From contig JADYZW010000054.1 in assembly GCA_020852955.1 (NCBI GenBank), forward strand, positions 11,139 to 75,138: a stretch of DNA of 64,000 nt, written 5' to 3'. The notes below the pieces were generated by a model. That model saw nothing but the letters and a program-made list of their open reading frames with translations. It was not told the origin of the DNA and did not search any database. A program made the position numbers and the translations under genes. Source of the stretch: Deltaproteobacteria bacterium. GTDB taxonomy: Bacteria; Desulfobacterota; Binatia; UTPRO1. Positions 1 through 64,000 of this stretch are shown here, piece after piece. Numbering within the stretch: the first letter of the stretch is position 1; each line of letters starts with the position of its first letter.

Positions 1-82
1 CCTCGAGGCGGCCGCGTTCCTCGCGCTCGCGCTCGGCTTCGTCTGGCTCCGCCCGCCGCGCGTGCCCCCACCCCGAGCATGA
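1..82 (+). CDS. 3' end of an upstream CDS (partial), hydrophobic C-terminus ...LEAAAFLALALGFVWLRPPRVPPPRA*
   Basis: Open frame from the window edge. Its TGA (80-82) overlaps the ATG at 79 of the next gene (ATGA coupling). Confidence 0.3.
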   Translation, partial: LEAAAFLALALGFVWLRPPRVPPPRA

Positions 83-702
83 GCGCCGAGGTCGCACGCC
101 GCCCCCCCGCCTTGGCGGGCCGCATCGGCATCACGCTCCTCTGCGTCTACCTCCTCGGCGTCACGCTCCGGATCGGCGGCTGCTACGGACCCGAGCTCGC
201 CGCGCGCGACGAACGCCCCGACGCCGGCCCCGCGGTCGGCGCCACGTTCCCCGCGTTCTCGCTGCGCGACGTGAGCGGCGTCACCGTCGACCGCGACCGG
301 CTCGCGGGAAGCATCGGGATGGTGGTCGTCGTCCCCACGCTCGACTGGTCGCCGCCCACCAAGGCGCATCTTCTCGATCTCGCCGACGCGATCCGCACGC
401 GCCGCGACGTGCGCGTCGCGATCGTCGTCCCGGCCGCGCAGGCGACCCCGCGCAGCCTCGCGTTCGTCCACGACCACCGCGTGCCGTTCTTCGTCCTGAT
501 CGACGACGCCGGGCTGATCGACGGCCTCGGGCTCGCCGCCCCGGCGCCGGACGGCACGCCCGCCGCGATCCCCGCGACGTTCGTCCTCGGCCGCGACGGC
601 CGCGTCCTCGTGCGCGACGTCCGCGGGAGCGCGCGCGCGTGGGCCGACGCCCCGGCGCTGCTCGAGGCGGCCGGCGCGGCGGCGGGCGCCGCCGCGCCGT
701 AG
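79..702 (+). CDS. Membrane-anchored or lipoprotein-like thioredoxin-fold (redoxin/TlpA-like) protein lacking both active-site cysteines
   Basis: N-terminal hydrophobic segment ending ..LRIGGC. Redoxin-like core FPAFSLRDVSG..VVVVPTLDWSPPTKAHL, where WSPPT sits at the position of the usual WCxxC. Confidence 0.6.
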   Translation: MSAEVARRPPALAGRIGITLLCVYLLGVTLRIGGCYGPELAARDERPDAGPAVGATFPAFSLRDVSGVTVDRDRLAGSIGMVVVVPTLDWSPPTKAHLLDLADAIRTRRDVRVAIVVPAAQATPRSLAFVHDHRVPFFVLIDDAGLIDGLGLAAPAPDGTPAAIPATFVLGRDGRVLVRDVRGSARAWADAPALLEAAGAAAGAAAP

Positions 703-748
703 CGCGCCGGCGCCTCGACTCGCCGTTCGGCGTGCGGTAAACCCGCGC

Positions 749-2134
749 ATGCGACTCGCGGTGCGCGTGCACGGCCGGAGCCACCGGTTCGGCTCCGTCC
801 GCGACGTCCTCGCGCGCGCGAACGAGCCCAAGGCCGGCGACGAGCGCGCCGGCATCGCCGCGCGCTCGCACGAGGAGCGCGCCGCCGCGAAGCTCGTCCT
901 CGCGGAGCTCACCCTCGGCGACCTGCGCGCCCATCCGGTGGCGCCGCTCGACGAAGACGAGGTGAGTCGCGTCATCGACGCGGGCGTCGACGAGGCCGTG
1001 CATCGCGAGATCCGGGGGTGGAGCGTCGGCGAGCTACGCGACTGGCTCCTCGCCGACGACACGACGACGGACGCGATGCGGCGCGTGAGCCGCGGTCTCA
1101 CGGCCGAGATGGCGGCCGGCGTCGCGAAGCTCTGCTCGAATCTCGACCTGATCTACGCCGCGCGGCGCCTGCCGTTCGTCACGCGGGCGCGCACGACGGT
1201 CGGCCTGCCAGGCCGGTTGAGCACCCGGCTCCAGCCCAATCACCCGAGCGACGATCCCGACGGGATCACGGCGTCGATCTACGAGGGGCTCGCCTACGGC
1301 GCCGGCGACGCGTTGATCGGCATCAACCCGTGCATCGACGACGTGCCGAACGTCACGCGGCTCCTCGAGCTCACCCGCGACGTCATCGCGCGGCTCGGCG
1401 TCCCGACGCAGAACTGCGTCCTCGCCCACGTCGCGACGCAGATGCGCGCGCTCGAACGCGGCGCGCCGATGGACATCATCTTCCAGAGCCTCGCTGGCAC
1501 CGAGGCCGCCGTGGCGAGCTTCGGGACCTCCGTCGCCATGCTCGATGAAGCGCGCGCGATGATCCGCGAGCGCTCGACGCTCCGCGCGCGCGACGGCCGG
1601 GTGAGCCCGACGCAGCTCATGTACTTCGAGACCGGACAAGGATCGGAGCTCTCGGCCGGCGCCCACGGCGGCGCCGACCAGGTGACCCTCGAAGCGCGCT
1701 GCTACGGCCTCGCGCGCCGCTACGATCCGTTCCTCGTGAACACGGTCGTCGGGTTCATCGGACCGGAGTATCTGGCGGACGGGCGCCAGATCGTTCGCGC
1801 GGGGCTCGAGGACCACTTCATGGGCAAGCTGCTCGGCGTCCCGCTCGGCGCCGACGCCTGCTACACCAATCACGCCGAGGCCGATCAGAACGACTGCGAC
1901 ACCCTCGCCACGCTGCTCGCGACCGCCGGCTGCAACTACTTCATGGGCGTCCCCGCCGGTGACGACGTGATGTTGAGCTACCAGTGCACCAGCTTCCACG
2001 ACGGCGCGACGCTGCGGCAGCTGCTCGGCCTGCGTCCGGCGCCCGAGTTCGAGGCCTGGCTCGTCGCGCGCGGGCTGATGGCGGACGGACGCCTCACCGG
2101 ACGCGCCGGGGACCCCGCGGTGTTCCTCGCATGA
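749..2134 (+). CDS. eutB: Ethanolamine ammonia-lyase large subunit
   Basis: Full-length resemblance to EutB: ..LQPNHPSDDPDGITASIYEGLAYGAGDALIGINP.., YFETGQGSELSAGAHGGADQVTLEARCYGLARRYDPFLVNTVVGFIGPEYL, GLEDHFMGKLLG, AGCNYFMGVP. Confidence 0.95.
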   Translation: MRLAVRVHGRSHRFGSVRDVLARANEPKAGDERAGIAARSHEERAAAKLVLAELTLGDLRAHPVAPLDEDEVSRVIDAGVDEAVHREIRGWSVGELRDWLLADDTTTDAMRRVSRGLTAEMAAGVAKLCSNLDLIYAARRLPFVTRARTTVGLPGRLSTRLQPNHPSDDPDGITASIYEGLAYGAGDALIGINPCIDDVPNVTRLLELTRDVIARLGVPTQNCVLAHVATQMRALERGAPMDIIFQSLAGTEAAVASFGTSVAMLDEARAMIRERSTLRARDGRVSPTQLMYFETGQGSELSAGAHGGADQVTLEARCYGLARRYDPFLVNTVVGFIGPEYLADGRQIVRAGLEDHFMGKLLGVPLGADACYTNHAEADQNDCDTLATLLATAGCNYFMGVPAGDDVMLSYQCTSFHDGATLRQLLGLRPAPEFEAWLVARGLMADGRLTGRAGDPAVFLA

Positions 2135-2862
2135 GCGCCCCCTCGCCCGCCCTCGCGCGCCTGCTCGCGAAGACCCCAGCGCGCCTCGCCGTCGGGCGCA
2201 GCGGCCCGCGACTCCCGACCGCCTCCTACCTCCGCTTCCTCGCCGACCACGGCCGCGCGCGCGACGCCGTCTTCATGGAGGTCCCGCCCGCGACGGTGAA
2301 GAAGCTCGGGCTCGTCGAGCTCGCGACCGCAGCCGGGTCGCGGGCCACGTACCTCCGCGAGCCCGGCCTCGGACGTACGCTCGCTCCGAGCGCCCGCGCC
2401 CGCCTCGCGCGCTGCCGGAAGCGCCCGGAGGTGCAGCTGATCGTCATCGACGGGCTCTCGTCGGCGGCCGTCGTCGCGCACGCGGGCACGCTGCTGCGCG
2501 TCCTCGTGCGCGAGCTCGGCAAGCGGCGCCGGCGGCTCGGCACGCCGCTGTTCGTCCGCCACGGCCGCGTGCGCATCCAGGACGAGATCGGACACGTGCT
2601 CCGCCCCGAGGTGTGCTGCGCGATCGTCGGCGAGCGGCCCGGTCTCGCGACCGCGGCGAGCCTCTCGGCGTACGTCATCCATCGACCGACCCGCGCGTCG
2701 ACGGAGCCCGACCGCACGTTGATCTCGAACATCCACGACGGCGGTGTCGCGCCGGCGGCGGCCGCGCGCCAGATCGCCGACCTCGTCGACGCGTGCCTCG
2801 CGCACGCGGCGAGCGGCGCGGCGCTCGCGACGGCGCTCGCCGCCGGCACGCGCGCCCGGTAG
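2131..2862 (+). CDS. eutC: Ethanolamine ammonia-lyase small subunit
   Basis: ATG at 2131 overlaps the eutB stop (ATGA). MSAPSPALARLLAKTPARLAVGRSGPRLPTASYLRFLADHGRARDAV.. is typical EutC. The track ORF start at 1984 is an out-of-frame extension over eutB. Confidence 0.9.
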   Translation: MSAPSPALARLLAKTPARLAVGRSGPRLPTASYLRFLADHGRARDAVFMEVPPATVKKLGLVELATAAGSRATYLREPGLGRTLAPSARARLARCRKRPEVQLIVIDGLSSAAVVAHAGTLLRVLVRELGKRRRRLGTPLFVRHGRVRIQDEIGHVLRPEVCCAIVGERPGLATAASLSAYVIHRPTRASTEPDRTLISNIHDGGVAPAAAARQIADLVDACLAHAASGAALATALAAGTRAR

Positions 2863-3052
2863 CACGCACGTTACGGACATCCCCGCCCCTTCCCGTAGGG
2901 AACGCCAGCGCACCTGCGCGGGAGCGGAGCCGGCCGCCGTCGCCGCCGCGATCGCGCAGCGGCGCCAGGCACGCGGTCGCTCCTCCGCGCCGCGGCCGCA
3001 TTCGAGCGCGCACGCCTTGACTGCCCCGGCGAATCTCCATACCGCCTGTCCC

Positions 3053-4225
3053 GTGCATCGCTCCCTCCTCGGGCTGATCGTCTGCCCGCGCTGTCGCGAG
3101 CGCTTCACCTTGGATGTCTACCGCGAGGCCGCCTCCGCCCACGGCGGCGAGCCCGAGATCCTCGAGGGAGCCCTCGCCTGCAGCGCGTGCGCCGCGGCGT
3201 ATCCCGTCGTCGCGGGCGTACCGCGTCTCCTCGGGCCCGCGCTCCTCGTGCGCGTCCGGGAACGGCACCCGCAGTTCTTCGCGACGTATCCGCAGTTTCT
3301 CGGCGCGCGCGCGGCGAACGACGATCCGCTCGCCGATACCCTCGAGAGCTTCACGCGCCAGCGGCTCGATCTCGACCTCCCCGGGCCCGCGCTCGCCGCG
3401 CAGTGGCGCCGCAACCTGCGACGCAACCTCGGCGATGCCCTCACACTCGACCAGCTCCGCGGGCGGCGCATCCTCGACGTCGGCTGCGGGTTCGGACGGC
3501 ACCTCCTGGTTGCCGCCGAGCACGGCGCCGAGGTCGTGGGCGTCGATCTCTCCGGCGGCGTCGAGGTGGCGTATCGCAACCTCGGCAGCCGGCCGAACTG
3601 CCATATCATCCAGGCCAACGTCCACGAGCGCCCGCTCCGCGACGCCACCTTCGACGTCGTCTGGTCGTTCGGCGTGCTGCACCACATGCCGGACCCGGCC
3701 GCGGGCTTTCGCGCGCTCGTCGAGTTCGCCCGCCCGGACGGCGGCCTCATCGCGATCTGGGTCTACGGCTATCGCGGCATGAGCTTCACGTACCGGTTGT
3801 CGCACATGCGCGCGCTCCACACCGTCACGCGCTCGCTCTCGGGATCCGCGCGGCTGCGCGCGTCGGCGGTGGTGGCCGCCGTGCTGTCGGCCCTCTACTG
3901 GGAGCCGCTCCGTGTCCTGCGCCGGCTCGGGCTCGGCCGCGTCGTCGAGCGGATGCCGCTCAGCGACTACGTCGCCCACGGCTGGATGGCCCGCGTCGCC
4001 GGGGTCCACGACCGCCTCTCCACGCCGATCACGCATTTCCACGACCGCGAGGAGCTCGAGCACTGGCTCCGCGCGGCCAGGCTGGCAAGCATTCGGGTCG
4101 AGGACACGGGGCGGCGTGGCTGGCGCGCCTCCGGTCGCCGCGTACCCCATCCCGGGGCGGCGAGCCGTCCGCATACGGGCGCGAACGGCCCGGGGCGGCA
4201 CGAAGGCCGTCCCCTGCCGGGCTGA
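3053..4225 (+). CDS. Trm112-like zinc-ribbon domain fused to a class I SAM-dependent methyltransferase
   Basis: In-frame GTG at 3053. CPRC...CSAC..YPVVAGVPRLL (Trm112-like) followed by ILDVGCGFGRH (motif I) and VVWSFGVLHHMPDP. The exact start is uncertain. Confidence 0.75.
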   Translation: MHRSLLGLIVCPRCRERFTLDVYREAASAHGGEPEILEGALACSACAAAYPVVAGVPRLLGPALLVRVRERHPQFFATYPQFLGARAANDDPLADTLESFTRQRLDLDLPGPALAAQWRRNLRRNLGDALTLDQLRGRRILDVGCGFGRHLLVAAEHGAEVVGVDLSGGVEVAYRNLGSRPNCHIIQANVHERPLRDATFDVVWSFGVLHHMPDPAAGFRALVEFARPDGGLIAIWVYGYRGMSFTYRLSHMRALHTVTRSLSGSARLRASAVVAAVLSALYWEPLRVLRRLGLGRVVERMPLSDYVAHGWMARVAGVHDRLSTPITHFHDREELEHWLRAARLASIRVEDTGRRGWRASGRRVPHPGAASRPHTGANGPGRHEGRPLPG

Positions 4226-4322
4226 GTCGCGGCGCCGCGGGTCGGCGCCGCACGCGCGGCGCCGCGCGCCTCCCGGCTGGCCGCCCGCGGCGCGGCCGGT
4301 GTATAGGGGGCCGCCCGTCCTC

Positions 4323-5312
4323 GTGCGTACGCTCTTCTACGTCCTCGCCGCGGCCGCCGCGCTCGTCGTCGCGTTCGCGATCTCGGCGGCGCGCGCGCAG
4401 TACCCTCGGCTCCGCCTCGAGCGCCTGGCGTTCCGTTTCCTGATCCCGATCGGGCAACGCGTGGTCGGCCTGCGTGCGCGCCCCGCCTCCGAGGCCTGGC
4501 AGGGCTTCGTGTTCGAGCGCCCCGAAGCCCTGCGCGAGTTGCGCGAGCGGTACGACCTCGACACCCTCGTCCGCGACGCGGACAACGACTTCGAGCGCTG
4601 GGTGCGCCTCATGCACTGGACGCGGGACCGCTTCCCTCATCGTCCGAATCGCGCCGCGCCCGATGCCCAGGCGTTCGATGGCGCAGCGCTCCTCGCCCGC
4701 CGCGGCGCGGACGACGGGTACCTCTGCGGCACCATCGCTCCGCTGCTCGTCCAGGCCGTGACGGCCCTCGGCGGCCGCGCCCGCCGGGTCGAACTCCGCT
4801 TCACGCCGCACGACAGCCATGTCGTCGTCGAGGTGTGGTCGAGCCACGTCGGGAAGTGGCTCGTGCTCGACCCCGACTACGACGCCTGGTTCACCGTCGA
4901 CGGCGTTCCGCAGCACGCGCTCGAGCTCCACGCGCTCTGGGCGCGCGGCGCCATCGACGCGGTGCGCGTGCACTGGCGCGCGAGCCCCCACAACATCTAC
5001 CGCCCGGAGCTCGAGGGCGGCCCGCGCGAGTTCCTGCGCGGCATCTTCGCGGACCGCGCCTGGACCCGCTGGGATCGCGAGCGCCATCGGCACAAGGGCG
5101 AGCGCTTCGCCGTTCGGCTCCTCAACTACTACAGCCACGTCTCCTTCCCGCGGCGGAACGACTGGCGCTCGCGCCCTCTCCCGTGGTGGCATCCCGAGGG
5201 CAATCACGTCCAGGGCTCCCTCGTGATCGCCCTGCCGACGATGCCCGACTGGGAGGACTTCCTCGTCCGCGTCCCGACCGCCGACGCGTTCTACGGACCG
5301 CCGCCCGGCTGA
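4323..5312 (+). CDS. Transglutaminase-like (Cys-His-Asp papain-fold) protein with an N-terminal TM/signal segment
   Basis: In-frame GTG at 4323 followed by the hydrophobic VRTLFYVLAAAAALVVAFAISAARA. GYLCGTIAPLL (Cys), SHVVVEVW (His), LVLDPDYD (Asp). Confidence 0.65.
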   Translation: MRTLFYVLAAAAALVVAFAISAARAQYPRLRLERLAFRFLIPIGQRVVGLRARPASEAWQGFVFERPEALRELRERYDLDTLVRDADNDFERWVRLMHWTRDRFPHRPNRAAPDAQAFDGAALLARRGADDGYLCGTIAPLLVQAVTALGGRARRVELRFTPHDSHVVVEVWSSHVGKWLVLDPDYDAWFTVDGVPQHALELHALWARGAIDAVRVHWRASPHNIYRPELEGGPREFLRGIFADRAWTRWDRERHRHKGERFAVRLLNYYSHVSFPRRNDWRSRPLPWWHPEGNHVQGSLVIALPTMPDWEDFLVRVPTADAFYGPPPG

Positions 5313-5316
5313 CGGC

Positions 5317-7266
5317 TCACGCGCTCAGCCGCTCGAGCTTCTCGTACAGGCCTTCGACCTCGCGCTTGAGGCGGGCGTACGTCGAGAACGCCGCCTGCGG
5401 GTTCGGATGCGTCTGGTAAAAGTCGGGGTCGTTCATCACCTGCGAGAGCTCGGCGAGCTCCGCCTCCTTCGTCGCGATCGAGCTCTCGACGCTCGCCGCC
5501 TCCTTGGCGCGCTTCTCCGCCGCGCGCGCCGCCTTGCGCTCGGCGTCACGGGCCGCGCGCTCGGATTCGCGCGTCGGGGCGGCGTCCGCGCCGTCCGCGC
5601 CCGCCGCCGGCATCGTCGTGGGAGCGAGCGTCCTCGGCCTCGTCGTCGTCACCACCACCCCGCCCGCCTTGCGCGTAAGGTAGTCCTCGTAGTTTCCGAG
5701 ATGGCGGACGGCCTCGCCGTGTCCGACCTCCAGGATCTCGCCCGGCAGGTGGTCGAGGATGTAGCGATCGTGCGCGACCAGCACGACGGTTCCCTCGTAC
5801 GCCAGGAGCGCCTCGAGCAGCACCTCCTTGGCGGTGAGATCGAGGTGGTTCGTCGGCTCGTCGAGGAGGAGGCAGTTGGCCGGCTCGATGAGGAGCTTCG
5901 CCAGCGCCAGCCGGTTCCGCTCGCCGCCGGAGAGCACGCGCACCGGCTTGTCGGCGGCGTCGCCGCTGAAGAGGAAGGCGCCGAGGAGGTCGCGTACTCG
6001 CGGCACCATCTCGACGGGCGTCACCGCCATCATCTCCTCGAGCACGGTCTTCGTCGGGTCGAGGACCGCCGACTGATCCTGCGCGAAGTACGCGAGCCGC
6101 ACGTTGTGGCCCGCCGTGCGCTTCCCCTCGGTGAGCGCCTCGACGCCCGCCAGCATCTTGAGGAGCGTCGATTTCCCGGCCCCGTTCGGACCGACGAGCG
6201 CGACCTTGGTGCCGCGCTCGATGGCCACGTCGACGCCGCCGTACACCTCGACGTCGCCGTAGCGCTTCACCGCCCCCTCCACGCCGACGACGATGCGGCC
6301 GCTGCGGGGAGGCGCCGGCAGGCGGATCGTCACCCGTCGCTCGTGCCCTTCGGGCGGCGCGAGCCGCTCCATCTTCTCGAGCTGCTTCACGCGACTCTGC
6401 ACCTGGGTCGCCTTCGATGCCTGGTAGCGGAAGCGCCGGATGAACGCTTCGACGCGCTCGATCTCCTCGCGCTGCTCGGCGTAAGCGGCGGCCTCCTGCG
6501 CGCGGCGCTCCTCGCGCTGCTCCAGGTAGCGCGTGTAGTTGCACGTGTAGTCGGTGAGGCGGCCGCGCGAGACCTCGGTGATGCGGTCCACGCAGACGTC
6601 GAGGAAGTAGCGATCGTGCGCGACGAGGATGACGAGCGACTCGCACGACGCCAGGAACTCCTCGAGCCAGGTCCGCGCCTCGAGGTCGAGGTGATTGGTC
6701 GGCTCGTCGAGGAGGAGCACACGCGGACGCCGGAGGAGGAGCTTCGCGAGCGCGATCCGCATCTGCCACCCGCCGCTGAAGGTGCCGACGTCGCGGGTGA
6801 AGTCTTCGGTGCGGAAGCCGAGGCCGTTCAGCACGCGCTCGGTTTCGGCCTCGAGGTCGTAGCGGGCCGACGCGTCGAAGCGGTCGCGCACGTCGTGATA
6901 CGCGGTCATCAACGCGTCGTGCTCGGGGCCGGTCGTCGGGGCTCGCGCCAAGGCGTCTTCGAGGCGGCGGCACTCGTCCTCGAGCGCGTGCTGGTCCGCG
7001 AAGGCGTCGAGCGCCTCCGTCATGACGGTCCGGCCGGAGACGCCGATCACCTCCTGCGGCAGATAGCCGACGCTCGCGCCCTTGGGGAGCACGATCTCGC
7101 CGCCGTCGGGCTCCATCTGGCCGGCGATCATCCTGAGCAGGGTCGACTTCCCCGCGCCGTTCATCCCGGTGAGGCCGATGCAGGCGCGCTCGGGCGCGAA
7201 CCAGTTCACCCCGTCGAGGATCCGCTGTCCCCGGAAGGCCTTGGTGAGGTTCGCGATCGTGAGCAT
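5317..7266 (-). CDS. ABC-F family ATPase (two ABC domains, C-terminal coiled-coil; Uup/YheS-like)
   Basis: Two Walker A motifs (GMNGAGKST, GPNGAGKST), two signature motifs (FSGGWQMR, LSGGERNR), no TM domain, K/E/A-rich tail. Confidence 0.9.
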   Translation of the reverse strand: MLTIANLTKAFRGQRILDGVNWFAPERACIGLTGMNGAGKSTLLRMIAGQMEPDGGEIVLPKGASVGYLPQEVIGVSGRTVMTEALDAFADQHALEDECRRLEDALARAPTTGPEHDALMTAYHDVRDRFDASARYDLEAETERVLNGLGFRTEDFTRDVGTFSGGWQMRIALAKLLLRRPRVLLLDEPTNHLDLEARTWLEEFLASCESLVILVAHDRYFLDVCVDRITEVSRGRLTDYTCNYTRYLEQREERRAQEAAAYAEQREEIERVEAFIRRFRYQASKATQVQSRVKQLEKMERLAPPEGHERRVTIRLPAPPRSGRIVVGVEGAVKRYGDVEVYGGVDVAIERGTKVALVGPNGAGKSTLLKMLAGVEALTEGKRTAGHNVRLAYFAQDQSAVLDPTKTVLEEMMAVTPVEMVPRVRDLLGAFLFSGDAADKPVRVLSGGERNRLALAKLLIEPANCLLLDEPTNHLDLTAKEVLLEALLAYEGTVVLVAHDRYILDHLPGEILEVGHGEAVRHLGNYEDYLTRKAGGVVVTTTRPRTLAPTTMPAAGADGADAAPTRESERAARDAERKAARAAEKRAKEAASVESSIATKEAELAELSQVMNDPDFYQTHPNPQAAFSTYARLKREVEGLYEKLERLSA

Positions 7267-7456
7267 CCGGTCGTTGTATCGACAGACGCCCCGCCCTGCC
7301 AGCGACGCCGACGCCAGTCGCGTCCGTTCGCGCCGAGCGCCAGCTAGAGCCCGCCCATGGAGATCGCACCGCCTCTCCCCGCCGCCGTCGTGGCGGCCGC
7401 CGCCACCGCGACCCCGCCGCGCCCCTCCGTCCTCGGCCCCGCCGCGGGGGCCAGCG

Positions 7457-7906
7457 TCAGGCCGGTGGCCGCACCTTGACGATCACCGTCTTGCCGCCTC
7501 GCACCCGCTCCGCGTTCGGCTTGAAGAGGCCGAGCCACGCGATCCAGTACTTCCGCGCGTAGACCGGCGCCATGCGGGCGGCGAGCTCGGGATCGCGAAG
7601 CACTTCCGCCGGACCGACGAAGTGCGGCCCGTCGGCGCTTCCGACCCAGACGTAGAGCGGGCTCCCCTTCGTGATGCGCTTCGCCTTGTAGGTCGTCGGA
7701 AGCGTCGTGAAGTAGATCGCGTCGCCGTCGTACATGAACCATACCGGCACGACCTTGCCGATCGTGCCGTCGGCGCGCCTGGTCGCGACGTAGATCTCCT
7801 TCGACGACTGCAGGGCCGCCGTGACCTCGGGACCGAAGCCCGCCTGCGCGACCGCCGCGAGCGCGATCGACCCGAGGATCATCATGAGCACGAGCATCCG
7901 GCGCAT
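7457..7906 (-). CDS. Pyridoxamine-5'-phosphate-oxidase-like split-barrel protein with a predicted signal peptide
   Basis: ATG at 7906 preceded by GGAGGGAGG. MRRMLVLMMILGSIALAAVAQA then EIYVATRRADGTIGKVVPVWFMYDGDAIYFTT. Confidence 0.6.
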   Translation of the reverse strand: MRRMLVLMMILGSIALAAVAQAGFGPEVTAALQSSKEIYVATRRADGTIGKVVPVWFMYDGDAIYFTTLPTTYKAKRITKGSPLYVWVGSADGPHFVGPAEVLRDPELAARMAPVYARKYWIAWLGLFKPNAERVRGGKTVIVKVRPPA

Positions 7907-8059
7907 CCTCCCTCCTCGCGCCGCCGGCTTCCCGATCCCTCGCCGACGCCGTCGTGCGCCCGCGTAGCACCGCGGCGGCGCCGACGCCATGCACGACGCG
8001 GAGCATCCTTGACCGGCGCGCGACGGCGCGGCCAAATGGCCGCGCATGGCGGGGGGCGA

Positions 8060-10447
8060 ATGAGCGCGTTCGAGCGCTACATCGGCTGGATCGTCCGCCA
8101 TCGCCTCCTCGTCGTCCTGGCGATGCTCGCCGCGACGGCCTTCTGGGCGTCACAGCTCCCGGCGCTACACGTCGAGATCGATCCGGACGCGAACCTGCCG
8201 CAAGACCACCCCTACATCCGGGCGCTGAAGACGCTGGAGCGGACGTTCGGGGAGAAGAACCTGATCGTGGTCGGGCTGTTCCCGAAGGACGGGAACATCT
8301 ACACCCCGGCGTTCCTCGCGAAGGTCCAGCGCATCACACGCCGTATCGGCGACGTGCACGGCCTGATTCGTTCGACCTATCTCAGCCTCGCCTCGCCGCT
8401 CGTCAAAGCGATCGAGGGCGACGGCGAGTCCATGCTGGTCCGGCAGGCCCTCGAAGCGGCGCCCGCCACACCCGCGGCCGTCGCCGAGGTGCGGCGCCGG
8501 ATCCATGCCAACCCCTTCTACGTCGGCACCGTCGTGTCCGCGGACGACACCGCAACGGCCATCATCGCGAACTTCAAATTGAGCTCGGAGCTTCCCGGCT
8601 ACCCGGAGGTCGAGCAACGGGTGTCGCAGATCGTCGCCGAGGAGAACGACGGAACGTTCGACGTATACCTCGGAGGCACGGTGGCGCTGAACGCGGGCCT
8701 CGCGCGCATCACCGAGCGCACCGTCGTGCTGTTCCCGATCGCGCTCCTCATGATCGCCCTGCTCCATTACGAGGCTTTTCGAACCGTGCAGGGGATGGTG
8801 CTGCCCGTGCTGACCGCCATCCTGGCGGTCGTCTGGAGCCTCGGCTTGATGGGTTTTCTGCGCATTCCCCTGGATCCGTTCAACACGACGACGCCGATTC
8901 TCATCCTCGCCGTCGCGGCGGGGCACGCCGTGCAGATCCTCAAGCGGTACTACGAGGAGTTCGAGCGCTACCGCGACGCCCACGTCGCCGTCCGCGTCGC
9001 CGTCGCGCGCGTGGGCCCGGTCATGCTCACCGCCGGCACGATCGCCGCTCTGTCGTTCTTCTCGCTGATCGCCTTCCGGACGGCCGTGATCCGCAACTTC
9101 GGGCTCCTCGCGGGCTTCGGCATCCTCGCGACGCTGGTGATCGAGTTGACCCTCACGCCGGCGCTGCGCGCGCTGCTGCCGGCGCCGAAGCGCGACGAGA
9201 TCGCGCGCGAAGCGCGCAGCGGTCGCGCCATCTCCTGGGCGCTCGGCCGGCTCGCGACGTTCGTCGCCGGGCATCCCGGCGCCATCGTGGCGACCTCCGG
9301 GATCGTCGTGGTGGTCGCCCTGGCCGGCGCCCTGCGGATCCACGTCGACACGACGTTCAAGCGCCAGTTCCCGCGCTCGCACCCGGTTCGCGTCGCGGAC
9401 GATATCCTCGGACGCGCCTTCAGCGGTACGAACACCCTCGTATTCCTGGTCGAAGGACCGCGGGACGGCGCCCTTCACGATCCGGCGGCGTTGACGGCGA
9501 TCGCGGACCTCCAGCGTTTCGTCGAGCGCGATCGGGACGTCGGCAAGACCCTCTCGATCGTCGACTACCTGAGCGAGATGCACCGCGCGATGACCGGCGC
9601 CCCGGCCGGCGGCGTGACCGTTCCGCCGTCCGCCGACCTGATCGGCCAGTACCTGTTCCTGTACTCGATGTCCGGCGAGCCGGAGGACCTGAACAGCCAG
9701 ATCGACGTGGAACATCGACGCGCCGCCGTGCGCGTCTTCCTGCGGAACGACTCGACCGAGTACGGGGAGCATCTGCTCGAACGAGTCCGCGCCGAGGTCG
9801 CGCGCACCTTCCCGCCGGATTTCACGGTGCGCTACTCGGGAACGATCGCTTCCAGCGCCGCGCTCACGGAGGCGATGGTCCGCGGCAAGGTGCTCAACAT
9901 GGCGCAGATCGGCGCGATCATCATTCTGGTGTCGGGGCTCGTTCTTCGCTCCGCGATCGGCGGCCTGATGGTGGCCATGCCGCTGGCGTTGGCCGTCCTG
10001 GTCAACTTCGGCGTGATGGGGCTCGTCGGCATCCCGCTCGACGTCATCACCTCCCCGATCGCCGCGATGGCGGTCGGCATCGGCTCGGACTACGCCGTGT
10101 ACTTCCTGTTCCGCTTCCGCGAGGAGCTCGCCACGAGCCGCACGCACGCCCTGGCGCTCGCGAGCACCATGCAATCGTCGGGAAAGGCGATCGTCTACGT
10201 GTCGTCGGCCATCGCGGGCGGCTATCTCGTCCTCTGCGTTTCCGGATTCGTGTTCCACATCGAGCTCGGGGCGCTCGTCGCGCTCGCGATGGTCGTTTCC
10301 AGCCTGGGAGCGATCACGCTGCTCCCGGCGCTCGCGCTCCTCGCGCGACCCGCGTTCCTCTTCGGGCGAGAAGCCTCGACCGCGCCGATCGACCGATCCG
10401 CCGGCGCCCTAGGCGAGGGGCAGCGCTACCCGGAACGTCGCGCCTGA
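8060..10447 (+). CDS. MMPL/RND-superfamily exporter (HpnN-like lipid transporter architecture, 2 x (TM + periplasmic domain + 5 TM))
   Basis: ATG at 8060. MSAFERYIGWIVRHRLLVVLAMLAATAFW.. plus two SSD-like TM bundles. The upstream 7082-8059 of the track ORF is R/P-rich junk antisense to the 7457-7906 gene. Confidence 0.85.
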   Translation: MSAFERYIGWIVRHRLLVVLAMLAATAFWASQLPALHVEIDPDANLPQDHPYIRALKTLERTFGEKNLIVVGLFPKDGNIYTPAFLAKVQRITRRIGDVHGLIRSTYLSLASPLVKAIEGDGESMLVRQALEAAPATPAAVAEVRRRIHANPFYVGTVVSADDTATAIIANFKLSSELPGYPEVEQRVSQIVAEENDGTFDVYLGGTVALNAGLARITERTVVLFPIALLMIALLHYEAFRTVQGMVLPVLTAILAVVWSLGLMGFLRIPLDPFNTTTPILILAVAAGHAVQILKRYYEEFERYRDAHVAVRVAVARVGPVMLTAGTIAALSFFSLIAFRTAVIRNFGLLAGFGILATLVIELTLTPALRALLPAPKRDEIAREARSGRAISWALGRLATFVAGHPGAIVATSGIVVVVALAGALRIHVDTTFKRQFPRSHPVRVADDILGRAFSGTNTLVFLVEGPRDGALHDPAALTAIADLQRFVERDRDVGKTLSIVDYLSEMHRAMTGAPAGGVTVPPSADLIGQYLFLYSMSGEPEDLNSQIDVEHRRAAVRVFLRNDSTEYGEHLLERVRAEVARTFPPDFTVRYSGTIASSAALTEAMVRGKVLNMAQIGAIIILVSGLVLRSAIGGLMVAMPLALAVLVNFGVMGLVGIPLDVITSPIAAMAVGIGSDYAVYFLFRFREELATSRTHALALASTMQSSGKAIVYVSSAIAGGYLVLCVSGFVFHIELGALVALAMVVSSLGAITLLPALALLARPAFLFGREASTAPIDRSAGALGEGQRYPERRA

Positions 10448-11488
10448 GGCCTCGGGCACGAGCGACAGCTCGATGTTCTGAAGGTCGGCGATCCGGGCGG
10501 CGACGAACAGGCCCATGCCGAGCCCATGCACGGCGGTCGTGAAGAACGGCTCGAAGATCCGCGCCCGATGCTCCGGCGGAACACCCGGACCGCGGTCCCG
10601 CACGGTGGCGACCAGTCGGTTCGCAGAGGCGTCGTGCACCGCCTCGACCTCGATCTCGGCTCCTTCCGGAGAGAAGCGCACCGCGTTCTGGAGCAGGGTC
10701 TGGAACAGACAGGCGGCGGCCTCGCGATGCACCCGGATCTCCGGCAGCACCGGCGGCAGTCGCCGGCGACAGACGAGCCCCTTCGCCTTGAGCTCGTCGG
10801 CCACCCCCTCTTCCGCGATGCCCAGGATCTCGTCGAAGCGATGGGTGTCACGGCCTTCCGGCGGCACCGTCGCGGCGCGGATGATGTCGAGGACGAGGTT
10901 CCGAATCCGTTCGGCGTCCGCCACCGCCATCGCGAGGTATCGCTCGCGGAACTCCGGATCGCCGAAGTGCGTCGGCACCAGCTGCAGGAAGGTCCGGATC
11001 GTCGCGAGGGGATTGTTGATGTGATGGGCCAATCCCGAGGCGAGGTACCCGAGCGTCGCCGCCCGCTCGGCGCGGAGCAACCGGTCTTCGAGCACCCGCC
11101 GCTCGTCCGCCAGCCGATAGCGATCGAGCACCTCGGAGATCGCGTACGGCAGGGTCGCGAGATATCCCTCTTCCTTGACGATATAGTCGTCCGCGCCGAG
11201 CTTCATCGCCTCGACGGCGACCTTCGCCGACGTCGCCGTCGTCACGACGAGCGTCGGCGCCCGCATCCCCGAAGAACGGATCTCGCGCAGCAGCTCCAGG
11301 CCGTCGCCGTCCGGAAGCCAATAGTCCAGGACGTACAGATCGTAGCGGCGCGACGCCATGCGCCGTCGCGCCTCCGCCATCGTACCGACCACGTCCAGCG
11401 TCCAGGCGGCGAGCACCACGGCCAGCTCGTCGCTGATGAGCACGGCATGCGAGCCGTTGTCCTCGACGACCAGCGCCGCTTTGCTCAT
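10409..11488 (-). CDS. Hybrid sensor kinase: N-terminal receiver (REC) + HisKA + HATPase_c, cytoplasmic (paralog A)
   Basis: REC: VEDN..DLYVLDYWLPDGDG..TTATS..YIVK. H-box LAHHINNPL. N-box LLQNAVRFS. DRGPGVP and GLGMGLF. Start chosen by analogy with paralog B (MSKAAL / MSQAAL). Confidence 0.85.
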   Translation of the reverse strand: MSKAALVVEDNGSHAVLISDELAVVLAAWTLDVVGTMAEARRRMASRRYDLYVLDYWLPDGDGLELLREIRSSGMRAPTLVVTTATSAKVAVEAMKLGADDYIVKEEGYLATLPYAISEVLDRYRLADERRVLEDRLLRAERAATLGYLASGLAHHINNPLATIRTFLQLVPTHFGDPEFRERYLAMAVADAERIRNLVLDIIRAATVPPEGRDTHRFDEILGIAEEGVADELKAKGLVCRRRLPPVLPEIRVHREAAACLFQTLLQNAVRFSPEGAEIEVEAVHDASANRLVATVRDRGPGVPPEHRARIFEPFFTTAVHGLGMGLFVAARIADLQNIELSLVPEASGATFRVALPLA

Positions 11489-11581
11489 GGGCGTCTCTCG
11501 CTCTTTCACCGCTCGCGGACGCTACACGGCGACCGCGGCGCCCTCAAGGCGCCGCACCTCCCGCGCATCACGCGGCATGGT

Positions 11582-12709
11582 CTAGACCGCCGCGGCGATC
11601 GGCGCCTGCTCGCCGGCCTCCGCGACCTCTTCCTTGAAACCCACCCGGAACACGGCGCCGCCGTGCGCCGGGGTCGGCATCAACTGCAGCTCGATGTCTT
11701 GGAGATCGGCGATCCGCGAGGCGACGAACAGTCCCATCCCCAGGCCATCGACCGCCGTCGTGAAGAACGGCTCGAAGATCTTGTCGCGGTTCTCGGTCGG
11801 CACACCGGCGCCGCGGTCCCGCACCTCGACCACGACGCGCTGCGAAGCCGCGTCCCGGTGCGCCGCGATCTCGATCTCCGATCCCTCCGGGGAGAATCGC
11901 ACCGCGTTCTGCAGCAACGTCAGCAGGAGGCACGTCGCCGCCTCGCCGTGCACCCGCACGGCGGGCAAGGCGGCGTCGATGCGCTGCTTGAGCACGATGG
12001 CGCGCTTCTGCATCTCGCCCGCCACGCCGTTCTCGGCGTGGGCGATCAGCTCGTCCAGCCGCCGCACCTCGTGCCCCTGCTGCGGAACCGTCGCGGCGCG
12101 CATGATGTCCTTCACGAGATCCCGAATGCGCTCGCTCTCGGCGAGCGCCATCTCGAGATACTTCGTGCGGAACTCGGCGTCCTCGATATTGCTCGGCAGC
12201 AGCTGAAGAAACGTCCGAATGGTCGCCAGCGGATTGTTGATGTGGTGCGCGAGGCCGGACGCGAGATAGCCCAGCGTCGCCGCGCGTTCGGCCCGCTGAA
12301 GGCGTTCTTCGAGGAGCTGCCGCTCCGACGCGAGTTGGCGGCGCTTGAGCACCTCCTGCACCAGGTACGGCAGGACGGCCAGATATCCCTCCTCCTTCAC
12401 GAGATAGTCGTCCGCGCCGAGCTTCATGGCGTCGACCGCGAGCTTCGCGGACGACGCCGTCGTCACGAAGATCGTCGGCGTGACGATGCCCCGCGCGCGG
12501 ACCTCCCGGAGGAGCTCGATGCCGTCGCCGTCCGGCAACCGGAAGTCGAAGACGAAGAGATCGTACGTCCGGCTCGCGATCTTCGCGCGCGCCTCCGCCA
12601 ACGTCGGCACCTGATCGAGCGTCCACCCCTCGAGGGCCAGCTCCAGTTCGTCGGCGATCAGCTCGGCATGCGAGCTGTTGTCTTCCACGAGCAAGGCTGC
12701 CTGGCTCAT
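11582..12709 (-). CDS. Hybrid sensor kinase REC + HisKA + HATPase_c (paralog B, tandem duplicate of 10409-11488)
   Basis: Same architecture as paralog A. It shares the identical stretch RAERAATLGYLASGLAHHINNPLATIRTFLQL. The start ATG overlaps the stop of the upstream kinase (ATGA at 12706-12709). Confidence 0.85.
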   Translation of the reverse strand: MSQAALLVEDNSSHAELIADELELALEGWTLDQVPTLAEARAKIASRTYDLFVFDFRLPDGDGIELLREVRARGIVTPTIFVTTASSAKLAVDAMKLGADDYLVKEEGYLAVLPYLVQEVLKRRQLASERQLLEERLQRAERAATLGYLASGLAHHINNPLATIRTFLQLLPSNIEDAEFRTKYLEMALAESERIRDLVKDIMRAATVPQQGHEVRRLDELIAHAENGVAGEMQKRAIVLKQRIDAALPAVRVHGEAATCLLLTLLQNAVRFSPEGSEIEIAAHRDAASQRVVVEVRDRGAGVPTENRDKIFEPFFTTAVDGLGMGLFVASRIADLQDIELQLMPTPAHGGAVFRVGFKEEVAEAGEQAPIAAAV

Positions 12710-14148
12710 GCGCTATCCCTCACTTCCTCTGCGATATGTTCCATCTCACGCGGAAAGCTCAACCGGAAGGTCGCGCCTTCCCCCAGCACGGACTCCACCC
12801 AGATCCGCCCGCCGTAGCGCTGCACGATGCGTTTCACCACGGCGAGGCCGATACCGTGCCCCTGCTGTTCGACGCCGGCCACCGTCTGATTGGGCGCGCG
12901 GTGATACAGCTGAAAGATCCGGCCCATCTGGGACGGCTCGATCCCGACTCCGTTGTCGCGCACCACGTACTCGATGGCGCCGTCCGTCACGAAGCCGCCG
13001 ACCTCGACGGTCGGGTTCGGCTTGTCGCCCACGTACTTGCACGCGTTCGACACGAGGTTCTCGAACACGTGGTACAGCTTCTGCTCCTCCGCCAGCAGCG
13101 GCGGCAGGTCCCCGATCCGGACGTCGATCCGCTTGCTCTCGACGGCGGCATGCGCGCGCTCGACGGCCTCCTGAACGACGGCTTGCACGTGCACGAGTTC
13201 CCGCCGTTCCGCGACCTCCGACTGGGTCACGACCTCGAGGAGATTGCGCAGCATCGTCGCCATCAAGCGACAATCGCGCTGGACCCGTTCCACGTAACGC
13301 TGGCCGCGCGGCGAGAAGCTCGCGCCGTCGACCTCGCGCAGCTTACGAATCGTTTCCGTGCTCGCCACCGCGACGTTTTGCAGATCGTGGGTCACGATGT
13401 GCACGAGCTCCTCGAGCTCCGCCGTGCGCTCCTGCAACTCGAGCGTCCGCGACTCCAGCTCTCGCGTCCGCTCGCGCACGCGCTGCTCGAGCGACCGATT
13501 TTGCTCTTCGACGATGCCCTTGGTGGTCGCCAGCTCCTCGTTCGCGCGCCGCAGGAGCTCCGAGAGGGTCCCCGCGAGATAGGCGAAGACGAAGAACGTG
13601 ACGCCCGAAATGCCGACGATGAAGATCCGGAGCGTGGGCGCGTAATGATGGTGCCAAATGCCGGCCCGCTGCGGCAGCCACCCCTGGATCTCCGCGAGAC
13701 CGAGCAGGCCGTACGCGATGGTCGCACCCGTCGCCAACCGAAACGATGCCCGCTGCGACACGAAGATCGCCGCGGTGAGGATGATGGTCATGTAGGTGAA
13801 CTGCACGAGCGGCACGTCGATGCCGCCGAGGAAGTAGATGCTGGCGGTGATCGCGACGAGGTCGAATGCCCAGTGCAGATAGAAGTACGACAGCGCGAAG
13901 CCCGTCCGCCGACCGAGGAGCCAGTAGGGAATGTTGATCAGCGCCATGAGCGAGAGAATCACGACCACGGGCGCGCTCTGGCCCCACGCGAGTCCGACGT
14001 TGAAATAGGCGGCGACGGCGAAGAACGACGCGAAGACGAGCGCGCCGACCGCCCGCGTCAAGAGGCCCTCGATGTATCGGTGACGTAGATTCAGGGCTGC
14101 CGTCGACGCGTCGAGACCCATGCGCTGCTCCACACCCCCCCGACCCAA
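12706..14148 (-). CDS. Membrane histidine kinase (about 6 TM membrane-embedded sensor, coiled coil, HisKA, HATPase_c)
   Basis: Hydrophobic N-terminal half, heptad-rich EEQNRSLEQRVRERTRELESRTLELQERTAELEEL, H-box VTHDLQN, DNGVGI, GHGIGLAVV. The start may instead be the second Met (14121). Confidence 0.85.
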   Translation of the reverse strand: MGRGGVEQRMGLDASTAALNLRHRYIEGLLTRAVGALVFASFFAVAAYFNVGLAWGQSAPVVVILSLMALINIPYWLLGRRTGFALSYFYLHWAFDLVAITASIYFLGGIDVPLVQFTYMTIILTAAIFVSQRASFRLATGATIAYGLLGLAEIQGWLPQRAGIWHHHYAPTLRIFIVGISGVTFFVFAYLAGTLSELLRRANEELATTKGIVEEQNRSLEQRVRERTRELESRTLELQERTAELEELVHIVTHDLQNVAVASTETIRKLREVDGASFSPRGQRYVERVQRDCRLMATMLRNLLEVVTQSEVAERRELVHVQAVVQEAVERAHAAVESKRIDVRIGDLPPLLAEEQKLYHVFENLVSNACKYVGDKPNPTVEVGGFVTDGAIEYVVRDNGVGIEPSQMGRIFQLYHRAPNQTVAGVEQQGHGIGLAVVKRIVQRYGGRIWVESVLGEGATFRLSFPREMEHIAEEVRDSA

Positions 14149-14237
14149 GGTATACGGCGCCGAGCGCTCCGCTCAATGCGGAATCGTCAGGGCCGCGCCC
14201 AAGTCGCATGTCACTTCACACGCGCGGCCGATCGGAA

Positions 14238-14999
14238 TCAGCCCGAACGAGCCGCGGCGCGAGCGACGGCGGACAACGCGTCGATCGTGCCCTTCAACTC
14301 GGCGGCGACCGCGCGGCGATCGGCGGCGCGTCCGATGCGCAGCTCGTCTCCCATCGCGACGACCAGCCGGCCCTTCGGCACCGGGACGCGCACGCGCGAC
14401 TGCGGCGCGAAGCTCAGCGCGGGCGACAGCGCCGCGGCCATCGGAACGATGGTCGCCCCGAGCGATGCCGCCAGCGCCACGACGCCCGTGCCGACCTCCC
14501 GATACGGGCCGCCGCCATCGACGGGGAACGCGCAGCCGTCGCCAGCGCGGATCACCTCGTACACGCCGTGCATCCGCTCCGGAGCGCCGGACGGCGGGAG
14601 CACCGTGAAGCGGCCCCCGAGGCTGCCGATGATCGCGGCACTCGCGCGTCCGGCCAGCGTATCGTCGACGATGCAGCGCAGCTCCCGCATCCATCGCAGG
14701 AAGCCGTCGTGCACGAGCGCGAGGGTCGCAACGCCGAGCGCATCGGCGATGTAGTAGCTCAGGAGCGCCGGCGTCTCGCGGCGGCGCATGGCCGCCAAGC
14801 GCGGATCGACGTCGCCACCGTCGAGGGGCCGCCCGCCGCGATCCACCCAGCTCCAGGACACGGAACGCGCGACGAGACGCAGGTACGCGAGCACCGCGCG
14901 CGCCAGGACGGTCTCGGCGCCCCCGATGCGGAACGTCGACGGCACGCCGCGCTCGCGCAGACGCGCCGGCTGACGGAGCGGGCTCGCAGGACTCGCCAC
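14238..14999 (-). CDS. Divergent DUF374-like / LPLAT-superfamily acyltransferase-like protein
   Basis: C-terminal half resembles DUF374 (..FPVDGGGPYREVGTGVVALAASLGATIVP..). I could not find the usual N-terminal conserved His motif, so the call is tentative. Confidence 0.45.
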   Translation of the reverse strand: MASPASPLRQPARLRERGVPSTFRIGGAETVLARAVLAYLRLVARSVSWSWVDRGGRPLDGGDVDPRLAAMRRRETPALLSYYIADALGVATLALVHDGFLRWMRELRCIVDDTLAGRASAAIIGSLGGRFTVLPPSGAPERMHGVYEVIRAGDGCAFPVDGGGPYREVGTGVVALAASLGATIVPMAAALSPALSFAPQSRVRVPVPKGRLVVAMGDELRIGRAADRRAVAAELKGTIDALSAVARAAARSG

Positions 15000-15008
15000 G
15001 GGACGATC

Positions 15009-15263
15009 TCAGCTCGCTCGGGAGAGGTCGACGTACTGACGCACCAACGCCTCGACGTCGGCGACGGTCGAGACGGGCGCGAGCTCCGTCACGTCGATGG
15101 CCTCGATGCCGAACGTCTCCTCGGCCGCGAAGAGGATGTTGAGCGCGGCCACGGAATCCATGCCGAGATCCTGCCGCAGCCGCGCGGTGGGGACGACCCT
15201 CTCCACCTCGTGCTGGAGCTCGACGGCGATGATGCCTCGGACCTTACGACTCAGGCTGTCCAC
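15009..15263 (-). CDS. Acyl carrier protein (dedicated, non-housekeeping context)
   Basis: 84 aa with LRQDLGMDSVAALNILFAAEETFG (phosphopantetheine Ser in the DS motif). Overlaps the 3' end of the KAS gene by 20 nt. Confidence 0.8.
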   Translation of the reverse strand: MDSLSRKVRGIIAVELQHEVERVVPTARLRQDLGMDSVAALNILFAAEETFGIEAIDVTELAPVSTVADVEALVRQYVDLSRAS

Positions 15264-16506
15264 GACGATCTCCTCCCGCCTCGTACCGCCGCACCACGAG
15301 GGCCGCGTTTCTGGATCCGAATCCGAACGACGTCGAGAGGACCACGCGTGGCGCGAGGGCGCGGGCGCCCTCGGTCACGTAGTCGAGGTCGCACTCGGGA
15401 TCCGGCTCGACGACGTTGATGGTGGGTGGCACGACGCCCGCGTGGATGCTCAACGTCGAGAGGATGAGCTCGACCGCGGCGGCGGCGCCGATCATGTGGC
15501 CCAGCATCGACTTCGACGAGCTCACGGGGATCCGATAGGCGTGCTCTCCCAAGGCCTGCTTCAAGATCGACGTCTCGACGGCGTCGTTCTTGGCGGTGCC
15601 GGTCCCGTGCGCGTTGACGTAGTCGATCTCGGCGGGACGGACACCGGCGTGCCGCAGCGCCTGCTCGACCGCGCGCGCACCTTGTCGGCCGTCCGGCGCC
15701 GGGTGCAGGTGATGATGCGCGTCGGAGTTCGCGCCGAACCCGGCGAGCTCCGCGTAGACGCGCGCTCCCCGCTCGCGGGCGACCTCCTCCGCCTCGAGCA
15801 CTACGGCGCCCGCCCCCTCCGACAGCACGAACCCCGAGCGATCGCGCGAGAACGGACGCGACGCCCGCGCCGGCGGATCGTTCAAGCGCGACACGACCTG
15901 CAAACGATCGAACGAGTGGAAGAGCAGCGGGAAGATCGGCGCGTCGCTCCCGCCGACGATCGCGGCGTCGAGCACCCCGCCCGCGATGAGGCCGAGCGCG
16001 AGGCCCGCCGCGTCCGCGCCGGCCGTGCAGGCCGTCGAGATCGCGTACGTCGGCCCGCGCAGCCCGAGCGCGATCGCGACCTCGGCGGGCAGGCTCCCCG
16101 GGTACTGGAGCGGACACATCGGGTGCACGCGCTCGATGCCCCGCTCGTCGAACGTGAGCCCGTCGCTGATGTTCCGACTGATCGCGCCGACCGCGCTCCC
16201 GAGGCACACCCCGACGCGATCGCGGTCGAGCGCGTCCCCGACGCGCGCATCCTCCCACGCCATGCGCGCGGCGGCGAAGCCGAAATGGAGGCAGCGCGAG
16301 AAGGCCTGCACCTCGCGGCGCGCGAGAAAGTCGTCGGCGCGGAAGTCGGGAATCTCGCCGGCGACCCGGCTGTGACATGCGCGCGCGTCGAACGCGGTGA
16401 TCGGCTTGGTCCCCGAACGCCCGTGGACGACCGCATCCCAGGTCTCTTCGACGCCGATGCCGCACGGAGTGAGGCAACCGAGGCCGGTAATGACAACTCG
16501 CCGCAA
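15244..16506 (-). CDS. Beta-ketoacyl-ACP synthase (KAS I/II, FabF-like)
   Basis: MRRVVITGLGCLTP.., active-site region AISTACTAG, HGTGT.., SSSKSMLGHMIGAAAAVE.., NSFGFGSRNAALV-type C-terminus. Confidence 0.9.
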   Translation of the reverse strand: MRRVVITGLGCLTPCGIGVEETWDAVVHGRSGTKPITAFDARACHSRVAGEIPDFRADDFLARREVQAFSRCLHFGFAAARMAWEDARVGDALDRDRVGVCLGSAVGAISRNISDGLTFDERGIERVHPMCPLQYPGSLPAEVAIALGLRGPTYAISTACTAGADAAGLALGLIAGGVLDAAIVGGSDAPIFPLLFHSFDRLQVVSRLNDPPARASRPFSRDRSGFVLSEGAGAVVLEAEEVARERGARVYAELAGFGANSDAHHHLHPAPDGRQGARAVEQALRHAGVRPAEIDYVNAHGTGTAKNDAVETSILKQALGEHAYRIPVSSSKSMLGHMIGAAAAVELILSTLSIHAGVVPPTINVVEPDPECDLDYVTEGARALAPRVVLSTSFGFGSRNAALVVRRYEAGGDRRGQPES

Positions 16507-16711
16507 GCGCGAAACGCCACTTTCTCCGGGGGGTGGCGCAACCTAGCGCACGCGCGCGCGCCCACGCAAGGTTCCAAGCGACTCCTGCGGAAAGTGGCAC
16601 GGCGCACCGCACGGCGTCCGGGACGCACGCCCGCCTCCGCCGCCGCAAGCGCTATCCCTTGTGTCGTGCCACGGCGCCGCACACCAGGCGCCGCTCCGCG
16701 GCGTGCCGCGC

Positions 16712-17230
16712 TCAGGCGCCGCCGATGCGGCGCAGCTGTCCGGGGGTCAGGAAGAACTCGAGCGTGCCCGCGGAGCGCGGCGGCAGCGTCGCGACCACGA
16801 TGCCGGCGAGCCCGGCCTTGCGGAACCCCATGCGAACGAGCCCCGGCGTGCCGGCGAGAAGCGTCGACGCGAGCGCGGCAAGATCCGGCTCGTGCCCGAC
16901 CAGCACGACGCCGCTCGGACGGCCGACGCCGGCGAGCGCGGCGAGCGCGGCGTCGGGTCCGGCGCCCGGCTCGAGCGCGCACGACACGTCGACGTCTCCA
17001 TCGAGCCCGTAGCCCTCGGCGACGATCTCGGCGGTCTCGCGCGCGCGGCGCAGCGGACTCGACACCACGCGCTCCACCGGCAGCTCGAGCGCCCGCATGC
17101 CCGCGACCACGTCCCGAAGCTTGCGCTTCCCTTCGCCGGTCAATCGACGATCCTGATCGCGGCCGGTATCGCTGCGATCCTCCGCGATCGCGTGCCGCAG
17201 CAGCATGAGGAGATGCGGGGCTCCCGCCAT
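16712..17230 (-). CDS. sixA: Phosphohistidine phosphatase SixA-like (histidine phosphatase superfamily)
   Basis: ATG at 17230. LMLLRHAIAEDR (RHG-type motif), SSPLRRARETAE, LVGHEPDL. The upstream part of the 326-aa track ORF is low-complexity junk. Confidence 0.75.
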   Translation of the reverse strand: MAGAPHLLMLLRHAIAEDRSDTGRDQDRRLTGEGKRKLRDVVAGMRALELPVERVVSSPLRRARETAEIVAEGYGLDGDVDVSCALEPGAGPDAALAALAGVGRPSGVVLVGHEPDLAALASTLLAGTPGLVRMGFRKAGLAGIVVATLPPRSAGTLEFFLTPGQLRRIGGA

Positions 17231-17354
17231 GGGCCGGCACTCGCAGATCGCCGGGCGCGAGGCAACCGGGGCGCGTTGACTTGCCGGCGCGGCGGACGCC
17301 AGTGTCCTCCATGGACGCATCGCGCCGCCCGTCGAGCCGCACGAGGAGCCGCCG

Positions 17355-18458
17355 ATGACCGTCGCCGACGCGCGGCCGGACGGCGAGCTCGCGTATCTGC
17401 GCGCGGTGCTCGCGGCGAGCGCCGTCGCGGCGGAGCTGCTGACGGCGATGGACGACGCCGCCGAACGCCTCGCGCCCGACCGATCCACCGGGCTGGCGAC
17501 CGCGATCGCCGCCCGCTTCGCGGCGCCGCTCGCGGCGGCGACGGAGGTGCTGGCCGCCGCGCCGGCGCCGGCCGCGCTCGCGCCCTTCGACCGCGTCTTC
17601 ACCGCCGCGCTCGCGCACGCTCGCGAGTGCGCCGCCCTCTTCGGCGGCGTTCCGAGCGCACCGCCGAGCGAGCGCCTTCCCCGGATCCTCACCGCGCTCC
17701 ATCACCACGCCCGGGCCCAGGAGCGGCTCTACCCGATCCGGTCCCTGCTGCCCCCGTTCCGCGACTACTGGTCGCCGGACGTCCCACCGGCGCCGGACGC
17801 GGCCCCGCCGTCGGCGAACCCGGCGCGGCGGACGGCGCTCACGCGCGTGTCGGCGGGCGGGCACCACGGCGGCTTCGCGGTCTACGTCCCGGAAGCGTAC
17901 GACGAGCGCCGGCCGTGGCCCCTGGTCGTCGCGCTGCACGGAGGCTCCGGGAACGGCCGCGACTTCCTCTGGACCTGGGTGCGCGACGCGAAGCGCGCGG
18001 GCCATCTCCTGGTCGCGCCGACGGCCGGCGGCGCGACCTGGGGCGCCATCGACGAGCTCGGCCTGCTCGAGATCCTCGCGTGGATGCGCGGTCGCTACCA
18101 CGTCGCGGAGGATCGCATCCTGCTCACGGGCCTCTCGGACGGCGGCACGTTCACGCTGGTCTACGGTCTCGCGCACCCGGACGTGTTCCGCGCGCTCGCC
18201 CCGTGCTGCGGCGTCCTCCATCCGGCGAACGTCGCGAACGGCAACCTCGAGCGGGCCCGCGGCGTTCCGATCTATCTCGTACACGGCGCGGAGGACTTCC
18301 TCTTTCCCGTCGCGCTGGCGCGCCGGACGCGCGAGACGCTCGCCGCGGCCGGCGCGCGTCTCGTCTATCGCGAGATTCCCGACCTCTCCCACGCGTATCC
18401 CCGCCGTGAGAACCCGGCGATCCTCGCCTGGTTCGCCGCCTTGCCGGCGTCGACCTGA
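17355..18458 (+). CDS. Alpha/beta-hydrolase (carboxylesterase/phospholipase or PHB-depolymerase-type esterase) with an Ala-rich N-terminal region of about 130 aa
   Basis: PLVVALHGGSGNG, nucleophile elbow GLSDGG, VHGAEDFLFP, DLSHAY (Ser/Asp/His candidates). Confidence 0.7.
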   Translation: MTVADARPDGELAYLRAVLAASAVAAELLTAMDDAAERLAPDRSTGLATAIAARFAAPLAAATEVLAAAPAPAALAPFDRVFTAALAHARECAALFGGVPSAPPSERLPRILTALHHHARAQERLYPIRSLLPPFRDYWSPDVPPAPDAAPPSANPARRTALTRVSAGGHHGGFAVYVPEAYDERRPWPLVVALHGGSGNGRDFLWTWVRDAKRAGHLLVAPTAGGATWGAIDELGLLEILAWMRGRYHVAEDRILLTGLSDGGTFTLVYGLAHPDVFRALAPCCGVLHPANVANGNLERARGVPIYLVHGAEDFLFPVALARRTRETLAAAGARLVYREIPDLSHAYPRRENPAILAWFAALPAST

Positions 18459-18547
18459 GGCGGGCCGTCGGGCGCCGCCCCGTGGCGGAGGCTCCGTCGA
18501 TCCGCTAGGGTCGCCCGCCAACTCACCCATCAGCGCAGGAGGAATCC

Positions 18548-19318
18548 ATGAAGCTCGACAGCGTAGCGGCGATCGTGACCGGAGGTGCGTCCGGCCTCGG
18601 CGAGGCGACGGTTCGCACGCTCGTGGCTGGCGGCGGCCGCGCCGCCATCCTCGACCGACCCCAGTCTCCGGGCGAGAAGCTCGCCGCGGAGATCGGCGCG
18701 AAGCAGGCGATCTTCGTGTCGGCCGACGTCACGTCGGAGGAGGAAGTGAAGGCCGCCGTCGACAAGACGGTCACGGCGTTCGGCAAGGTCAACGTCTGCG
18801 TGAACTGCGCCGGCGTCGGCATCGCCGTCCGCACGATCAGCAAGCACGGTCCGCACGCGCTCGACATGTTCCACATGGTGCTGAAGGTGAACCTGCTCGG
18901 GACGTTCAACACGCTCCGGCTGGCCGCCGCGGCGATGGCGACCAACGAGCCGAACGAGGAGAAGGAGCGCGGCGTCATCATCAACACCGCCTCGGTCGCG
19001 GCCTTCGACGGCCAGATCGGCCAGGCCGCCTACTCGGCGTCGAAGGGCGGCGTCGTCGGCATGACCCTGCCGATCGCGCGCGACCTGGCCTCCCTCGGCA
19101 TCCGCGTGTGCACCATCGCGCCGGGCACCTTCGACACGCCGATGTTGGCGCTCCTCCCGCAAGAGCATCGCGACGCGCTCGGCGCCGGCATCCCGTTTCC
19201 GTCCCGCCTCGGCCGGCCGGCCGAGTTCGCGGCGCTCGCGAAGCACATCATCGAGAACGCGATGCTGAACGGCGAAACCATCCGCCTCGACGGCGCGCTG
19301 CGGATGCCGCCGAAGTAG
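18548..19318 (+). CDS. Short-chain dehydrogenase, 3-hydroxyacyl-CoA dehydrogenase type-2-like
   Basis: [44 protein letters not shown], ..[16 protein letters not shown]. Confidence 0.85.
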
Positions 19319-19346
19319 TCGCCGATCCGCGCGCGGCGTCCACCCC

Positions 19347-19381
19347 GGAGCGGCGGGCGCCGCCGCGACGCCCACCGCTCC
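19347..19381. terminator. Hairpin between convergent genes (13-bp stem with one mismatch, 9-nt loop)
   Basis: GGAGCGGCGGGCG-ccgccgcga-CGCCCACCGCTCC, between the SDR stop (19318) and the dcd stop (19394). No U-tract. Confidence 0.4.
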
Positions 19382-19393
19382 GTCGCGTGCGCC

Positions 19394-19903
19394 TCAGAGG
19401 CGCAGCTGGTCCGCGAACCGCCCGGCGTAGACCGCCGATCCCTCGGCGCGTTGCAGCACGATCTGACAGAGGCGAATCCCGGCGCGGATCCGTAGCGGAC
19501 GTCCCGCGACGTTCGACATCTCGAGCACCTGCCGGTTGTCGACGCCAGGCGCCACGAACCCCGACGTCACGTGGATCATGAGCCCGAGCCGCGCGTAGCG
19601 GCTGCGCCCTTCGAGCCAGCCGCCGACGTCGGGGGGCAGGCGGATGCGCTCGCGCGTGATCCCGTGAATGGTCTCGCCCGGCTGCAGCGCGTACGGCTCC
19701 ATGAGGGGGCGCACCTGCGTCACGGTCCGGTAGTCCGCGTCGTCGTCGAGGTCGATCACGGGGGGCCCGCCCTGCATGACGCGGATCTCGTCGCCGAGGT
19801 GGAGGTCGACCGACGCGGGACCGACCTGATCCGGCTCGAAGGGGTCGATGACGAGCCGTCCTTCGGCGATCTCGTGGAGGATCACGTCATGGGTGAGGAT
19901 CAC
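19394..19903 (-). CDS. dcd: dCTP deaminase
   Basis: GTG at 19903 preceded by GGAAAGGAG. VILTHDVILHEIAEGRLVIDPFEPDQVGPASVDLHLG.., GWLEGRSRYARLGLMIH. Confidence 0.85.
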   Translation of the reverse strand: MILTHDVILHEIAEGRLVIDPFEPDQVGPASVDLHLGDEIRVMQGGPPVIDLDDDADYRTVTQVRPLMEPYALQPGETIHGITRERIRLPPDVGGWLEGRSRYARLGLMIHVTSGFVAPGVDNRQVLEMSNVAGRPLRIRAGIRLCQIVLQRAEGSAVYAGRFADQLRL

Positions 19904-20035
19904 GCGGGGCTCCTTTCCGCGCGGACTGTAGCGGCGCGCCCGACGGGAGGCGAGCCGCGCCGCCCGCCGGGCGCCCCGGGCGATGGACCCGGCGAACCAC
20001 GGGCATCGCGCCGTACGCCCGGAACCTAATGAAAC

Positions 20036-20063
20036 TTGACAGAATCGCAATCTACCTATACGT
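20036..20063 (+). promoter_or_regulatory. Sigma-70-like promoter candidate for the Lrp-gltBD unit
   Basis: Perfect TTGACA (20036-20041) in a local AT-rich island, with TATACG/ATACGT 15-16 nt downstream. About 30 nt upstream of AGGAGG and the ATG at 20092. Confidence 0.35.
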
Positions 20064-20091
20064 CCGTTCGGCCGACAGGAGGCAACACCTC

Positions 20092-20634
20092 ATGAAATTA
20101 GGCGAAGAGCATCCTGACCTCGACGACATCGACCGCCAGATCCTCACCCTCATGCAGGAGAACTGCCGCCTCCCGCTCGCCAAGATCGGGGAGCGCGTCG
20201 GCTTGTCGGCGCCGTCGGTGCTGGAGCGGGTAAAGAAGCTCGAGGACGGCGGAATCATCACCGCCTATCGGGCGGTCGTGGACGCGCGGCGCCTCGGCAA
20301 GGACATCACCGCGTTCATCGGCGTCTCGACCGGACACCCGCACGCGATCGACCGCTTCGAGCGCGAGATCGAATCGCTCGACGACGTGCTCGAATGCCAC
20401 CACGTAACCGGCATCCACACGATGATTCTCAAGGCCAAGACGCGCAACACGTCGTCCCTCGAGGAACTCATCAGCCGCATCCGGGCGATCGAAGGCGTCG
20501 TTCGCACCGAGACGATGGTCGTCCTCTCGACGCACACCGAGCGCAGCCAGATCCCGGTCGTCGAGCCGACGCCCGCACCCCGGCGGAGTCGGCGAAGCCC
20601 GGAGAAGGCCCTGCACCTGAAGGGCGTGCACTAG
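20092..20634 (+). CDS. Lrp/AsnC family transcriptional regulator
   Basis: AGGAGG 8 nt upstream of the [50 protein letters not shown] (HTH) plus a RAM/ACT-like C-terminal domain. Confidence 0.9.
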
Positions 20635-20642
20635 GAGGAACC

Positions 20643-23600
20643 ATGCAGCCGACGCGACCCCCCGGACGCCAGGGCCTCTACGATCCGATGCACGAGCACG
20701 ACGCCTGCGGCGTCGGCTTCGTCGTCAACATGAAGGGCGAGAAGTCGCACGCGATCATCGAGCAGGGCTTGCGGATCCTGGCGAACCTCACCCATCGCGG
20801 CGCCTGCGGCTGCGATCCGCTGACGGGCGACGGCGCCGGCATCCTGACGCAGATGCCCGACGCGTTCCTCCGGAAGGCCTGCGCCGCGCTCGACATCGCG
20901 CTGCCGCCGCCCGGCGAGTACGGCGCCGGAATGGTGTTTCTCCCCGAGCGCGTCGACGAGCGCAACGAGTGCCTCGAGATGTTCGAGAAGGTGGTGCGCG
21001 AGGAGGGGCAGCGGCTCCTCGGCTGGCGCCGCGTGCCCATCGACGCCGACACGTGTGGCCCCATGGCGCGCAAGTCGCTCCCGGAGATCCGCCAGATCTT
21101 CGTCGAACGCGGACGCGCCACGCCGGACCAGGCGGCGCTCGAGCGCAAGCTCTACGTGATCCGCAAGCGCGTCGAACGTCTCGTACGCGAGTCGGGGCTC
21201 CGCGATTCGGAGTCGTTCTACGTCCCGAGCCTCTCGACCCGCACGATGAACTACAAGGGACTCCTGCTGCCAAACCAGATCCCGCAGTTCTACACCGACC
21301 TGACCGACCCGGACTTCGCGAGCGCGCTCGCCCTCGTGCACCAGCGCTTCAGCACCAACACCTTCCCGTCCTGGGACCGCGCCCACCCGTATCGCTACGT
21401 GGCGCACAACGGCGAGATCAACACGCTGCGCGGCAACGTGAACTGGATGCACGCGCGCGAGTCCATGTTCGCGTCACCGCTCTTCGGCGAGGACGTCGAG
21501 AAGCTTTCCCCGATCATCGCGCCGGGCGGCAGCGACTCGGCGGCGTTCGACAACGCGCTCGAGTTCCTCGTTCACACCGGTCGGCCGCTCGCGCACGCGG
21601 TCATGATGATGATCCCGGAGGCCTGGCAGAAGCACGAGAGCATGAGCCGCGAGAAGCGGGCTTTCTACCGCTACCACGCGTGCCTCACCGAAGCGTGGGA
21701 CGGCCCCGCGTCGATCGCCTTCAGCGACGGCACCGTCATCGGCGCCGTGCTCGACCGCAACGGCCTCCGCCCCTCGCGCTACGTCGTCACCAAGGACGGG
21801 CTCGTCGTCATGGCGTCCGAGGTTGGCGTGCTCGACATCGCCCCCGAGAACGTCGTCGCCAAGGGACGCCTCCAGCCCGGACGCATGTTCCTCGTCGACC
21901 TCGCGCAAGGCCGCATCATCGCCGACGAGGAACTCAAGGCGGCGATCGCGCGCCGCCAGCCGTACGAGCGCTGGCTCGACGAGAACCTGACACGCCTCGA
22001 CGACCTCCCGGCACCAGCCGCGACGCCGGCGGCCTACGGGGATGCGGAGCGCCTCACCCGCCAGCGGGCCTTCGGCTACACCCTCGAGGACCTGAAGTTC
22101 CTCATGGCGCCGATGGCCCTCAACGGCCAGGAGGCGGTCGGCTCCATGGGCACCGACACGCCGCTCGCGGTGCTCTCGAACAAGCCGCAGCTTCTCTTCA
22201 ACTACTTCAAGCAGCTCTTCGCCCAGGTCACGAATCCCCCGATCGATCCGATCCGCGAGGATCTCGTCATGTCGCTCAAGGCGACGATCGGACGCGAGGA
22301 GAACCTCTTCGAGGAAACGCCGGCCCATTGCCGACAGCTCGAGCTCGAGGAGCCGGTCATCGGCAACGAGGCGCTCGCCAAGATCAAGAGCCTCGAGCGC
22401 GGCACGCTGCGGACCGTCACGATCCCGATGCTCTACCGGGTCGCCGACGGCGGCGCCGGGCTCGAGAAGGCCCTGTCCGTGCTCTGCTGGGAGGCCGAGG
22501 TCGCGATCAGCAACGGCGCAACGATCCTCGTGCTCACCGACCGCGGCATGGACGAGGACCATGCGCCGATCCCGAGCCTGCTCGCGACGGCGTCGGTCCA
22601 CCACCATCTCATCCGCGCGGGCACCCGCACCCGCTGCGGCCTCGTCGTCGAGTCCGGCGAGCCGCGCGAGGTGCAGCATTTCGCGCTGCTGGTCGGCTAC
22701 GGCGCGGGCGCGATCAACCCCTACCTCGCGATCGAGACCGTCACCGAGATGGTCCGCACCGGCATCCTCAAGAACGTGAGCGGGGACGACGCGGTGGCGC
22801 ATTACCTGAAAGCGGCCAACAAGGGCATCCTGAAGGTGATGACCAAGATGGGCATCTCGACCATCCAGAGCTACCGCGGCGCTCAGATCTTCGAGGCGAT
22901 CGGCCTCAATCGCGAGCTCATCGACGCGTCCTTCGCGAACACCGCCTCGCGTATCGAGGGCATCGGCCTCGACGCCCTCGCGGCGGAGAGCGCGGCGCGG
23001 CACGCGCACGCCTACACGACCGCGCCCGAGCTCGACGGCCAGCTGGACCCCGGCGGCCAGTACCAATGGCGGCGGCGCGGCGAGTTCCACATGTACAACC
23101 CGAACTCGATCGCGAAGCTGCAGCACGCGGTGCGGGCCGGAAGCTACCCGCTCTTCAAGCAGTACTCCGCGGTCGTGAACGACGAGAGCCGTCACCTCTG
23201 TACGTTGCGCGGGCTCCTCAAGTTCCGGCCATCCAGACCGATTCCGCTCGACGAAGTGGAGCCCGCGAGCGAGATCGTCAAGCGCTTCAAGACCGGCGCG
23301 ATGTCGCTCGGCTCGATCAGCCGCGAGGCGCACGAAACCCTCGCCATCGCCATGAACAGGATCGGCGGCAAGTCCAACACCGGCGAGGGCGGCGAGGATC
23401 CCGTCCGCTACCGGCGCGATCCGAACGGCGACTCGCGGCGCAGCGCGATCAAGCAGGTGGCATCGGGCCGCTTCGGCGTCACGAGCCACTACCTGGTGAA
23501 CGCCGACGAGATCCAGATCAAGATGGCGCAGGGCGCGAAGCCCGGCGAGGGCGGCCAGCTCCCCGGTCACAAGATCGACCAGTACATCGCGAAGATCCGC

Positions 23601-25178
23601 TACTCGACGCCGGGCGTCGGCCTGATCTCGCCGCCGCCGCACCACGACATCTACTCGATCGAAGATCTCTCGCAGTTGATCCACGACCTGAAAAACGCCA
23701 ACGACCGGGCGCGTATCAGCGTGAAGCTCGTCGCCGAGGTGGGCGTCGGCACGGTCGCGGCGGGCGTCGCGAAGGCCAAGGCCGACGTCGTGCTCATCAG
23801 CGGCCACGACGGCGGGACGGGCGCGTCGCCGCTCACCTCCCTCAAGCACGCGGGCATCCCGTGGGAGCTCGGCCTCGCCGAAACCCAGCAGGTGCTCGTC
23901 ATGAACGACCTGCGCGGCCGCATCCGCGTCGAGACCGACGGCCAGTTGAAGACCGGGCGGGACATCGCGGTCGCGGCGCTGCTCGGCGCCGAGGAGTTCG
24001 GCTTCGCGACGTCGGCGCTGGTCGCGTCGGGCTGCATCCTCATGCGGGTCTGCCACCTCAACACCTGCCCGGTCGGCATCGCGACCCAGGACCCGGTCCT
24101 TCGCAAGAAGTACGAGGGCCGGCCCGAGCACGTCGTGAACTTCATGACCTTTCTCGCCGAGGAGCTCCGGGAGATCATGGCGGAGCTCGGCTTCCGCACC
24201 CTCGCGGAGATGGTGGGGCGCGTCGACAAGCTCGAGACCCGCGACGCGATCGAGCACTGGAAGGCGCGCGGGCTCGACTTGACGGAGATCCTGCACCGGC
24301 CGGAGGTCGCGGAGCAGGTCGCGATCCACGCGGTCACCACGCAGGACCACGGCCTCGAGCGCGCGCTCGACAACCAGCTGATCGCGGTCTGCAAGCCCGC
24401 GCTCGAGCACCGTACGCCGATCGAGGCGACCTTCGCGATCCGCAACGTCCATCGCACCGTGTGCACGATGCTGTCCGCCGAGATCTCGCGCCGCTACGGC
24501 GCCGAGGGCCTGCCGCCCGAAACGATCCGGCTCGCGTTCGCGGGCTCGGCAGGCCAGAGCTTCGGCGCCTTCATGGCGCCCGGCCTCGCCGTCACGCTCG
24601 AAGGCGACGCCAACGACTACTTCGGCAAGGGCATCTCGGGGGGGCGCATCGTGGTGTTCCCGCCCCGCACCGCGACGTTCGCGGCCGAAGACAACATCAT
24701 CGTCGGCAACGTCTCGCTCTATGGCGCGACCGGCGGCGAGGTCTTCTGCCGCGGCCAGGCCGGCGAGCGGTTCGCCGTCCGCAACAGCGGCGTCACCGCC
24801 GTCATCGAGGGCGTCGGCGACCACGGATGCGAGTACATGACCAAGGGTATGGTGGTGGTCCTCGGCAAGACCGGCCGCAACTTCGCGGCTGGCATGAGCG
24901 GCGGCGTCGCCTACGTCTACGACGCCGACGGCGACTTCGCCGGGCGCTGCAACCCGAGCATGGTCGAGCTCGACCCGATGGAGGCGCCGGACTTCGCGAT
25001 CCTGAAGGACCTCATCCGCCGACACCACGAGTACACCGGAAGCACCGTCGCCGCGCGCATCCTGTCGACCTGGAGCGAGGCGGCGGCCACGTTCAAGAAG
25101 GTGATGCCGGTCGAGTACCGCAAGGTGCTCGCCGCAGCCCACCTCGACAGCGAGGCCGCGCGCCTCGCCTCGGTCTGA
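20643..25178 (+). CDS. gltB: Glutamate synthase large subunit
   Basis: [14 protein letters not shown] (Ntn amidotransferase Cys1 after processing), then central, FMN and GXGXG domains along about 1511 aa. Confidence 0.97.
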
Positions 25179-25183
25179 CGCCC

Positions 25184-26635
25184 ATGGGAAAGATCACCGG
25201 TTTCCTCGAAATCGCACGCGAGCTGCCGCCCCGCCGGCCCGTCGCGGAGCGTCTGAAGGATTGGCGGGAGCTCGAGGGCAAGTTGCCCGAGGACACCCTG
25301 CGGCAGCAGGGGGCGCGCTGCATGGATTGCGGTATCCCCTTCTGCCACAAGGGCTGCCCGCTCGGAAACATCATCCCGGACTGGAACGACCTCGTGTACC
25401 GGGGACGGTGGAAGGAAGCGATCGACCGGCTGCACTCGACCAACAACTTCCCCGACTTCACGGGCCGCGTATGTCCGGCGCCGTGCGAGGAAGCGTGCGT
25501 CCTTCGCATCAACGACGACCCGGTCACGATCAAGCAGATCGAGAAGCAGATCATCGAGCACGCCTTCGACGCGGGCTGGGTGACGCCGATCCCGCCGAGC
25601 CACCGGACCGGGAAGCGCGTGGCCGTCGTCGGCTCGGGACCCGCCGGGCTCGCCGTCGCCGCCCAGTTGAATCGCGCGGGGCACACGGTCGAAGTGTTCG
25701 AGCGCGCCGACCGGATCGGCGGCCTCCTGACCTACGGCATTCCCGACTTCAAGCTCGAGAAGCGCGTCGTGGAGCGGCGCGTCGCGCACTTGCGCGCCGA
25801 AGGCATCGTCTTCCACGTCAACGCCAACGTCGGCGTCGACGTGTCCGTCGCCGATCTGCGCGCGACCTTCGATGCCGTCGTCCTGGCGGGCGGTGCGACG
25901 GCCGCGCGCGACCTTCCCATCCCCGGCCGCGACCTCAAGGGCATCCATTTCGCGATGGAGTTCCTGCCGCAGCAGAACAGGAAGGTCGCGGGCGACGCGG
26001 TCCCGAATCAGATCCTCGCGACGGGGAAGAACGTCGTGGTCCTCGGCGGCGGCGACACCGGCTCGGACTGCCTCGGCACCTCGAACCGCCAGGGCGCCAG
26101 GAGCGTCCACCAGTTCGAGCTCCTGCCCAAACCGCCAGAAACGCGCACCGAGGGGATCGCCCCCTGGCCGCACTGGCCGATGATCCTCCGAAGCTCCTCG
26201 TCGCACGAGGAGGGCGTGATCCGCGATTGGAGCATCAACACCAAGCGCTTCAGCGGGGATGCCGACGGCAACGTGAAGAAGCTCCACGGCGTCCATCTGG
26301 AATGGACGCAGGACGAGAACGGCCGCCCGCGAATGGTCGAGGTCCCCGGGAGCGAGTTCGAGCTCGACTGCGATCTCGCGCTGCTGGCCATGGGCTTCGT
26401 CGGCCCCGAGAGGACGGGCATGCTCGAGCAGCTCGGTGTCACGCTCGACGAGCGCGGCAACGTCGCCGTCGGCGCCGACTACCAGTCGAGCGTCCCCGGT
26501 GTCTTCGCATGCGGCGACATGCGACGCGGCCAGTCGCTGGTCGTATGGGCGATCTGGGAAGGCCGCGAGGCCGCCCGCGGCGTCGACACGTACCTCATGG
26601 GCGCTACGAGCCTGCCGGCGAGCCCCGACCTCTGA
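25184..26635 (+). CDS. gltD: Glutamate synthase small subunit (NADPH)
   Basis: MGKITGFLE.., [57 protein letters not shown]. The reading frame is shared with a long out-of-frame shadow ORF (20969-). Confidence 0.95.
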
Positions 26636-26637
26636 TC

Positions 26638-26683
26638 GGGCGCAGCGCCGGGTCGTGCTGACCCACTACCCGGCGCTGCGCCC
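26638..26683 (+). terminator. Strong hairpin immediately after gltD (perfect 15-bp stem, 16-nt loop)
   Basis: GGGCGCAGCGCCGGG-N16-CCCGGCGCTGCGCCC, starting 3 nt after the stop. No clear U-tract. Confidence 0.55.
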
Positions 26684-26713
26684 CCGTTGCGGGTGATCCC
26701 TCATCCGGCGAGG

Positions 26714-27799
26714 ATGCCGGCCGTGCGGATCGGCCTCCTCGCCTGCGGCGCCGTGATCGGCGCAATCGCCACGATCGCCGCCGCGTTCGCGGGGCGGACG
26801 CCGAGCGTGCGCTGCGGGACCGTCGTCGAGGAGGAGGCCGTCCTCGACCGCGACCTGCGCTGCGACGGCGTCGCCGTCACGCTGCGGAATCCGCGCAGCG
26901 TGCTGCACCTGAACGGACACACCGTCGCGTCCGCGCACGCCTGCGCCGACGGCGCCGCGCCGAGCGGCATCGTCGTCGAGGGCACGGCCGACGACGCGCA
27001 GATCCTCGGCCCAGGTCTCGTGCAGGGATTCGTGACCGGCATCGCCGTCGTCGACGCCGTCCGCGTACAGGTGCGCGACCTCCGGATCGCCGACAGCTGC
27101 GGCGTCGGCCTCCTCGTCGTCGGCACCGACGGAGTCCGCGTACGCGACGGCATCTTCCACCGGAACGGCCGCGCCAGCGACGAGGGCGGCGCGATCCGCG
27201 TCGAGCAGAGCAAGCGCTTCCTCCTCGACGGAGCGGAGGTGTTCGCGAACACGGCGAGCGCGCGGAGCGCCGCGCTCGACCTCCGCGATTGCGATCAGTG
27301 CCGGATCGTCGCCAATCGCATCGTCGCGAACGGCGGGTCCGGGCTCCGCCTCGACCCCGAGTCGCGCGGCGTCGTGCTGGAACGGAACGTCGTGCTCGAT
27401 CAGCGCGGCGTCGACGTCCTCGACCAGAGCAACGACGGCACCTACGTCTTCAACCTCTTCGAGCGCGGCGACGGCCTGCGCGCGCCGGCCTTGTGGCCGC
27501 CCGCCGGCGCCCGAGCGGCGGCCCCGGCGGGCCCGACCGGATGCGGGACGATGCACGCCGTCGCGCCGGCCCAAACGACGGTCGGAATCGAATGCCCGAC
27601 CGCCGCCGGCGTCCGCGGCGCGCGCAACGGCGTCGTCGCGTACCGCCTGCTGAACGCCTTCTCCCTGCAGCCCTTCCCGTCCCCGTGCGATCCGGTCGAG
27701 GTTCGTCCCGCGGACGACCGCCGCGGCGGCGCGGTCCGCTGCACCAATCCGGATCGGCTCTACCCGGCGCTGCTCGAAGTCACCTGCTGCCTGATGTAA
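26714..27799 (+). CDS. Secreted right-handed parallel beta-helix repeat protein (pectin-lyase-fold/NosD-like) with a Cys-containing C-terminal tail
   Basis: ATG at 26714. Signal-like MPAVRIGLLACGAVIGAIATIAAAFA. Repeated ..V.V.D..I..N/G.. rungs (VQVRDLRIADS, VRVRDGIFHRN, CRIVANRIVANG). Confidence 0.6.
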   Translation: MPAVRIGLLACGAVIGAIATIAAAFAGRTPSVRCGTVVEEEAVLDRDLRCDGVAVTLRNPRSVLHLNGHTVASAHACADGAAPSGIVVEGTADDAQILGPGLVQGFVTGIAVVDAVRVQVRDLRIADSCGVGLLVVGTDGVRVRDGIFHRNGRASDEGGAIRVEQSKRFLLDGAEVFANTASARSAALDLRDCDQCRIVANRIVANGGSGLRLDPESRGVVLERNVVLDQRGVDVLDQSNDGTYVFNLFERGDGLRAPALWPPAGARAAAPAGPTGCGTMHAVAPAQTTVGIECPTAAGVRGARNGVVAYRLLNAFSLQPFPSPCDPVEVRPADDRRGGAVRCTNPDRLYPALLEVTCCLM

Positions 27800-27804
27800 C
27801 CCGG

Positions 27805-28284
27805 TCAGTCGCCGTCTTCCCGCACCTGCTGCGCGAGATAGTGCGCTTCGCCGATCGTCGCCACGAGATGCAGCTGGGTTTCGAGCCAGTCGAGGTGCTC
27901 CTCCTCGCTCACGAGGATGTGTTCCGCGAGCTCCCGGGTCCCGTTGTCGCCGAGCTCGGCGCACAGCGCGATACCCTTGTTCAGGCGCGCGACCGCTTCC
28001 ACCTCGAGCTGCCGGTCGAGCTTCAACAGCTCCGGCACCGTCTCGCCGACGTTCACTTTGTAGAGGCGTTGCAGGTTCGGAATGCCCTCCAGATAGAGGA
28101 TGCGCTCGATGACGTCGTCGGCGTGCTTCATCTCGTCGATCGACTCCTTCCGGATGTGGGCGCCGAGCGCGCGATACCCCCAGTTCCGACACATCTTGGC
28201 GTGGATGAAGTACTGGTTGATCGAGGTCAGCTCGCTGGTCAGGACGTCGTTCAGGAACTCGATGACTCGCTTGTGGCCCTTCAT
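27805..28284 (-). CDS. bfr: Bacterioferritin
   Basis: [37 protein letters not shown].., [18 protein letters not shown]. Confidence 0.95.
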
Positions 28285-28401
28285 GGATCCCTCCTCCGGG
28301 TGCGGCGTGGCGGCACGCTAGCACACCGCCGTGCGCCGCACGACGCCTTCAGCGCTCGCGGCCGCGGATCATCCGCGCGGCGCGGCGCCGGCGCAGAGCG
28401 C

Positions 28402-28626
28402 TCAGGCCCGCTCGGCGGCGATCGGCGTCGCGCCGACCGCGGGCGCCGCCTCCATCGCCGCCGCGGCGCGACAGCGGGCGAGACACTCGCGGATGAGCGG
28501 CTTGCAGGCGCCACACCCGGTCCCCGCACCGCATCGACGGCCGATCTCCTTCACGGTGGTGGCGCCCGCCGCGATGGTCTCGATGATCTCGCGCTCGCTG
28601 ACGTTGGCGCACAGGCACACGATCAT
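28402..28626 (-). CDS. bfd: Bacterioferritin-associated ferredoxin ([2Fe-2S], BFD-like)
   Basis: MIVCLCANVSEREI..GAGTGCGACKPLI (C-x-C...C-x2-C). Start set at 28626 because the upstream Met (28662) lies inside the Fur-box-like element. Confidence 0.8.
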   Translation of the reverse strand: MIVCLCANVSEREIIETIAAGATTVKEIGRRCGAGTGCGACKPLIRECLARCRAAAAMEAAPAVGATPIAAERA

Positions 28627-28643
28627 GATCACGGTTTTACGGA

Positions 28644-28671
28644 CATTGATAATCAATTTCAATAGTCATTG
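28644..28671. promoter_or_regulatory. Fur-box-like AT-rich operator upstream of bfd-bfr
   Basis: CATTGATAATCAATTTCAATAGTCATTG contains the perfect palindrome ATTGAT-A-ATCAAT and a GATAAT hexamer. It is by far the most AT-rich stretch in this neighbourhood. Confidence 0.55.
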
Positions 28672-28727
28672 TCGCCCAACACCCGCTCCAGCGAAATCGC
28701 CCATTTGGGCGCTGCTGGCCGCGCGTC

Positions 28728-30128
28728 CTACAGGTGGATCGCGCGCTTTCCGACGGCCAGCGCCGCTTCCTTGAGCGCCTCGGCCAGGGTCGGGTGGGCA
28801 TGGACGGCGCGGGCGATGTCCTCCGCGGAGGCGCCGAACTCCATGGCGATCGCCGCTTCCGCGATGAGCTCGGAGGCGTGCGGACCGAGCACATGGACGC
28901 CGACGATCCGATCGGTCCGGGCGTCGGCGCACATCTTCACGGAACCCGTGGTCTCGCCGAGGCACCGGGCCCTGGCGTTCGCCTGGAAGGGACACGCGCC
29001 GACGGCGAGAGGGATGCCCTGCTGCGTCGCCTCCTCCTCCGTGAGCCCGACGCTCGCGAGCTCCGGCCACGTGTAGACGACGTTCGGAATCGCGGCGTAG
29101 TTCACGTGCGCCGCGTGTCCGGCCATCATCTCGACCGCGGCCGCGCCCTCCTCCTCCGCCTTGTGCGCGAGCATCGGCCCGGCGATGACGTCGCCGATCG
29201 CGAACACGCCCGCGACGCTCGTTTCGAAGCGCTCGTTCACCACGATCCGACTGCGCTCGTCGAACGCGACGCCGATCTCGCGAGCGCCGAGGCCGTCGAT
29301 ATGGGGGCGGCGCCCGACCGCCACCAGCACGACATCCGCCTCGACCTCCGACGCCTGCCCCTTCGATTCGAGCGTGACCCGCATACCGCCGCCGCTCCGC
29401 TCGGCCTTCACGGCCGCGGTCTGGAGCAGGAACGTCATCCCCTGTTTCTGGAGGGCCTTCTGCAGCACGACGCCCATCTGGTGGTCCATCGTGGACACGA
29501 TGCGATCGAGGAACTCGACGACCGTCACCTTCGCCCCGAGCCGCAGCCACACCGACCCGAGTTCGAGACCGATCGCCCCTCCCCCGATGACGAGAAGGTG
29601 CTTCGGCACCGCCGGCAACGTCAGCGCCTCGGTCGAGCTCACCACGCGCTCGCCGTCGAACGGCACGGCCGACAACGCGCTCGGCTCGCTGCCGCTCGCG
29701 ATCAGGATCCGATCGCCGGCGATCGTCTGCTCGCGATCGCCGGCGCGGACCACCACGCGCCGGGCATCGGCGAAGCGCCCCCGCCCCTTCACCCACTCGA
29801 TCTTGTTCTTCTTGAAGAGGCTGCCGAGGCCGGAGGTCCCGAGCTTCACGACCTTGTCCTTGCGCGCCATCATCGCCGGCAGATCGAGCGTGACGCCGCT
29901 CGTCCCGATGCCATGAACGCCGAGACCGTCCTTGGCCTGATGATAGCGCTCGCTCGAATCGAGGAGCGCCTTGCTCGGAATGCAGCCGACGTTCAAGCAC
30001 GTCCCGCCGAGCGTCGGGTCCTTCTCGACGACGGCGACGCGCATGCCGAGCTGGGACGCGCGGATCGCCGCGACGTACCCGCCCGGACCCGAGCCGATGA
30101 CGATCAGATCGTAGGCTTCGTCCGCCAT
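28728..30128 (-). CDS. lpdA: Dihydrolipoyl dehydrogenase (E3)
   Basis: YDLIVIGSGPGGYVAAIRASQLG, redox disulfide GGTCLNVGCIPSK, C-terminal HAHPTLAEA. The start overlaps the sucB stop (ATGA). Confidence 0.95.
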   Translation of the reverse strand: MADEAYDLIVIGSGPGGYVAAIRASQLGMRVAVVEKDPTLGGTCLNVGCIPSKALLDSSERYHQAKDGLGVHGIGTSGVTLDLPAMMARKDKVVKLGTSGLGSLFKKNKIEWVKGRGRFADARRVVVRAGDREQTIAGDRILIASGSEPSALSAVPFDGERVVSSTEALTLPAVPKHLLVIGGGAIGLELGSVWLRLGAKVTVVEFLDRIVSTMDHQMGVVLQKALQKQGMTFLLQTAAVKAERSGGGMRVTLESKGQASEVEADVVLVAVGRRPHIDGLGAREIGVAFDERSRIVVNERFETSVAGVFAIGDVIAGPMLAHKAEEEGAAAVEMMAGHAAHVNYAAIPNVVYTWPELASVGLTEEEATQQGIPLAVGACPFQANARARCLGETTGSVKMCADARTDRIVGVHVLGPHASELIAEAAIAMEFGASAEDIARAVHAHPTLAEALKEAALAVGKRAIHL

Positions 30129-31501
30129 CACACCTCCAGGAGCAAGCGCGCCGGATCCTCCAGGCGCTCTTTCACGCGTACGAGGAACGTCACCGCCTGC
30201 TCGCCGTCGACGAGCCGGTGATCGTACGACAGCGCGAGGTACATCATCGGCCGCACGACGATCTGATCGTCGACGACGACGGCGCGCTTCTCGATCTTGT
30301 GCATCCCGAGAATGCCGCTTTGCGGCGGGTTCAGGATCGGCGTCGACAACAGCGATCCGTAGACGCCGCCGTTCGAGATGGTGAACGTGCCTCCCGAGAG
30401 ATCGTCGATGCCGAGCTTGCCGTCGCGCGCGAGCCCGGCGAGCCTGAGGATCTCGCGCTCGATCTCCGCGAAGGACATCCGGTGCGCGTTCCGCACGACC
30501 GGCACGACGAGCCCGCGCTCGGTGCCGACGGCGACGCCGAGGTGCACGAAGCGCTTGTAGACCACGGCGTCGCCGCGGATCTCGGCGTTGATCGCCGGAA
30601 CCTCGCCGAGCGCGGCGATGCACGCGCGCGCGAAGAACGACATGAATCCGAGCCCGACGCCGTGCGCCTTCTGGAAGCGGTCCTTGTGGGCGGCGCGCAG
30701 CGCCATGACGGCGCTCAGGTCCACCTCGTTGAAGGTCGTGAGGATCGCGGCCGTGTGCTGCGCCTGGACGAGCCGCTCGGCGATGCGCTTGCGGAGCCGG
30801 CTGAGGGGTACGGCCTCCTCGCCCTCCTTCGCCGCCGGTGCGGGCGCCGGACCGCGCGCCGCGGCCGCGGCGTCTCCCGCCGGCGCCGTCGGAGGCGTCG
30901 CCGGCGGGACGCCACGTTCGAGATGCGCCAGGACGTCGCCCTTGGTGAGCCGGCCGCCCTTGCCCGACGCGGAGATCTCGGCGGGATCGAGCGCGTGCTC
31001 GTCGATCAGATGTCGGACCGCGGGACTGAGCGGCCCCACCGGTCGCGCCGACGCTCCGGCGGGGGGAGGCGCGCTCGGGACCGGCGAGGGCGCGGCGGCC
31101 GACGGAAGCCGACCCGCCGCCGGAGACGGAGTCACGGCCGGTGACGGGGTCACGGCCGGAGACGGGGTCACGGCCGGTGACGGGGTCACGGCCGGTGACG
31201 GGGTCACGGTCGGCGGCGGGACCGACGCCGGCCTCGCGAGCGCGTCCGGCGACGCGGGGGATCCGCGCCCGATCTCGACCCGCGCGACGACCTCGCCGAC
31301 CGTCACCGTCGCTCCCGCCTCCTTCATGATGCGCAGCACGCCGCCCTGCTCGGCGGCGATCTCCATGCTCGCCTTGTCGGTCTCGAGCTCGAGCAGGATC
31401 TCGTCGCGCTCCACCCGCTCGCCGTCGCGCTTCGCCCAGCGCACGATGACCCCTTCGGTCACCGATTCGCCAAGCGTCGGAATCCGCACCTCGAACGCCA
31501 T
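30128..31501 (-). CDS. sucB: Dihydrolipoamide succinyltransferase (E2 of 2-oxoglutarate dehydrogenase)
   Basis: Lipoyl domain [13 protein letters not shown]-rich linker, E3-binding [11 protein letters not shown].., catalytic domain with SYDHRLVDG. Confidence 0.93.
31121..31220 (-). repeat. 18-bp tandem repeat (about 5 copies) encoding (TPSPAV)n in the sucB lipoyl-domain linker
   Basis: gtcacggccggtgacggg reiterated with 1-nt variants. Protein: [32 protein letters not shown]. Confidence 0.9.
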
Positions 31502-31638
31502 ACCGTCGTGTCCTCTCTCCGGCTCCGGCTCCGGCTCCGGCCCGCGCCGGCGTCCTTCGCGCCGCGCCACACGCGCCGCCGGCGACAGCGCACGGAGCCC
31601 GCCCGCGCGCCCGCGCCGGCACCTCGTGGGCTACGCTC

Positions 31639-34431
<2,793 letters not shown>

Positions 34432-34522
34432 GGTTCCTTCCTTTTAGCCGCTCGGGATCGCGCCCGCTACCGCGGTCGCGCGGAGTTCATTCGACGAAAC
34501 GTCTTCTGGTACACTCCGCGCC

Positions 34523-35770
34523 ATGGCCAGAAGCACCTCGAGCGACGTCGTCGCGCTGATCCTCGCCGGCGGCGAAGGGAAGCGCCTCTACCCTCTGACC
34601 CGCGACCGGGCCAAGCCCGCCGTTCCCTTCGGCGGCCGCTACCGCATCATCGATTTCGTCCTCTCCAACTTCGTCAACTCCGGCATCTCCAAGATCAGCG
34701 TGCTCACCCAGTACAAGGCGGGCTCGCTCATGCAGCACCTGGCGCGCGGATGGCAGCTGGCGCCGCAGCTCGGGCACTACGTGGCGCCCGTCCCGGCGTC
34801 CATGAACGTCGGTCCGCAGTGGTTCCGCGGCAGCGCCGACGCCGTCTTCCAGAACCTCGACGTGCTCGAGAACGAGCAGCCGCGCGAGGTCTGCGTCTTC
34901 GGCGCCGACCACATCTACCAAATGGACGTCTGCCAGATGCTCGACTTCCATCGCGCGCGCGGCGCCGACGTGACCGTCGCGGTGATCCCGGTGCCGGCGA
35001 CCGACATGGACCAGTTCGGCATCGTCGACTGTAACGCGGCGGGCGCCATCGTCGGCTTCCGCGAGAAGCCGCCCGTCGACGCCGGCGCGACCGGCACGCG
35101 GCTCGCGTCGATGGGCCTCTACGTCTTCGGCTGCGCGGCGCTCGTACGCGCGGTGACCGCCGATGCCGAGCGCACCGACTCCTCGCACGACTTCGGGAAG
35201 GACGTGCTGCCGCGCATGGTCGAGAGCTCGGCGACCGTCGTCGCCTACGATTTCTCGGCCAACACGATCCCCGACATGCACGACGGCCAACGCGGCTACT
35301 GGCGCGACGTCGGCACGATCGACATGTACTGGCGGACGTCCGAAGACCTGATCTCGATCACCCCGCTCCTGAACCTCTACAACCCGCGTTGGCCGACGCT
35401 CTCCGCCTACTATCCGCACCCGCCGGCGAAGTTCGTCTTCGCCGACCCCGAAGGCCAGCGGCGCGGCATCGCGATCGACTCGATGGTGTCGGAGGGGTGC
35501 ATCATCAGCGGCGGCCACGTGGAGCGGTCGATCCTGAGCCCGCGCGTGCGCGTGAACAGCTACGCCCACGTGCAGGAATCCATCCTCTTCGACGGCGTCG
35601 AGGTCGGCCGGCACGCCCGCATCCGGCGGGCGATCATCGACAAGGGCGTCACCGTACCGCCCAGGATGACCATCGGCTACGATCCGGCCGAGGACCGGCG
35701 CCGTTTCACGGTGAGCGAGGGCGGCGTGGTCGTCGTGCCGAAGAACGCCGACCTCGCCGCGCTGCGATGA
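34523..35770 (+). CDS. glgC: Glucose-1-phosphate adenylyltransferase
   Basis: ALILAGGEGKRLYPLTRDRAKPAVPFGGRYRIIDFVLSNFVNSGI.., GSADAV, left-handed beta-helix C-terminal domain. Confidence 0.93.
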   Translation: MARSTSSDVVALILAGGEGKRLYPLTRDRAKPAVPFGGRYRIIDFVLSNFVNSGISKISVLTQYKAGSLMQHLARGWQLAPQLGHYVAPVPASMNVGPQWFRGSADAVFQNLDVLENEQPREVCVFGADHIYQMDVCQMLDFHRARGADVTVAVIPVPATDMDQFGIVDCNAAGAIVGFREKPPVDAGATGTRLASMGLYVFGCAALVRAVTADAERTDSSHDFGKDVLPRMVESSATVVAYDFSANTIPDMHDGQRGYWRDVGTIDMYWRTSEDLISITPLLNLYNPRWPTLSAYYPHPPAKFVFADPEGQRRGIAIDSMVSEGCIISGGHVERSILSPRVRVNSYAHVQESILFDGVEVGRHARIRRAIIDKGVTVPPRMTIGYDPAEDRRRFTVSEGGVVVVPKNADLAALR

Positions 35771-36354
35771 CCCTTCGGCGCGCGATCTTCGCGGCCGCGC
35801 CGGCGGCGATGGCGCTCGCCGCGCTCGCCCGCGCGGCGGCGGCGATGACGGTCCTCCCCGTCGATCTGCCGGCGATGACGGGACAGGCCGAGCGCATCTT
35901 CGTGGGGCGGGTCGAGCGCGTCACGACCGGGCGCGACGCGCACGGGCTTCCGGCGATCTGGACGACCTTTCGCGTCACCGAACGCTTGAAGGGGCCGGCC
36001 GAGGACGCCGTCACCGTGAAGCAGCTCGGAACGAGCCTCGGCGCGGACGACGCCGGCGTGCTCCCGCACCCCGCGCTCCCGCGCTACCGCGTCGGCGAAG
36101 CGGTCGTCCTCTTCGTGCGCCCCGAGAGCGCGCTCGGCTTCACGAGCCCGGTCGGCCTCGGCCAGGGGTGCTTCCACGTCCGCGGCCGAGACAACGCGGC
36201 CGTCGTCGAGAACGACGTCGGCAACCACAACCTCGCGGCGCCGACCGCGCCGCGGACGCTCGCGGCGCCGGAGGCCGCCGCCGCGCCGCCCGCCCCCCTG
36301 CCGCTCGACGCCTTCCTCGCCCGGGTGCGCGGGCTCGTCGACGCGGAGCGCTGA
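35767..36354 (+). CDS. Secreted hypothetical protein
   Basis: The ATG overlaps the glgC stop (ATGA). Signal-like MTLRRAIFAAAPAAMALAALARAAAA. No family recognised. Confidence 0.5.
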   Translation: MTLRRAIFAAAPAAMALAALARAAAAMTVLPVDLPAMTGQAERIFVGRVERVTTGRDAHGLPAIWTTFRVTERLKGPAEDAVTVKQLGTSLGADDAGVLPHPALPRYRVGEAVVLFVRPESALGFTSPVGLGQGCFHVRGRDNAAVVENDVGNHNLAAPTAPRTLAAPEAAAAPPAPLPLDAFLARVRGLVDAER

Positions 36355-36360
36355 GGTCGC

Positions 36361-38508
36361 GTGCGCGAACGACTCGCTCTCGCCGGCGCGCTGGCGCTGC
36401 TCGCGCTCTCGGCGGCGCCCGGCCTCGCCGCGGGCCCGATCTTCGTCGCCGACGACGGCGCGCCGCTCGTATGGCGGATTCGCCCGGTCCCGTGGAGCTC
36501 GGACCGCGGCGGCCTCGGCGTGCTCGACGAAGCGGCGGCTCGCCAGCTCGTCGCGGACGGCTTCGCGGTCTGGGCCGCCGTGCCGACTGCCGACATCGCC
36601 TTCGCCGCCGCCGGCGCGCTGCCGGTGGACGTCGGCGCACCCGACGTCGGCCGGTTCGTCGGCGTCTGCGACGACGGCGTCAGCCCGATCGTCTTCGACA
36701 CCGACGGCGCGATCACCGACGCGCTCTTCGGTGCCGGCGCATCGGGCTCCATCCTCGGGTTCGCGGGCCCCGAGTGCGGCACCTTCTCTCCGCCCGAGAT
36801 CACCGAAGCCTCGGCCGTCCTCAACGGGAAGTTCATCGACGGCGTCGCCAGCGCTGGCAACGCCGAGGTGAGCCTCGACGTCTTCCGCGGCGTGATGATC
36901 CACGAGCTCGGCCACTACGTGAACCTCGACCACTCGCAGATCAACCTCCTCGAGGCGTTCGACGGCGCGTCGGCCGGCGACGACGCCATCGCAACGATGT
37001 TCCCCTTCGTCGTGAGCGGTCCTGAGATGGCGACGCTCGCCCGCGACGACGAGGCGTCGCTCTCGGGGCTCTACCCGGCCGACGATTTCGCCGCGACGAC
37101 CGCGGCCATCACGGGCGAGGTCCGCCGCGGGGACACCGACGCGCCCTTCCGCGGCGCGTTCGTGATCGCCCGCAACGTCGAGGATCCGCGGCGCGACGCG
37201 GTCGGCTGGGTGTCGGGCGCACGCCACGTGCCGGGCAGCAGCGCGCCGGACGCCGCCGCGCTCGCCGGCGCCTACGAACTCGCGGGCCTGACGCCCGGCG
37301 CTCGCTACACGATCGAGGTCGAAGCCGTGTCGCCGCTCTTCGCCGGCGGATCCTCCGTCGGCCCGCTGAGTCCGCCACCGACGCTGCCGGGTCCGCCGGA
37401 GCGGTGGAGCGGCGGCGACGAAGCCGCGACGAATCCCCCCGACGACCCGACCGCGTCCGGCGTCGAGATCCCCGTCGCCGCGGGCGACCTGGTGAGCGGC
37501 GTCGACGTGGTCCTGAACGTCACCCTGCCCCCGCCGAACGACGCCTGCGGCGCCGCGACCGACGTCACGAGCTTCCCCTTCACGACCACGATCGAGACGC
37601 GCCTCGCGACGAGCGCGGCCGGCGATCCGACGCCGCGCTGCCTCGCCGCCCCGAATCCGAAGGCGTCGAAAAGCGTCTGGTTCCGTCTCGCCTCGCCGCT
37701 CGCCGGCACGCTGACCCTCTCCACGGCCGGCAGCGACTACGACACGGTGCTCACCGCCTGGACCGGAACCTGCGGCAGCCTCGCGGGCGTCGCCTGCAAC
37801 GACGACGGCCCGAGCGGTCTCGCGGCCGGCGTCACCCTGCCGATCGCCGCGGAAACGCCGTACCTGGTCGCCGTCACGGACTTCGCATCGACGGGCGGCA
37901 CGCTGGTCTTCACCGCAACCTTCGAGCTCGCCCCGACGCCCGCATGCCGCGCCGACGCGCCCGGCGAGTGCATCCCCGGCAGCGGCGCGCCGCGGACCGA
38001 CTGCGTCACCGAGTGGCTCGTGCAGCCTGTCCCGCCGCTCGCGAGCACCCGTCCCGGCACGCGCTACGCTCCGAGCTACCGCGCGAGCTGCCGCGACGGC
38101 GACCCGCGCTGCGACTTCGACGGCAGCGCCACCAAGAACGGGCGCTGCGTCTTCCACGTCGCGATCTGCGCCAATAACGTCGACCCGCGCCCCGCCGCCC
38201 GACGCTGCGTCCCGTCGACGCTCGACGAATATTACCTGCTCGCGCCGAGCGTCGAGCGGCCGCGCGACGCGGTCGACGCCGCGAACGCGGCGACGCTGCT
38301 CGCGGCGGTGGCGGGCCTCGGCGTCCCACCCGCACCGACGGTCGCCGCCGGCCGCGTAGCGTTCAGCCCCGCGCTCGCGACGCTCGATCGCTGCACGACG
38401 CTGCAGCCGATCGTCGTCCCAGTCGGAACGCGCGTGCTGCGGAGCCGCGCGCTCACCCCGGGCGCGCGGAGCGACACGGACCAGCTCCGCTTGCGCTGCC
38501 TGAAGTAG
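36361..38508 (+). CDS. Secreted multidomain zinc metalloprotease (metzincin/matrixin-like) with a beta-sandwich domain, an NDxC...CNDD module and a 10-Cys C-terminal module
   Basis: Signal peptide ..LALSAAPGLAAG. HELGHYVNLDHS (HExxHxxxxxH) plus a Met-turn-like ATMFP. ITGEVRR..YTIEVEAV (CarboxypepD_reg-like). NDACGAA..DTVLTAWTGTCGSLAGVACNDD. Confidence 0.75.
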   Translation: MRERLALAGALALLALSAAPGLAAGPIFVADDGAPLVWRIRPVPWSSDRGGLGVLDEAAARQLVADGFAVWAAVPTADIAFAAAGALPVDVGAPDVGRFVGVCDDGVSPIVFDTDGAITDALFGAGASGSILGFAGPECGTFSPPEITEASAVLNGKFIDGVASAGNAEVSLDVFRGVMIHELGHYVNLDHSQINLLEAFDGASAGDDAIATMFPFVVSGPEMATLARDDEASLSGLYPADDFAATTAAITGEVRRGDTDAPFRGAFVIARNVEDPRRDAVGWVSGARHVPGSSAPDAAALAGAYELAGLTPGARYTIEVEAVSPLFAGGSSVGPLSPPPTLPGPPERWSGGDEAATNPPDDPTASGVEIPVAAGDLVSGVDVVLNVTLPPPNDACGAATDVTSFPFTTTIETRLATSAAGDPTPRCLAAPNPKASKSVWFRLASPLAGTLTLSTAGSDYDTVLTAWTGTCGSLAGVACNDDGPSGLAAGVTLPIAAETPYLVAVTDFASTGGTLVFTATFELAPTPACRADAPGECIPGSGAPRTDCVTEWLVQPVPPLASTRPGTRYAPSYRASCRDGDPRCDFDGSATKNGRCVFHVAICANNVDPRPAARRCVPSTLDEYYLLAPSVERPRDAVDAANAATLLAAVAGLGVPPAPTVAAGRVAFSPALATLDRCTTLQPIVVPVGTRVLRSRALTPGARSDTDQLRLRCLK

Positions 38509-38515
38509 CGCGGCG

Positions 38516-39541
38516 TCAGCCGGCGATGTCGAGCCGGCGGCGCCCCGCCGCCGACGGCGGCCGGAAGCTCGCGCACTCGAGGCCCCGGTCGCGCAGGCGC
38601 TTGTAGAGCGTCGGGCGGCTCACGCCGAGCTCGTGGGCCGCGCGCGTCACGTTGCCGCCGCAGCGGCGGAGGCACGCGACGAGCTCGGCGGCGCCGGGCC
38701 CGCCGACGCTCCGGGCGCTGCGCGCCGCGAGCGCGAGGCGCACGTCGGCGGCGCCGATCTCCGCGCCGTCGGCGTAGAGCACGACCTCGCGGACGACGTT
38801 CTCGAGCTCGCGCACGTTGCCCGGCCACGCGTAGGCGGCGAGCGTCCGGCGGGCGGGCTCGTCGAGCGCGAGCCCGGGCCGGCCGAGGTCGCGCGCCGTC
38901 CGCGCCGCGATCCGATCGGCGAGCGCCATCACGTCGTCGGCGCGGTCGCGGAGCGGCGGCACCTCGATGACGACGCCGCTCAGGCGGTAGTAGCAGTCGG
39001 CGCGGAACGCGCCGCGCTCGACGAGGTCACGGAGATCGCGGTTCGTCGCCGCGACCACGCGCACGTCGACGACGACCGGCCGATCGGCGCCCACCCGCTG
39101 CGCCTCGCCCTCCTGGAGCAGGCGCAGGAGCTTGCACTGGAGGGACGGCGGCAGCTCGCCGATCTCGTCGAGGAAGAGCGTGCCGCCATCGGCCTCGGCC
39201 GCGCGACCGAGCCGCCGGCCGATCGCTCCCGTGAACGCGCCGCGTTCGTGTCCGAAGAGCTCGGCGTCGATGAGCTCGGCCGACAGCGCGCCGCAGTTCA
39301 CCGGCACGAAGGGACCGTGGCGGCGCAGACCGTCGGCGTGGATCGCGCGCGCCAGCAGCTCCTTTCCCGTACCGGTCTCGCCCTGGAGTAGGACGGGCAC
39401 CTCCGTCGGCGCGACCCGCGCCACCCGCGCGCGCAACCGTTCCATCGCCGGGCTCCCGCCGACCAGCCGCGCGAGACCGCCCGCCACCGGGCCGCGCGGC
39501 GCCGCGGTTCGCGCCTCTTCGAGTGCCGTCAGCGTCGCCAT
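38516..39541 (-). CDS. Sigma-54-dependent transcriptional activator consisting only of AAA+ and Fis-type HTH domains (no sensory/REC domain)
   Basis: ATG at 39541. GSPAM, Walker A GETGTGKE, ERGAFTGA (GAFTGA loop), LFLDEIGELP, WPGNVRELEN, C-terminal GNVTRAAHELGVSRPTLYKRL. Confidence 0.85.
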   Translation of the reverse strand: MATLTALEEARTAAPRGPVAGGLARLVGGSPAMERLRARVARVAPTEVPVLLQGETGTGKELLARAIHADGLRRHGPFVPVNCGALSAELIDAELFGHERGAFTGAIGRRLGRAAEADGGTLFLDEIGELPPSLQCKLLRLLQEGEAQRVGADRPVVVDVRVVAATNRDLRDLVERGAFRADCYYRLSGVVIEVPPLRDRADDVMALADRIAARTARDLGRPGLALDEPARRTLAAYAWPGNVRELENVVREVVLYADGAEIGAADVRLALAARSARSVGGPGAAELVACLRRCGGNVTRAAHELGVSRPTLYKRLRDRGLECASFRPPSAAGRRRLDIAG

Positions 39542-39661
39542 CGCGACGCACGCTACGCGTCGGCCCCGCGCCGACGCAACGCGACGAGTAGCCGTCGCCG
39601 TCGCCCGCCGCCTCCTCGAGCGGCTCCCGCCGCCCCGGCGCAAAATTCCACCTTGACTACG

Positions 39662-39677
39662 TGGTCAGCGGAAAGCA
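39662..39677 (+). promoter_or_regulatory. Sigma-54 (-24/-12)-like element upstream of the Cys-rich protein gene
   Basis: TGGTCAGCGGAAAGCA has GG and GC at exactly the consensus spacing of TGGCACG-N4-TTGCA. Caveat: the GC is only about 20 nt from the ATG at 39696, so the predicted start site would fall in or next to the GGGGAGGAGG RBS. Confidence 0.3.
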
Positions 39678-39695
39678 TTTCGAGGGGAGGAGGAT

Positions 39696-40586
39696 ATGCC
39701 CATGAAGCGCCGTTCGTCGCTCTTCGTCGCCGCCGTCGCGCTCCTCGTCGGGAGCGCCACCTTCGCCACCGCCGGAGCCAGGCCGTGCCTGCGGGAAGCC
39801 AAGCGTGATGCCAAAGATTGTGCCGCGGACTGCAAGGAAGCCCTGCAGACCGCCAAGGACGCCTGCCTCAATCGCGACCACGCGTGCGTCGAAGTCTGTC
39901 GCGCCAACCGGTCGCAGTGCCGGCTCGACAGCGGCTTCGACGCCGCGATCGACGCGTGCAACGACACCCTCGAGGCACGCCGCGCGACGTGCCGTGCCGA
40001 GAACCCCCCCGGCGACGACCGCGATGTCTGCGTCGATCGGGCGCAGGTCGACGCGTTCGAGTGCCGCGACGCCGCACGCGAGCTCGCACGGCCGTTGCTG
40101 AAGCAGTGCCGCAAGGACTTCCGCGCCTGCGCCAAGGCCTGTCCGGCGCCCGCGCCGGCGGATCCTGCGGTCGACGCGAAGCAGTGCATCCGCGACGCCA
40201 ACGCGGCCGCCAAGGCCTGCGGCGCCGCCTGCCGCGAGGAATACCAGGGCGCGAAGGACGACTGCCGCCATCGCGATCACGAGTGCATGGAAGGATGTCG
40301 CGCCGAACGCACCGCCTGCCGGGCCCCGGTGCGGGCCGAGTTCGACGCCGATCTCGCGGCCTGCGCCGCCGCGCGCGCGACCGGCATCGCCGACTGCGCG
40401 ACGCAGTTCCCGTTGCCGCGCGACGAGGCCGCGGCGATCGCCTTCGATCAGTGTGTCGACGCGGTGCAGGTGACGGCGTTCGTCTGCCGCGACGACGCGC
40501 ACGAGGAAGCACGGCCGGGGCTCGTCGCGTGCCGGCAGGCGTTCCGCGCCTGCGTCGACACCACCTGCCCGGTGCTGCCGGAGTAA
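39696..40586 (+). CDS. Secreted, internally duplicated cysteine-rich protein (28 Cys, 14 per half), no recognised family
   Basis: Strong RBS GGGGAGGAGG. Signal peptide MKRRSSLFVAAVALLVGSATFATAGA. The two halves align: ..CLREAKRDAKDCAADCKEALQTAKDACLNRDHACVEVCRANRSQCR.. and ..CIRDANAAAKACGAACREEYQGAKDDCRHRDHECMEGCRAERTACR... Confidence 0.65.
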   Translation: MPMKRRSSLFVAAVALLVGSATFATAGARPCLREAKRDAKDCAADCKEALQTAKDACLNRDHACVEVCRANRSQCRLDSGFDAAIDACNDTLEARRATCRAENPPGDDRDVCVDRAQVDAFECRDAARELARPLLKQCRKDFRACAKACPAPAPADPAVDAKQCIRDANAAAKACGAACREEYQGAKDDCRHRDHECMEGCRAERTACRAPVRAEFDADLAACAAARATGIADCATQFPLPRDEAAAIAFDQCVDAVQVTAFVCRDDAHEEARPGLVACRQAFRACVDTTCPVLPE

Positions 40587-40592
40587 CGTCCC

Positions 40593-40624
40593 CCGGGGAG
40601 GCCGGCGCGCGCCGGCCTCCCCGG
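40593..40624. terminator. Perfect 32-nt palindrome between convergent genes (bidirectional terminator-like hairpin)
   Basis: CCGGGGAGGCCGGCGC|GCGCCGGCCTCCCCGG, located 7 nt after the stop at 40586 and 24 nt from the stop of the minus-strand gene at 40648. Confidence 0.55.
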
Positions 40625-40647
40625 ACCCTTCAACGGTCCCCCCGGCA

Positions 40648-41367
40648 TCACCGCCGGACCTGCATGGCGCCGCCCGCGGCGGACGGCGACAACGGCCGGA
40701 TGCATCCCGGCCCGTCCGTGCGCGCCGCGTTCACGAGCTTCGAGACCGGATACGCCTCCATCGCGTCCTCGGGGTAGGGCCGCAGCAGAGCCCCGAGGTC
40801 GGCCGGTGACGCGCCGCGCGCGATCCACGTCGCGCGCGCCTCGAGAGGAACGATCACCGGCATGCGGTCGTGGATCGGCGCGACCACGCCGTTGGCCTCG
40901 CACGTGACGATCGCGCAGGTGATGAGCGGCGCACCCTCCGCGGCCCTCCAGCGCTCCCACACCCCGGCGAAGCCGAACGGCCGCCGCGAGCGCAAGCGGA
41001 TGAACCAGGGTTGGCGCCCGCGGCCGTCCCGGCGCCACTCGTAGAAGCCGTCCGCCACGACGAGGCAGCGCCGGCGCGCGAACGCGTCTCGAAACGTGCG
41101 GTTCGTCGCGATCGTCTCGGCGCGGGCGTTGATCGCGCGCGGCCCGCCCTTCGGGTCGCGCGCGAACCACGGCACGAGCCCCCAGCGCATGACGCCCGCT
41201 GCCGGGGTTCCGACGCCCGCCGACGTCGCCCCCCGCGCGACGACGAGCACCTGCTCGCTCGGGCACACGTTGAAGCGCGGCTCCGCCGGCGCGACCGTCT
41301 CGATCCGGACGCCGAACTCCTCGGCGATCGCCTGCGGGGGGCTCGAGCGCGTGAAGCGGCCGCACAT
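40648..41367 (-). CDS. SOS-response-associated peptidase (SRAP/YedK family, abasic-site DNA-protein crosslink)
   Basis: Start chosen so the protein begins MCGRF (catalytic Cys2). ..RFNVCPS.., MRWGLVPWFA, INARAETI, RRCLVVADGFYEW. Confidence 0.85.
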   Translation of the reverse strand: MCGRFTRSSPPQAIAEEFGVRIETVAPAEPRFNVCPSEQVLVVARGATSAGVGTPAAGVMRWGLVPWFARDPKGGPRAINARAETIATNRTFRDAFARRRCLVVADGFYEWRRDGRGRQPWFIRLRSRRPFGFAGVWERWRAAEGAPLITCAIVTCEANGVVAPIHDRMPVIVPLEARATWIARGASPADLGALLRPYPEDAMEAYPVSKLVNAARTDGPGCIRPLSPSAAGGAMQVRR

Positions 41368-41432
41368 CGCCGCCACCGTAGCGCAGGCCGGTCGGCCTTG
41401 ACACCGTCGACGCGGACGGCGAGGGTCACGCG

Positions 41433-42596
41433 ATGCTCGCCAGCGCCGACGAGATCCTGACGACCCACGCCGGCAGCCTGCCGCGTCCGCCCGAGCTCCT
41501 CGACCTGCTGGTGCGCCTGAGTCGTCGCGAGCCCCTCGACGACGCCGCGCTCGCGGCGGCCGTCGAGCGCGCCACGCGCGACGCCGTCGCCAAGCAGCTC
41601 GCCGCCGGCATCCACGTCGGCAACGACGGCGAGCAGCCGCGCGAGAGCTTCCTCTCCTACGTTCAGCACCGGATGAGCGGCTTCGGGGGCGCGAGCCAGC
41701 GGCCGATCATGCGCGACATCACCCGCTATCCGAGCTTCCTCCACCTGAAGCTCCCCGACTTCGGCCGCACCATGGTGAGCCTGATGAACGCGCCCCAGGC
41801 GATCGGGCCGGTCGCCTACACCGAGCGCCGCCACGTCGAGGAGGAGTGCGCCCTCCTGGCGCGCGCGACGGCGGAGCAGCCGGCGACGTTTCGCGAATGC
41901 TTCATGACCGCGGCGTCGCCCGGCATCGTGGCGGCGGCGATGCTGAACGCCTACTATCCGACCTACGACGAGTACGTGACCGCGGTCGCCGACGCGCTCG
42001 CGACCGAGTACCGGACGATCGTCGCGCACGGCTACGTGCTGCAGATCGACGCGCCCGACCTGGCCATGGAGCGCCACACCTCCTACGCCGACCGTCCGCT
42101 CGCCGATTTCCTGCGCTTCGTCGGCACCAACGTCACGGCGCTCAACCGCGCGCTGCGCGACATCCCCGAGGAGCGCGTGCGGCTGCACGTCTGCTGGGGC
42201 AACTACGAAGCCCCGCACGACGACGACGTGCCGCTCGCCGAGATCCTGCCGCTCCTCTACTCCGCGAACGTCGGCGCGCTCGTCGTCTCGCTCGCCAACC
42301 CGCGCCACGCCCACGAATGGCGCTGCTTCCGGGAGTACCCGCTGCCGGCCGAGATGTTGCTCGTCGCCGGCGTCGTCGACCCGACCACCAACTACGTCGA
42401 GCACCCCGGGGTGGTCGCCGACCGCATCGAGCGCGCCGTCGAGGCGGTCGGCGATCCGCGTCGCGTGCTCGCGACGCCCGACTGCGGGTTCGCGACCGCG
42501 GCCGGGCTCGGCGAGGTGGCCGAGGAGGTCGTGTGGCTGAAGCTCCGCGCGCTCGCCGAGGGCGCGCGCCTCGCGAGCCGGCGCCTGTTCGCGTGA
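41433..42596 (+). CDS. Cobalamin-independent methionine synthase family protein (MetE C-terminal-domain-like, single domain)
   Basis: TTHAGSLPRP, GNDGEQ, HVCWGNY (His/Cys Zn ligands), ATPDCGF (Cys ligand). Confidence 0.8.
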   Translation: MLASADEILTTHAGSLPRPPELLDLLVRLSRREPLDDAALAAAVERATRDAVAKQLAAGIHVGNDGEQPRESFLSYVQHRMSGFGGASQRPIMRDITRYPSFLHLKLPDFGRTMVSLMNAPQAIGPVAYTERRHVEEECALLARATAEQPATFRECFMTAASPGIVAAAMLNAYYPTYDEYVTAVADALATEYRTIVAHGYVLQIDAPDLAMERHTSYADRPLADFLRFVGTNVTALNRALRDIPEERVRLHVCWGNYEAPHDDDVPLAEILPLLYSANVGALVVSLANPRHAHEWRCFREYPLPAEMLLVAGVVDPTTNYVEHPGVVADRIERAVEAVGDPRRVLATPDCGFATAAGLGEVAEEVVWLKLRALAEGARLASRRLFA

Positions 42597-43378
42597 GCCG
42601 CCCTCCACACGGTCCGCGCGCGGCGCGCGCCGGGCGGGGCGCGTTCGCGGCGTGGCTCGCCTGCGCGTGCCTCGCGCGCCACGCGGCGGCGGAGCCCCTG
42701 GCGCCCCCGATCGGCGCCCTCGCCCCGAGCCCGGCCGCCTCCGCTCCCGCGCCGGCCGCGACCGCCGCGCCGTTCGCCGCCACCCCCGGAAGCGCGCACG
42801 ATTTCGCCGACGTCGCCCAGTGGCGCCGCGTCTTCGACGATCCCGCCCGCGACGGGTGGCAGAAGCCGCGCGAGCTCGTCGCGGCGCTCCGCATCCGGCC
42901 CGGCGCCTGGGTCGCCGACCTCGGCGCCGGCACCGGCTACTTCAGCCGCTTCCTCGATGCGGCGGTCGGACCGCGCGGCGTCGTCTTCGCCGTCGACACC
43001 GAGCCCAACCTGGTCGCCCACCTCCGGGCTCGCGCCGAGGAGGAGCGCACGCGGACGATCGTGCCGGTCCTGGCCTCGTTCGACGATCCGCGCCTGCCGC
43101 CGAACGCGCTCGACCTCGTCCTGCTGGTCGACACCTACCATCACCTCGACGATCGCCGCGCCTACCTCGCGCGGCTCGGCGCGGCGCTGAAACCTGCGGG
43201 CCGCATCGCGATCGTCGACTGGAAGCAGGGCGCGCTCCCGATCGGCCCGCCGCCCGCCCACAAGCTCGCCCGCACGCAGGTGATCGACGAGATGCGTATC
43301 GCCGACTGGCGGCTCGTCGAGGAGCCGGCGCTCTTGCCGCATCAGTACGTCCTGGTCTTCGTGCGCGGCGGCCGTTGA
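42593..43378 (+). CDS. Class I SAM-dependent methyltransferase with an N-terminal signal-peptide-like segment
   Basis: GTG overlapping the upstream stop (GTGA); there is no in-frame ATG in the N-terminal region. ..AFAAWLACACLARHAAAEP.. then VADLGAGTGYFS (motif I), VFAVD, LVLLVDTYHHL. Confidence 0.65.
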   Translation: MSRPPHGPRAARAGRGAFAAWLACACLARHAAAEPLAPPIGALAPSPAASAPAPAATAAPFAATPGSAHDFADVAQWRRVFDDPARDGWQKPRELVAALRIRPGAWVADLGAGTGYFSRFLDAAVGPRGVVFAVDTEPNLVAHLRARAEEERTRTIVPVLASFDDPRLPPNALDLVLLVDTYHHLDDRRAYLARLGAALKPAGRIAIVDWKQGALPIGPPPAHKLARTQVIDEMRIADWRLVEEPALLPHQYVLVFVRGGR

Positions 43379-43410
43379 AGCCGCCGGATCCGCATGCGAT
43401 CACCGGACGT

Positions 43411-44577
43411 ATGCGACCGACGCATGCGCTCGCCGCGCTGGCGCTCCTCGCGCTCGCGGGCTGCCATCCGGCGGCCGCGAGCCCGCGCGCGGTGCCGGCG
43501 CCGGCCGAAGTCGCGGCCGGCGTCCGGCTCACGCGCATCGCGACCGGCCTCGCGAAGCCGGTCGCGCTCGCGTTCGCGCCGGGCGACGCGGGCGGACGCC
43601 TCTTCGTAGCCGAGCAGACCGGAACGATCCGCGTCGTGCGCGACGGCGTCGTCGATTCGGAGCCGTTCCTCGACCTCACGGCGCGGGTCTCCCCGAGCGC
43701 TGGCGCGCGCCACTCGGAACAAGGGCTCCTCGGCCTGGCGTTCCACCCGCGCTTCGCCGAGAACGGCTGCCTCTTCGTGAATCTCACCGACCCGACGGGC
43801 GCCACGCGCGTGCTCGGGTTCGCCGCCCGCCGCGGCGATCCGGATCGCGCCGATCCGGCGAGCGAGCGGGAGGTGCTGCGCGTCGACCAGCCGTACGCCA
43901 ATCACAACGGCGGACATCTCGCGTTCGGACCCGACGGAGTCCTCTACGTCGGCCTCGGCGATGGCGGCTCCGCCGGCGATCCCCGGGGGAACGGACAGAA
44001 CGCCGACGCCCTCCTCGGGAAGCTCCTCGCGCTCGACGTCGACGGGCCGCCCAACGCGCACCCCCGGACGATCGCCCTCGGCCTCCGCAACCCGTGGCGC
44101 TACGCCTTCGACCGCGCGACCGGGGATCTCTGGATCGGCGACGTCGGCCAGCACGCGTTCGAGGAGATCGACGTCCTCTCCCCGGCAATGCGCGCGGCGG
44201 CGGTCCCGACGAACTTCGGCTGGAACGTCGTCGAAGGCCTGCACTGCTTCCGGGCTCCGACCTGCGACCAGCGCGGCTTCACCCCGCCCGTCGCCGAGTA
44301 CGGCCACGACGACGGCTGCTCGATCACCGGCGGCTACGTCTACCGCGGCCGGCGCCTCCCCGCCCTCGTCGGCCGCTACTTCTACGCCGACTACTGCACG
44401 GCGATGATCCGCAGCCTGACCTGGGACGGGCGAACCGTGCGCGAGGTGTGGGACTGGCGCGCGGCGCTCGACCCCGAACGGCGGCTCGCGAACCTGTCGT
44501 CGTTCGGCGAAGACGCGGCGGGCGAGCTCTACCTCGCGTCGATCGACGGCGACGTGTACCGCTTCGACCCGCGCTGA
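43411..44577 (+). CDS. PQQ-dependent sugar (glucose/sorbosone) dehydrogenase-like beta-propeller lipoprotein
   Basis: Lipobox LALLALAGC. EQGLLGLAFHP, HNGGHLAFGPDGVLYVGLGDGG, GLRNPWRYAFD, ITGGYVYRG. Confidence 0.85.
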   Translation: MRPTHALAALALLALAGCHPAAASPRAVPAPAEVAAGVRLTRIATGLAKPVALAFAPGDAGGRLFVAEQTGTIRVVRDGVVDSEPFLDLTARVSPSAGARHSEQGLLGLAFHPRFAENGCLFVNLTDPTGATRVLGFAARRGDPDRADPASEREVLRVDQPYANHNGGHLAFGPDGVLYVGLGDGGSAGDPRGNGQNADALLGKLLALDVDGPPNAHPRTIALGLRNPWRYAFDRATGDLWIGDVGQHAFEEIDVLSPAMRAAAVPTNFGWNVVEGLHCFRAPTCDQRGFTPPVAEYGHDDGCSITGGYVYRGRRLPALVGRYFYADYCTAMIRSLTWDGRTVREVWDWRAALDPERRLANLSSFGEDAAGELYLASIDGDVYRFDPR

Positions 44578-44604
44578 CCACGCGCGGGCGCGCGGCGGCG
44601 ACGC

Positions 44605-45381
44605 TCAGATGCGCAGGCTGCCCGTGTTCAGCCGGCCGCCGCCGTCGACGTGGATGACCGCGCCGTTCACGTAGCCCGCGCGATCGGATGCGAGAAAGGC
44701 GACGAGCTCCGCCACCTCGCGCATCGTCCCGATCCGGTTCGCCGGAATGCCCTTCACGACTCGCGCCCGGAGATCGTCGGGCATCATCTGCACCAGCTCG
44801 GTCGCGACGAGGCCGGGAAGCACCGCGTTGCACGTGATGCCGTCGCGCCCGTGCTCGAGGGCGACCGTCTCGGTGAGCCCGAGGAGGCCGGCCTTGCTCG
44901 CCGCGTACCCCGACTGATGGCGCCAGCCGCCGGTCGCCGCGACCGAGGAGATGTTGACGATGCGCCCCCAGCCGCGCGTCGCCATCGCGCCGAGCACGGC
45001 CTGGGTCAGGTGAAAGGCGCCGCCGAGGTTCACCGCAAGGTCACGCTGCCAGTCGGCCGGCGGCATCGCGGCGAGCGGCGCGACGTTGTGGACGATCGCG
45101 GCGCAGTTCACCAGCACGTCGATCGGGCCGAGCCGATCCCGCAGCGTCCGCAGGCCCTCCCGGACCGCATCGGCGTCCGCGACGTCGAACACGGCCGCCT
45201 CGGACAACCCACCCGAGTCGCGGATCGCGACCGCGGTCGCCTCGACCTCGGCGAGAACGTCGTTGACGCCGACCGCCGCGCCGCGCTCGGCCAAGAGCTC
45301 GGCGATCGCGCGGCCGATGCCGCGCGCTGCGCCGCTCACGAGCGCGGTCTTCCCCGCCAGGTCCTGGACCGCGGCGCTCAC
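44605..45381 (-). CDS. Short-chain dehydrogenase/reductase (FabG-like)
   Basis: The GTG start overlaps the upstream stop (GTGA). SGAARGIGRA, NCAA, YAASKAG, NAVLPG. Confidence 0.85.
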   Translation of the reverse strand: MSAAVQDLAGKTALVSGAARGIGRAIAELLAERGAAVGVNDVLAEVEATAVAIRDSGGLSEAAVFDVADADAVREGLRTLRDRLGPIDVLVNCAAIVHNVAPLAAMPPADWQRDLAVNLGGAFHLTQAVLGAMATRGWGRIVNISSVAATGGWRHQSGYAASKAGLLGLTETVALEHGRDGITCNAVLPGLVATELVQMMPDDLRARVVKGIPANRIGTMREVAELVAFLASDRAGYVNGAVIHVDGGGRLNTGSLRI

Positions 45382-46202
45382 CGCTCCTCGCCGCGCAGGG
45401 TGCGCATCGGTCGGCCGAGTTCCTCGAGCAGCCGCGCGCTGTAGGCGACGCGCCCGGTCGTCGTCGCCGGATCGCAGCACGCGAGCGCCAGCGCCGCTTC
45501 GGCCATGACCTCGATCGGCTCCACCATCGAGGCGGGAAGCCACCGGTCGATGCCCTTTGCCCGCACGCCCGGCGTGAGTACGGCGGCGACCGGCGCGAGC
45601 GCGTTCACCGCGATGCCGTCCTCCGCGAGCTCCGCCGCGAGCCCGGTCGTGAAGCGGTTCAGCGCCGCCTTGCTGCTCGCGTAGAGCAGATGGCCGCCGG
45701 TGCGCTCCCAGTCGATGAAGGGCGGGCCCGCCGGGTGCTCGGCGGTCGCGGACGACACGTTCACGATCCATCCGCGCCGCCGCGCCCGCATGTCGGGGAG
45801 CACGAGCTGGCAGAGCTCGAATGGCGCGCGCACGTTGCACTCGAACGTGCGGGAGAAGTCGCGGGCGGTGAAGGCCGCGAAGGCGCGATACGGCCCCGTC
45901 GCGGCGTTGTTGACGAGAACGTCGATGGGGCCGAGGGCGGCCCGCGCCTCGGCGACGACGCGCGCGCGCGACGCCGCGTCGAGCACGTCGCCCTGGATCG
46001 CGACCGCCCGTCCCCCGGCGTCGGCGATGCGAGCCACCGTCTCGCGCAGCGTGCCGGGGAGCGTCGGGGGGTGCGCGTCGAGGCTCCGGGCGACGGCCGC
46101 GACCGCCGCGCCGGCGGCCGCGAGGCGCTCCGCGATCGCCGCGCCGATGCCCCGGCTCGCGCCGGTCACGAGCGCGATCTTCCCCGCGCACTCGCCGCTC
46201 AC
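45378..46202 (-). CDS. Short-chain dehydrogenase/reductase (atypical, long substrate loop)
   Basis: The GTG start overlaps the upstream stop (GTGA). TGASRGIGAA, NNAA, YASSKAAL. Confidence 0.8.
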   Translation of the reverse strand: MSGECAGKIALVTGASRGIGAAIAERLAAAGAAVAAVARSLDAHPPTLPGTLRETVARIADAGGRAVAIQGDVLDAASRARVVAEARAALGPIDVLVNNAATGPYRAFAAFTARDFSRTFECNVRAPFELCQLVLPDMRARRRGWIVNVSSATAEHPAGPPFIDWERTGGHLLYASSKAALNRFTTGLAAELAEDGIAVNALAPVAAVLTPGVRAKGIDRWLPASMVEPIEVMAEAALALACCDPATTTGRVAYSARLLEELGRPMRTLRGEER

Positions 46203-47173
46203 GGCACCAGGACGACCTTTCCCTTCACGCGCCGGGCCGCCAGGTCGCCGAGGGCCTCGGCGACGCGCGCGAACGGATAGGCCGCGGAGATGCGGGGTTT
46301 CAGCTTGCCGGCCGCGTACCAGTCCAGAAGCTCGCGAATGTTGGCCTGATGCCGCGCGGGTTCGCGCATCGTGAACGAGCCCCAGAAGACGCCGACGATC
46401 TGCGCGCCCTTCAGCAGGACCAGATTCAGCGGGATCTTCGGAATCGGACCCGCGGCGAAGCCGATCACCAGGAAGCGCCCTTCCCAGGCGATCGCGCGGA
46501 AGGCCTGCTCCGAGAAGGCGCCGCCGACCGGATCGTAGACGACGTCGACGCCGGCGCCGCCGGTGAGCGCCTTGATGCGCTCCTTCAGGTCCTCCTTGGA
46601 ATAGTCGATGCCCTCGTCGGCGCCGTGCTCGCGACAGACCCGGAGCTTCTCGGCCGACGACGCGGCCGCGATCACCTTCGCGCCCATCGCCTTGCCGAGT
46701 TCGACCGCCGCGAGGCCGACGCCGCCGGCGGCGCCGAGCACCAGCAGGGTCTCGCCCGGCCGTAACGCCGCCCGGTCCTTCAGCGCGTAATGCGACGTCC
46801 CGTAGGTGAACAGGAACGCCGCCGCGACGTCGAACGGCATCGCGTCGGGAATCGGCACGCAGAGCCGGGCGTCGATCGCGATCGCCTCGGCGAATCCGCC
46901 GAAGCCGGGCGCGCCGAGGACGCGGTCGCCGGGCTTCAGCGTCGTCACCTGGGCGCCGACCTCGCGCACGACGCCCGAGATCTCGCCGCCCGGCGAGAAC
47001 GGCAGCGGCGGCTTGAACTGGTATTTGTTCTCGATGATCAACAGGTCGGGGAAGTTGACCCCGCACGCCTTCACGTCGACCAGGGCCTGCTGGTCGGTGA
47101 TCTCCGGGGTCGGGAGCTCCTCGACGACGAGGCGTTCCGGTGGTCCGAACTCCCTGCAAACGACGGCGCGCAT
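46199..47173 (-). CDS. NADPH:quinone oxidoreductase / zeta-crystallin-like medium-chain dehydrogenase
   Basis: ATG at 47173 with a GGAGG RBS. MRAVVCREFGPPE.., GVNFPD, PFSPGGEISGVV, LGAAGGVGLAAVELGKAMGA. Confidence 0.85.
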   Translation of the reverse strand: MRAVVCREFGPPERLVVEELPTPEITDQQALVDVKACGVNFPDLLIIENKYQFKPPLPFSPGGEISGVVREVGAQVTTLKPGDRVLGAPGFGGFAEAIAIDARLCVPIPDAMPFDVAAAFLFTYGTSHYALKDRAALRPGETLLVLGAAGGVGLAAVELGKAMGAKVIAAASSAEKLRVCREHGADEGIDYSKEDLKERIKALTGGAGVDVVYDPVGGAFSEQAFRAIAWEGRFLVIGFAAGPIPKIPLNLVLLKGAQIVGVFWGSFTMREPARHQANIRELLDWYAAGKLKPRISAAYPFARVAEALGDLAARRVKGKVVLVP

Positions 47174-47289
47174 GCGTGTCCTCCGAGGCGCGGTTGTTAC
47201 CGCCCCGGTCTCCGCGACGCAAATCACTGCGCCGGAACCCGCCGCCGCCATTTCCCTTCCGTCCGCATCACCTCTATAGCTGCGCGTCC

Positions 47290-48006
47290 ATGTTCAGAGA
47301 CGCGTTCGGACGGCTGCGGGCGATCCGCTGGGGGATGATCAATCTCGGTGGCTATCTCACCGTGCTGCAGCTCCGGGTCTTGAACCGCCTGCGGATCGAG
47401 GGCGTCGAGGTCCTGCAACAGCTGCCCTCGCGCGGTGTCCTGCTGGTCTCGAACCACCTGACCCACTACATGGACTCGATCGTCGTCTTCCACTCGGTGA
47501 GCTATCTCCGCCGCCCGTACCTGCTCTGGCCGCGCACCGACCTCTACATCGTGGCGGCGCTCGAGACGATGCGAGCGCAAGGCTGGCTGCCACGCGCCAT
47601 GGCGTACAACGGCACCATCTGCGTCAAGCGATCGTGGAAGGAAGGCGATCGGAGCGTCCAGCGCCCGGTGGACCCCGAAGACGTCCGGAAGATCGGCGTC
47701 GGCCTGGCCGGCGGCTGGGTCCTCACCTACCCGCAGGGCACGACCACGCCGGACGCGCCCGGGCGGATCGGCTGCGCGCGCATCATCAAGGAGTTCCGTC
47801 CGATCGTCGTCCCCGTACGGCTCGAGGGGCTGCGGGAGGCCTTCGACAAGACCGGGCTCAAGCTCCGGAAGCTCGGGTGCGATCTGAGCATCCGCTACGG
47901 GCGCCCGCTCGACATCGACTACGACGGATCGCTCTCCGACATCCTGCGGGCGGTCATGCTGGGGATCGGCGAGGCCGATCCGGCCGCCATGCGCGTGAGC
48001 GCGTGA
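47290..48006 (+). CDS. Lysophospholipid/glycerol-phosphate acyltransferase family (PlsC-like) protein with a variant His-Asp motif
   Basis: LLVSNHLTHYMD (H-x5-D rather than the canonical H-x4-D by my count), YPQGTTTPD (block III PEGTR-like). Confidence 0.7.
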   Translation: MFRDAFGRLRAIRWGMINLGGYLTVLQLRVLNRLRIEGVEVLQQLPSRGVLLVSNHLTHYMDSIVVFHSVSYLRRPYLLWPRTDLYIVAALETMRAQGWLPRAMAYNGTICVKRSWKEGDRSVQRPVDPEDVRKIGVGLAGGWVLTYPQGTTTPDAPGRIGCARIIKEFRPIVVPVRLEGLREAFDKTGLKLRKLGCDLSIRYGRPLDIDYDGSLSDILRAVMLGIGEADPAAMRVSA

Positions 48007-48051
48007 GCGGCGTCGCCCGGCGACGTCCGCGCCGACCCTCCCGCGCGCGGC

Positions 48052-49077
48052 TCAGGCGAGTCCGAGCGCGCGGTCCTGCGCTTCCGGATCCGCGTCCTCG
48101 AATTCGAGGATGCCGAGGCGGTCGAAGGCGTCCCGGACCCGCGGACTCAGAAGCCCGAGCCGCTTCAGATTGGGTACGATGCGCATGAAGAGCGACCGCC
48201 GGAAGTCCATGAAGGGCTTCGACGCGAGCACCTGCTGCCGCACCTCCTCGCGGTTCCAGCCCATGGCGTGCGCGATCTGGTCGCCGACGAGACGATCGCG
48301 CGAGAGCTCGCAGGCGTAGAGGATGAAGTCCTCGCGGTCCCTGAGCTCGTTCGCCGGCATGTCCTTGTAGTAGTCGGAGAGCGAGAGCACGCCGAACGCG
48401 ACGTGCCGCGACTCGTCGCGCATCACGTAGTGGACGAGCTCCTTCAGGAGCGGCTCCGACGTGATCTGATAGAGGTTGCCGAATGCCGCCATCGCGAGCC
48501 CTTCGATGACGATCTGCATCCCGAGGTACTTGAAGTCCCAGCGCGAGTCCTTGATGGTCGCGTCGAGCAGCTCCTTCAGGTTCTCGTTGATCGGCCACTG
48601 CCACTCGAGCTTCTCGTTCAGGTAGCGGCTGAACACCTCGACGTGGCGGGCCTCGTCCATCGTCTGGGTGCCGGCGTAGTACTTGGCGTCGATCCACGGC
48701 ACCGCGCCGACCAGCTGCGACGCCACGATGAGCGCGCCCTGCTCCCCGTGCAGGAACTGCGAGAGCTGGAGCGCCACCTGCGCGTGCCGCAGGCGATTCT
48801 TCTCCCGCTCGGTCAGGCGATCGTAGGGCGCGTACCCCTGCAGCGGGTTCAGCATCTCGGGCAGGATGCCGTGCTCGGGATCGACCTCGGTGCTCCACGC
48901 GAGCTGCTCGGTGCCGTTCCACTGATCCCGCTTCGCCTTCTCGTAGAGGTCGCGGAGGCCGTCCTTCACGCTCCCGTAGTTCCAGGCGTAGCTGGTGTCG
49001 AAGGAGGTGAGGATGGTGTCGAGCTCCTGATCGAGGCCGTCGAGCTGGTTCACGGTCGAGTTGCTGGCGATGGGCAT
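48052..49077 (-). CDS. Ferritin-like diiron oxygenase (AurF/R2-like four-helix-bundle family)
   Basis: Carboxylate/His ligand pattern: LHGEQGA, MDEARHVE, VIEGLAMA, RDESRHVAF (two E...ExxH sets). Confidence 0.7.
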   Translation of the reverse strand: MPIASNSTVNQLDGLDQELDTILTSFDTSYAWNYGSVKDGLRDLYEKAKRDQWNGTEQLAWSTEVDPEHGILPEMLNPLQGYAPYDRLTEREKNRLRHAQVALQLSQFLHGEQGALIVASQLVGAVPWIDAKYYAGTQTMDEARHVEVFSRYLNEKLEWQWPINENLKELLDATIKDSRWDFKYLGMQIVIEGLAMAAFGNLYQITSEPLLKELVHYVMRDESRHVAFGVLSLSDYYKDMPANELRDREDFILYACELSRDRLVGDQIAHAMGWNREEVRQQVLASKPFMDFRRSLFMRIVPNLKRLGLLSPRVRDAFDRLGILEFEDADPEAQDRALGLA

Positions 49078-49158
49078 GGTCGCTCCTATGGCGTGGGGGT
49101 CGTACGTCCGCGGAGGACTACGTCATGTGCCGGTCCAACGGAAGCCGAGGGCCGGCGA

Positions 49159-49524
49159 TCAGCGGCGGGTCGGGATCACGTGCCGCACCCCGCCGCGCGG
49201 GTCGGGATGGTCCCCGGTATAGCGCGGGATCAGATGGAAATAGGCGTGTCCAACCGCCTGGCCGGCCGCCGGGCCGTCGTTCACGCCGACGTTGTAGCCG
49301 TCGGGGCGGTGTTGCTTGGCGAGGTGCTCGCGCTCGCTGCGCAGGAGCGCATGGCAGGCGGCCACTTCCGCGCTGGTGAGATCGAAGAAACTCTCGCTGT
49401 GACGCTTCGGGATGATCAGGGTGTGGCCGGGTGACGCGGGCTCGAGGTCGCGCACCGCCACCGCCAGCTCGTTTTCGGCGAGCACCCGATCGCCCAGGTC
49501 ACAGAAGGGACACTCGTCGCTCAT
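49159..49524 (-). CDS. HIT-family protein with a variant histidine triad (H-x-Y-x-H)
   Basis: CPFC zinc motif, HTLIIPKRH, GQAVGHAYFHLIPR (aligns to GQxVxHxHxHxxPR). Confidence 0.8.
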   Translation of the reverse strand: MSDECPFCDLGDRVLAENELAVAVRDLEPASPGHTLIIPKRHSESFFDLTSAEVAACHALLRSEREHLAKQHRPDGYNVGVNDGPAAGQAVGHAYFHLIPRYTGDHPDPRGGVRHVIPTRR

Positions 49525-49625
49525 GGGTCGCTCCTTCTGATGGGTTCGCTCGTGGGCAGGCCTCCCACGTTAGGCGAGACCGCCGCCGCGATCAATCGAC
49601 CCAGGCTCGACGATCGGGGGCGAGT

Positions 49626-50693
49626 ATGCGACACGCATCCGCCATGACGCGTTGGTCCCCCCTCGCTCCGGCCCTGCTCGCCGTCGCGCTCGCGGCCCTC
49701 GGCTGCCAGCGCGCGCCGACCACCACCGCCACCGGCGCTCCCGCGAAGCCGGCGGCCTCGCCGACCCGCAGCGCCTGGACGCGGATCGAGCCGGGCGTCG
49801 GCGCGATCCGGGTGATCGTCGTCGATCCGCGCGACGGGAAAATCCTCTACGCGGCGACGACCGACGGCGTCCTCAAGAGCACCGACGGCGGCGCCACCTG
49901 GCGGCACACCGGGCCCCTCAAGGTCCGCGACACCCGCGCGCTCACGCTCGATCCCAGGTCTCCCGACGTGCTCTACGCCGGCTCGGCGAACGCGCTCGTA
50001 TCGAAGTCGACCGACGGCGGCGCCAGCTGGACGATCCTCGAGGTACCGACGGCCAGGATCGTCCCGGTGCGCGCGCTCCTCGTCGATCCGACGAGCTCAC
50101 AGACCGTCTACGCCGCGATCCCCCGCTCCGGCATTCTCAAGACGACCGACGGCGGCGCGACCTGGGCACCGGTCGTCCAGGGCCTCCTCGAACTCGACGT
50201 GCGCGCGCTCGCCGTCGACCCGAGCGCGCCCGCAACCGTCTACGCCGCCACCAACGGCAAGGGAATCTTCAAGAGCACCGACGGCGGCGCCACCTGGCGC
50301 GAGAGCAACACCGGCCTGCTCAACCTGGTGATCCGCACGCTCGCGGTCGATCCGAAAGCTCCGCACACCGTCTACGCGGGCTCGAGCGGGTTCGGCGTCT
50401 TCAAGAGCACCGACGGCGCCGCGTCGTGGAGCGTCGCGGCGACCGGCCTCAAGAGCAAGGTCATCGCGACGCTCGCGATCGATCCCGCCGCGCCGGCCAC
50501 GATCTACGCCGGCGCCGCGGGCGGCGCGCTGGCGAAGACCGTCGACGCGGGCGGACAGTGGACCGACATCCAACCGAAGACGCGGCGCCAGATCTGGACG
50601 ATCGCACTCGACCCGCAGGCGCCGCGGACCATCTACGTCGGTACCGCCGGCGACGGCATCTTCAAGACCACGACGGGCGGCGCGGTGGACTGA
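49626..50693 (+). CDS. BNR/Asp-box repeat beta-propeller lipoprotein (Ycf48/sialidase-like fold)
   Basis: Signal peptide plus ..LAALGC. About 8 reiterations of KSTDGGATW / KTTDGGATW, each followed by ..L.VDP....VYA. Confidence 0.8.
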   Translation: MRHASAMTRWSPLAPALLAVALAALGCQRAPTTTATGAPAKPAASPTRSAWTRIEPGVGAIRVIVVDPRDGKILYAATTDGVLKSTDGGATWRHTGPLKVRDTRALTLDPRSPDVLYAGSANALVSKSTDGGASWTILEVPTARIVPVRALLVDPTSSQTVYAAIPRSGILKTTDGGATWAPVVQGLLELDVRALAVDPSAPATVYAATNGKGIFKSTDGGATWRESNTGLLNLVIRTLAVDPKAPHTVYAGSSGFGVFKSTDGAASWSVAATGLKSKVIATLAIDPAAPATIYAGAAGGALAKTVDAGGQWTDIQPKTRRQIWTIALDPQAPRTIYVGTAGDGIFKTTTGGAVD

Positions 50694-50724
50694 CCGTCCC
50701 ACCGCGCCGCCCGCCGCTCCCGCG

Positions 50725-51966
50725 TCAGCCGACCTCCATCGCCCGCCCCGCCGCGCTCAGCGCCGGCGACACGCGCAACAGCACGAGCGCGACCGCCGCT
50801 CCGCACGCGGCGACGACGAACACCGCAGGATAGCCGCCCCACACGGCGACGTATCCGAGGAGCGTCGAGCCCCCCGCGAGACCCGCCGAGAACGCGCCGG
50901 TAAAGACGGCGATCATCCGCCCGCGCTCGTGCCGGCGCACGGCCGCCACCGCGATCGCGTTGATCGCCGGATAGAAGAGCCCGTGGGCGAGGCCGAAGAG
51001 CGCGCCGAGCGGCTCGAGCCCGCCCGCACCGACGCCCGCGAGCGCCAGCACGACGAGCGCGTAGAGCGCGAGGGCCGTCCGCGCGACCCGGTACGACCCG
51101 AGCCGCGCCGGCAGGCTCCCGAGCCCGACGCGCACCGCGATCGCGGCGCACGCGTAGGCGATGAAGAAGCCGCCGACCCGCGTGCGCCCGAGCGCCAGCG
51201 CGTGCGCCGGCTCGAACGTGAAGACGGCGCCGAAGGCGGCGCCCGAGAGCGCGACGACGAGCCCGTAGTGACGCGCCACCGGCTGCGCCAGCAGCGCGCG
51301 CAGCCCGCCGCGCGCGCCCGCCGCGCGCGCCCACGCGGGCTCACGCACGCCGGCTGCGAGGACGGTCGCCGTCGCCGCGGCGATGCTCGCCGCCGCGAAC
51401 ACCGCCGGCCAGCCCGCCGCGGCAGCGAGCGGCTCCGCGGCCGCCGGCGCGACCGCGTTCATCACGAGCATGCTCGCGCCCGAGAGCCCGAGCGCCTGGT
51501 TGAGACGCGCGCGCGGCACGACGTCGGCGACGAGCGTTCCCACCGCCGTCACGACGAGCGCGTACGACAGCCCCTGCAACGCGCGCAGCGCGTCGAGGAA
51601 CGGACCGAGCCGCCGCACGCCGAGGAACCCGGCCGCCGCCAACGCCATCACGGCCGCCCCTGCCACCATCGCGTAGCGGCGCGGAAAGCGGTCGACCACC
51701 CAGCCCGCAAAGGGCGTCGCGGCGACGGTCGCGATCGGGAAGATCCCGACGGCGAGCCCGATCTCGGACGGACCGGCGCCGAGTTCCTGCGCGAGGAACT
51801 TCGGCAGCAGGTAGAACGTCGAGAACGCGGAGCCCCAGACGCTCGCCGCGCCGAGCACCCGGGCGAGATCGGCGGTGAACCAGTCGCCGGCCGGCACCGC
51901 AGCGGCTTCGGCGGTCCGCGCCGCGGATCGGCTCGCCACGAGTCTCGAGAACGTCCCTGCACGCAT
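50725..51966 (-). CDS. MFS transporter (12 TM)
   Basis: ATG at 51966. GWVVDRFPRRY (MFS motif A-like), hydrophobic throughout. The 97 codons upstream in the track ORF are R-rich and non-hydrophobic. Confidence 0.85.
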   Translation of the reverse strand: MRAGTFSRLVASRSAARTAEAAAVPAGDWFTADLARVLGAASVWGSAFSTFYLLPKFLAQELGAGPSEIGLAVGIFPIATVAATPFAGWVVDRFPRRYAMVAGAAVMALAAAGFLGVRRLGPFLDALRALQGLSYALVVTAVGTLVADVVPRARLNQALGLSGASMLVMNAVAPAAAEPLAAAAGWPAVFAAASIAAATATVLAAGVREPAWARAAGARGGLRALLAQPVARHYGLVVALSGAAFGAVFTFEPAHALALGRTRVGGFFIAYACAAIAVRVGLGSLPARLGSYRVARTALALYALVVLALAGVGAGGLEPLGALFGLAHGLFYPAINAIAVAAVRRHERGRMIAVFTGAFSAGLAGGSTLLGYVAVWGGYPAVFVVAACGAAVALVLLRVSPALSAAGRAMEVG

Positions 51967-52010
51967 CGTTCGTCTCCGGGTTGCCGCCGCGTCCACCCGA
52001 GAAGTGCGCG

Positions 52011-52052
52011 CCAGAAACGCGAAACCCCTCCGGCCGAGCGCGGCGGGAGGGG
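52011..52052 (-). terminator. Hairpin plus T-rich tail on the minus strand, about 45 nt upstream of the MFS start
   Basis: Minus strand: CCCCTCC-N14-GGAGGGG followed by TTTCGCGTTTCT. It is the only hairpin in the window with a T-rich tail. Confidence 0.4.
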
Positions 52053-52373
52053 CCAAGAAGCGATCCGGAAGCGATCGCCTACGAAACGGGTCCCCCAGCC
52101 GACGCGCGCGCGCGAGCCCGACGGGCTCGCCACGATTTCGACAGGCGCGTGGCGACGAGGTTCCGCATCGAGACTCCACCTTGCCGGACGCGCCGCGCTC
52201 CCACAAGCGCGGAAACGCCGCGGCGCTCGGATCTCGTGCCGCAGCCCCGTCGCCCACTTGCGCCGCGGCCGCCGCCAGCGCACCGTCGCGAGATCGACGT
52301 GGTCGCGCCGGTCGAACACCAGGCCGGAAACCGGCGGCGTCTCGTCATTCGCCTTCGCTCGCGGGCCGGCGCG

Positions 52374-54773
52374 TCAGTCGGCGCGATCCACCAGCGACTT
52401 CGCGGAATGGCGGCGCGCCGGGGGCGAGTAGACCGCCTCCCAGCACGCGCCGTCGCTCGACTGCATCTGCACCGTGAGCGGCAGCGCCAGCGTGGCGAGG
52501 TTCGGCATGGCGAGCAGCGGCCCCCGGCCGCGGATCGCCACGCGCGCCGCGTTCTCCCGGCTTCCCTCGCGGAGGTCGAGGACCTGGACGGCGCCGGCCG
52601 CGCGGTCGGGGTTGCGATACGAGAATCCGCGGCGCACGGCGCGCCAGCACGGGCGGTGCGTCCGCGGATTGCAGACGCCGCCCGCCGGCGCGAGAGCGGC
52701 GAGCGCGAGCGACCCGCCTCCGTCGTACACGCAGAGCCGGTACGACGTCGTCGCGAGCGGATCCCCGAAAACGCTCCGCGACACCACGGGTCCGCGACTC
52801 CAGCGCCACGCGACGCCGTCGTTCTTGTCGGGCGTCCGATCGGTGAGCGTGAGCGCACCGCCGTCCGGCCGGAGCGCGCGGCGACATCCGAGCATCGCCA
52901 GCGCCGGACAGGCGGTCGCCTCGTTCCCCGGCGTCACCGTCGGAACCGGGAGCACCTCCGAGGTCGCCGTCTGCGTCGGTGTCGGCGCGAGCACGGAGGT
53001 CGCCGTAGGGCTCGCCGTCGGAACGAGCGTCACGGTCGGAGCCGGGGTCGCCGTGCGGGTCGGGGTCGGCGTCACGGTGCGGGTCGGGGTCGGCGTCGCG
53101 GTGCGGGTCGGAGCCGGCGTCGCCGTTCGGGTCGGGGTCGGCGTCGCGGTGCGGGTCGGCGTCACGGTGCGGGTCGAGGTCGGGGTCGGCGTCACGGTCG
53201 GCGTCGGCGGCACGGTCGGGGTCGGCGTCGGGGCTCCGTCGGTCAACGTCCAGGTGTCGAACACCGTCCCGTCCTCGTCGACGCCGGTGACCGTGAGCGT
53301 CGTGTTGTCCGTGAGCGTGACGTACCCGAAGGAGTACTTTCGGCTGTAGCTGCACAGGTCGTTCTGCCCGTTGTAGCCGCAGCCCGTCTGCACCCACGTC
53401 GGCTGCTCGTCGGCCGAGCGGCACACGTTGCCCTCCTGGTCCGTCGGTACCCCACCGACCGCGATCGCCTGACCGTCGAGCTGCCCGCCTCCGGCCCCGC
53501 ACGTCACGTAGTACGTGCCCTTCCCGTCGATGCCGGGCGCGATCACGGACGGATCGCTCGTGGCGGACGACCCGACGAAGTCGTCCATGAAGCGCGTCCG
53601 CTCCCAGAAGTGCTCGTGCCCGTCGAAGACGACGTCAACGCCGCAGTCCTCGGCGATCGGCCCGATGCGAAAGCGGGTCGGGATGTGACTGCCGCTCGCG
53701 TTCCGGCGACACACCCCGCCCGTCCCGCAGTCCGCGTCCGCGCCGCACCCCATGCCGATCCCGGCGCTGCCGGCCTGGCACCAGCCGTTTCCACACGAAT
53801 ACGGCAGGTGATGGAGGAAGAGGAACTTCCATTTCTTCGTGGCCGTGACGCTGCTCGTGCAGAGGACGTCGCGGAGCCACGCCTTCTCGTCGGCGCCCGT
53901 CGCCCAGTCCTGCGCGCCCGTCGGCCCCCAGTTCGTGTTCGCGACGACGAACAGCGCGTCGCCGGAGGTGACGTAGTACCACGCCTCTTCGCGGTTGCCG
54001 CCCGTGTGCCCGTTCGTCGGCGCCGCGAAGATCATCTTCTGGGGCGTCGACGGCCAGACGGTCAGATCCGCGTCGCCGAGCTCGTTGCCGACCGCGCCGT
54101 AGCGCAGATCGTGGTTGCCGATCGTGAAGAACGCCGGAGTGCGCTCGAGCGTCTCACGGAAGATGCCGAGGACCTTGCTCGACCAGGTCGTCACCGTGTT
54201 GACGCCCTGGGGGGAGCCGTACTCGTTGTCGCCGACCGTGATCAGGAGATCGGGATTCCTGGCCGCGACCTGGGTGGCGATCTTCTGCGATGGGCAGGTG
54301 CCGCCCGCGTAGCACCAGGCCCCGCTGTCGTAGGCGCCGAAGTCGCCGACGATCGCCCAGCTGATCGTGTTCGCGGCGCCGGCCGGCCCCTGGAGCGTCT
54401 CGAAGCCGGCCGAGGCGCTCACGGGCCGCACGACCGCGCCGTTGGTGCGGAGCTGGTAGTAGTAGGTGGTCCCAGGCGTCAGGCCGGTGAGGTCCACGCG
54501 GTGGCACGTTCCGGGGTCGCCGAACTCGCACGCCGGCTGCCCCTGCTGCTTCGCGCCGCCGAGCGCGGTGGTGGTCCCGTATTCGACGACGTCGTCCTCC
54601 GTGGCGGCCTCGTCGGTCCACCAGAGGATCGTCATGGTGGTCGGATCGTTGGCGGGGTTCTGGACGACGGGCCCGCACCCGACCGCGCCGCTCGGGCAGA
54701 CGATCGCGACCGCTCCGGCGGAGGTGGCCGCGGTGACGACGACGCAGCATACGAGCAAAGCGGTCCGGATCAT
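52374..54773 (-). CDS. Secreted purple-acid-phosphatase-like metallophosphoesterase with a Cys-rich insertion, a Pro/Thr repeat linker and a 6-Cys C-terminal module
   Basis: ATG at 54773. Signal MIRTALLVCCVVVTAATSAGAVA. FN3-like N-domain (TTYYYQL). All five PAP motifs: VGDFG, VGDNEY, IGNHD, FLHHLP, DGHEHFWER. Confidence 0.8.
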   Translation of the reverse strand: MIRTALLVCCVVVTAATSAGAVAIVCPSGAVGCGPVVQNPANDPTTMTILWWTDEAATEDDVVEYGTTTALGGAKQQGQPACEFGDPGTCHRVDLTGLTPGTTYYYQLRTNGAVVRPVSASAGFETLQGPAGAANTISWAIVGDFGAYDSGAWCYAGGTCPSQKIATQVAARNPDLLITVGDNEYGSPQGVNTVTTWSSKVLGIFRETLERTPAFFTIGNHDLRYGAVGNELGDADLTVWPSTPQKMIFAAPTNGHTGGNREEAWYYVTSGDALFVVANTNWGPTGAQDWATGADEKAWLRDVLCTSSVTATKKWKFLFLHHLPYSCGNGWCQAGSAGIGMGCGADADCGTGGVCRRNASGSHIPTRFRIGPIAEDCGVDVVFDGHEHFWERTRFMDDFVGSSATSDPSVIAPGIDGKGTYYVTCGAGGGQLDGQAIAVGGVPTDQEGNVCRSADEQPTWVQTGCGYNGQNDLCSYSRKYSFGYVTLTDNTTLTVTGVDEDGTVFDTWTLTDGAPTPTPTVPPTPTVTPTPTSTRTVTPTRTATPTPTRTATPAPTRTATPTPTRTVTPTPTRTATPAPTVTLVPTASPTATSVLAPTPTQTATSEVLPVPTVTPGNEATACPALAMLGCRRALRPDGGALTLTDRTPDKNDGVAWRWSRGPVVSRSVFGDPLATTSYRLCVYDGGGSLALAALAPAGGVCNPRTHRPCWRAVRRGFSYRNPDRAAGAVQVLDLREGSRENAARVAIRGRGPLLAMPNLATLALPLTVQMQSSDGACWEAVYSPPARRHSAKSLVDRAD
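52925..53240 (-). repeat. Imperfect 24-bp tandem repeats encoding a (TPTPTRTA)-like Pro/Thr linker
   Basis: Protein: TPTPTVPPTPTVTPTPTSTRTVTPTRTATPTPTRTATPAPTRTATPTPTRTVTPTPTRTATPAPT. DNA: reiterated gtcggggtcggcgtcacggtgcgg units. Confidence 0.8.
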
Positions 54774-55002
54774 GACGTCCACGCGGCACACGGAAGATGG
54801 GATCGCTCCGGACGCGCGTCTCGGCCGCCAGCGGCCCGCCGCACGCGCCCTCCGCATCGCCCCGCACGAGTATGCGCGATTGCCGGAGACGGGCCAAGCG
54901 ACGCCCCCCGGGATCCCGGGGGGCGCGACCGCGACCGGGACCGCTCTCCGGGGATCGTGGTTTGCCGGCGCCTTCGCGGACCTGATAGACGACCACCCCT
55001 CC

Positions 55003-55521
55003 GTGACGCTACCCGACGCGCGGCCGCACCGGCGGCGACGAGCATGGCGGGTCGTCGTGCTGGCGTGCGCGATGGTCGCCTCCGGATGCGCCGCCGCGGA
55101 CGGACGCCCGCTCGCGATCACGGCGGCCGACGCGGTCTCGTCGCGCCCCTGCCCCGCCGCCGACGCGAGCGGCGTCGTCACGCGGGTGAACGAAGCGCGC
55201 CGCCGCGCCGGGCTCCCCGGCCTCGGCATCGACGCCAACCTCGCGCGCATCGCCGCCGCGCGCTCGGCCGGGATGGCCTTCGAGCGGCGCCTCTCGCACA
55301 GCGGGTGGGAGCACGCGCTCCGCCGCGCCGGCCTCCGGGACGACCGGCTCGGCGAGAACGTCGCGTACAACTACGCCGATCCCGAGGCCGTAATGGCGGG
55401 GTGGATGCGGAGCCCCGGCCACCGCGCCAACATCCTGCGGCCCGCCTTCACGCGGATCGGCGTCGGCTGCGTGATCGACGACCGCGGCCATCGCTGGTGG
55501 ACGCAGGACTTCGCCGGCTGA
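55003..55521 (+). CDS. CAP/SCP (PR-1/YkwD-like) domain lipoprotein
   Basis: In-frame GTG at 55003 gives RRRRAWRVVVLACAMVASGC. VNEARRRAGLP, GENVAY, WMRSPGHRANIL. The exact start is uncertain. Confidence 0.7.
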   Translation: MTLPDARPHRRRRAWRVVVLACAMVASGCAAADGRPLAITAADAVSSRPCPAADASGVVTRVNEARRRAGLPGLGIDANLARIAAARSAGMAFERRLSHSGWEHALRRAGLRDDRLGENVAYNYADPEAVMAGWMRSPGHRANILRPAFTRIGVGCVIDDRGHRWWTQDFAG

Positions 55522-55531
55522 CGGCTCCCGC

Positions 55532-56272
55532 ATGGCGTCGAGCGACCGCGACCTCTTCCTGCAACGCCTCACCGACCCGCGCGCCGTCCCGATCCTCGCC
55601 CGCAACGCCATCCCGGTGATCGGCGTCTTCGTCTTCGGCTGGTCGGTGCTGGAAGCGCTCGCCGCCCTCTTCCTCGACGCGCTCAGCACGCTCTGGGTGG
55701 TCGGCGCCGTCGCGTCCTACTTCGGGGCCAAGCAGTTCGACTACGGCGAGACCGGCGTCCTGGACGCCCTGCACTTCTCGGCCGGCGTGCTCGGGATCTT
55801 CCTCTTCGTGGCGGGCATCCTCACCTTCGCGCTCGCGGTGCCGATGTTCATGCTGCTGCCGGTCGTGCTGAGCGCCGACGTGGACCCGTGGACGCTCGTC
55901 ACGAGCGGCTGGCTGCCGCGCGCCTTCGGCCTCATGGTGGCCTGCCAGATCCCGAGCTTCGCGCAGCGCATCCGGGTGGCGCAGGCCTCGGGGCTTCCGC
56001 CCGAGAAGCTCGGCCTCGACGGCGAGATCGGCTTCCTCCTCCACCGCAGCATCGTCCTCACCGCCGTCGGCTCGTCCCTCGCCGTGTTCGGCGCGTACGG
56101 GCTCCCCCTGCTCGTGATCGTCGCGCAGACGATCAGCGCCGCAACCGAGATCATGCGCGACCGGTACATCGGCTATCTGACCGCGTCGCGGCACGCGCCG
56201 GCCGACGCCGGAGCGCCGCCGATGACGCGAGCGGCGCGCCTCCGGCGCTGGCGGAAGCGGAAGCGACGCTGA
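55532..56272 (+). CDS. Polytopic membrane protein of unknown function with a basic C-terminal tail
   Basis: 5-6 hydrophobic segments (NAIPVIGVFVFGWSVLEALAALF.., GVLGIFLFVAGILTFALAVPMFMLLPVVL..). Ends RLRRWRKRKRR. Confidence 0.55.
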   Translation: MASSDRDLFLQRLTDPRAVPILARNAIPVIGVFVFGWSVLEALAALFLDALSTLWVVGAVASYFGAKQFDYGETGVLDALHFSAGVLGIFLFVAGILTFALAVPMFMLLPVVLSADVDPWTLVTSGWLPRAFGLMVACQIPSFAQRIRVAQASGLPPEKLGLDGEIGFLLHRSIVLTAVGSSLAVFGAYGLPLLVIVAQTISAATEIMRDRYIGYLTASRHAPADAGAPPMTRAARLRRWRKRKRR

Positions 56273-56450
56273 GCGGCGTCCGCCGCAGCAGACGCCATGC
56301 GCCGCCCGTGGGCCGGGCCGGGACCATATATCCGCCCTATCTAGTTCCACCGGGATGCTTTTCGTTGACACGCAGCGGGCATCCCACCCAAGATCCGCAC
56401 GCTCGGAAGCCCCCCGACTGCGAGGCGCCCACGGCCGAGGAGGAACTTGC

Positions 56451-57056
56451 ATGCTGCTGCGATACGCGATCCTGGGCCTCTTGGACGGTCAAGAGCTCCA
56501 CGGCTACCGCCTCAAGAGCGTCTTCGAGGACCGGATCGGCCCCGCCTGGTCGTTGAACTTCGGACAGATCTACCAGACGTTGAAGGATCTGCGTCGCCGC
56601 GGCCTCGTGGAAGGACGCTTCGATCAGGGCGACGGCCACATCGGGCGCTGGGTCTACACGGTCACGGCGAAGGGACGCCGCTCGCTCGATACGTGGCTCC
56701 GGCGCTCCCCGAAGCAACCGCAGCCGATCCGCGACGAGATCTTCATCCGCTTGCTCGTCCTCGACCGAAAGGATCGTGACGCGTCGCTGAATCAGGTGGC
56801 CCGGCAAGAGCACGTCTATCGCGAGCACTTGACCCACCTGACCGTCCATCGCCGTAGCCTCGAGCCGGTGAACACGGAAGAGCGTCTGCTGAACTCGCTC
56901 GCGGCCGACGCGGCCCTGTTCCACGCCGAAGCCCACCTGAAATGGCTCGAGCACTGCCGCGCGACGCTGCTCGCCTGGCAGCCGACTGAGGACCCGCCGC
57001 CGCCGAAGTCCTCGCTTCCGACGAAGCCGGCGCGCCCGTCGAAAGCGTCGCGATGA
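56451..57056 (+). CDS. PadR family transcriptional regulator (long, two-domain type)
   Basis: GAGGAGGA RBS. MLLRYAILGLLDGQELHGYRLKSVFE..WSLNFGQIYQTLKDLRRRGLV...YTVTAKGRRSL. Confidence 0.85.
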   Translation: MLLRYAILGLLDGQELHGYRLKSVFEDRIGPAWSLNFGQIYQTLKDLRRRGLVEGRFDQGDGHIGRWVYTVTAKGRRSLDTWLRRSPKQPQPIRDEIFIRLLVLDRKDRDASLNQVARQEHVYREHLTHLTVHRRSLEPVNTEERLLNSLAADAALFHAEAHLKWLEHCRATLLAWQPTEDPPPPKSSLPTKPARPSKASR

Positions 57057-58522
57057 CGGGAGTCGACGACTTCGTCGGCGCGATCGAGGCGAGCATGCGG
57101 GCCGCGATCGAGAGTTCGCCGACCGCCGCGCCGGCAGCCCGCCTCCTCGACGCCGGCGGGAAGCGATTGCGCGCGCGCCTGGTCTGGTGGGCGGCCGCCG
57201 CCTGCCGGGAGCCGCTGCCCGCCGGCGCGGGCGAGCCGCTGATCCGGGCGGGTTCCGCCATCGAGCTCGCGCACCTGGCATCCCTGATCCATGACGATCT
57301 CGTGGACGGCGCCGAGACCCGGCGCGGAGTCGCGACCCTCCATCGCACCCACGGAGCTCGCACGGCGACCGACGCCGGGGCGGCGATCGCCCACCTTGCG
57401 AACGAGCTCGCGGCCGCCCTCGGAACCCGCGCCCGCCGGGCGATGCGTCGAGCGCTCCTCGCGACGTGCCGGGGACAGATCCGTGAGCTCTCCCTGCCGT
57501 TCGTCGCCGTCTCTCCGCGCACCCGCCTCGCCGTCATGCAGGAAAAGACCGGGGCGTTCTTCGAACTCGCCGCGGATCTCGGCGCGATCCTCGCGGGGGG
57601 GAACCCACGGTCGCGCGCGGCCGTGCGGCGCTTCGCCCGACGATTCGGGGTCGCGTTCCAGGTCGCCGACGACGTCCTCGATCTCGCCGGCGCCCGTGTC
57701 GACCTCGGACGCACCAACGGCGCCGATCTCCGTGAGGGCGTCCTCACGCTGCCGGTCCTGCTGGCGAACGATCCGGACCGACGACTCGCGCCGCTGCTCG
57801 AACGCATCCGGTGCACCCGCGACGCAGACGCCGTCGCCGACTGCGCCACGCGCGTGATCCGGGGTGGCGGAGTCGCCGCCGCGAGCGCGGTCGCGGAGTG
57901 GTGGCTCGCGCGCGCCGTCGAAGCGCTCGCGGGGCTCGCGGGGCGGAACGCGTGCGCCCATCTGGTCGAGCTGGCGCGCACGAGCGTCCAGCGCGGCCTT
58001 CGCGTCTCCACACCGACGTTCGCGCGCGATTCCCGCTCCTCTCGAGAACCGCCGCCTGCCCTGTCGTTCGCGAACCGCCACCCCCGGCAGGATCCGGACT
58101 TGGCCGCCTGGACGCCGCCCCGACTGGCCCACCTCCTGGACTGGCTTCATCCGGGCCTCTCCGCGATGGTCGCGGCGCGCGCGGCGGAGCGCACGGTCGA
58201 CGAACACCGGAGCGTGCTCCGTGAGCGTCTGTGCCGCGGACGACGATGGTCGCCAGACGCGATCCTCGCGGCGGAAGCCATCGCGCTCGCGCACGCCCTC
58301 GCCGACGACGGCAGCCTGGCGCGCGATCCCGTCCTGACGCTCGCACTCGTCGACGCCCTTCATTGCGCAGCGATCGGATTCCTGGCGGTCGCCCCCACGT
58401 CGCGGGAGCACGTCCGGATGGCGGCACGGGCTCGGAGGCTCGTCGACGACCGTCGCCCGTACGACCGTCGACCGGAGCTCCGCCGTCCCTACGAGCAGGC
58501 GGCGATCCACCTCACGGCGTGA
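57053..58522 (+). CDS. trans-Polyprenyl diphosphate synthase-like protein with a C-terminal extension of about 150 aa and unknown function
   Basis: The ATG overlaps the PadR stop (ATGA). GKRLRA, first Asp-rich motif LIHDDLVDGAETRRG, KTGAFFELA, second Asp-rich motif FQVADDVLD. No motif recognised in residues from about 330 to 489. Confidence 0.75.
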   Translation: MTGVDDFVGAIEASMRAAIESSPTAAPAARLLDAGGKRLRARLVWWAAAACREPLPAGAGEPLIRAGSAIELAHLASLIHDDLVDGAETRRGVATLHRTHGARTATDAGAAIAHLANELAAALGTRARRAMRRALLATCRGQIRELSLPFVAVSPRTRLAVMQEKTGAFFELAADLGAILAGGNPRSRAAVRRFARRFGVAFQVADDVLDLAGARVDLGRTNGADLREGVLTLPVLLANDPDRRLAPLLERIRCTRDADAVADCATRVIRGGGVAAASAVAEWWLARAVEALAGLAGRNACAHLVELARTSVQRGLRVSTPTFARDSRSSREPPPALSFANRHPRQDPDLAAWTPPRLAHLLDWLHPGLSAMVAARAAERTVDEHRSVLRERLCRGRRWSPDAILAAEAIALAHALADDGSLARDPVLTLALVDALHCAAIGFLAVAPTSREHVRMAARARRLVDDRRPYDRRPELRRPYEQAAIHLTA

Positions 58523-61074
58523 CCGCGCTCCTCTTCACCGTCAGCCTTCCGTACCTCCGCGCCCACGCCGGCCGCATTCTCCTCACGCTGCTCGGCGTCA
58601 TCATCGGCGTCCAGGGCATGGTCGCGATGGGGGCCCTGAACCATTCCATCATCAAGAGCTTCGAGGCCGGCCTCGAGGCCATCGCCGGCAGTGCCCGCCT
58701 GCAGATCGCGGGCCCCGAAACCGGCATTCCCGACACCCTCGCCGAGGACGCCCTGCGCGTCCCCGGCGTCCAGAGCGCTGTCGCCATCGTCGACGGTTCC
58801 CTGACCTCGGCGGACGATCCCTCGCTCCGGATTCGCACCTTCGGCATCGATCTCCTGAGCATGGTCGGCACGCGCAGCCCGCAGTTCCCGCGCGAGCACG
58901 TCCACATCGCCGACGAGTTCGGCTTCGTGAATGCCCTCGACTCGATCGCGCTCGGCGCGCCGCTCCTCGCACGGCTCGGCGTCAAGGTCGGCGACACCGT
59001 TCCGCTCGCGACGCCGAGCGGCATCCGGAACTACGTCGTCCGGGGGACGCTCGACGACGTCGGACCCACCAAGCTGTTCGGGGGCCTCGTCGCACTGCTC
59101 GATCTCCCCGTCGCCGAGGCCGTGTTCCTGAGTCCCGGACTCGCCCAGACGATCTACGTCCACAGCGACCCCGCGGCAGACATCGACGAGCTCGCCGGTC
59201 GCCTGCGTACCGCCATCGGCGATCGCGCCCGCGTCGAGCGCACCGAGGCGCGCGGCCAGCAGATGGACGCCCTGCTCGGCAGCGTCCGCGTCGCCCTCTC
59301 CCTCGCCAGTCTCGTCACGATGATCGCGGCCTTCTTCATCATCTACGAGACCATCGCGATCTCGGTCGAGCAGCGCCGCAGAGAGATCGCGATCACCCGA
59401 TCGCTCGGGTTCACGCGCAGATCGATCGCCGGCATGTTCATCCTCGAGTCCCTGATCCTGGGCCTACTCGGCGCGGCGGGTGGCGTAGCTGGGGGCTACG
59501 TCCTCGCGCGCTTGTCGCTGACGACGGCCGTCGCGGGGGTGAGCGGGATGTACTTCACCGTGGCGCCCGGCAGCGTCTTCTTGCCCATCGGGCACACGAC
59601 GCTCGCTGTGACTGCCGGATGCGCAGTGTGCGTGTTCGCAGCCGCTGTACCCGCCCTCGATGCCGCCAGCACTGCTCCAGCACGCATCTTGAGGGGCGTC
59701 ATGGGGGCCACCGCACAGACCCCCTCAGGCCGCTTGCTCGCCCACAGTGCGCTCCTTATCGTACTCGGAACAGCTGTCCTTTGTAGCGACCTGCGAATCC
59801 CGTCTTCCGAAGCGAACACAGCCTGGATCATGCTGGGCTATGGCTTGATGCTGCTCGGCTTTGGATTCCTTGCATCCCACTATGCTTGGGCCTGGTCACT
59901 TGCCTTGAGACCCCTCGCTTCGAGCGCTGACCTAGCAACCAGTCTCGCGTGGGAGTTCTTTTCCAGGAAGCCGCTCCGGATCGCAGCAGCCGCGTCGGCA
60001 ATCATGGTGGGCGCCGCTTTGGTCGTCGTACTGGGATCAGTAGTGCACAGCATCGAAGCGACTCTGCGGGAGTGGATCGATGTCACGCTCGGCGCCGACA
60101 TCAAGATTGGAACAGGCACGGGATTGACGAGCGGATCGTTCGAGGCGTCGCTGGTCGATCGTATCCGATCGCTGCCTCAGGTCTTGTCCGTCGAACGACA
60201 CGAGAAGTCACTATTCTTGATGAACGGCTCCCCGGTCGTCCTGGTCGCAATCGATCCCGCAAATCGACCGCATGGGCCGCTTCTCCTACTCGTACGATCT
60301 TTGCCTGAGCCGTATGCGAAACTCGCGGATGGGAGCGGAGTTGCCGTAAGCGAAAGCTTCGCCCGCCGTTATGGCCATGACATCGAGGACAAACTGACAC
60401 TACCCACAGCTTCCCATCCACGCGTCTTCCAGATTGTGGCGGTTGTCCGAGATTACACGATGGATGTCGGAACCATCTTGATCGACATCGACGTTTACCA
60501 ACGGCTCTGGCGTGACAATCGCCTCACCTACGCCCAAGTTTGGCCGAGACCAGGAACGGATCTCGAAGCCCTCCGAGGTCAGATCAACGTGTCACTAAAG
60601 GACAGTCCCACTGTCGCGGTCGTAACGAACAGTGAGTTCCGAGCCGACGTCGAGAAGCGCGTGCGCGACCTTTTGGGTGTACTGGGATCGCTCCAGATCC
60701 TGGCGTGTGCGATCGCGGTCTTGGGCGTCGTGACGTTCCTCTTGGCCGCTAGTCTGGATCGGCGTCGAGAGCTCTCGATCCTCCGAAGCGTCGGCGTCTC
60801 CGCTCGGCAGATACGTCGCGCCGTCATGATCGAGGGAGGCCTGATCGGCATCACGGGAGCTACTCTCGGGATCCTCGCGGGGATCCCAGCCGCGTACCTG
60901 ATGGTCGCATATTCGATGCCCGCAACGATGGGATGGTCCCTGCACTTCGTATTTCCCACAATGCTCGCGCTCACCACCCTCATCGCCGTCACCGTCGCTG
61001 CGGCTCTCGCCGCCTACTTCCCGGCGCGACAGATCACCCGCGGGGCGATCCTGGCCGGGCTGCAGATGGAGTGA
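58519..61074 (+). CDS. ABC transporter permease with two FtsX/MacB-type modules (TM + periplasmic domain + 3 TM, twice)
   Basis: The GTG overlaps the upstream stop (GTGA). N-terminus LRAHAGRILLTLLGVIIGV. EQRRREIAITRSLGFTRRSI and RRRELSILRSVGVSARQI (FtsX-domain cytoplasmic loop, twice). Confidence 0.8.
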   Translation: MTALLFTVSLPYLRAHAGRILLTLLGVIIGVQGMVAMGALNHSIIKSFEAGLEAIAGSARLQIAGPETGIPDTLAEDALRVPGVQSAVAIVDGSLTSADDPSLRIRTFGIDLLSMVGTRSPQFPREHVHIADEFGFVNALDSIALGAPLLARLGVKVGDTVPLATPSGIRNYVVRGTLDDVGPTKLFGGLVALLDLPVAEAVFLSPGLAQTIYVHSDPAADIDELAGRLRTAIGDRARVERTEARGQQMDALLGSVRVALSLASLVTMIAAFFIIYETIAISVEQRRREIAITRSLGFTRRSIAGMFILESLILGLLGAAGGVAGGYVLARLSLTTAVAGVSGMYFTVAPGSVFLPIGHTTLAVTAGCAVCVFAAAVPALDAASTAPARILRGVMGATAQTPSGRLLAHSALLIVLGTAVLCSDLRIPSSEANTAWIMLGYGLMLLGFGFLASHYAWAWSLALRPLASSADLATSLAWEFFSRKPLRIAAAASAIMVGAALVVVLGSVVHSIEATLREWIDVTLGADIKIGTGTGLTSGSFEASLVDRIRSLPQVLSVERHEKSLFLMNGSPVVLVAIDPANRPHGPLLLLVRSLPEPYAKLADGSGVAVSESFARRYGHDIEDKLTLPTASHPRVFQIVAVVRDYTMDVGTILIDIDVYQRLWRDNRLTYAQVWPRPGTDLEALRGQINVSLKDSPTVAVVTNSEFRADVEKRVRDLLGVLGSLQILACAIAVLGVVTFLLAASLDRRRELSILRSVGVSARQIRRAVMIEGGLIGITGATLGILAGIPAAYLMVAYSMPATMGWSLHFVFPTMLALTTLIAVTVAAALAAYFPARQITRGAILAGLQME

Positions 61075-61077
61075 GGC

Positions 61078-61794
<717 letters not shown>

Positions 61795-61841
61795 CCTTCC
61801 GCTCGCGTTCCCGGCGGCGTTCGCGGCATAGTGCGCGCCGC

Positions 61842-62315
61842 ATGTCGCTCGCCGCGCTGCAAGCGCTCCTCGACCGCAGCACCCGCACGGCGACGCCGGC
61901 AGTCGCGGACTCGATCGCCTACGCCGGCCGGCAGATGACGGCGGCGGAGCTCGTCGAGTTCTGGAAGGACGCCCGCATCATGGCGATGACCACGGTCGGC
62001 CGGAACGGCCAGCCGCACTCCGCGCCGGTGCACTCGACGCTCGACGGCGCGACCCTGTCGCTCGTGATCTACGAGCACACGGTCCGGCGCGAGGATCTGA
62101 AGGCGAACCCGCGGGTCTCGTTCACCACCTGGAAGGACGGCGCGGTGGCGATCCTCTATGGCCGGGCGCGCGAGGTGCCGGGGAGCCTCCGCGACACGCG
62201 GCCGGGGCGGAGCGGAACGCCGCGGAAGGTGGTGACGATCGCGGTGGAGCTCACGCGCGCCTACGCGATGCGCGCGCCGTCGCCGGCGCCCGGCGCGCCG
62301 CCGCCGCGGAGCTGA
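61842..62315 (+). CDS. Pyridoxamine-5'-phosphate-oxidase family (split-barrel) protein
   Basis: ARIMAMTTVGRNGQPHSAPVHSTLDG..LSLVIYEHTVRREDLKANPRVSF. Confidence 0.65.
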   Translation: MSLAALQALLDRSTRTATPAVADSIAYAGRQMTAAELVEFWKDARIMAMTTVGRNGQPHSAPVHSTLDGATLSLVIYEHTVRREDLKANPRVSFTTWKDGAVAILYGRAREVPGSLRDTRPGRSGTPRKVVTIAVELTRAYAMRAPSPAPGAPPPRS

Positions 62316-62327
62316 GCGCCGCGCCTC

Positions 62328-62450
62328 ATGACCGCCGACGTCCCCGATCGCCGCCGCACCTGGACGCCGCTGCTCATCCGCCTGATCGTCGCGCTCCTCA
62401 TCGCGACGCCCTTCGTGGCGATCGTCCTCCAGGCGCTCGGCAAGCGCTGA
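62328..62450 (+). CDS. Candidate 40-aa single-TM small protein (below the ORF-track cutoff)
   Basis: ATG..TGA encodes MTADVPDRRRTWTPLLIRLIVALLIATPFVAIVLQALGKR: positive-inside N-terminus plus one clean hydrophobic helix. 12 nt after the upstream stop. Confidence 0.3.
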   Translation: MTADVPDRRRTWTPLLIRLIVALLIATPFVAIVLQALGKR

Positions 62451-62541
62451 GCGCGGCGCGCCGCATTGCCTCGGTCCGGCCGGTGTCGCGCCGGCGCGCG
62501 GCTTCCGCTCGCTCCCCGCGTGGTCTAGAGTCGCGCCCGGC

Positions 62542-63549
62542 ATGATCAGCCGCACGGCAGAGCCGGCCTGCCCGGCGCGCGACCCCGCGCTCGATCCCGG
62601 GACGTCGATGACGCCGACGGCGCCCGCGCCCGTCCGGCTCGCCCCCGACGTGCTCAGGCCCCTCCAGAAGCTCTCGGCGGGCCATGCGCTCCGGGCGCTC
62701 CTCGGAACGTGGGGGCTCGTCGCGGTCAGCATCTGGGCGGCGCTCTGGTCGGGGCACTGGGCGCTCTGGATCGCGGCGGCGCTCGTGGTCGGACGCTGCC
62801 AGCACGCGCTCGCGGTCCTGATGCACGACGCCGCGCACTACCGCCTCTTCGACCGCCGCGGCCTGAACGACTTCGCCGGCCAGTGGCTCTGCGCGAAGCC
62901 GATCGCGAGCCACCTGCACCTCTACCGGATGGTCCACCTCCGCCATCACCAGTACCTCCACACGGCGCGGGACCCCGATCTCGCGCTCTCGGCGCCCTTC
63001 CCGTGCGGCCGCCGGAGCTTCCTCCGGAAGCTCCTCCGCGACGCGACCGGTGTCTCGGCGCTCGTGATGCGCGGCTACGTGACGGTCGACAAGACCTCTG
63101 GGCGCATGCGTCTCACGCCGGGCCAGGGGAACCTCCTACGGTACTGGAGCGCGCCGACGATCGCGACGCGCGCCGCGGCGGCGCTGCTGATCGGCGGGCT
63201 CGTGTGGGCGGGATTCGGGCCCGCGTTCCTGGCGCTCTGGGTGCTGCCGCTGCTGGTCGTCTACCAGGTGATCCTGCGCGCGCGCGGCGTCCTCGAGCAC
63301 GCAGCGGTGCCCGACAAGGCGGACCCGCTCAGGAACGCGCGCACCGTCGTCTCGCCGAACCCGCTCGCGCAATTCTTCTTGAACCCGCACCACGTCGGCT
63401 ACCATCTGGAGCATCATCTCTACCCCGGCGTGCCCCACTACCACCTGCCGCGTCTCCACGCGGCGCTCGCGGCGACCGGCCGCTTCGGCGACGCGCTCGT
63501 CGAGCGGCGCTACGTCGATTCGTTCGCCGCCATCGCGGGGCCCGCCTGA
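62542..63549 (+). CDS. Membrane fatty-acid desaturase family protein
   Basis: Three His boxes: HDAAHY, HLRHHQYLH, HLEHHLYPGVPHYHL. TM segments between boxes. Confidence 0.85.
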   Translation: MISRTAEPACPARDPALDPGTSMTPTAPAPVRLAPDVLRPLQKLSAGHALRALLGTWGLVAVSIWAALWSGHWALWIAAALVVGRCQHALAVLMHDAAHYRLFDRRGLNDFAGQWLCAKPIASHLHLYRMVHLRHHQYLHTARDPDLALSAPFPCGRRSFLRKLLRDATGVSALVMRGYVTVDKTSGRMRLTPGQGNLLRYWSAPTIATRAAAALLIGGLVWAGFGPAFLALWVLPLLVVYQVILRARGVLEHAAVPDKADPLRNARTVVSPNPLAQFFLNPHHVGYHLEHHLYPGVPHYHLPRLHAALAATGRFGDALVERRYVDSFAAIAGPA

Positions 63550-63606
63550 GCCGGTGCGCCGGCTGACGGAGCCCGTACCGCCTGGAGCGAAGGAAGGAGC
63601 CGTTCT

Positions 63607-64000
63607 GATGAACCCTCGCGTCACCACCATCGTCATCGGTGTGCTCACCACGGTCATGGGCGTCTTCGCGCTGCTCTACCCGGAGACCGTGATGCGCCAC
63701 GTGCTCGGCTTCGTCGTCGATCCCGCGGACGTGGGGCGGTTCGCCTACGTGCACGGGGAGATGCGCGCCACGTACGGCGGCATCTTCACGGTGCTCGGCT
63801 TCTACACGATCCTCGGCGGGATGGATCCGGCCACGAACCGCGGCCGCCTCCTCATGATCGGGCTCCTCTGGATCGGCGCCTGCCTCGGCCGGGTCTACGG
63901 CGTCGTGATCGACGGCAGCCCCGGCCTGTGGGGCTGGCTCTCGGCGGCGCTCGAGGCGGTCATCGGCGGCGCCCTGGTCGCGGTGTCGCAGATGACGCCG
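63607..64000 (+). CDS. Small polytopic membrane protein (DUF4345-like), 3'-truncated by the window edge
   Basis: AAGGAAGGAG RBS. MNPRVTTIVIGVLTTVMGVFALLYPE..., open to the end of the window. Confidence 0.5.

Follow-up and report, generated by a model that had tools for sequence, protein, structure and literature searches.

Two genes lie head to head across a 154-bp gap within the window (the whole 64-kb stretch of DNA that we analyzed): a minus-strand gene for a sensor-less sigma-54 activator, or bacterial enhancer-binding protein (bEBP), of 341 aa (38516–39541), and a plus-strand gene for a protein with 28 cysteines and a predicted export signal (39696–40586; 296 aa from the first ATG), which we call the Cys protein and characterized through its homologs and an AlphaFold2 model. 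Beyond the Cys gene, and convergent with it, is a minus-strand gene for an SOS-response-associated peptidase (SRAP, 40648–41376; Pfam SRAP match with an E of 4e-70, and synteny), and tail to tail with the activator gene is a plus-strand gene for a secreted HExxH protein of 715 aa (36361–38508), which has only weak matches to Peptidase_M10 and the MXAN_2677 family. The original prediction had treated the two central genes as a divergent regulator and its target.

For the activator protein itself, the earlier description held up. GETGTGKE (Walker A), DEIGEL (Walker B) and GAFTGA are all readable in its translation, and Pfam matches place Sigma54_activat (PF00158, E of 6e-65) at residues 26–192, AAA_lid_14 at 198–276 and HTH_8 (PF02954, E of 3e-11) at 287–317, confirming an intact AAA+ core and a Fis-type helix-turn-helix (HTH). 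The protein thus has the AAA+ sigma-54 interaction domain with GAFTGA and the C-terminal Fis-type HTH of a bacterial enhancer-binding protein, and an identical protein (P0271) is annotated by NCBI as a 'sigma-54-dependent Fis family transcriptional regulator'. The predicted lack of a sensor input was also borne out: only 25 residues (about 30 in the earlier estimate) precede the AAA+ domain, neither Pfam nor NCBIfam detected a REC, GAF, PAS or V4R domain anywhere in the 341 aa, and relatives at 64–90% identity were all ~310–370 aa long, with the identical domain set and likewise no N-terminal regulatory domain. With PspF and HrpR/HrpS the activator shares an architecture made up solely of the AAA+ sigma-54 domain with GAFTGA and the C-terminal HTH, and it is of the PspF/HrpS type. 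Because it has no cis-acting regulatory domain, as is the case for PspF and HrpS, regulation is expected to act in trans or through the level of expression. It falls short of the PspF equivalog level (TIGR02974, 266 bits against a cutoff of 443.55; NF008622, 238 against 529), no psp genes (pspABC linkage) were found among its neighbors, and neither a pspA-like or hrpV-like gene nor a consensus sigma-54 promoter near the activator was seen in the window.

A candidate sigma-70-type promoter for the activator gene could be read from the minus strand at 39550–39579, with a −35 of TTGCGT (39579–39574), an 18-nt spacer and a −10 of TAGCGT (39555–39550); the hexamers are kept in two related loci (TTGCGA/TAGCGT in L005 and TTGCG/TACGGT in L006; alignment A4). 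The activator ATG lies 8 nt past this −10, and the mRNA would therefore have little or no leader. Overlapping the −10 and the start region is an inverted repeat to which attention had been drawn earlier, CGACGC-N7-GCGTCG (39544–39562). The repeat is present, but 220 bp of sequence contain 10 such short inverted repeats, this one included, and it does not exceed chance; its second arm is replaced by GCATCC in L005. For want of conservation we rejected it as an enhancer, and nothing supported it as an operator.

The Cys gene is preceded by a Shine-Dalgarno sequence, GGAGGAGGAT (plus strand, 39685–39694), with AGGAGGAT conserved across the clade, in agreement with the strong ribosome-binding site that had been predicted there. 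Its spacing best suits the second ATG, at 39702, which is probably the homologous start and would give 294 aa. The N-terminus reads as a Sec-type signal peptide (residues 1–27; plus strand, 39696–39776) made up of MKRR, then SLFVAAVALLVG, then SATFATAGA ahead of RPC, which supplies n, h and c regions and an AxA site with predicted cleavage after A-G-A, and an equivalent N-terminus was found in all of the homologs. A Tat signal was considered and rejected, as the twin arginine is not conserved, as was a lipoprotein identity, there being no lipobox. In the 61-bp gap between the convergent Cys and SRAP genes lies a G+C-rich hairpin with a 12-bp stem (40595–40622; RNA fold of −38.3 kcal/mol, z of −4.65, matched in stability by 0 of 200 shuffles), which is probably a bidirectional terminator and which a simple terminator scanner misses because it has no T-run. 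With this hairpin, its strong Shine-Dalgarno sequence and a sigma-70-type promoter of its own (discussed below), the Cys gene would be monocistronic. An Rfam search of the window and four loci returned nothing, and two long 'tRNA-Arg' calls made by ARAGORN were not confirmed by Rfam.

Homologs of the Cys protein, the existence of which the original prediction had proposed to check, form a small, undescribed family from uncultured bacteria (MAGs labeled Candidatus Binatia or Deltaproteobacteria). A 90%-clustered database contained 169 of them and an exhaustive search found 186 representative clusters, all unnamed and without Pfam domains, with either one module (~160 aa) or two (~290 aa). The Cys protein had no match in Pfam (E ≤ 0.1) or NCBIfam, and a profile search of the PDB at E ≤ 10 returned nothing. 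Exhaustive phmmer searching of 1.84 billion representatives recovered only the same unnamed family and no annotated remote relatives, a profile search started from one-module members again recovered only that family, and a literature search combining 'Binatia' with 'cysteine-rich' found no papers. The two halves of the protein are 46% identical (E of 1e-21). Each half does contain 14 cysteines, as had been described, but the first spacing is x10 and not x9: the spacings run 10-3-10-6-3-6-12-10-12-10-14-6-3 in half 1 and, after a linker spacing of 14, 10-3-10-6-3-6-14-10-18-10-14-6-4 in half 2.

AlphaFold2 predicted nothing but helices, both for the full Cys protein (pLDDT 90.5, pTM 0.79) and for a single module (pLDDT 95.5), the latter being the half-repeat whose modeling had been suggested earlier. 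Module 1 (residues 28–152; plus strand, 39777–40151), delimited using the model, a module HMM and a census of cysteines, has predicted helices at residues 29–55, 62–78, 81–102 and 107–147, and module 2 (residues 161–294; plus strand, 40176–40577) has predicted helices at 161–192, 195–237 and 244–290. All of the cysteines stand at i+3, i+4, i+7 or i+11 spacings on a single helix face, and their number is even. When the full and one-module models were compared with the PDB using Foldseek, only generic long-helix matches were returned (best E of 0.57 and 0.62), the best being to efflux channels, colicins and AcrA hairpins. The picture of an exported, all-helical, duplicated 28-Cys protein of no recognizable family was thus supported.

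The cysteines are arranged as mirror images. In module 1, residues 64, 68 and 75 oppose 149, 145 and 138 (residue sums of 213), and 84, 88 and 99 oppose 127, 123 and 112 (sums of 211, with 84 and 127 being extra cysteines); between the modules, a palindromic spacing sets 31, 42, 46 and 57 against 190, 179, 175 and 164 (sums of 221). Moreover, cysteines are gained and lost in pairs. Across 360 modules, the extra cysteines at 84 and 127 occurred together in 47 and were both missing in 312, with 1 discordant case, and C68 and C145 were lost jointly in 3 of 3 cases. C46 of module 1 and C175 of module 2 were lost jointly in 24 of 24 proteins (Fisher, 2e-27), which were spread over 7 separate clades of a neighbor-joining tree, and C42 and C179 were lost jointly twice. 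Together, the mirrored spacing and the recurrent paired loss point to five disulfides within each module and four between the modules, and we conclude that 14 disulfide bonds probably staple the protein. The exact map that we infer from spacing symmetry and covariation would comprise C64–C149, C68–C145, C75–C138, C88–C123 and C99–C112 within module 1, the corresponding five pairs in module 2 and, linking the first helices of the two modules in an antiparallel pair, C31–C190, C42–C179, C46–C175 and C57–C164. Members with 27 and 13 cysteines exist, so at least one cysteine must sometimes be unpaired.

With such a map, the Cys protein would be exported through Sec and oxidized outside the cytoplasm into an all-α, rod-like pseudo-dimer, in which each ~130-aa module would form a long α-hairpin with helices 2 and 3 antiparallel to the 41-residue helix 4. 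A covalent homodimer of a one-module relative would be equivalent to this stapled unit, so that the two-module gene appears to have arisen from such a dimer by duplication and fusion. A scaffold of this kind, in the periplasm or outside the cell, would have great rigidity and would probably resist proteases and heat. Each module also carries a conserved polar and aromatic stripe (R69, R72, D114, Q117, F121, R124, D125, R128 and E129); that this stripe is a binding surface is our guess, as is a physiological role for the protein as a scaffold or binder. A wider reading, which we offer tentatively and with more doubt than conviction, is that the family represents a new exported class of covalently locked α-hairpin dimers, with 4 inter-subunit and 10 intra-subunit disulfides in ~270 residues, serving in the envelope or outside the cell as an abundant hyperstable scaffold or binder, comprising both one-module homodimers and the fused pseudo-dimer, and apparently confined to uncultured Binatia-labeled or related bacteria.

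The same composition could instead suggest that the cysteines are not disulfide-bonded at all and that their thiolates line a helical core that stores or buffers Cu(I) or another soft metal, as in Csp1/Csp3. Like those bacterial proteins, the Cys protein is small, all-helical and very rich in cysteine (~10% of residues), with the cysteines of each helix on one inward face, and the odd cysteine number of some members would fit such a role. However, no homology or fold match joins the two: there is no Pfam match, no PDB entry for a Csp protein was matched in sequence or fold, and the best fold matches, all with E > 0.5, are long α-hairpins like the elongated model of the Cys protein and not compact four-helix bundles. 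In addition, each gain or loss of cysteines strictly affects a specific pair and leaves the neighboring cysteines in place, a pattern that independent disulfides would be expected to produce and a shared metal cluster would not. The signal peptide of Csp1 is of the Tat type, whereas the Sec-type signal of the Cys protein would deliver it unfolded to an oxidizing compartment, which also counts against metal storage, and copper-homeostasis genes were not recurrent in a census of 119 neighboring ORFs. The pairwise covariation and the absence of a Csp-like fold thus disfavor the metal or redox buffer that had been suggested, and we regard metal storage as improbable.

For the disulfide-stapled hairpin that we prefer, there is a parallel in mitochondria. 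The CHCH fold is an antiparallel helix-turn-helix held by disulfides between mirrored CXnC motifs, which form after translocation into an oxidizing compartment. The twin CX9C (CHCH) and twin CX3C α-hairpin proteins of the mitochondrial intermembrane space include Cox17, Cox19 and the small Tims (PMC4571295). The Cys protein would share the structural principle of these proteins, a likeness in how it would work and not a matter of membership, as we found no PF06747-type match and no sequence or Foldseek similarity. Its spacings are x10, x3 and x6 (CX10C facing CX10C, with CX3C and CX6C ladders) in place of x9, it would have five disulfides per ~130-aa module and four more between modules where a CHCH protein has two in about 70 aa, and it is bacterial and predicted to be Sec-exported, unlike its mitochondrial counterparts.

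Upstream of the Cys gene we found a conserved block, TTGACTAC-N17-CAtAnn followed by AGGAGGAT, which in the window includes a −35 of TTGACT (39653–39658), a 17-nt spacer and a −10-like CATTTC (39676–39681) on the plus strand (39653–39681 overall). The −10 is weak, with no T at −7, and a strict consensus scanner called no sigma-70 promoter before the Cys gene because of this missing final T. Among the fetched loci of the window's clade, ~16 have TTGACTAC-N17-CA(T/A/G)(A/T)nn at about −50, and the TTGACTAC −35-like element is kept in loci with no activator nearby (L011, L028, L029 and L031); in two loci at ~63% identity, TTGAC[TA] takes its place farther upstream, at around −106 to −110. Overall, TTGAC[TA] occurred in 35 of 83 upstream regions (compared with 0.014 expected per 130 nt), and most Cys-gene loci have sigma-70-type elements such as TACAAT or TTGAC upstream. 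The element is conserved, and this conservation suggests that it acts as a sigma-70-type promoter.

The site originally proposed as a sigma-54 promoter with exact −24/−12 spacing, TGGTCAGCGGAAAGCA (plus strand, 39662–39677), falls inside the spacer of the sigma-70-type promoter. Its TGGTCA-N5-AAGCA differs from TGGCAC-N5-TTGCW at 5 of 11 positions, with only the T, GG, GC and A matching, and it was not among the sigma-54 consensus matches in the window at ≤2 mismatches. Scoring of the region against the sigma-54 consensus, which had been named as a check, placed the site at chance level: a rough consensus score applied to the whole 64-kb window gave 518 of 1,649 GG-N10-GC sites a score at least as high. 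Nor is the GG conserved, being absent from most loci of the clade; the position reads GG only in the window and L010, CG in L005 and AA in L001 and L006, and the range of AA, CG, TG and so on extends to L009, L011, L028, L035 and L036. We judged TGGTCAGCGGAAAGCA to be a chance match.

The pairing of the two genes is not conserved across loci. Adjacency is kept in L005 and L006, but across the clade the distance from activator to Cys gene takes values of 154 bp, ~0.2–0.4 kb, 2.5–2.8 kb, 4.5 kb and 5.3 kb, with a 1,684-aa gene inserted in L001, TetR and Fe-S genes in L009 and L010, and unrelated genes in L035 and L036; L011 has no activator within 6 kb. The activator is near the Cys gene only in the clade at ≥60% identity and is found at none of the ~33 more distant Cys-gene loci (≤55% identity), and the Cys gene is found at none of the three loci of more distant activator relatives. 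Co-occurrence of the Cys family with the activator, a further check that had been proposed, is thus not kept beyond the window's clade. At two of the three distant activator loci SRAP directly adjoins the activator with no Cys gene between them, and the order in L108 and L109 is SRAP, activator, sigma-54 promoter, β-helix gene and sucAB. SRAP is the usual neighbor of the Cys gene in the window's clade and is part of an older backbone, to which the activator also belongs (SRAP, activator, secreted-protein gene and sucA); by tblastn synteny, the 715-aa gene adjoins the activator wherever the flank reaches. The census of 119 flanking ORFs, taken from ~42 non-redundant loci, contained 152 Pfam families with a maximum of 5 occurrences each, among them Sigma54_activat twice, and revealed no recurrent partner of the Cys gene. 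Because the Cys gene has an ordinary promoter of its own, its position beside the activator looks like local gene order and not regulatory pairing. Our favored reading, to which we assign a probability of roughly 0.7, is that the head-to-head position of two independent genes is fortuitous and that the Cys gene, with its own sigma-70-type promoter, encodes a disulfide-stapled product.

Near-consensus sigma-54 promoters that are likely to be genuine do occur in related loci (TGGCACTTGCCTTGCT in L108, CGGCACCTGCCTTGCT in L109, CGGCACCGCACTTGCT in L024 and TGGCACCGTGATTGCT in L014), and none like them was found anywhere in the 64-kb window. The exact GGCAC-N5-TTGCT was present in only 5 of 109 fetched loci and is absent from the window; four of the five (L108, L109, and L023 and L024, the last two being the same region assembled twice) adjoin sensor-less activators, and no such activator lies within 6 kb of the fifth, L014. 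When the window and its syntenic loci were scanned for the sigma-54 consensus, no candidate close to the activator, the 715-aa operon or a glgC-like gene proved to be conserved. In the distant activator relatives, the near-consensus promoter and β-helix gene lie on the other side of the activator; that β-helix gene is absent from the window and the clade loci, and no real target of the activator was found within the 64 kb, its targets being likely to lie elsewhere.

In L024 and L014 the Cys gene stands one or two genes downstream of a near-consensus sigma-54 promoter (activator, CGGCACCGCACTTGCT, LolA_like gene and Cys gene in L024; TGGCACCGTGATTGCT, a 145-aa gene, a methyltransferase gene and the Cys gene in L014), so some sigma-54 link is possible, and in such lineages the family may be wired into sigma-54 envelope modules. 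A general extension of this idea, in which the family belongs to sigma-54 regulons through read-through from upstream promoters and the window is a degenerate remnant, seems unlikely to us: the arrangement was seen at only 2 of ~46 loci with enough upstream sequence, against a rough chance expectation of ~0.5, the intervening genes of the two loci are unrelated to each other, the L024 Cys gene keeps its own TTGACTAG −35 and TAAGAC(T) −10, and sigma-70-type elements are present at most loci.

In E. coli, zraP lies beside zraSR and pspA beside pspF, in each case with divergent genes for an activator and an envelope protein. The layout of the window is superficially similar, and the short head-to-head gap, the correctly spaced GG and GC, the adjacency in L005 and L006 and the different sensor-less activator near another Cys-family gene in L024 all speak for the originally proposed model, in which the activator drives the Cys gene from 39662–39677 and, in the manner of the E. 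coli systems, the Cys protein acts as an envelope-stress or redox effector; yet with neither a conserved sigma-54 promoter or enhancer nor conserved adjacency, and with the two genes occurring apart in their more distant relatives, we consider this model very improbable.

Had the two genes been a regulatory pair, they would have made up a new sigma-54 stress module; the evidence speaks against this, and the claim should not be propagated. Near-consensus sigma-54 promoters preceding genes for secreted β-helix or LolA-like proteins are probably where the activator family acts. The Cys proteins are an uncharacterized family with a disulfide density exceptional for bacteria, the window's member probably having its 14 bonds in a chain that is one-tenth cysteine, and the covariation of their cysteines illustrates the way in which a covalent homodimer can turn into a fused pseudo-dimer. 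Provided that the disulfide map is right, the family would offer attractive hyperstable helical scaffolds and would mark a heavy reliance on oxidative folding in these bacteria.

We favor, at a probability of about 0.7, a reading in which the activator gene and the gene for an exported 28-Cys protein (the Cys gene) are independent: a PspF/HrpS-type activator that would act on targets located elsewhere, and a stand-alone gene that would be transcribed from a sigma-70-type promoter and whose product would be a Sec-exported, disulfide-laddered helical pseudo-dimer. The original prediction, that the two form a divergent regulatory pair joined by a sigma-54 promoter, is confirmed for the genes, but its account of their regulation is not supported.

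Translation of the activator ORF (38516–39541, minus strand) and Pfam searches yielded a 341-aa protein with Sigma54_activat (residues 26–192, E = 6e-65), AAA_lid_14 (198–276), and HTH_8 (287–317) domains, in which the GETGTGKE, DEIGEL, and GAFTGA motifs are all readable. Only 25 residues lie N-terminal to the AAA+ core, and relatives with 64–90% identity are all ~310–370 aa with the same domain set, which bears out its description as sensor-less. Because it has no sensor domain, we place it in the known class of PspF, HrpR, and HrpS, which likewise have no cis-acting regulatory domains and are controlled in trans (PMC3105312). It differs from PspF proper, falling below every NCBIfam equivalog cutoff (e.g., 266 bits versus 443.55 for PspF, TIGR02974). 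NCBI holds an identical protein from a Deltaproteobacteria MAG, named 'sigma-54-dependent Fis family transcriptional regulator'.

The pairing itself found no support in gene order. In the window, 154 bp separate the activator from the Cys gene. Among related loci fetched from other genomes (L001–L109), those with a Cys protein at least ~60% identical (the window clade) share the order sucA, a glgC-like gene, a 195-aa gene, a 715-aa gene, the activator on the opposite strand, a variable stretch, the Cys gene, and, on the opposite strand, a gene for an SOS-response-associated peptidase (SRAP). Nothing intervenes between activator and Cys gene in the window, L005, and L006. Elsewhere the variable stretch measures 2.8 kb (L036) or 4.5 kb (L035), is taken up in L001, from a 7-Mb MAG contig, by a 1,684-aa ORF without a Pfam match (L001:2625–7679, minus strand), and in L009 and L010 contains an Fe-S protein gene and a TetR gene, the latter being the divergent neighbor of the Cys gene. 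This TetR-family gene is on the minus strand (L009:5188–5817, L010:5168–5791, L011:5074–5703), and in all three loci a gene for a ~525-aa Fe-S protein follows it on the same strand; the cassette fills the stretch between activator and Cys gene. The activator was absent within 6 kb in L011, within 3.2 kb in L029, and from all of the ~33 loci with a Cys protein at most 55% identical. Conversely, none of three loci whose activators are 64–66% identical to that of the window contains the Cys gene: L108 and L109 read SRAP, activator, sigma-54 promoter, beta-helix gene, sucA, sucB, and L107 reads Meth_synt_2, activator, glgC-like gene. These orders represent the older backbone. A Cys gene flanked by SRAP and the activator is confined to the window's clade; other lineages carry it elsewhere, which suggests that it was inserted at this spot. 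Surveying the Pfam families of 119 ORFs that flank the Cys gene in ~42 non-redundant loci yielded 152 families with at most five ORFs each, Sigma54_activat just twice, and no conserved partner of the Cys gene. A strong hairpin 3′ of the Cys gene (40595–40622; −38.3 kcal/mol, z = −4.65) is common to the convergent SRAP gene.

The proposed sigma-54 promoter upstream of the Cys gene (TGGTCAGCGGAAAGCA, 39662–39677, plus strand) fared no better. It agrees with TGGCAC-N5-TTGCW at T, GG, GC, and A only, and is not among the window's matches to the consensus at ≤2 mismatches, which are themselves at chance level (11 observed, 11.3 expected). By a rough consensus score, 518 of the 1,649 GG-N10-GC sites in the window, whose G+C content is 71%, do as well or better. 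At the −24 position related loci carry AA, CG, TG, and so on, with GG only in the window and L010, as expected by chance in a G+C-rich spacer. That spacer, inside which TGGTCAGCGGAAAGCA falls, belongs to a conserved sigma-70-type promoter of the Cys gene. An upstream block at about −50, (A/T-rich)-TTGACTAC-N17-CA(T/A/G)(A/T)nn with AGGAGGAT and the ATG after it, is kept by ~16 window-clade loci, among them some with no activator nearby (L011, L028, L029, L031). Over the full set of loci, TTGAC[TA] was found in 35 of 83 regions upstream of the Cys gene (expected, 0.014 per 130 nt), and other clades of the family have TACAAT-type −10 boxes. Only 5 of 109 loci contain the exact core GGCAC-N5-TTGCT, which the window lacks altogether. 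A distant clade (42–47% identity; L083, L086, L087, L089, L090, L091, L100, L101, L106) has a highly conserved ~130-nt block from about −190 to −60 of the Cys gene (...GGAGGCCTGTACCAAATGG..GGGGGCAAACGCC..CCCTTGAC-N17-TGTACT) that includes a putative sigma-70-type promoter, has no Rfam match, and at least in L106 separates the Cys gene from a divergent nuoJ-nuoK-nuoL cluster.

Four near-consensus sites in related genomes are likely genuine sigma-54 promoters. Two of them, TGGCACTTGCCTTGCT (L108:8096–8111) and CGGCACCTGCCTTGCT (L109:4732–4747), lie just downstream of the sensor-less activators and 48–72 nt 5′ of a secreted right-handed beta-helix gene, which probably represents what this family of activators really targets; the window has neither such a gene nor such a promoter. 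A third, CGGCACCGCACTTGCT (L024:1865–1880; duplicate assembly L023:5018–5032), is divergent from a different sensor-less activator, 42% identical to the window's, and precedes a LolA_like (PF17131) gene, which it is predicted to drive; 65 bp beyond that gene lies a Cys-family gene that has a separate TTGACTAG promoter. Frameshifts in the assembly were assumed to be sequencing errors. The fourth, the perfect TGGCACCGTGATTGCT (L014:4497–4512), has a GNAT gene on one side and on the other precedes an uncharacterized 145-aa gene; after the latter come a methyltransferase gene and, 150 bp later, a Cys-family gene, with no activator within 6 kb. Two such cases (L024 and L014) among ~46 informative loci are roughly what chance allows, and we record them as unexplained.

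The conserved blocks beside the activator's own ATG resemble a minus-strand sigma-70-type promoter with a very short leader (candidate −35 TTGCGT, 39579–39574; −10 TAGCGT, 39555–39550; 18-nt spacer). The inverted repeat noted originally at 39544–39562 exists, but the surrounding 220 bp contain ten such short repeats in all, and L005 does not conserve the second arm. The glgC-like nucleotidyl-transferase gene (34523–35770) has an extended −10-like TGGTACACT (34470–34525 region) just 8 nt upstream of its ATG, a gap comparable to the activator's; these short gaps suggest that the source organism may make mRNAs with little or no leader. Two plus-strand genes for secreted proteins appear translationally coupled to the glgC-like gene: the 195-aa gene (35767–36354, no family) and, downstream, the 715-aa gene (36361–38508), which adjoins the activator in every clade locus whose flank extends that far. 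The 715-aa protein has a metzincin-like HELGHYVNLDH motif, a Cys-rich C-terminal part, and weak matches only, to Peptidase_M10 and a myxosortase-dependent protease. Two ARAGORN calls of 'tRNA-Arg(gcg)' (93–96 nt; 36192–36287 and 45170–45262, both minus strand), within G+C-rich coding regions, are almost certainly false positives; Rfam at its gathering threshold found no tRNA in the window.

The Cys gene (39696–40586, plus strand; homologous start at the second ATG, 39702, by comparison with L005) encodes 296 aa with a predicted Sec-type signal peptide and two sets of 14 Cys in near-identical spacing, in halves 46% identical (E = 1e-21), confirming the internal duplication. As originally stated, it belongs to no recognized family: searches retrieved at least 169 members in a 90%-clustered database (186 representative clusters by exhaustive search), all unnamed and none with a Pfam domain, the named sources being Candidatus Binatia or 'Deltaproteobacteria'-type MAGs. 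Two-module members are ~290 aa; one-module members (~155–165 aa) carry 14 or 16 Cys behind a signal peptide and have a CPPxP tail. AlphaFold2 models are confident and all-alpha for both the full protein (pLDDT 90.5, pTM 0.79) and one module (pLDDT 95.5), with helices at 29–55, 62–78, 81–102, and 107–147 repeated in module 2. No sequence or fold relative was retrieved from the PDB, the top Foldseek matches (E > 0.5) being long alpha-hairpins (AcrA, TolC-family channels, colicins). Conserved non-Cys residues (R124, 97%; F121, 92%; R69, 91%; D55, D61, H62, R72, D114, Q117, D125, and E129, 80–88%) make a stripe in each module that may be a binding or packing surface.

Every Cys lies on a single face of its helix, and their spacings are mirrored: C64-x3-C68-x6-C75 against C138-x6-C145-x3-C149 (residue numbers summing to 213), (C84)-x3-C88-x10-C99 against C112-x10-C123-x3-(C127) (sum 211), and the palindromic helix 1, C31-x10-C42-x3-C46-x10-C57, against C164/175/179/190 of module-2 helix 1′ (sum 221). 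Among 360 modules, the optional Cys 84 and 127 were both present in 47, both absent in 312, and discordant in one, and C68 and C145 were lost jointly in 3 of 3 cases. Among 139 two-module proteins, the loss of module-1 C46 coincided with that of module-2 C175 in 24 of 24 cases (0 discordant; Fisher 2e-27), falling in seven separate clades of a neighbor-joining tree, and C42 and C179 were lost jointly twice. This mirrored spacing and covariation argue for disulfides that pair independently, four of which would join one module to the other, and speak against a common thiolate metal cluster as in bacterial copper storage proteins (Csp). They also imply that one-module members would form a covalent homodimer equivalent to the two-module unit. 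What interest remains lies in the Cys family itself, so far undescribed and, among bacterial proteins, of unusual structure.

Follow-up and report, generated by a model that had tools for sequence, protein, structure and literature searches.

Allelic cassettes that lie within genes, are kept as polymorphisms and move by homologous recombination are known from agrBDC and comQXP, where they define sensor-domain and pheromone specificity groups, and from hsdS, where they are target-recognition domains. In such systems, a sharply bounded, hyper-divergent block sits inside a conserved gene or operon, its allele classes are discrete and conflict with the flanks, and crossovers fall in the conserved borders. 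On the transporter side, E. coli YbbAP(-TesA) (PDB 9ge6/9ge7) combines a ten-helix permease, laid out as 4+2+4 with periplasmic domains between TM1 and TM2 and between TM7 and TM8, with an ATPase encoded by a separate gene, and features a hydrophobic pocket on the periplasmic side, between TM6 and TM9 (PMC12646458). The BceAB-type antimicrobial-peptide resistance transporters (PDB 7tcg, 8g3a) also possess a ten-helix FtsX-type permease, in which the lipid-binding site is positioned similarly to the YbbAP pocket; BceB has one extracytoplasmic domain, which is variable and lies between TM7 and TM8, and its partner is the BceRS two-component system. In LolCDE and MacB, each module consists of an FtsX four-TM fold and a MacB-like periplasmic core domain, and the two modules LolC and LolE are functionally asymmetric. 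Allelic cassette polymorphism of YbbP is not described in PMC12646458, and a literature search for a hypervariable FtsX-like permease returned nothing relevant.

The permease gene described here, located in the 64-kb stretch of DNA that was analysed (the window), shares the sharply bounded divergent block, the incongruent allele classes and the conserved crossover borders with the agrBDC/comQXP/hsdS type, but it belongs to an ABC permease family and is accompanied by no signalling peptide or kinase. It encodes a type VII ABC transporter permease of the FtsX/MacB superfamily: PF02687 (108 bits, cut-off 25.5) and PF12704 (88.5 bits, cut-off 27) were each found twice, and a dedicated ATPase gene is adjacent. 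Hydropathy mapping and the secondary structure of an AlphaFold model (pLDDT 77, pTM 0.71) gave the same layout as YbbAP, with ten TM helices as 4+2+4 and periplasmic domains between TM1-2 and TM7-8. The top Foldseek match of the model was full-length E. coli YbbP (9ge6_A; TM-score 0.63/0.67, 876 columns), with a sequence identity of only 14%. The protein is thus a YbbP-type, single-chain fused permease. BceB matched it poorly in structure (TM-score 0.35–0.44, rmsd 16–18 Å) and marginally in sequence (E=0.0014), and its variable domain is helpful as an analogy for a variable region that sets specificity. The modules have the same fold as those of LolCDE and MacB and are likewise asymmetric, but here they are fused in one chain by two linker helices. 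Assignment to the LolCDE lipoprotein-release permeases (TIGR02212, 95.7 bits vs cut-off 362.45), to MacB orthologs (NCBIfam MacB, 27 bits vs 966) or to ADOP (TIGR03434, 55.5 bits vs 622.3) was rejected, the adjoining ATPase gene also contradicting the orphan status of the last; the ADOP PadR partner model (TIGR03433, padR_acidobact) scored 32.9 bits vs 101.8.

The conserved cluster runs PadR regulator, polyprenyl synthase, permease and ATPase (Table 1), unlike YbbAP(-TesA), and no TesA-like hydrolase gene was present among the called neighbours. The position equivalent to that of the PadR gene is filled in L001, L004 and L110–L115 (related loci are numbered L001 onwards). The synthase homolog carries a C-terminal extension of ~170 aa without a domain match, and a Pfam search of its C-terminal 239 aa gave no match. 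Its stop and the permease start share 4 nt. With 78% aa identity to L004 (dS 0.47, dN 0.138) it evolves faster than its neighbours, and its placement recalls that of comQ, a polyprenyl-synthase-fold gene: it is likewise directly upstream and itself a variable block. The permease start is a GTG set by ortholog alignment; a longer ORF from 58231 was rejected as the start, as it overlaps the upstream gene out of frame. The ATPase is LolD-like, scoring 219–224 bits against the LolD and FtsE NCBIfam models, under their equivalog cut-offs.

Table 1. Features of the permease gene cluster, in window coordinates
Feature	Position	Strand	Basis or property
PadR-family transcriptional regulator, first gene of conserved cluster	56355..57056	+	Pfam PadR + Vir_act_alpha_C
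Trans-type polyprenyl diphosphate synthase homolog, 489 aa	57053..58522	+	PF00348, E=1.9e-46
YbbP-type fused double-module FtsX/MacB permease, 851 aa	58519..61074	+	Pfam FtsX x2, MacB_PCD x2
Segment A (conserved 5' part): TM1, periplasmic domain 1, TM2, TM3, start of TM4	58519..59604	+	GC3 0.91
5' crossover/transition zone	59360..59604	+	Mismatch map and sliding identity vs L004
Low-GC3 exchangeable cassette, aa 363-814	59605..60960	+	GC3 change points, L004 divergence trough, incongruent phylogeny
Second MacB-like periplasmic core domain, aa 507-726, between TM7 and TM8	60037..60696	+	Pfam MacB_PCD (C-terminal half), model secondary structure
Conserved 3' end: TM10 + C-terminus, holds 3' crossover point	60961..61074	+	GC3 0.8-0.9 again; mismatch map
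ABC ATPase partner, LolD/FtsE/MacB-like	61078..61794	+	PF00005, E=1.6e-34

The original prediction, made from the sequence of the window, placed an abrupt low-GC3 segment inside this gene, and the step is real. Sliding GC3 remains at 0.83–1.0 until ~59600, drops to 0.50–0.80 over ~59610 to ~60960 and then returns to 0.8–0.9, and a two-change-point maximum-likelihood fit located the changes at 59605 (support 59587–59611) and 60960 (support 60955–61030), delimiting the middle 1.36 kb of the gene. The predicted end coincides exactly with the second change point; the predicted start, 59460, is ~145 nt too early. The 452 inner codons have a GC3 of 0.675 and the 399 outer ones a GC3 of 0.915 (Fisher p=1.9e-18). 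The change in composition is almost purely synonymous, with GC1+2 at 0.59, 0.58 and 0.55 across the segments of the gene; at fourfold sites in the cassette, C is down to 0.38 (from 0.64), while A and T are up to 0.23 and 0.14 (from 0.04 each), a shift present in all eight codon families. The string quoted as an example in the original prediction, CTTATCGTACTCGGAACAGCTGTCCTTTGTAGC, was located at 59755–59787. The shift is unique within the window, as had been proposed: in a three-phase GC plot of the whole 64 kb, 59701–61200 is the sole run of consecutive 300-nt windows with the best phase below 0.82, and the remaining low 300-nt windows are isolated gene boundaries. The reading frame stays open across the segment with the domain order intact, and the search for flanking repeats found none that was significant, both in line with the prediction, as is the lack of an accompanying mobile element in a stretch whose synteny with L004 is kept.

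L004 is the closest relative of the window locus. Synteny between the two extends over 11.4 kb (52.6–64 kb) at 88–98% identity, interrupted by a trough of 46–71% at 59.57–60.97 kb; divergence jumps from 2–12% to 30–54% between ~59570 and 60967, and the breakpoints (59568–59572 and 60966–60988) coincide with the GC3 change points. In the transition zone, divergence climbs from ~2% to ~20%, mainly at third positions, and is saturated from 59568–59572; at the 3' border, dense mismatches end at 60966 and are sparse from 60988. By the NG86 method, flank dS is 0.18–0.33, for example in segment A (dS 0.24, dN 0.017) and the ATPase gene (dS 0.20, 93.8% nt identity), and the cassette has a saturated dS of ~2.7 and a dN of 0.42. 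Segment A is 80–99% identical in aa and 76–93% in nt within the close clade. For distant pairs, the dS estimates of the GC3-0.9 flanks are probably too low. Segment phylogenies, a check suggested along with the original prediction, grouped the window with L004 in segment A (bootstrap 98–100%) and, in agreement, in the ATPase (100%), whereas the cassette tree grouped the window with L003 (100%) and L004 with L109 (100%), within class Y (98%) and class X (97%), respectively. Since these trees conflict at 98–100% bootstrap, the permease gene is a true mosaic made by homologous recombination. Together with the abrupt dS discontinuity against L004, this bears out the proposed homologous replacement of part of the gene. 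The cassette encodes the rest of TM4, the linker helices TM5 and TM6, TM7, periplasmic domain 2, TM8, the second coupling helix and TM9, so the swap from mid-TM4 to TM9 does cover the half of the permease that faces the substrate or partner, as anticipated. The counterparts of the YbbAP pocket helices TM6 and TM9 both lie within it, and periplasmic domain 2 is its least conserved core (conservation 0.35–0.6).

Among 23 close-clade proteins, at least nine allele clusters were distinguished at ≥65% aa identity, and typical pairs of cassette classes are ~55% identical in nt (L010, with a frameshift near codon 640, was shortened for the analyses). Segment-A identity and cassette identity show no correlation (rho 0.03), and the nearest neighbour differs between the two parts in 19 of the 23 proteins. 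Class X is carried by L004, L109, L008 and L112. The closest sampled relative of the window's class Y cassette is that of L003 (~72% nt and ~80% aa identity); when 5.8 billion proteins were searched with the cassette alone, no closer donor allele emerged, only fragments at 52–69% identity. L111 and L113, which come from different sequencing runs, are 99–100% identical in the flanks, with 3 mismatches in ~1.6 kb upstream and none beyond codon 830, and only 48–57% identical in the cassette. The limits of their difference, a 5' border in codons 288–345 (the equivalent of the transition zone) and a last mismatch at codon 830, point to an independent recent swap. Their synthases are 100% identical in spite of the differing cassettes, and no partner gene in the operon was seen to vary together with the cassette. 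Omega within classes ranges from 0.04 to 0.25, pointing to purifying selection; between classes, NG86 dN/dS is uninformative because dS is saturated. Relative to outgroup orthologs, the cassette alleles are monophyletic within the clade (bipartition 100/100), with a within-clade/outgroup distance ratio of 0.81 in the cassette and 0.25 in segment A; the outgroup alleles are too distant for AT-to-GC and GC-to-AT changes in the cassette to be polarised reliably.

Comparison of orthologous loci, a further check that had been suggested, revealed that 16 of the 17 close-clade loci have the GC3 deficit of ~0.2 in the corresponding segment (Wilcoxon p=1.5e-5), spanning at least nine deeply divergent allele classes. 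Cassette GC3 follows host GC3 (rho 0.53–0.60), and its pooled profile is flat at 0.60–0.75 (mostly 0.65–0.70). L004, L109 and L112 have a different allele from that of the window and are also low (0.70–0.76) within the same boundaries, and the lineages with the cassettes nearest to the window's have high GC3 (0.82–0.88) outside the cassette. No deficit is seen in L008/L051 (UTPRO1), which carry a class-X cassette at GC3 0.92–0.93, or in the ortholog L011 (0.90), and L012, a distant ortholog, has a GC3 dip only over aa 506–718. The cluster lies in a high-GC setting (genome ~71% GC), in which a constant GC3 deficit of this size is a distinctive feature. The deficit belongs to the cassette gene pool as a lasting trait; it is not the footprint of this transfer or of a low-GC donor genome. 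Because it is general, the alleles are clade-internal and the nearest lineages have high GC3, the incoming and the replaced cassette were most likely both low in GC3. Of the original reading as a domain swap from a lower-GC donor, the exchange is supported and the low-GC donor is not, the same deficit occurring with many alleles that are internal to the clade.

Taken together, the low-GC3 block is with high probability a long-lived allelic cassette polymorphism in a YbbP-type permease gene, reshuffled by homologous recombination. Many deeply divergent cassette classes are present in a clade of uncultured, Binatia-like, high-GC bacteria and move between lineages by homologous recombination, with crossovers placed in the conserved borders at the end of module 1 (codons ~290–360) and in the loop and TM10 (codons ~814–830). 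By parsimony, the window lineage most likely swapped a class X for a class Y cassette after its split from L004 (flank dS ~0.2–0.3). The nodes on which this direction, with the window and not L004 as recipient, rests are weak: (window, L004, L109) at 68% in segment A and (window, L004, L008, L109) at 55% in the ATPase. By analogy, YbbAP suggests a mechanotransmission machine that may extract hydrophobic molecules from the inner membrane via the TM6/TM9 pocket. As the cassette holds these pocket helices and periplasmic domain 2, the alleles probably differ in the inner-membrane ligand bound or extracted, or in the antagonist able to bind, and their diversity is probably upheld by balancing or frequency-dependent selection.

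The cause of the composition itself is more speculative. Bacterial recombination has been linked to GC3 (PMC4450053), and it is possible, but not probable, that each allele class forms a small sub-population with little recombination, in which the GC-favouring force that holds GC3 near 0.9 elsewhere (selection for GC-ending codons, GC-biased gene conversion or both) is weakened against AT-biased mutation. A U-shaped GC3 profile, as left by recombination entering from the edges, was sought in the cassette; the profile is flat and gives no positive support for edge penetration. A joint reading, in which a sub-genic GC3 force dependent on homologous exchange acts at a previously unrecognised self/non-self or arms-race locus, is tentative and on balance doubtful. 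Anciently split classes would then be barred from heteroduplex formation with most of the population, and their GC3 would settle ~0.2 lower, whereas sequence a few dozen bases off would stay at 0.9. The half of a YbbP-type extractor that holds the pocket and the periplasmic domain, with at least nine alleles, would lie beside a second variable block, in the polyprenyl synthase gene; antagonists could use the locus as a receptor or target, or it could act in strain-specific isoprenoid-lipid handling in these uncultured Binatia-like bacteria.

Seen as a cassette polymorphism, the locus indicates that an abrupt GC3 change inside a MAG gene can have a genuine biological origin and does not have to mean foreign low-GC DNA, which is relevant wherever composition is used to call horizontal transfer or misassembly. 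The region from TM5 to TM9 with periplasmic domain 2 is a candidate specificity module of the barely characterised YbbP-type transporters, from which hypotheses on chimeric proteins follow. With its stable size over many alleles and hosts, sharp edges and lack of a link to residue conservation, the deficit is an unusually clean test case, which could help to part biased gene conversion or recombination-dependent selection from bacterial mutation bias.

Of the other explanations, a one-off import from a foreign, lower-GC genome, with the low GC3 as un-ameliorated donor composition, is unlikely. The segment was truly exchanged, its GC3 is far from that of the host, the true donor is absent from the sampled sequences, and the partial correlation of cassette GC3 with the host is what partial amelioration would give. 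On the other hand, the low GC3 of L004, L109 and L112 within equal boundaries and the monophyly of the cassette alleles do not fit a single foreign source, and no family member was sampled with a background GC3 as low as that of the cassettes (segment A 0.71–0.93, cassettes 0.58–0.80). Moreover, the class-X alleles of L004, L109 and L112, seemingly inherited vertically, keep the deficit despite a mutual dS of at least 1.2, at which amelioration should have been possible. Searches by tblastn of plasmids and phages yielded no close match (≤27.5% identity), and neither a mobile element nor a break in synteny with L004 is associated with the segment.

Very unlikely is rapid divergence in situ without recombination, in which module 2 is subject to relaxed constraint, positive selection or targeted hypermutation and AT-biased mutation lowers its GC. 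Bacterial mutation is generally AT-biased, the conservation of the cassette is low overall, and it is less constrained than module 1 (L009/L052 dN 0.027 vs 0.011). However, divergence is bimodal: L009 and L052 are 92% identical in both parts, while the window and L004 (93% in segment A) and L111 and L113, with their nearly identical flanks, share only ~50–57% in the cassette, where synonymous sites are saturated at a flank dS of 0–0.3. The dS of L009 versus L052 is alike in segment A (0.36) and cassette (0.27), which argues against local hypermutation. Discrete classes are also common to lineages with divergent flanks, and, unlike the outcome of a diversity-generating retroelement, all bases over 1.4 kb have changed, with gene order kept and no extra genes.

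Functional selection for A/T-ending codons, be it for pausing during module 2 insertion, RNA structure or an internal regulatory element, is highly improbable. The recurrence of the deficit at one place in many lineages and alleles would suit it, but L008/L051 and L011 share the architecture without the deficit, which is evidently dispensable. GC3 is flat over 450 codons, through TM helices, loops and the soluble domain alike, and is unrelated to residue conservation (rho 0.02–0.04), with invariant residues at 0.67 in the cassette versus 0.86 in segment A; codon-level selection for translational accuracy was rejected on the same ground. Third positions are not conserved between alleles, their identity being close to the chance expectation, and neither an Rfam match nor a structured RNA nor a meaningful embedded conserved ORF was found in or around the segment.

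The remaining idea, raised as the alternative in the original prediction, that a metagenome assembly joined in an interior from a different, lower-GC organism, could appeal to the seemingly metagenome-derived contig, to junctions in conserved sequence where assemblers can switch strains and to related strains with differing cassettes, but it is scarcely credible and was refuted by two independent single-run Logan assemblies (SRR8750958 and SRR11294022), which are exact substrings of the window with 0 differences across both junctions (L001, 53130–61378; L002, 57307–61075), by 16 further loci that were assembled independently, some of them in MAGs whose contigs measure 0.25–7 Mb, and show the same architecture and GC3 step, and by the unbroken frame and domain order.

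In 30-codon windows, the GC3 of the permease gene was 0.83-1.0 until ~59600, 0.50-0.80 until ~60960 and 0.8-0.9 afterwards, and a two-change-point likelihood fit placed the two steps at 59605 (support 59587-59611) and 60960 (support 60955-61030). The inner 452 codons (amino acids 363-814), hereafter the cassette, had a GC3 of 0.675 compared with 0.915 for the outer 399 codons (Fisher p=1.9e-18); a three-phase GC plot across the whole 64 kb showed them to be the sole run of consecutive 300-nt windows without any phase of at least 0.82. The sliding GC3, the likelihood fit and the three-phase plot thus all confirmed the low-GC3 segment of the original prediction, of which the end was exact and the start lies ~145 nt later than claimed; the codon run quoted there maps to 59755-59787. 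GC1+2 was almost constant across the step and the composition shift is synonymous, A and T gaining at fourfold sites of all eight codon families at the expense of C (0.64 to 0.38). A longer ORF from 58231 was rejected as the gene start, because its 5′ extension overlaps the upstream gene out of frame. The PadR gene was slightly under the window median (GC3 0.82-0.86 versus ~0.91), mildly and without a step.

The closest relative, L004 (GCA_020848745.1), has the same gene order, and its identity to the window was 0.88-0.98 along the 11.4 kb aligned, save at 59.5-61.0 kb, where it sank to a trough of 0.46-0.71. Dense mismatches start at 59568-59572 and end at 60966, coinciding with the GC3 change points, and synonymous divergence is saturated in the cassette only (see table). 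The segment trees conflict: the window and L004 were paired with 98-100% support by segment A (the conserved 5′ part of the permease gene) and by the ATPase gene, whereas the cassette tree paired the window with L003 (100%) and L004 with L109 (100%), separating class X (L004, L109, L008, L112 and L006; 97%) from class Y (the window, L003, L108, L110 and L111; 98%). Given the trough, the saturated dS and the conflicting trees, the earlier reading as a mosaic gene was right in kind. In the flank trees, L109, L008 and L112, all of class X, were closest to the window and L004, so that by parsimony, with those nodes at only 55-68% bootstrap, the window lineage was probably the recipient of a class-Y cassette. 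Further short dips in identity to L004 amid 0.9+ synteny, at 53051-53200 (0.50), 54701-55000 (0.68-0.76) and 58001-58150 (0.67), are probably due to indels, to intergenic sequence or to the variable end of the polyprenyl synthase.

Features around the permease gene and their divergence between the window and L004
Feature	Position	Strand	Product	dS	dN
PadR gene	56355-57056
Polyprenyl synthase	57053-58522		489 aa, unusually long	0.47	0.138
Permease gene	58519-61074	+	851 aa; GTG start at 58519, as in orthologs
Segment A	58519-59604
Cassette	59605-60960			about 2.7 (saturated)	0.42
Five flanking segments				0.18-0.33

The window's swap is a single case of a general process in the close clade of Binatia-like bacteria. 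For 23 proteins of this clade, segment-A identity (0.80-0.99) was uncorrelated with cassette identity (0.48-0.88; rho 0.03), the nearest neighbour differed between the two parts in 19, and the cassettes fell into nine clusters at ≥65% amino acid identity; pairs occurred with segment A 99% identical and the cassette 52% identical. At the DNA level, L111 and L113 shared 99-100% identity for ~2.5 kb upstream and ~0.5 kb downstream of the swapped stretch, and just 48-57% from codons 288-345 up to codon 830. Homologous recombination was shown to replace the entire cassette, crossing over within the conserved borders, and selection within allele classes was purifying (omega 0.04-0.25). The clade's cassette alleles were monophyletic with respect to 12 outgroup orthologs (100/100), and within-clade distance relative to outgroup distance was 0.81 for the cassette and 0.25 for segment A, a far deeper coalescence than that of module 1 (the first FtsX half); the alleles are therefore old lineages internal to the clade. 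Local hypermutation of the cassette was ruled out, since divergence between close-clade pairs was bimodal and L009 and L052 were similar in both parts (92% identity in segment A and cassette alike) with equal dS (0.36 and 0.27). An assembly chimera, the alternative originally offered, was refuted by two Logan single-run assemblies (SRR8750958 and SRR11294022) that encode the identical permease protein on contigs matching stretches of the window exactly (53130-61378 and 57307-61075); both contigs cross the two cassette junctions.

The permease ortholog of L010 (contig CAZWAX010000073.1) has a frameshift at about codon 640 with many stops after it, matched by a database protein (P0028) truncated to 654 aa; the locus is a pseudogene or else misassembled. 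In L012, a distant ortholog (54% amino acid identity), a GC3 dip (0.71 versus 0.89) was limited to codons equivalent to window amino acids 506-718, that is, periplasmic domain 2, which suggests that the variable unit is centred on this domain and that cassette boundaries vary by clade.

The GC3 deficit is a property of the cassette pool, not of the window's own swap. Cassette GC3 was 0.07-0.28 under that of segment A in 16 of 17 close-clade loci (Wilcoxon p=1.5e-5), with change points at similar codons, and the deficit was also present with a different allele in L004, L109 and L112, close relatives of the window (cassette GC3 0.70-0.76). It was flat along the cassette, independent of residue conservation, and cassette GC3 followed host GC3 in part (rho 0.53-0.60). 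The class-X alleles of these three relatives, apparently vertically inherited, kept it although dS between them is at least 1.2, a sign that the offset is regional and stationary and not foreign composition still awaiting amelioration. The deficit was absent in UTPRO1 (L008/L051, cassette GC3 0.92-0.93) and in L011 (0.90), and hence is not needed for function. UTPRO1, represented by two Polyangiaceae bacterium assemblies with a class-X cassette, was the sole close-clade lineage with a stepless cassette at host-level GC3. Recombination and GC3 are linked in bacteria (PMC4450053), and each allele class could behave as a small sub-population seldom forming heteroduplex with the remaining population, where AT-biased mutation would be opposed less strongly by GC-biased gene conversion and/or by selection for GC-ending codons. 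This proposed cause does not account for the UTPRO1 exception. The lower-GC donor proposed earlier found no support: besides the deficit in nearly all loci and the clade-internal alleles, the background GC3 of every sampled family member was above that of the cassettes, and the plasmids and phages searched contained no close homolog.

MacB_PCD and FtsX domains were each found twice in the permease (Pfam), hydropathy indicated ten TM helices arranged as 4+2+4, and NCBIfam LolCE, MacB and ADOP all scored below cut-off. Its AlphaFold model (pLDDT 77, pTM 0.71) matched E. coli YbbP (9ge6_A) over the full length (TM-score 0.63/0.67), ahead of LolE/LolC, BceB and MacB. In YbbAP, TM6 and TM9 flank the opening of a hydrophobic pocket on the periplasm side, and the periplasmic domains sit between TM1-2 and TM7-8 (PMC12646458). 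The cassette covers mid-TM4, TM5, TM6, TM7, periplasmic domain 2, TM8 and TM9, ending in the loop ahead of TM10. By analogy, it probably carries the parts that set specificity, namely the pocket helices and periplasmic domain 2, in a transporter that extracts hydrophobic molecules, and its diversity is probably kept by balancing or frequency-dependent selection, the source of which could be varying substrates or partners, or antagonists binding the cassette half. No partner co-varying with the cassette was visible within the operon, as L111 and L113 have identical synthase and ATPase genes and different cassettes. Intragenic allelic cassettes shuffled by recombination are of a known kind; the present one is a new example from uncultured bacteria, in an ABC permease of the YbbP type, and its compositional signature is unusually clean and persistent.

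The conserved gene order around the permease is PadR, polyprenyl synthase, permease, ABC ATPase, PNPOx and fatty-acid desaturase. Those relatives that have a name are MAGs, with the label Binatia, 'delta proteobacterium' or Polyangiaceae UTPRO1, and UTPRO1 is an order within Binatota (PMC8262859), so the window's host is probably a Binatia-like bacterium. Some relatives have extra genes between ATPase and PNPOx (locus coordinates 6472-7661 in L111 and L113) that are absent from the window and L004: a 69-aa ORF in L110-L113, followed in L111 and L113 by a DUF4118/PAS protein. L110 and L112 have a DUF4118/PAS gene upstream of PadR instead. The polyprenyl synthase, the fastest-evolving flank gene (78% amino acid identity between the window and L004), is a second variable block beside the cassette: L111 and L114 were 61-87% identical across it (locus coordinates 1351-3000) and 94-99% on both sides. 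The two blocks do not always co-vary, L111 and L113 sharing the same synthase. Its C-terminal ~170-240 residues had no Pfam domain, and its best NCBIfam model, 'family 2 encapsulin cargo polyprenyl transferase', scored 160 bits (cut-off 450). The synthase stop and the permease GTG start share 4 nt, an overlap that suggests translational coupling.
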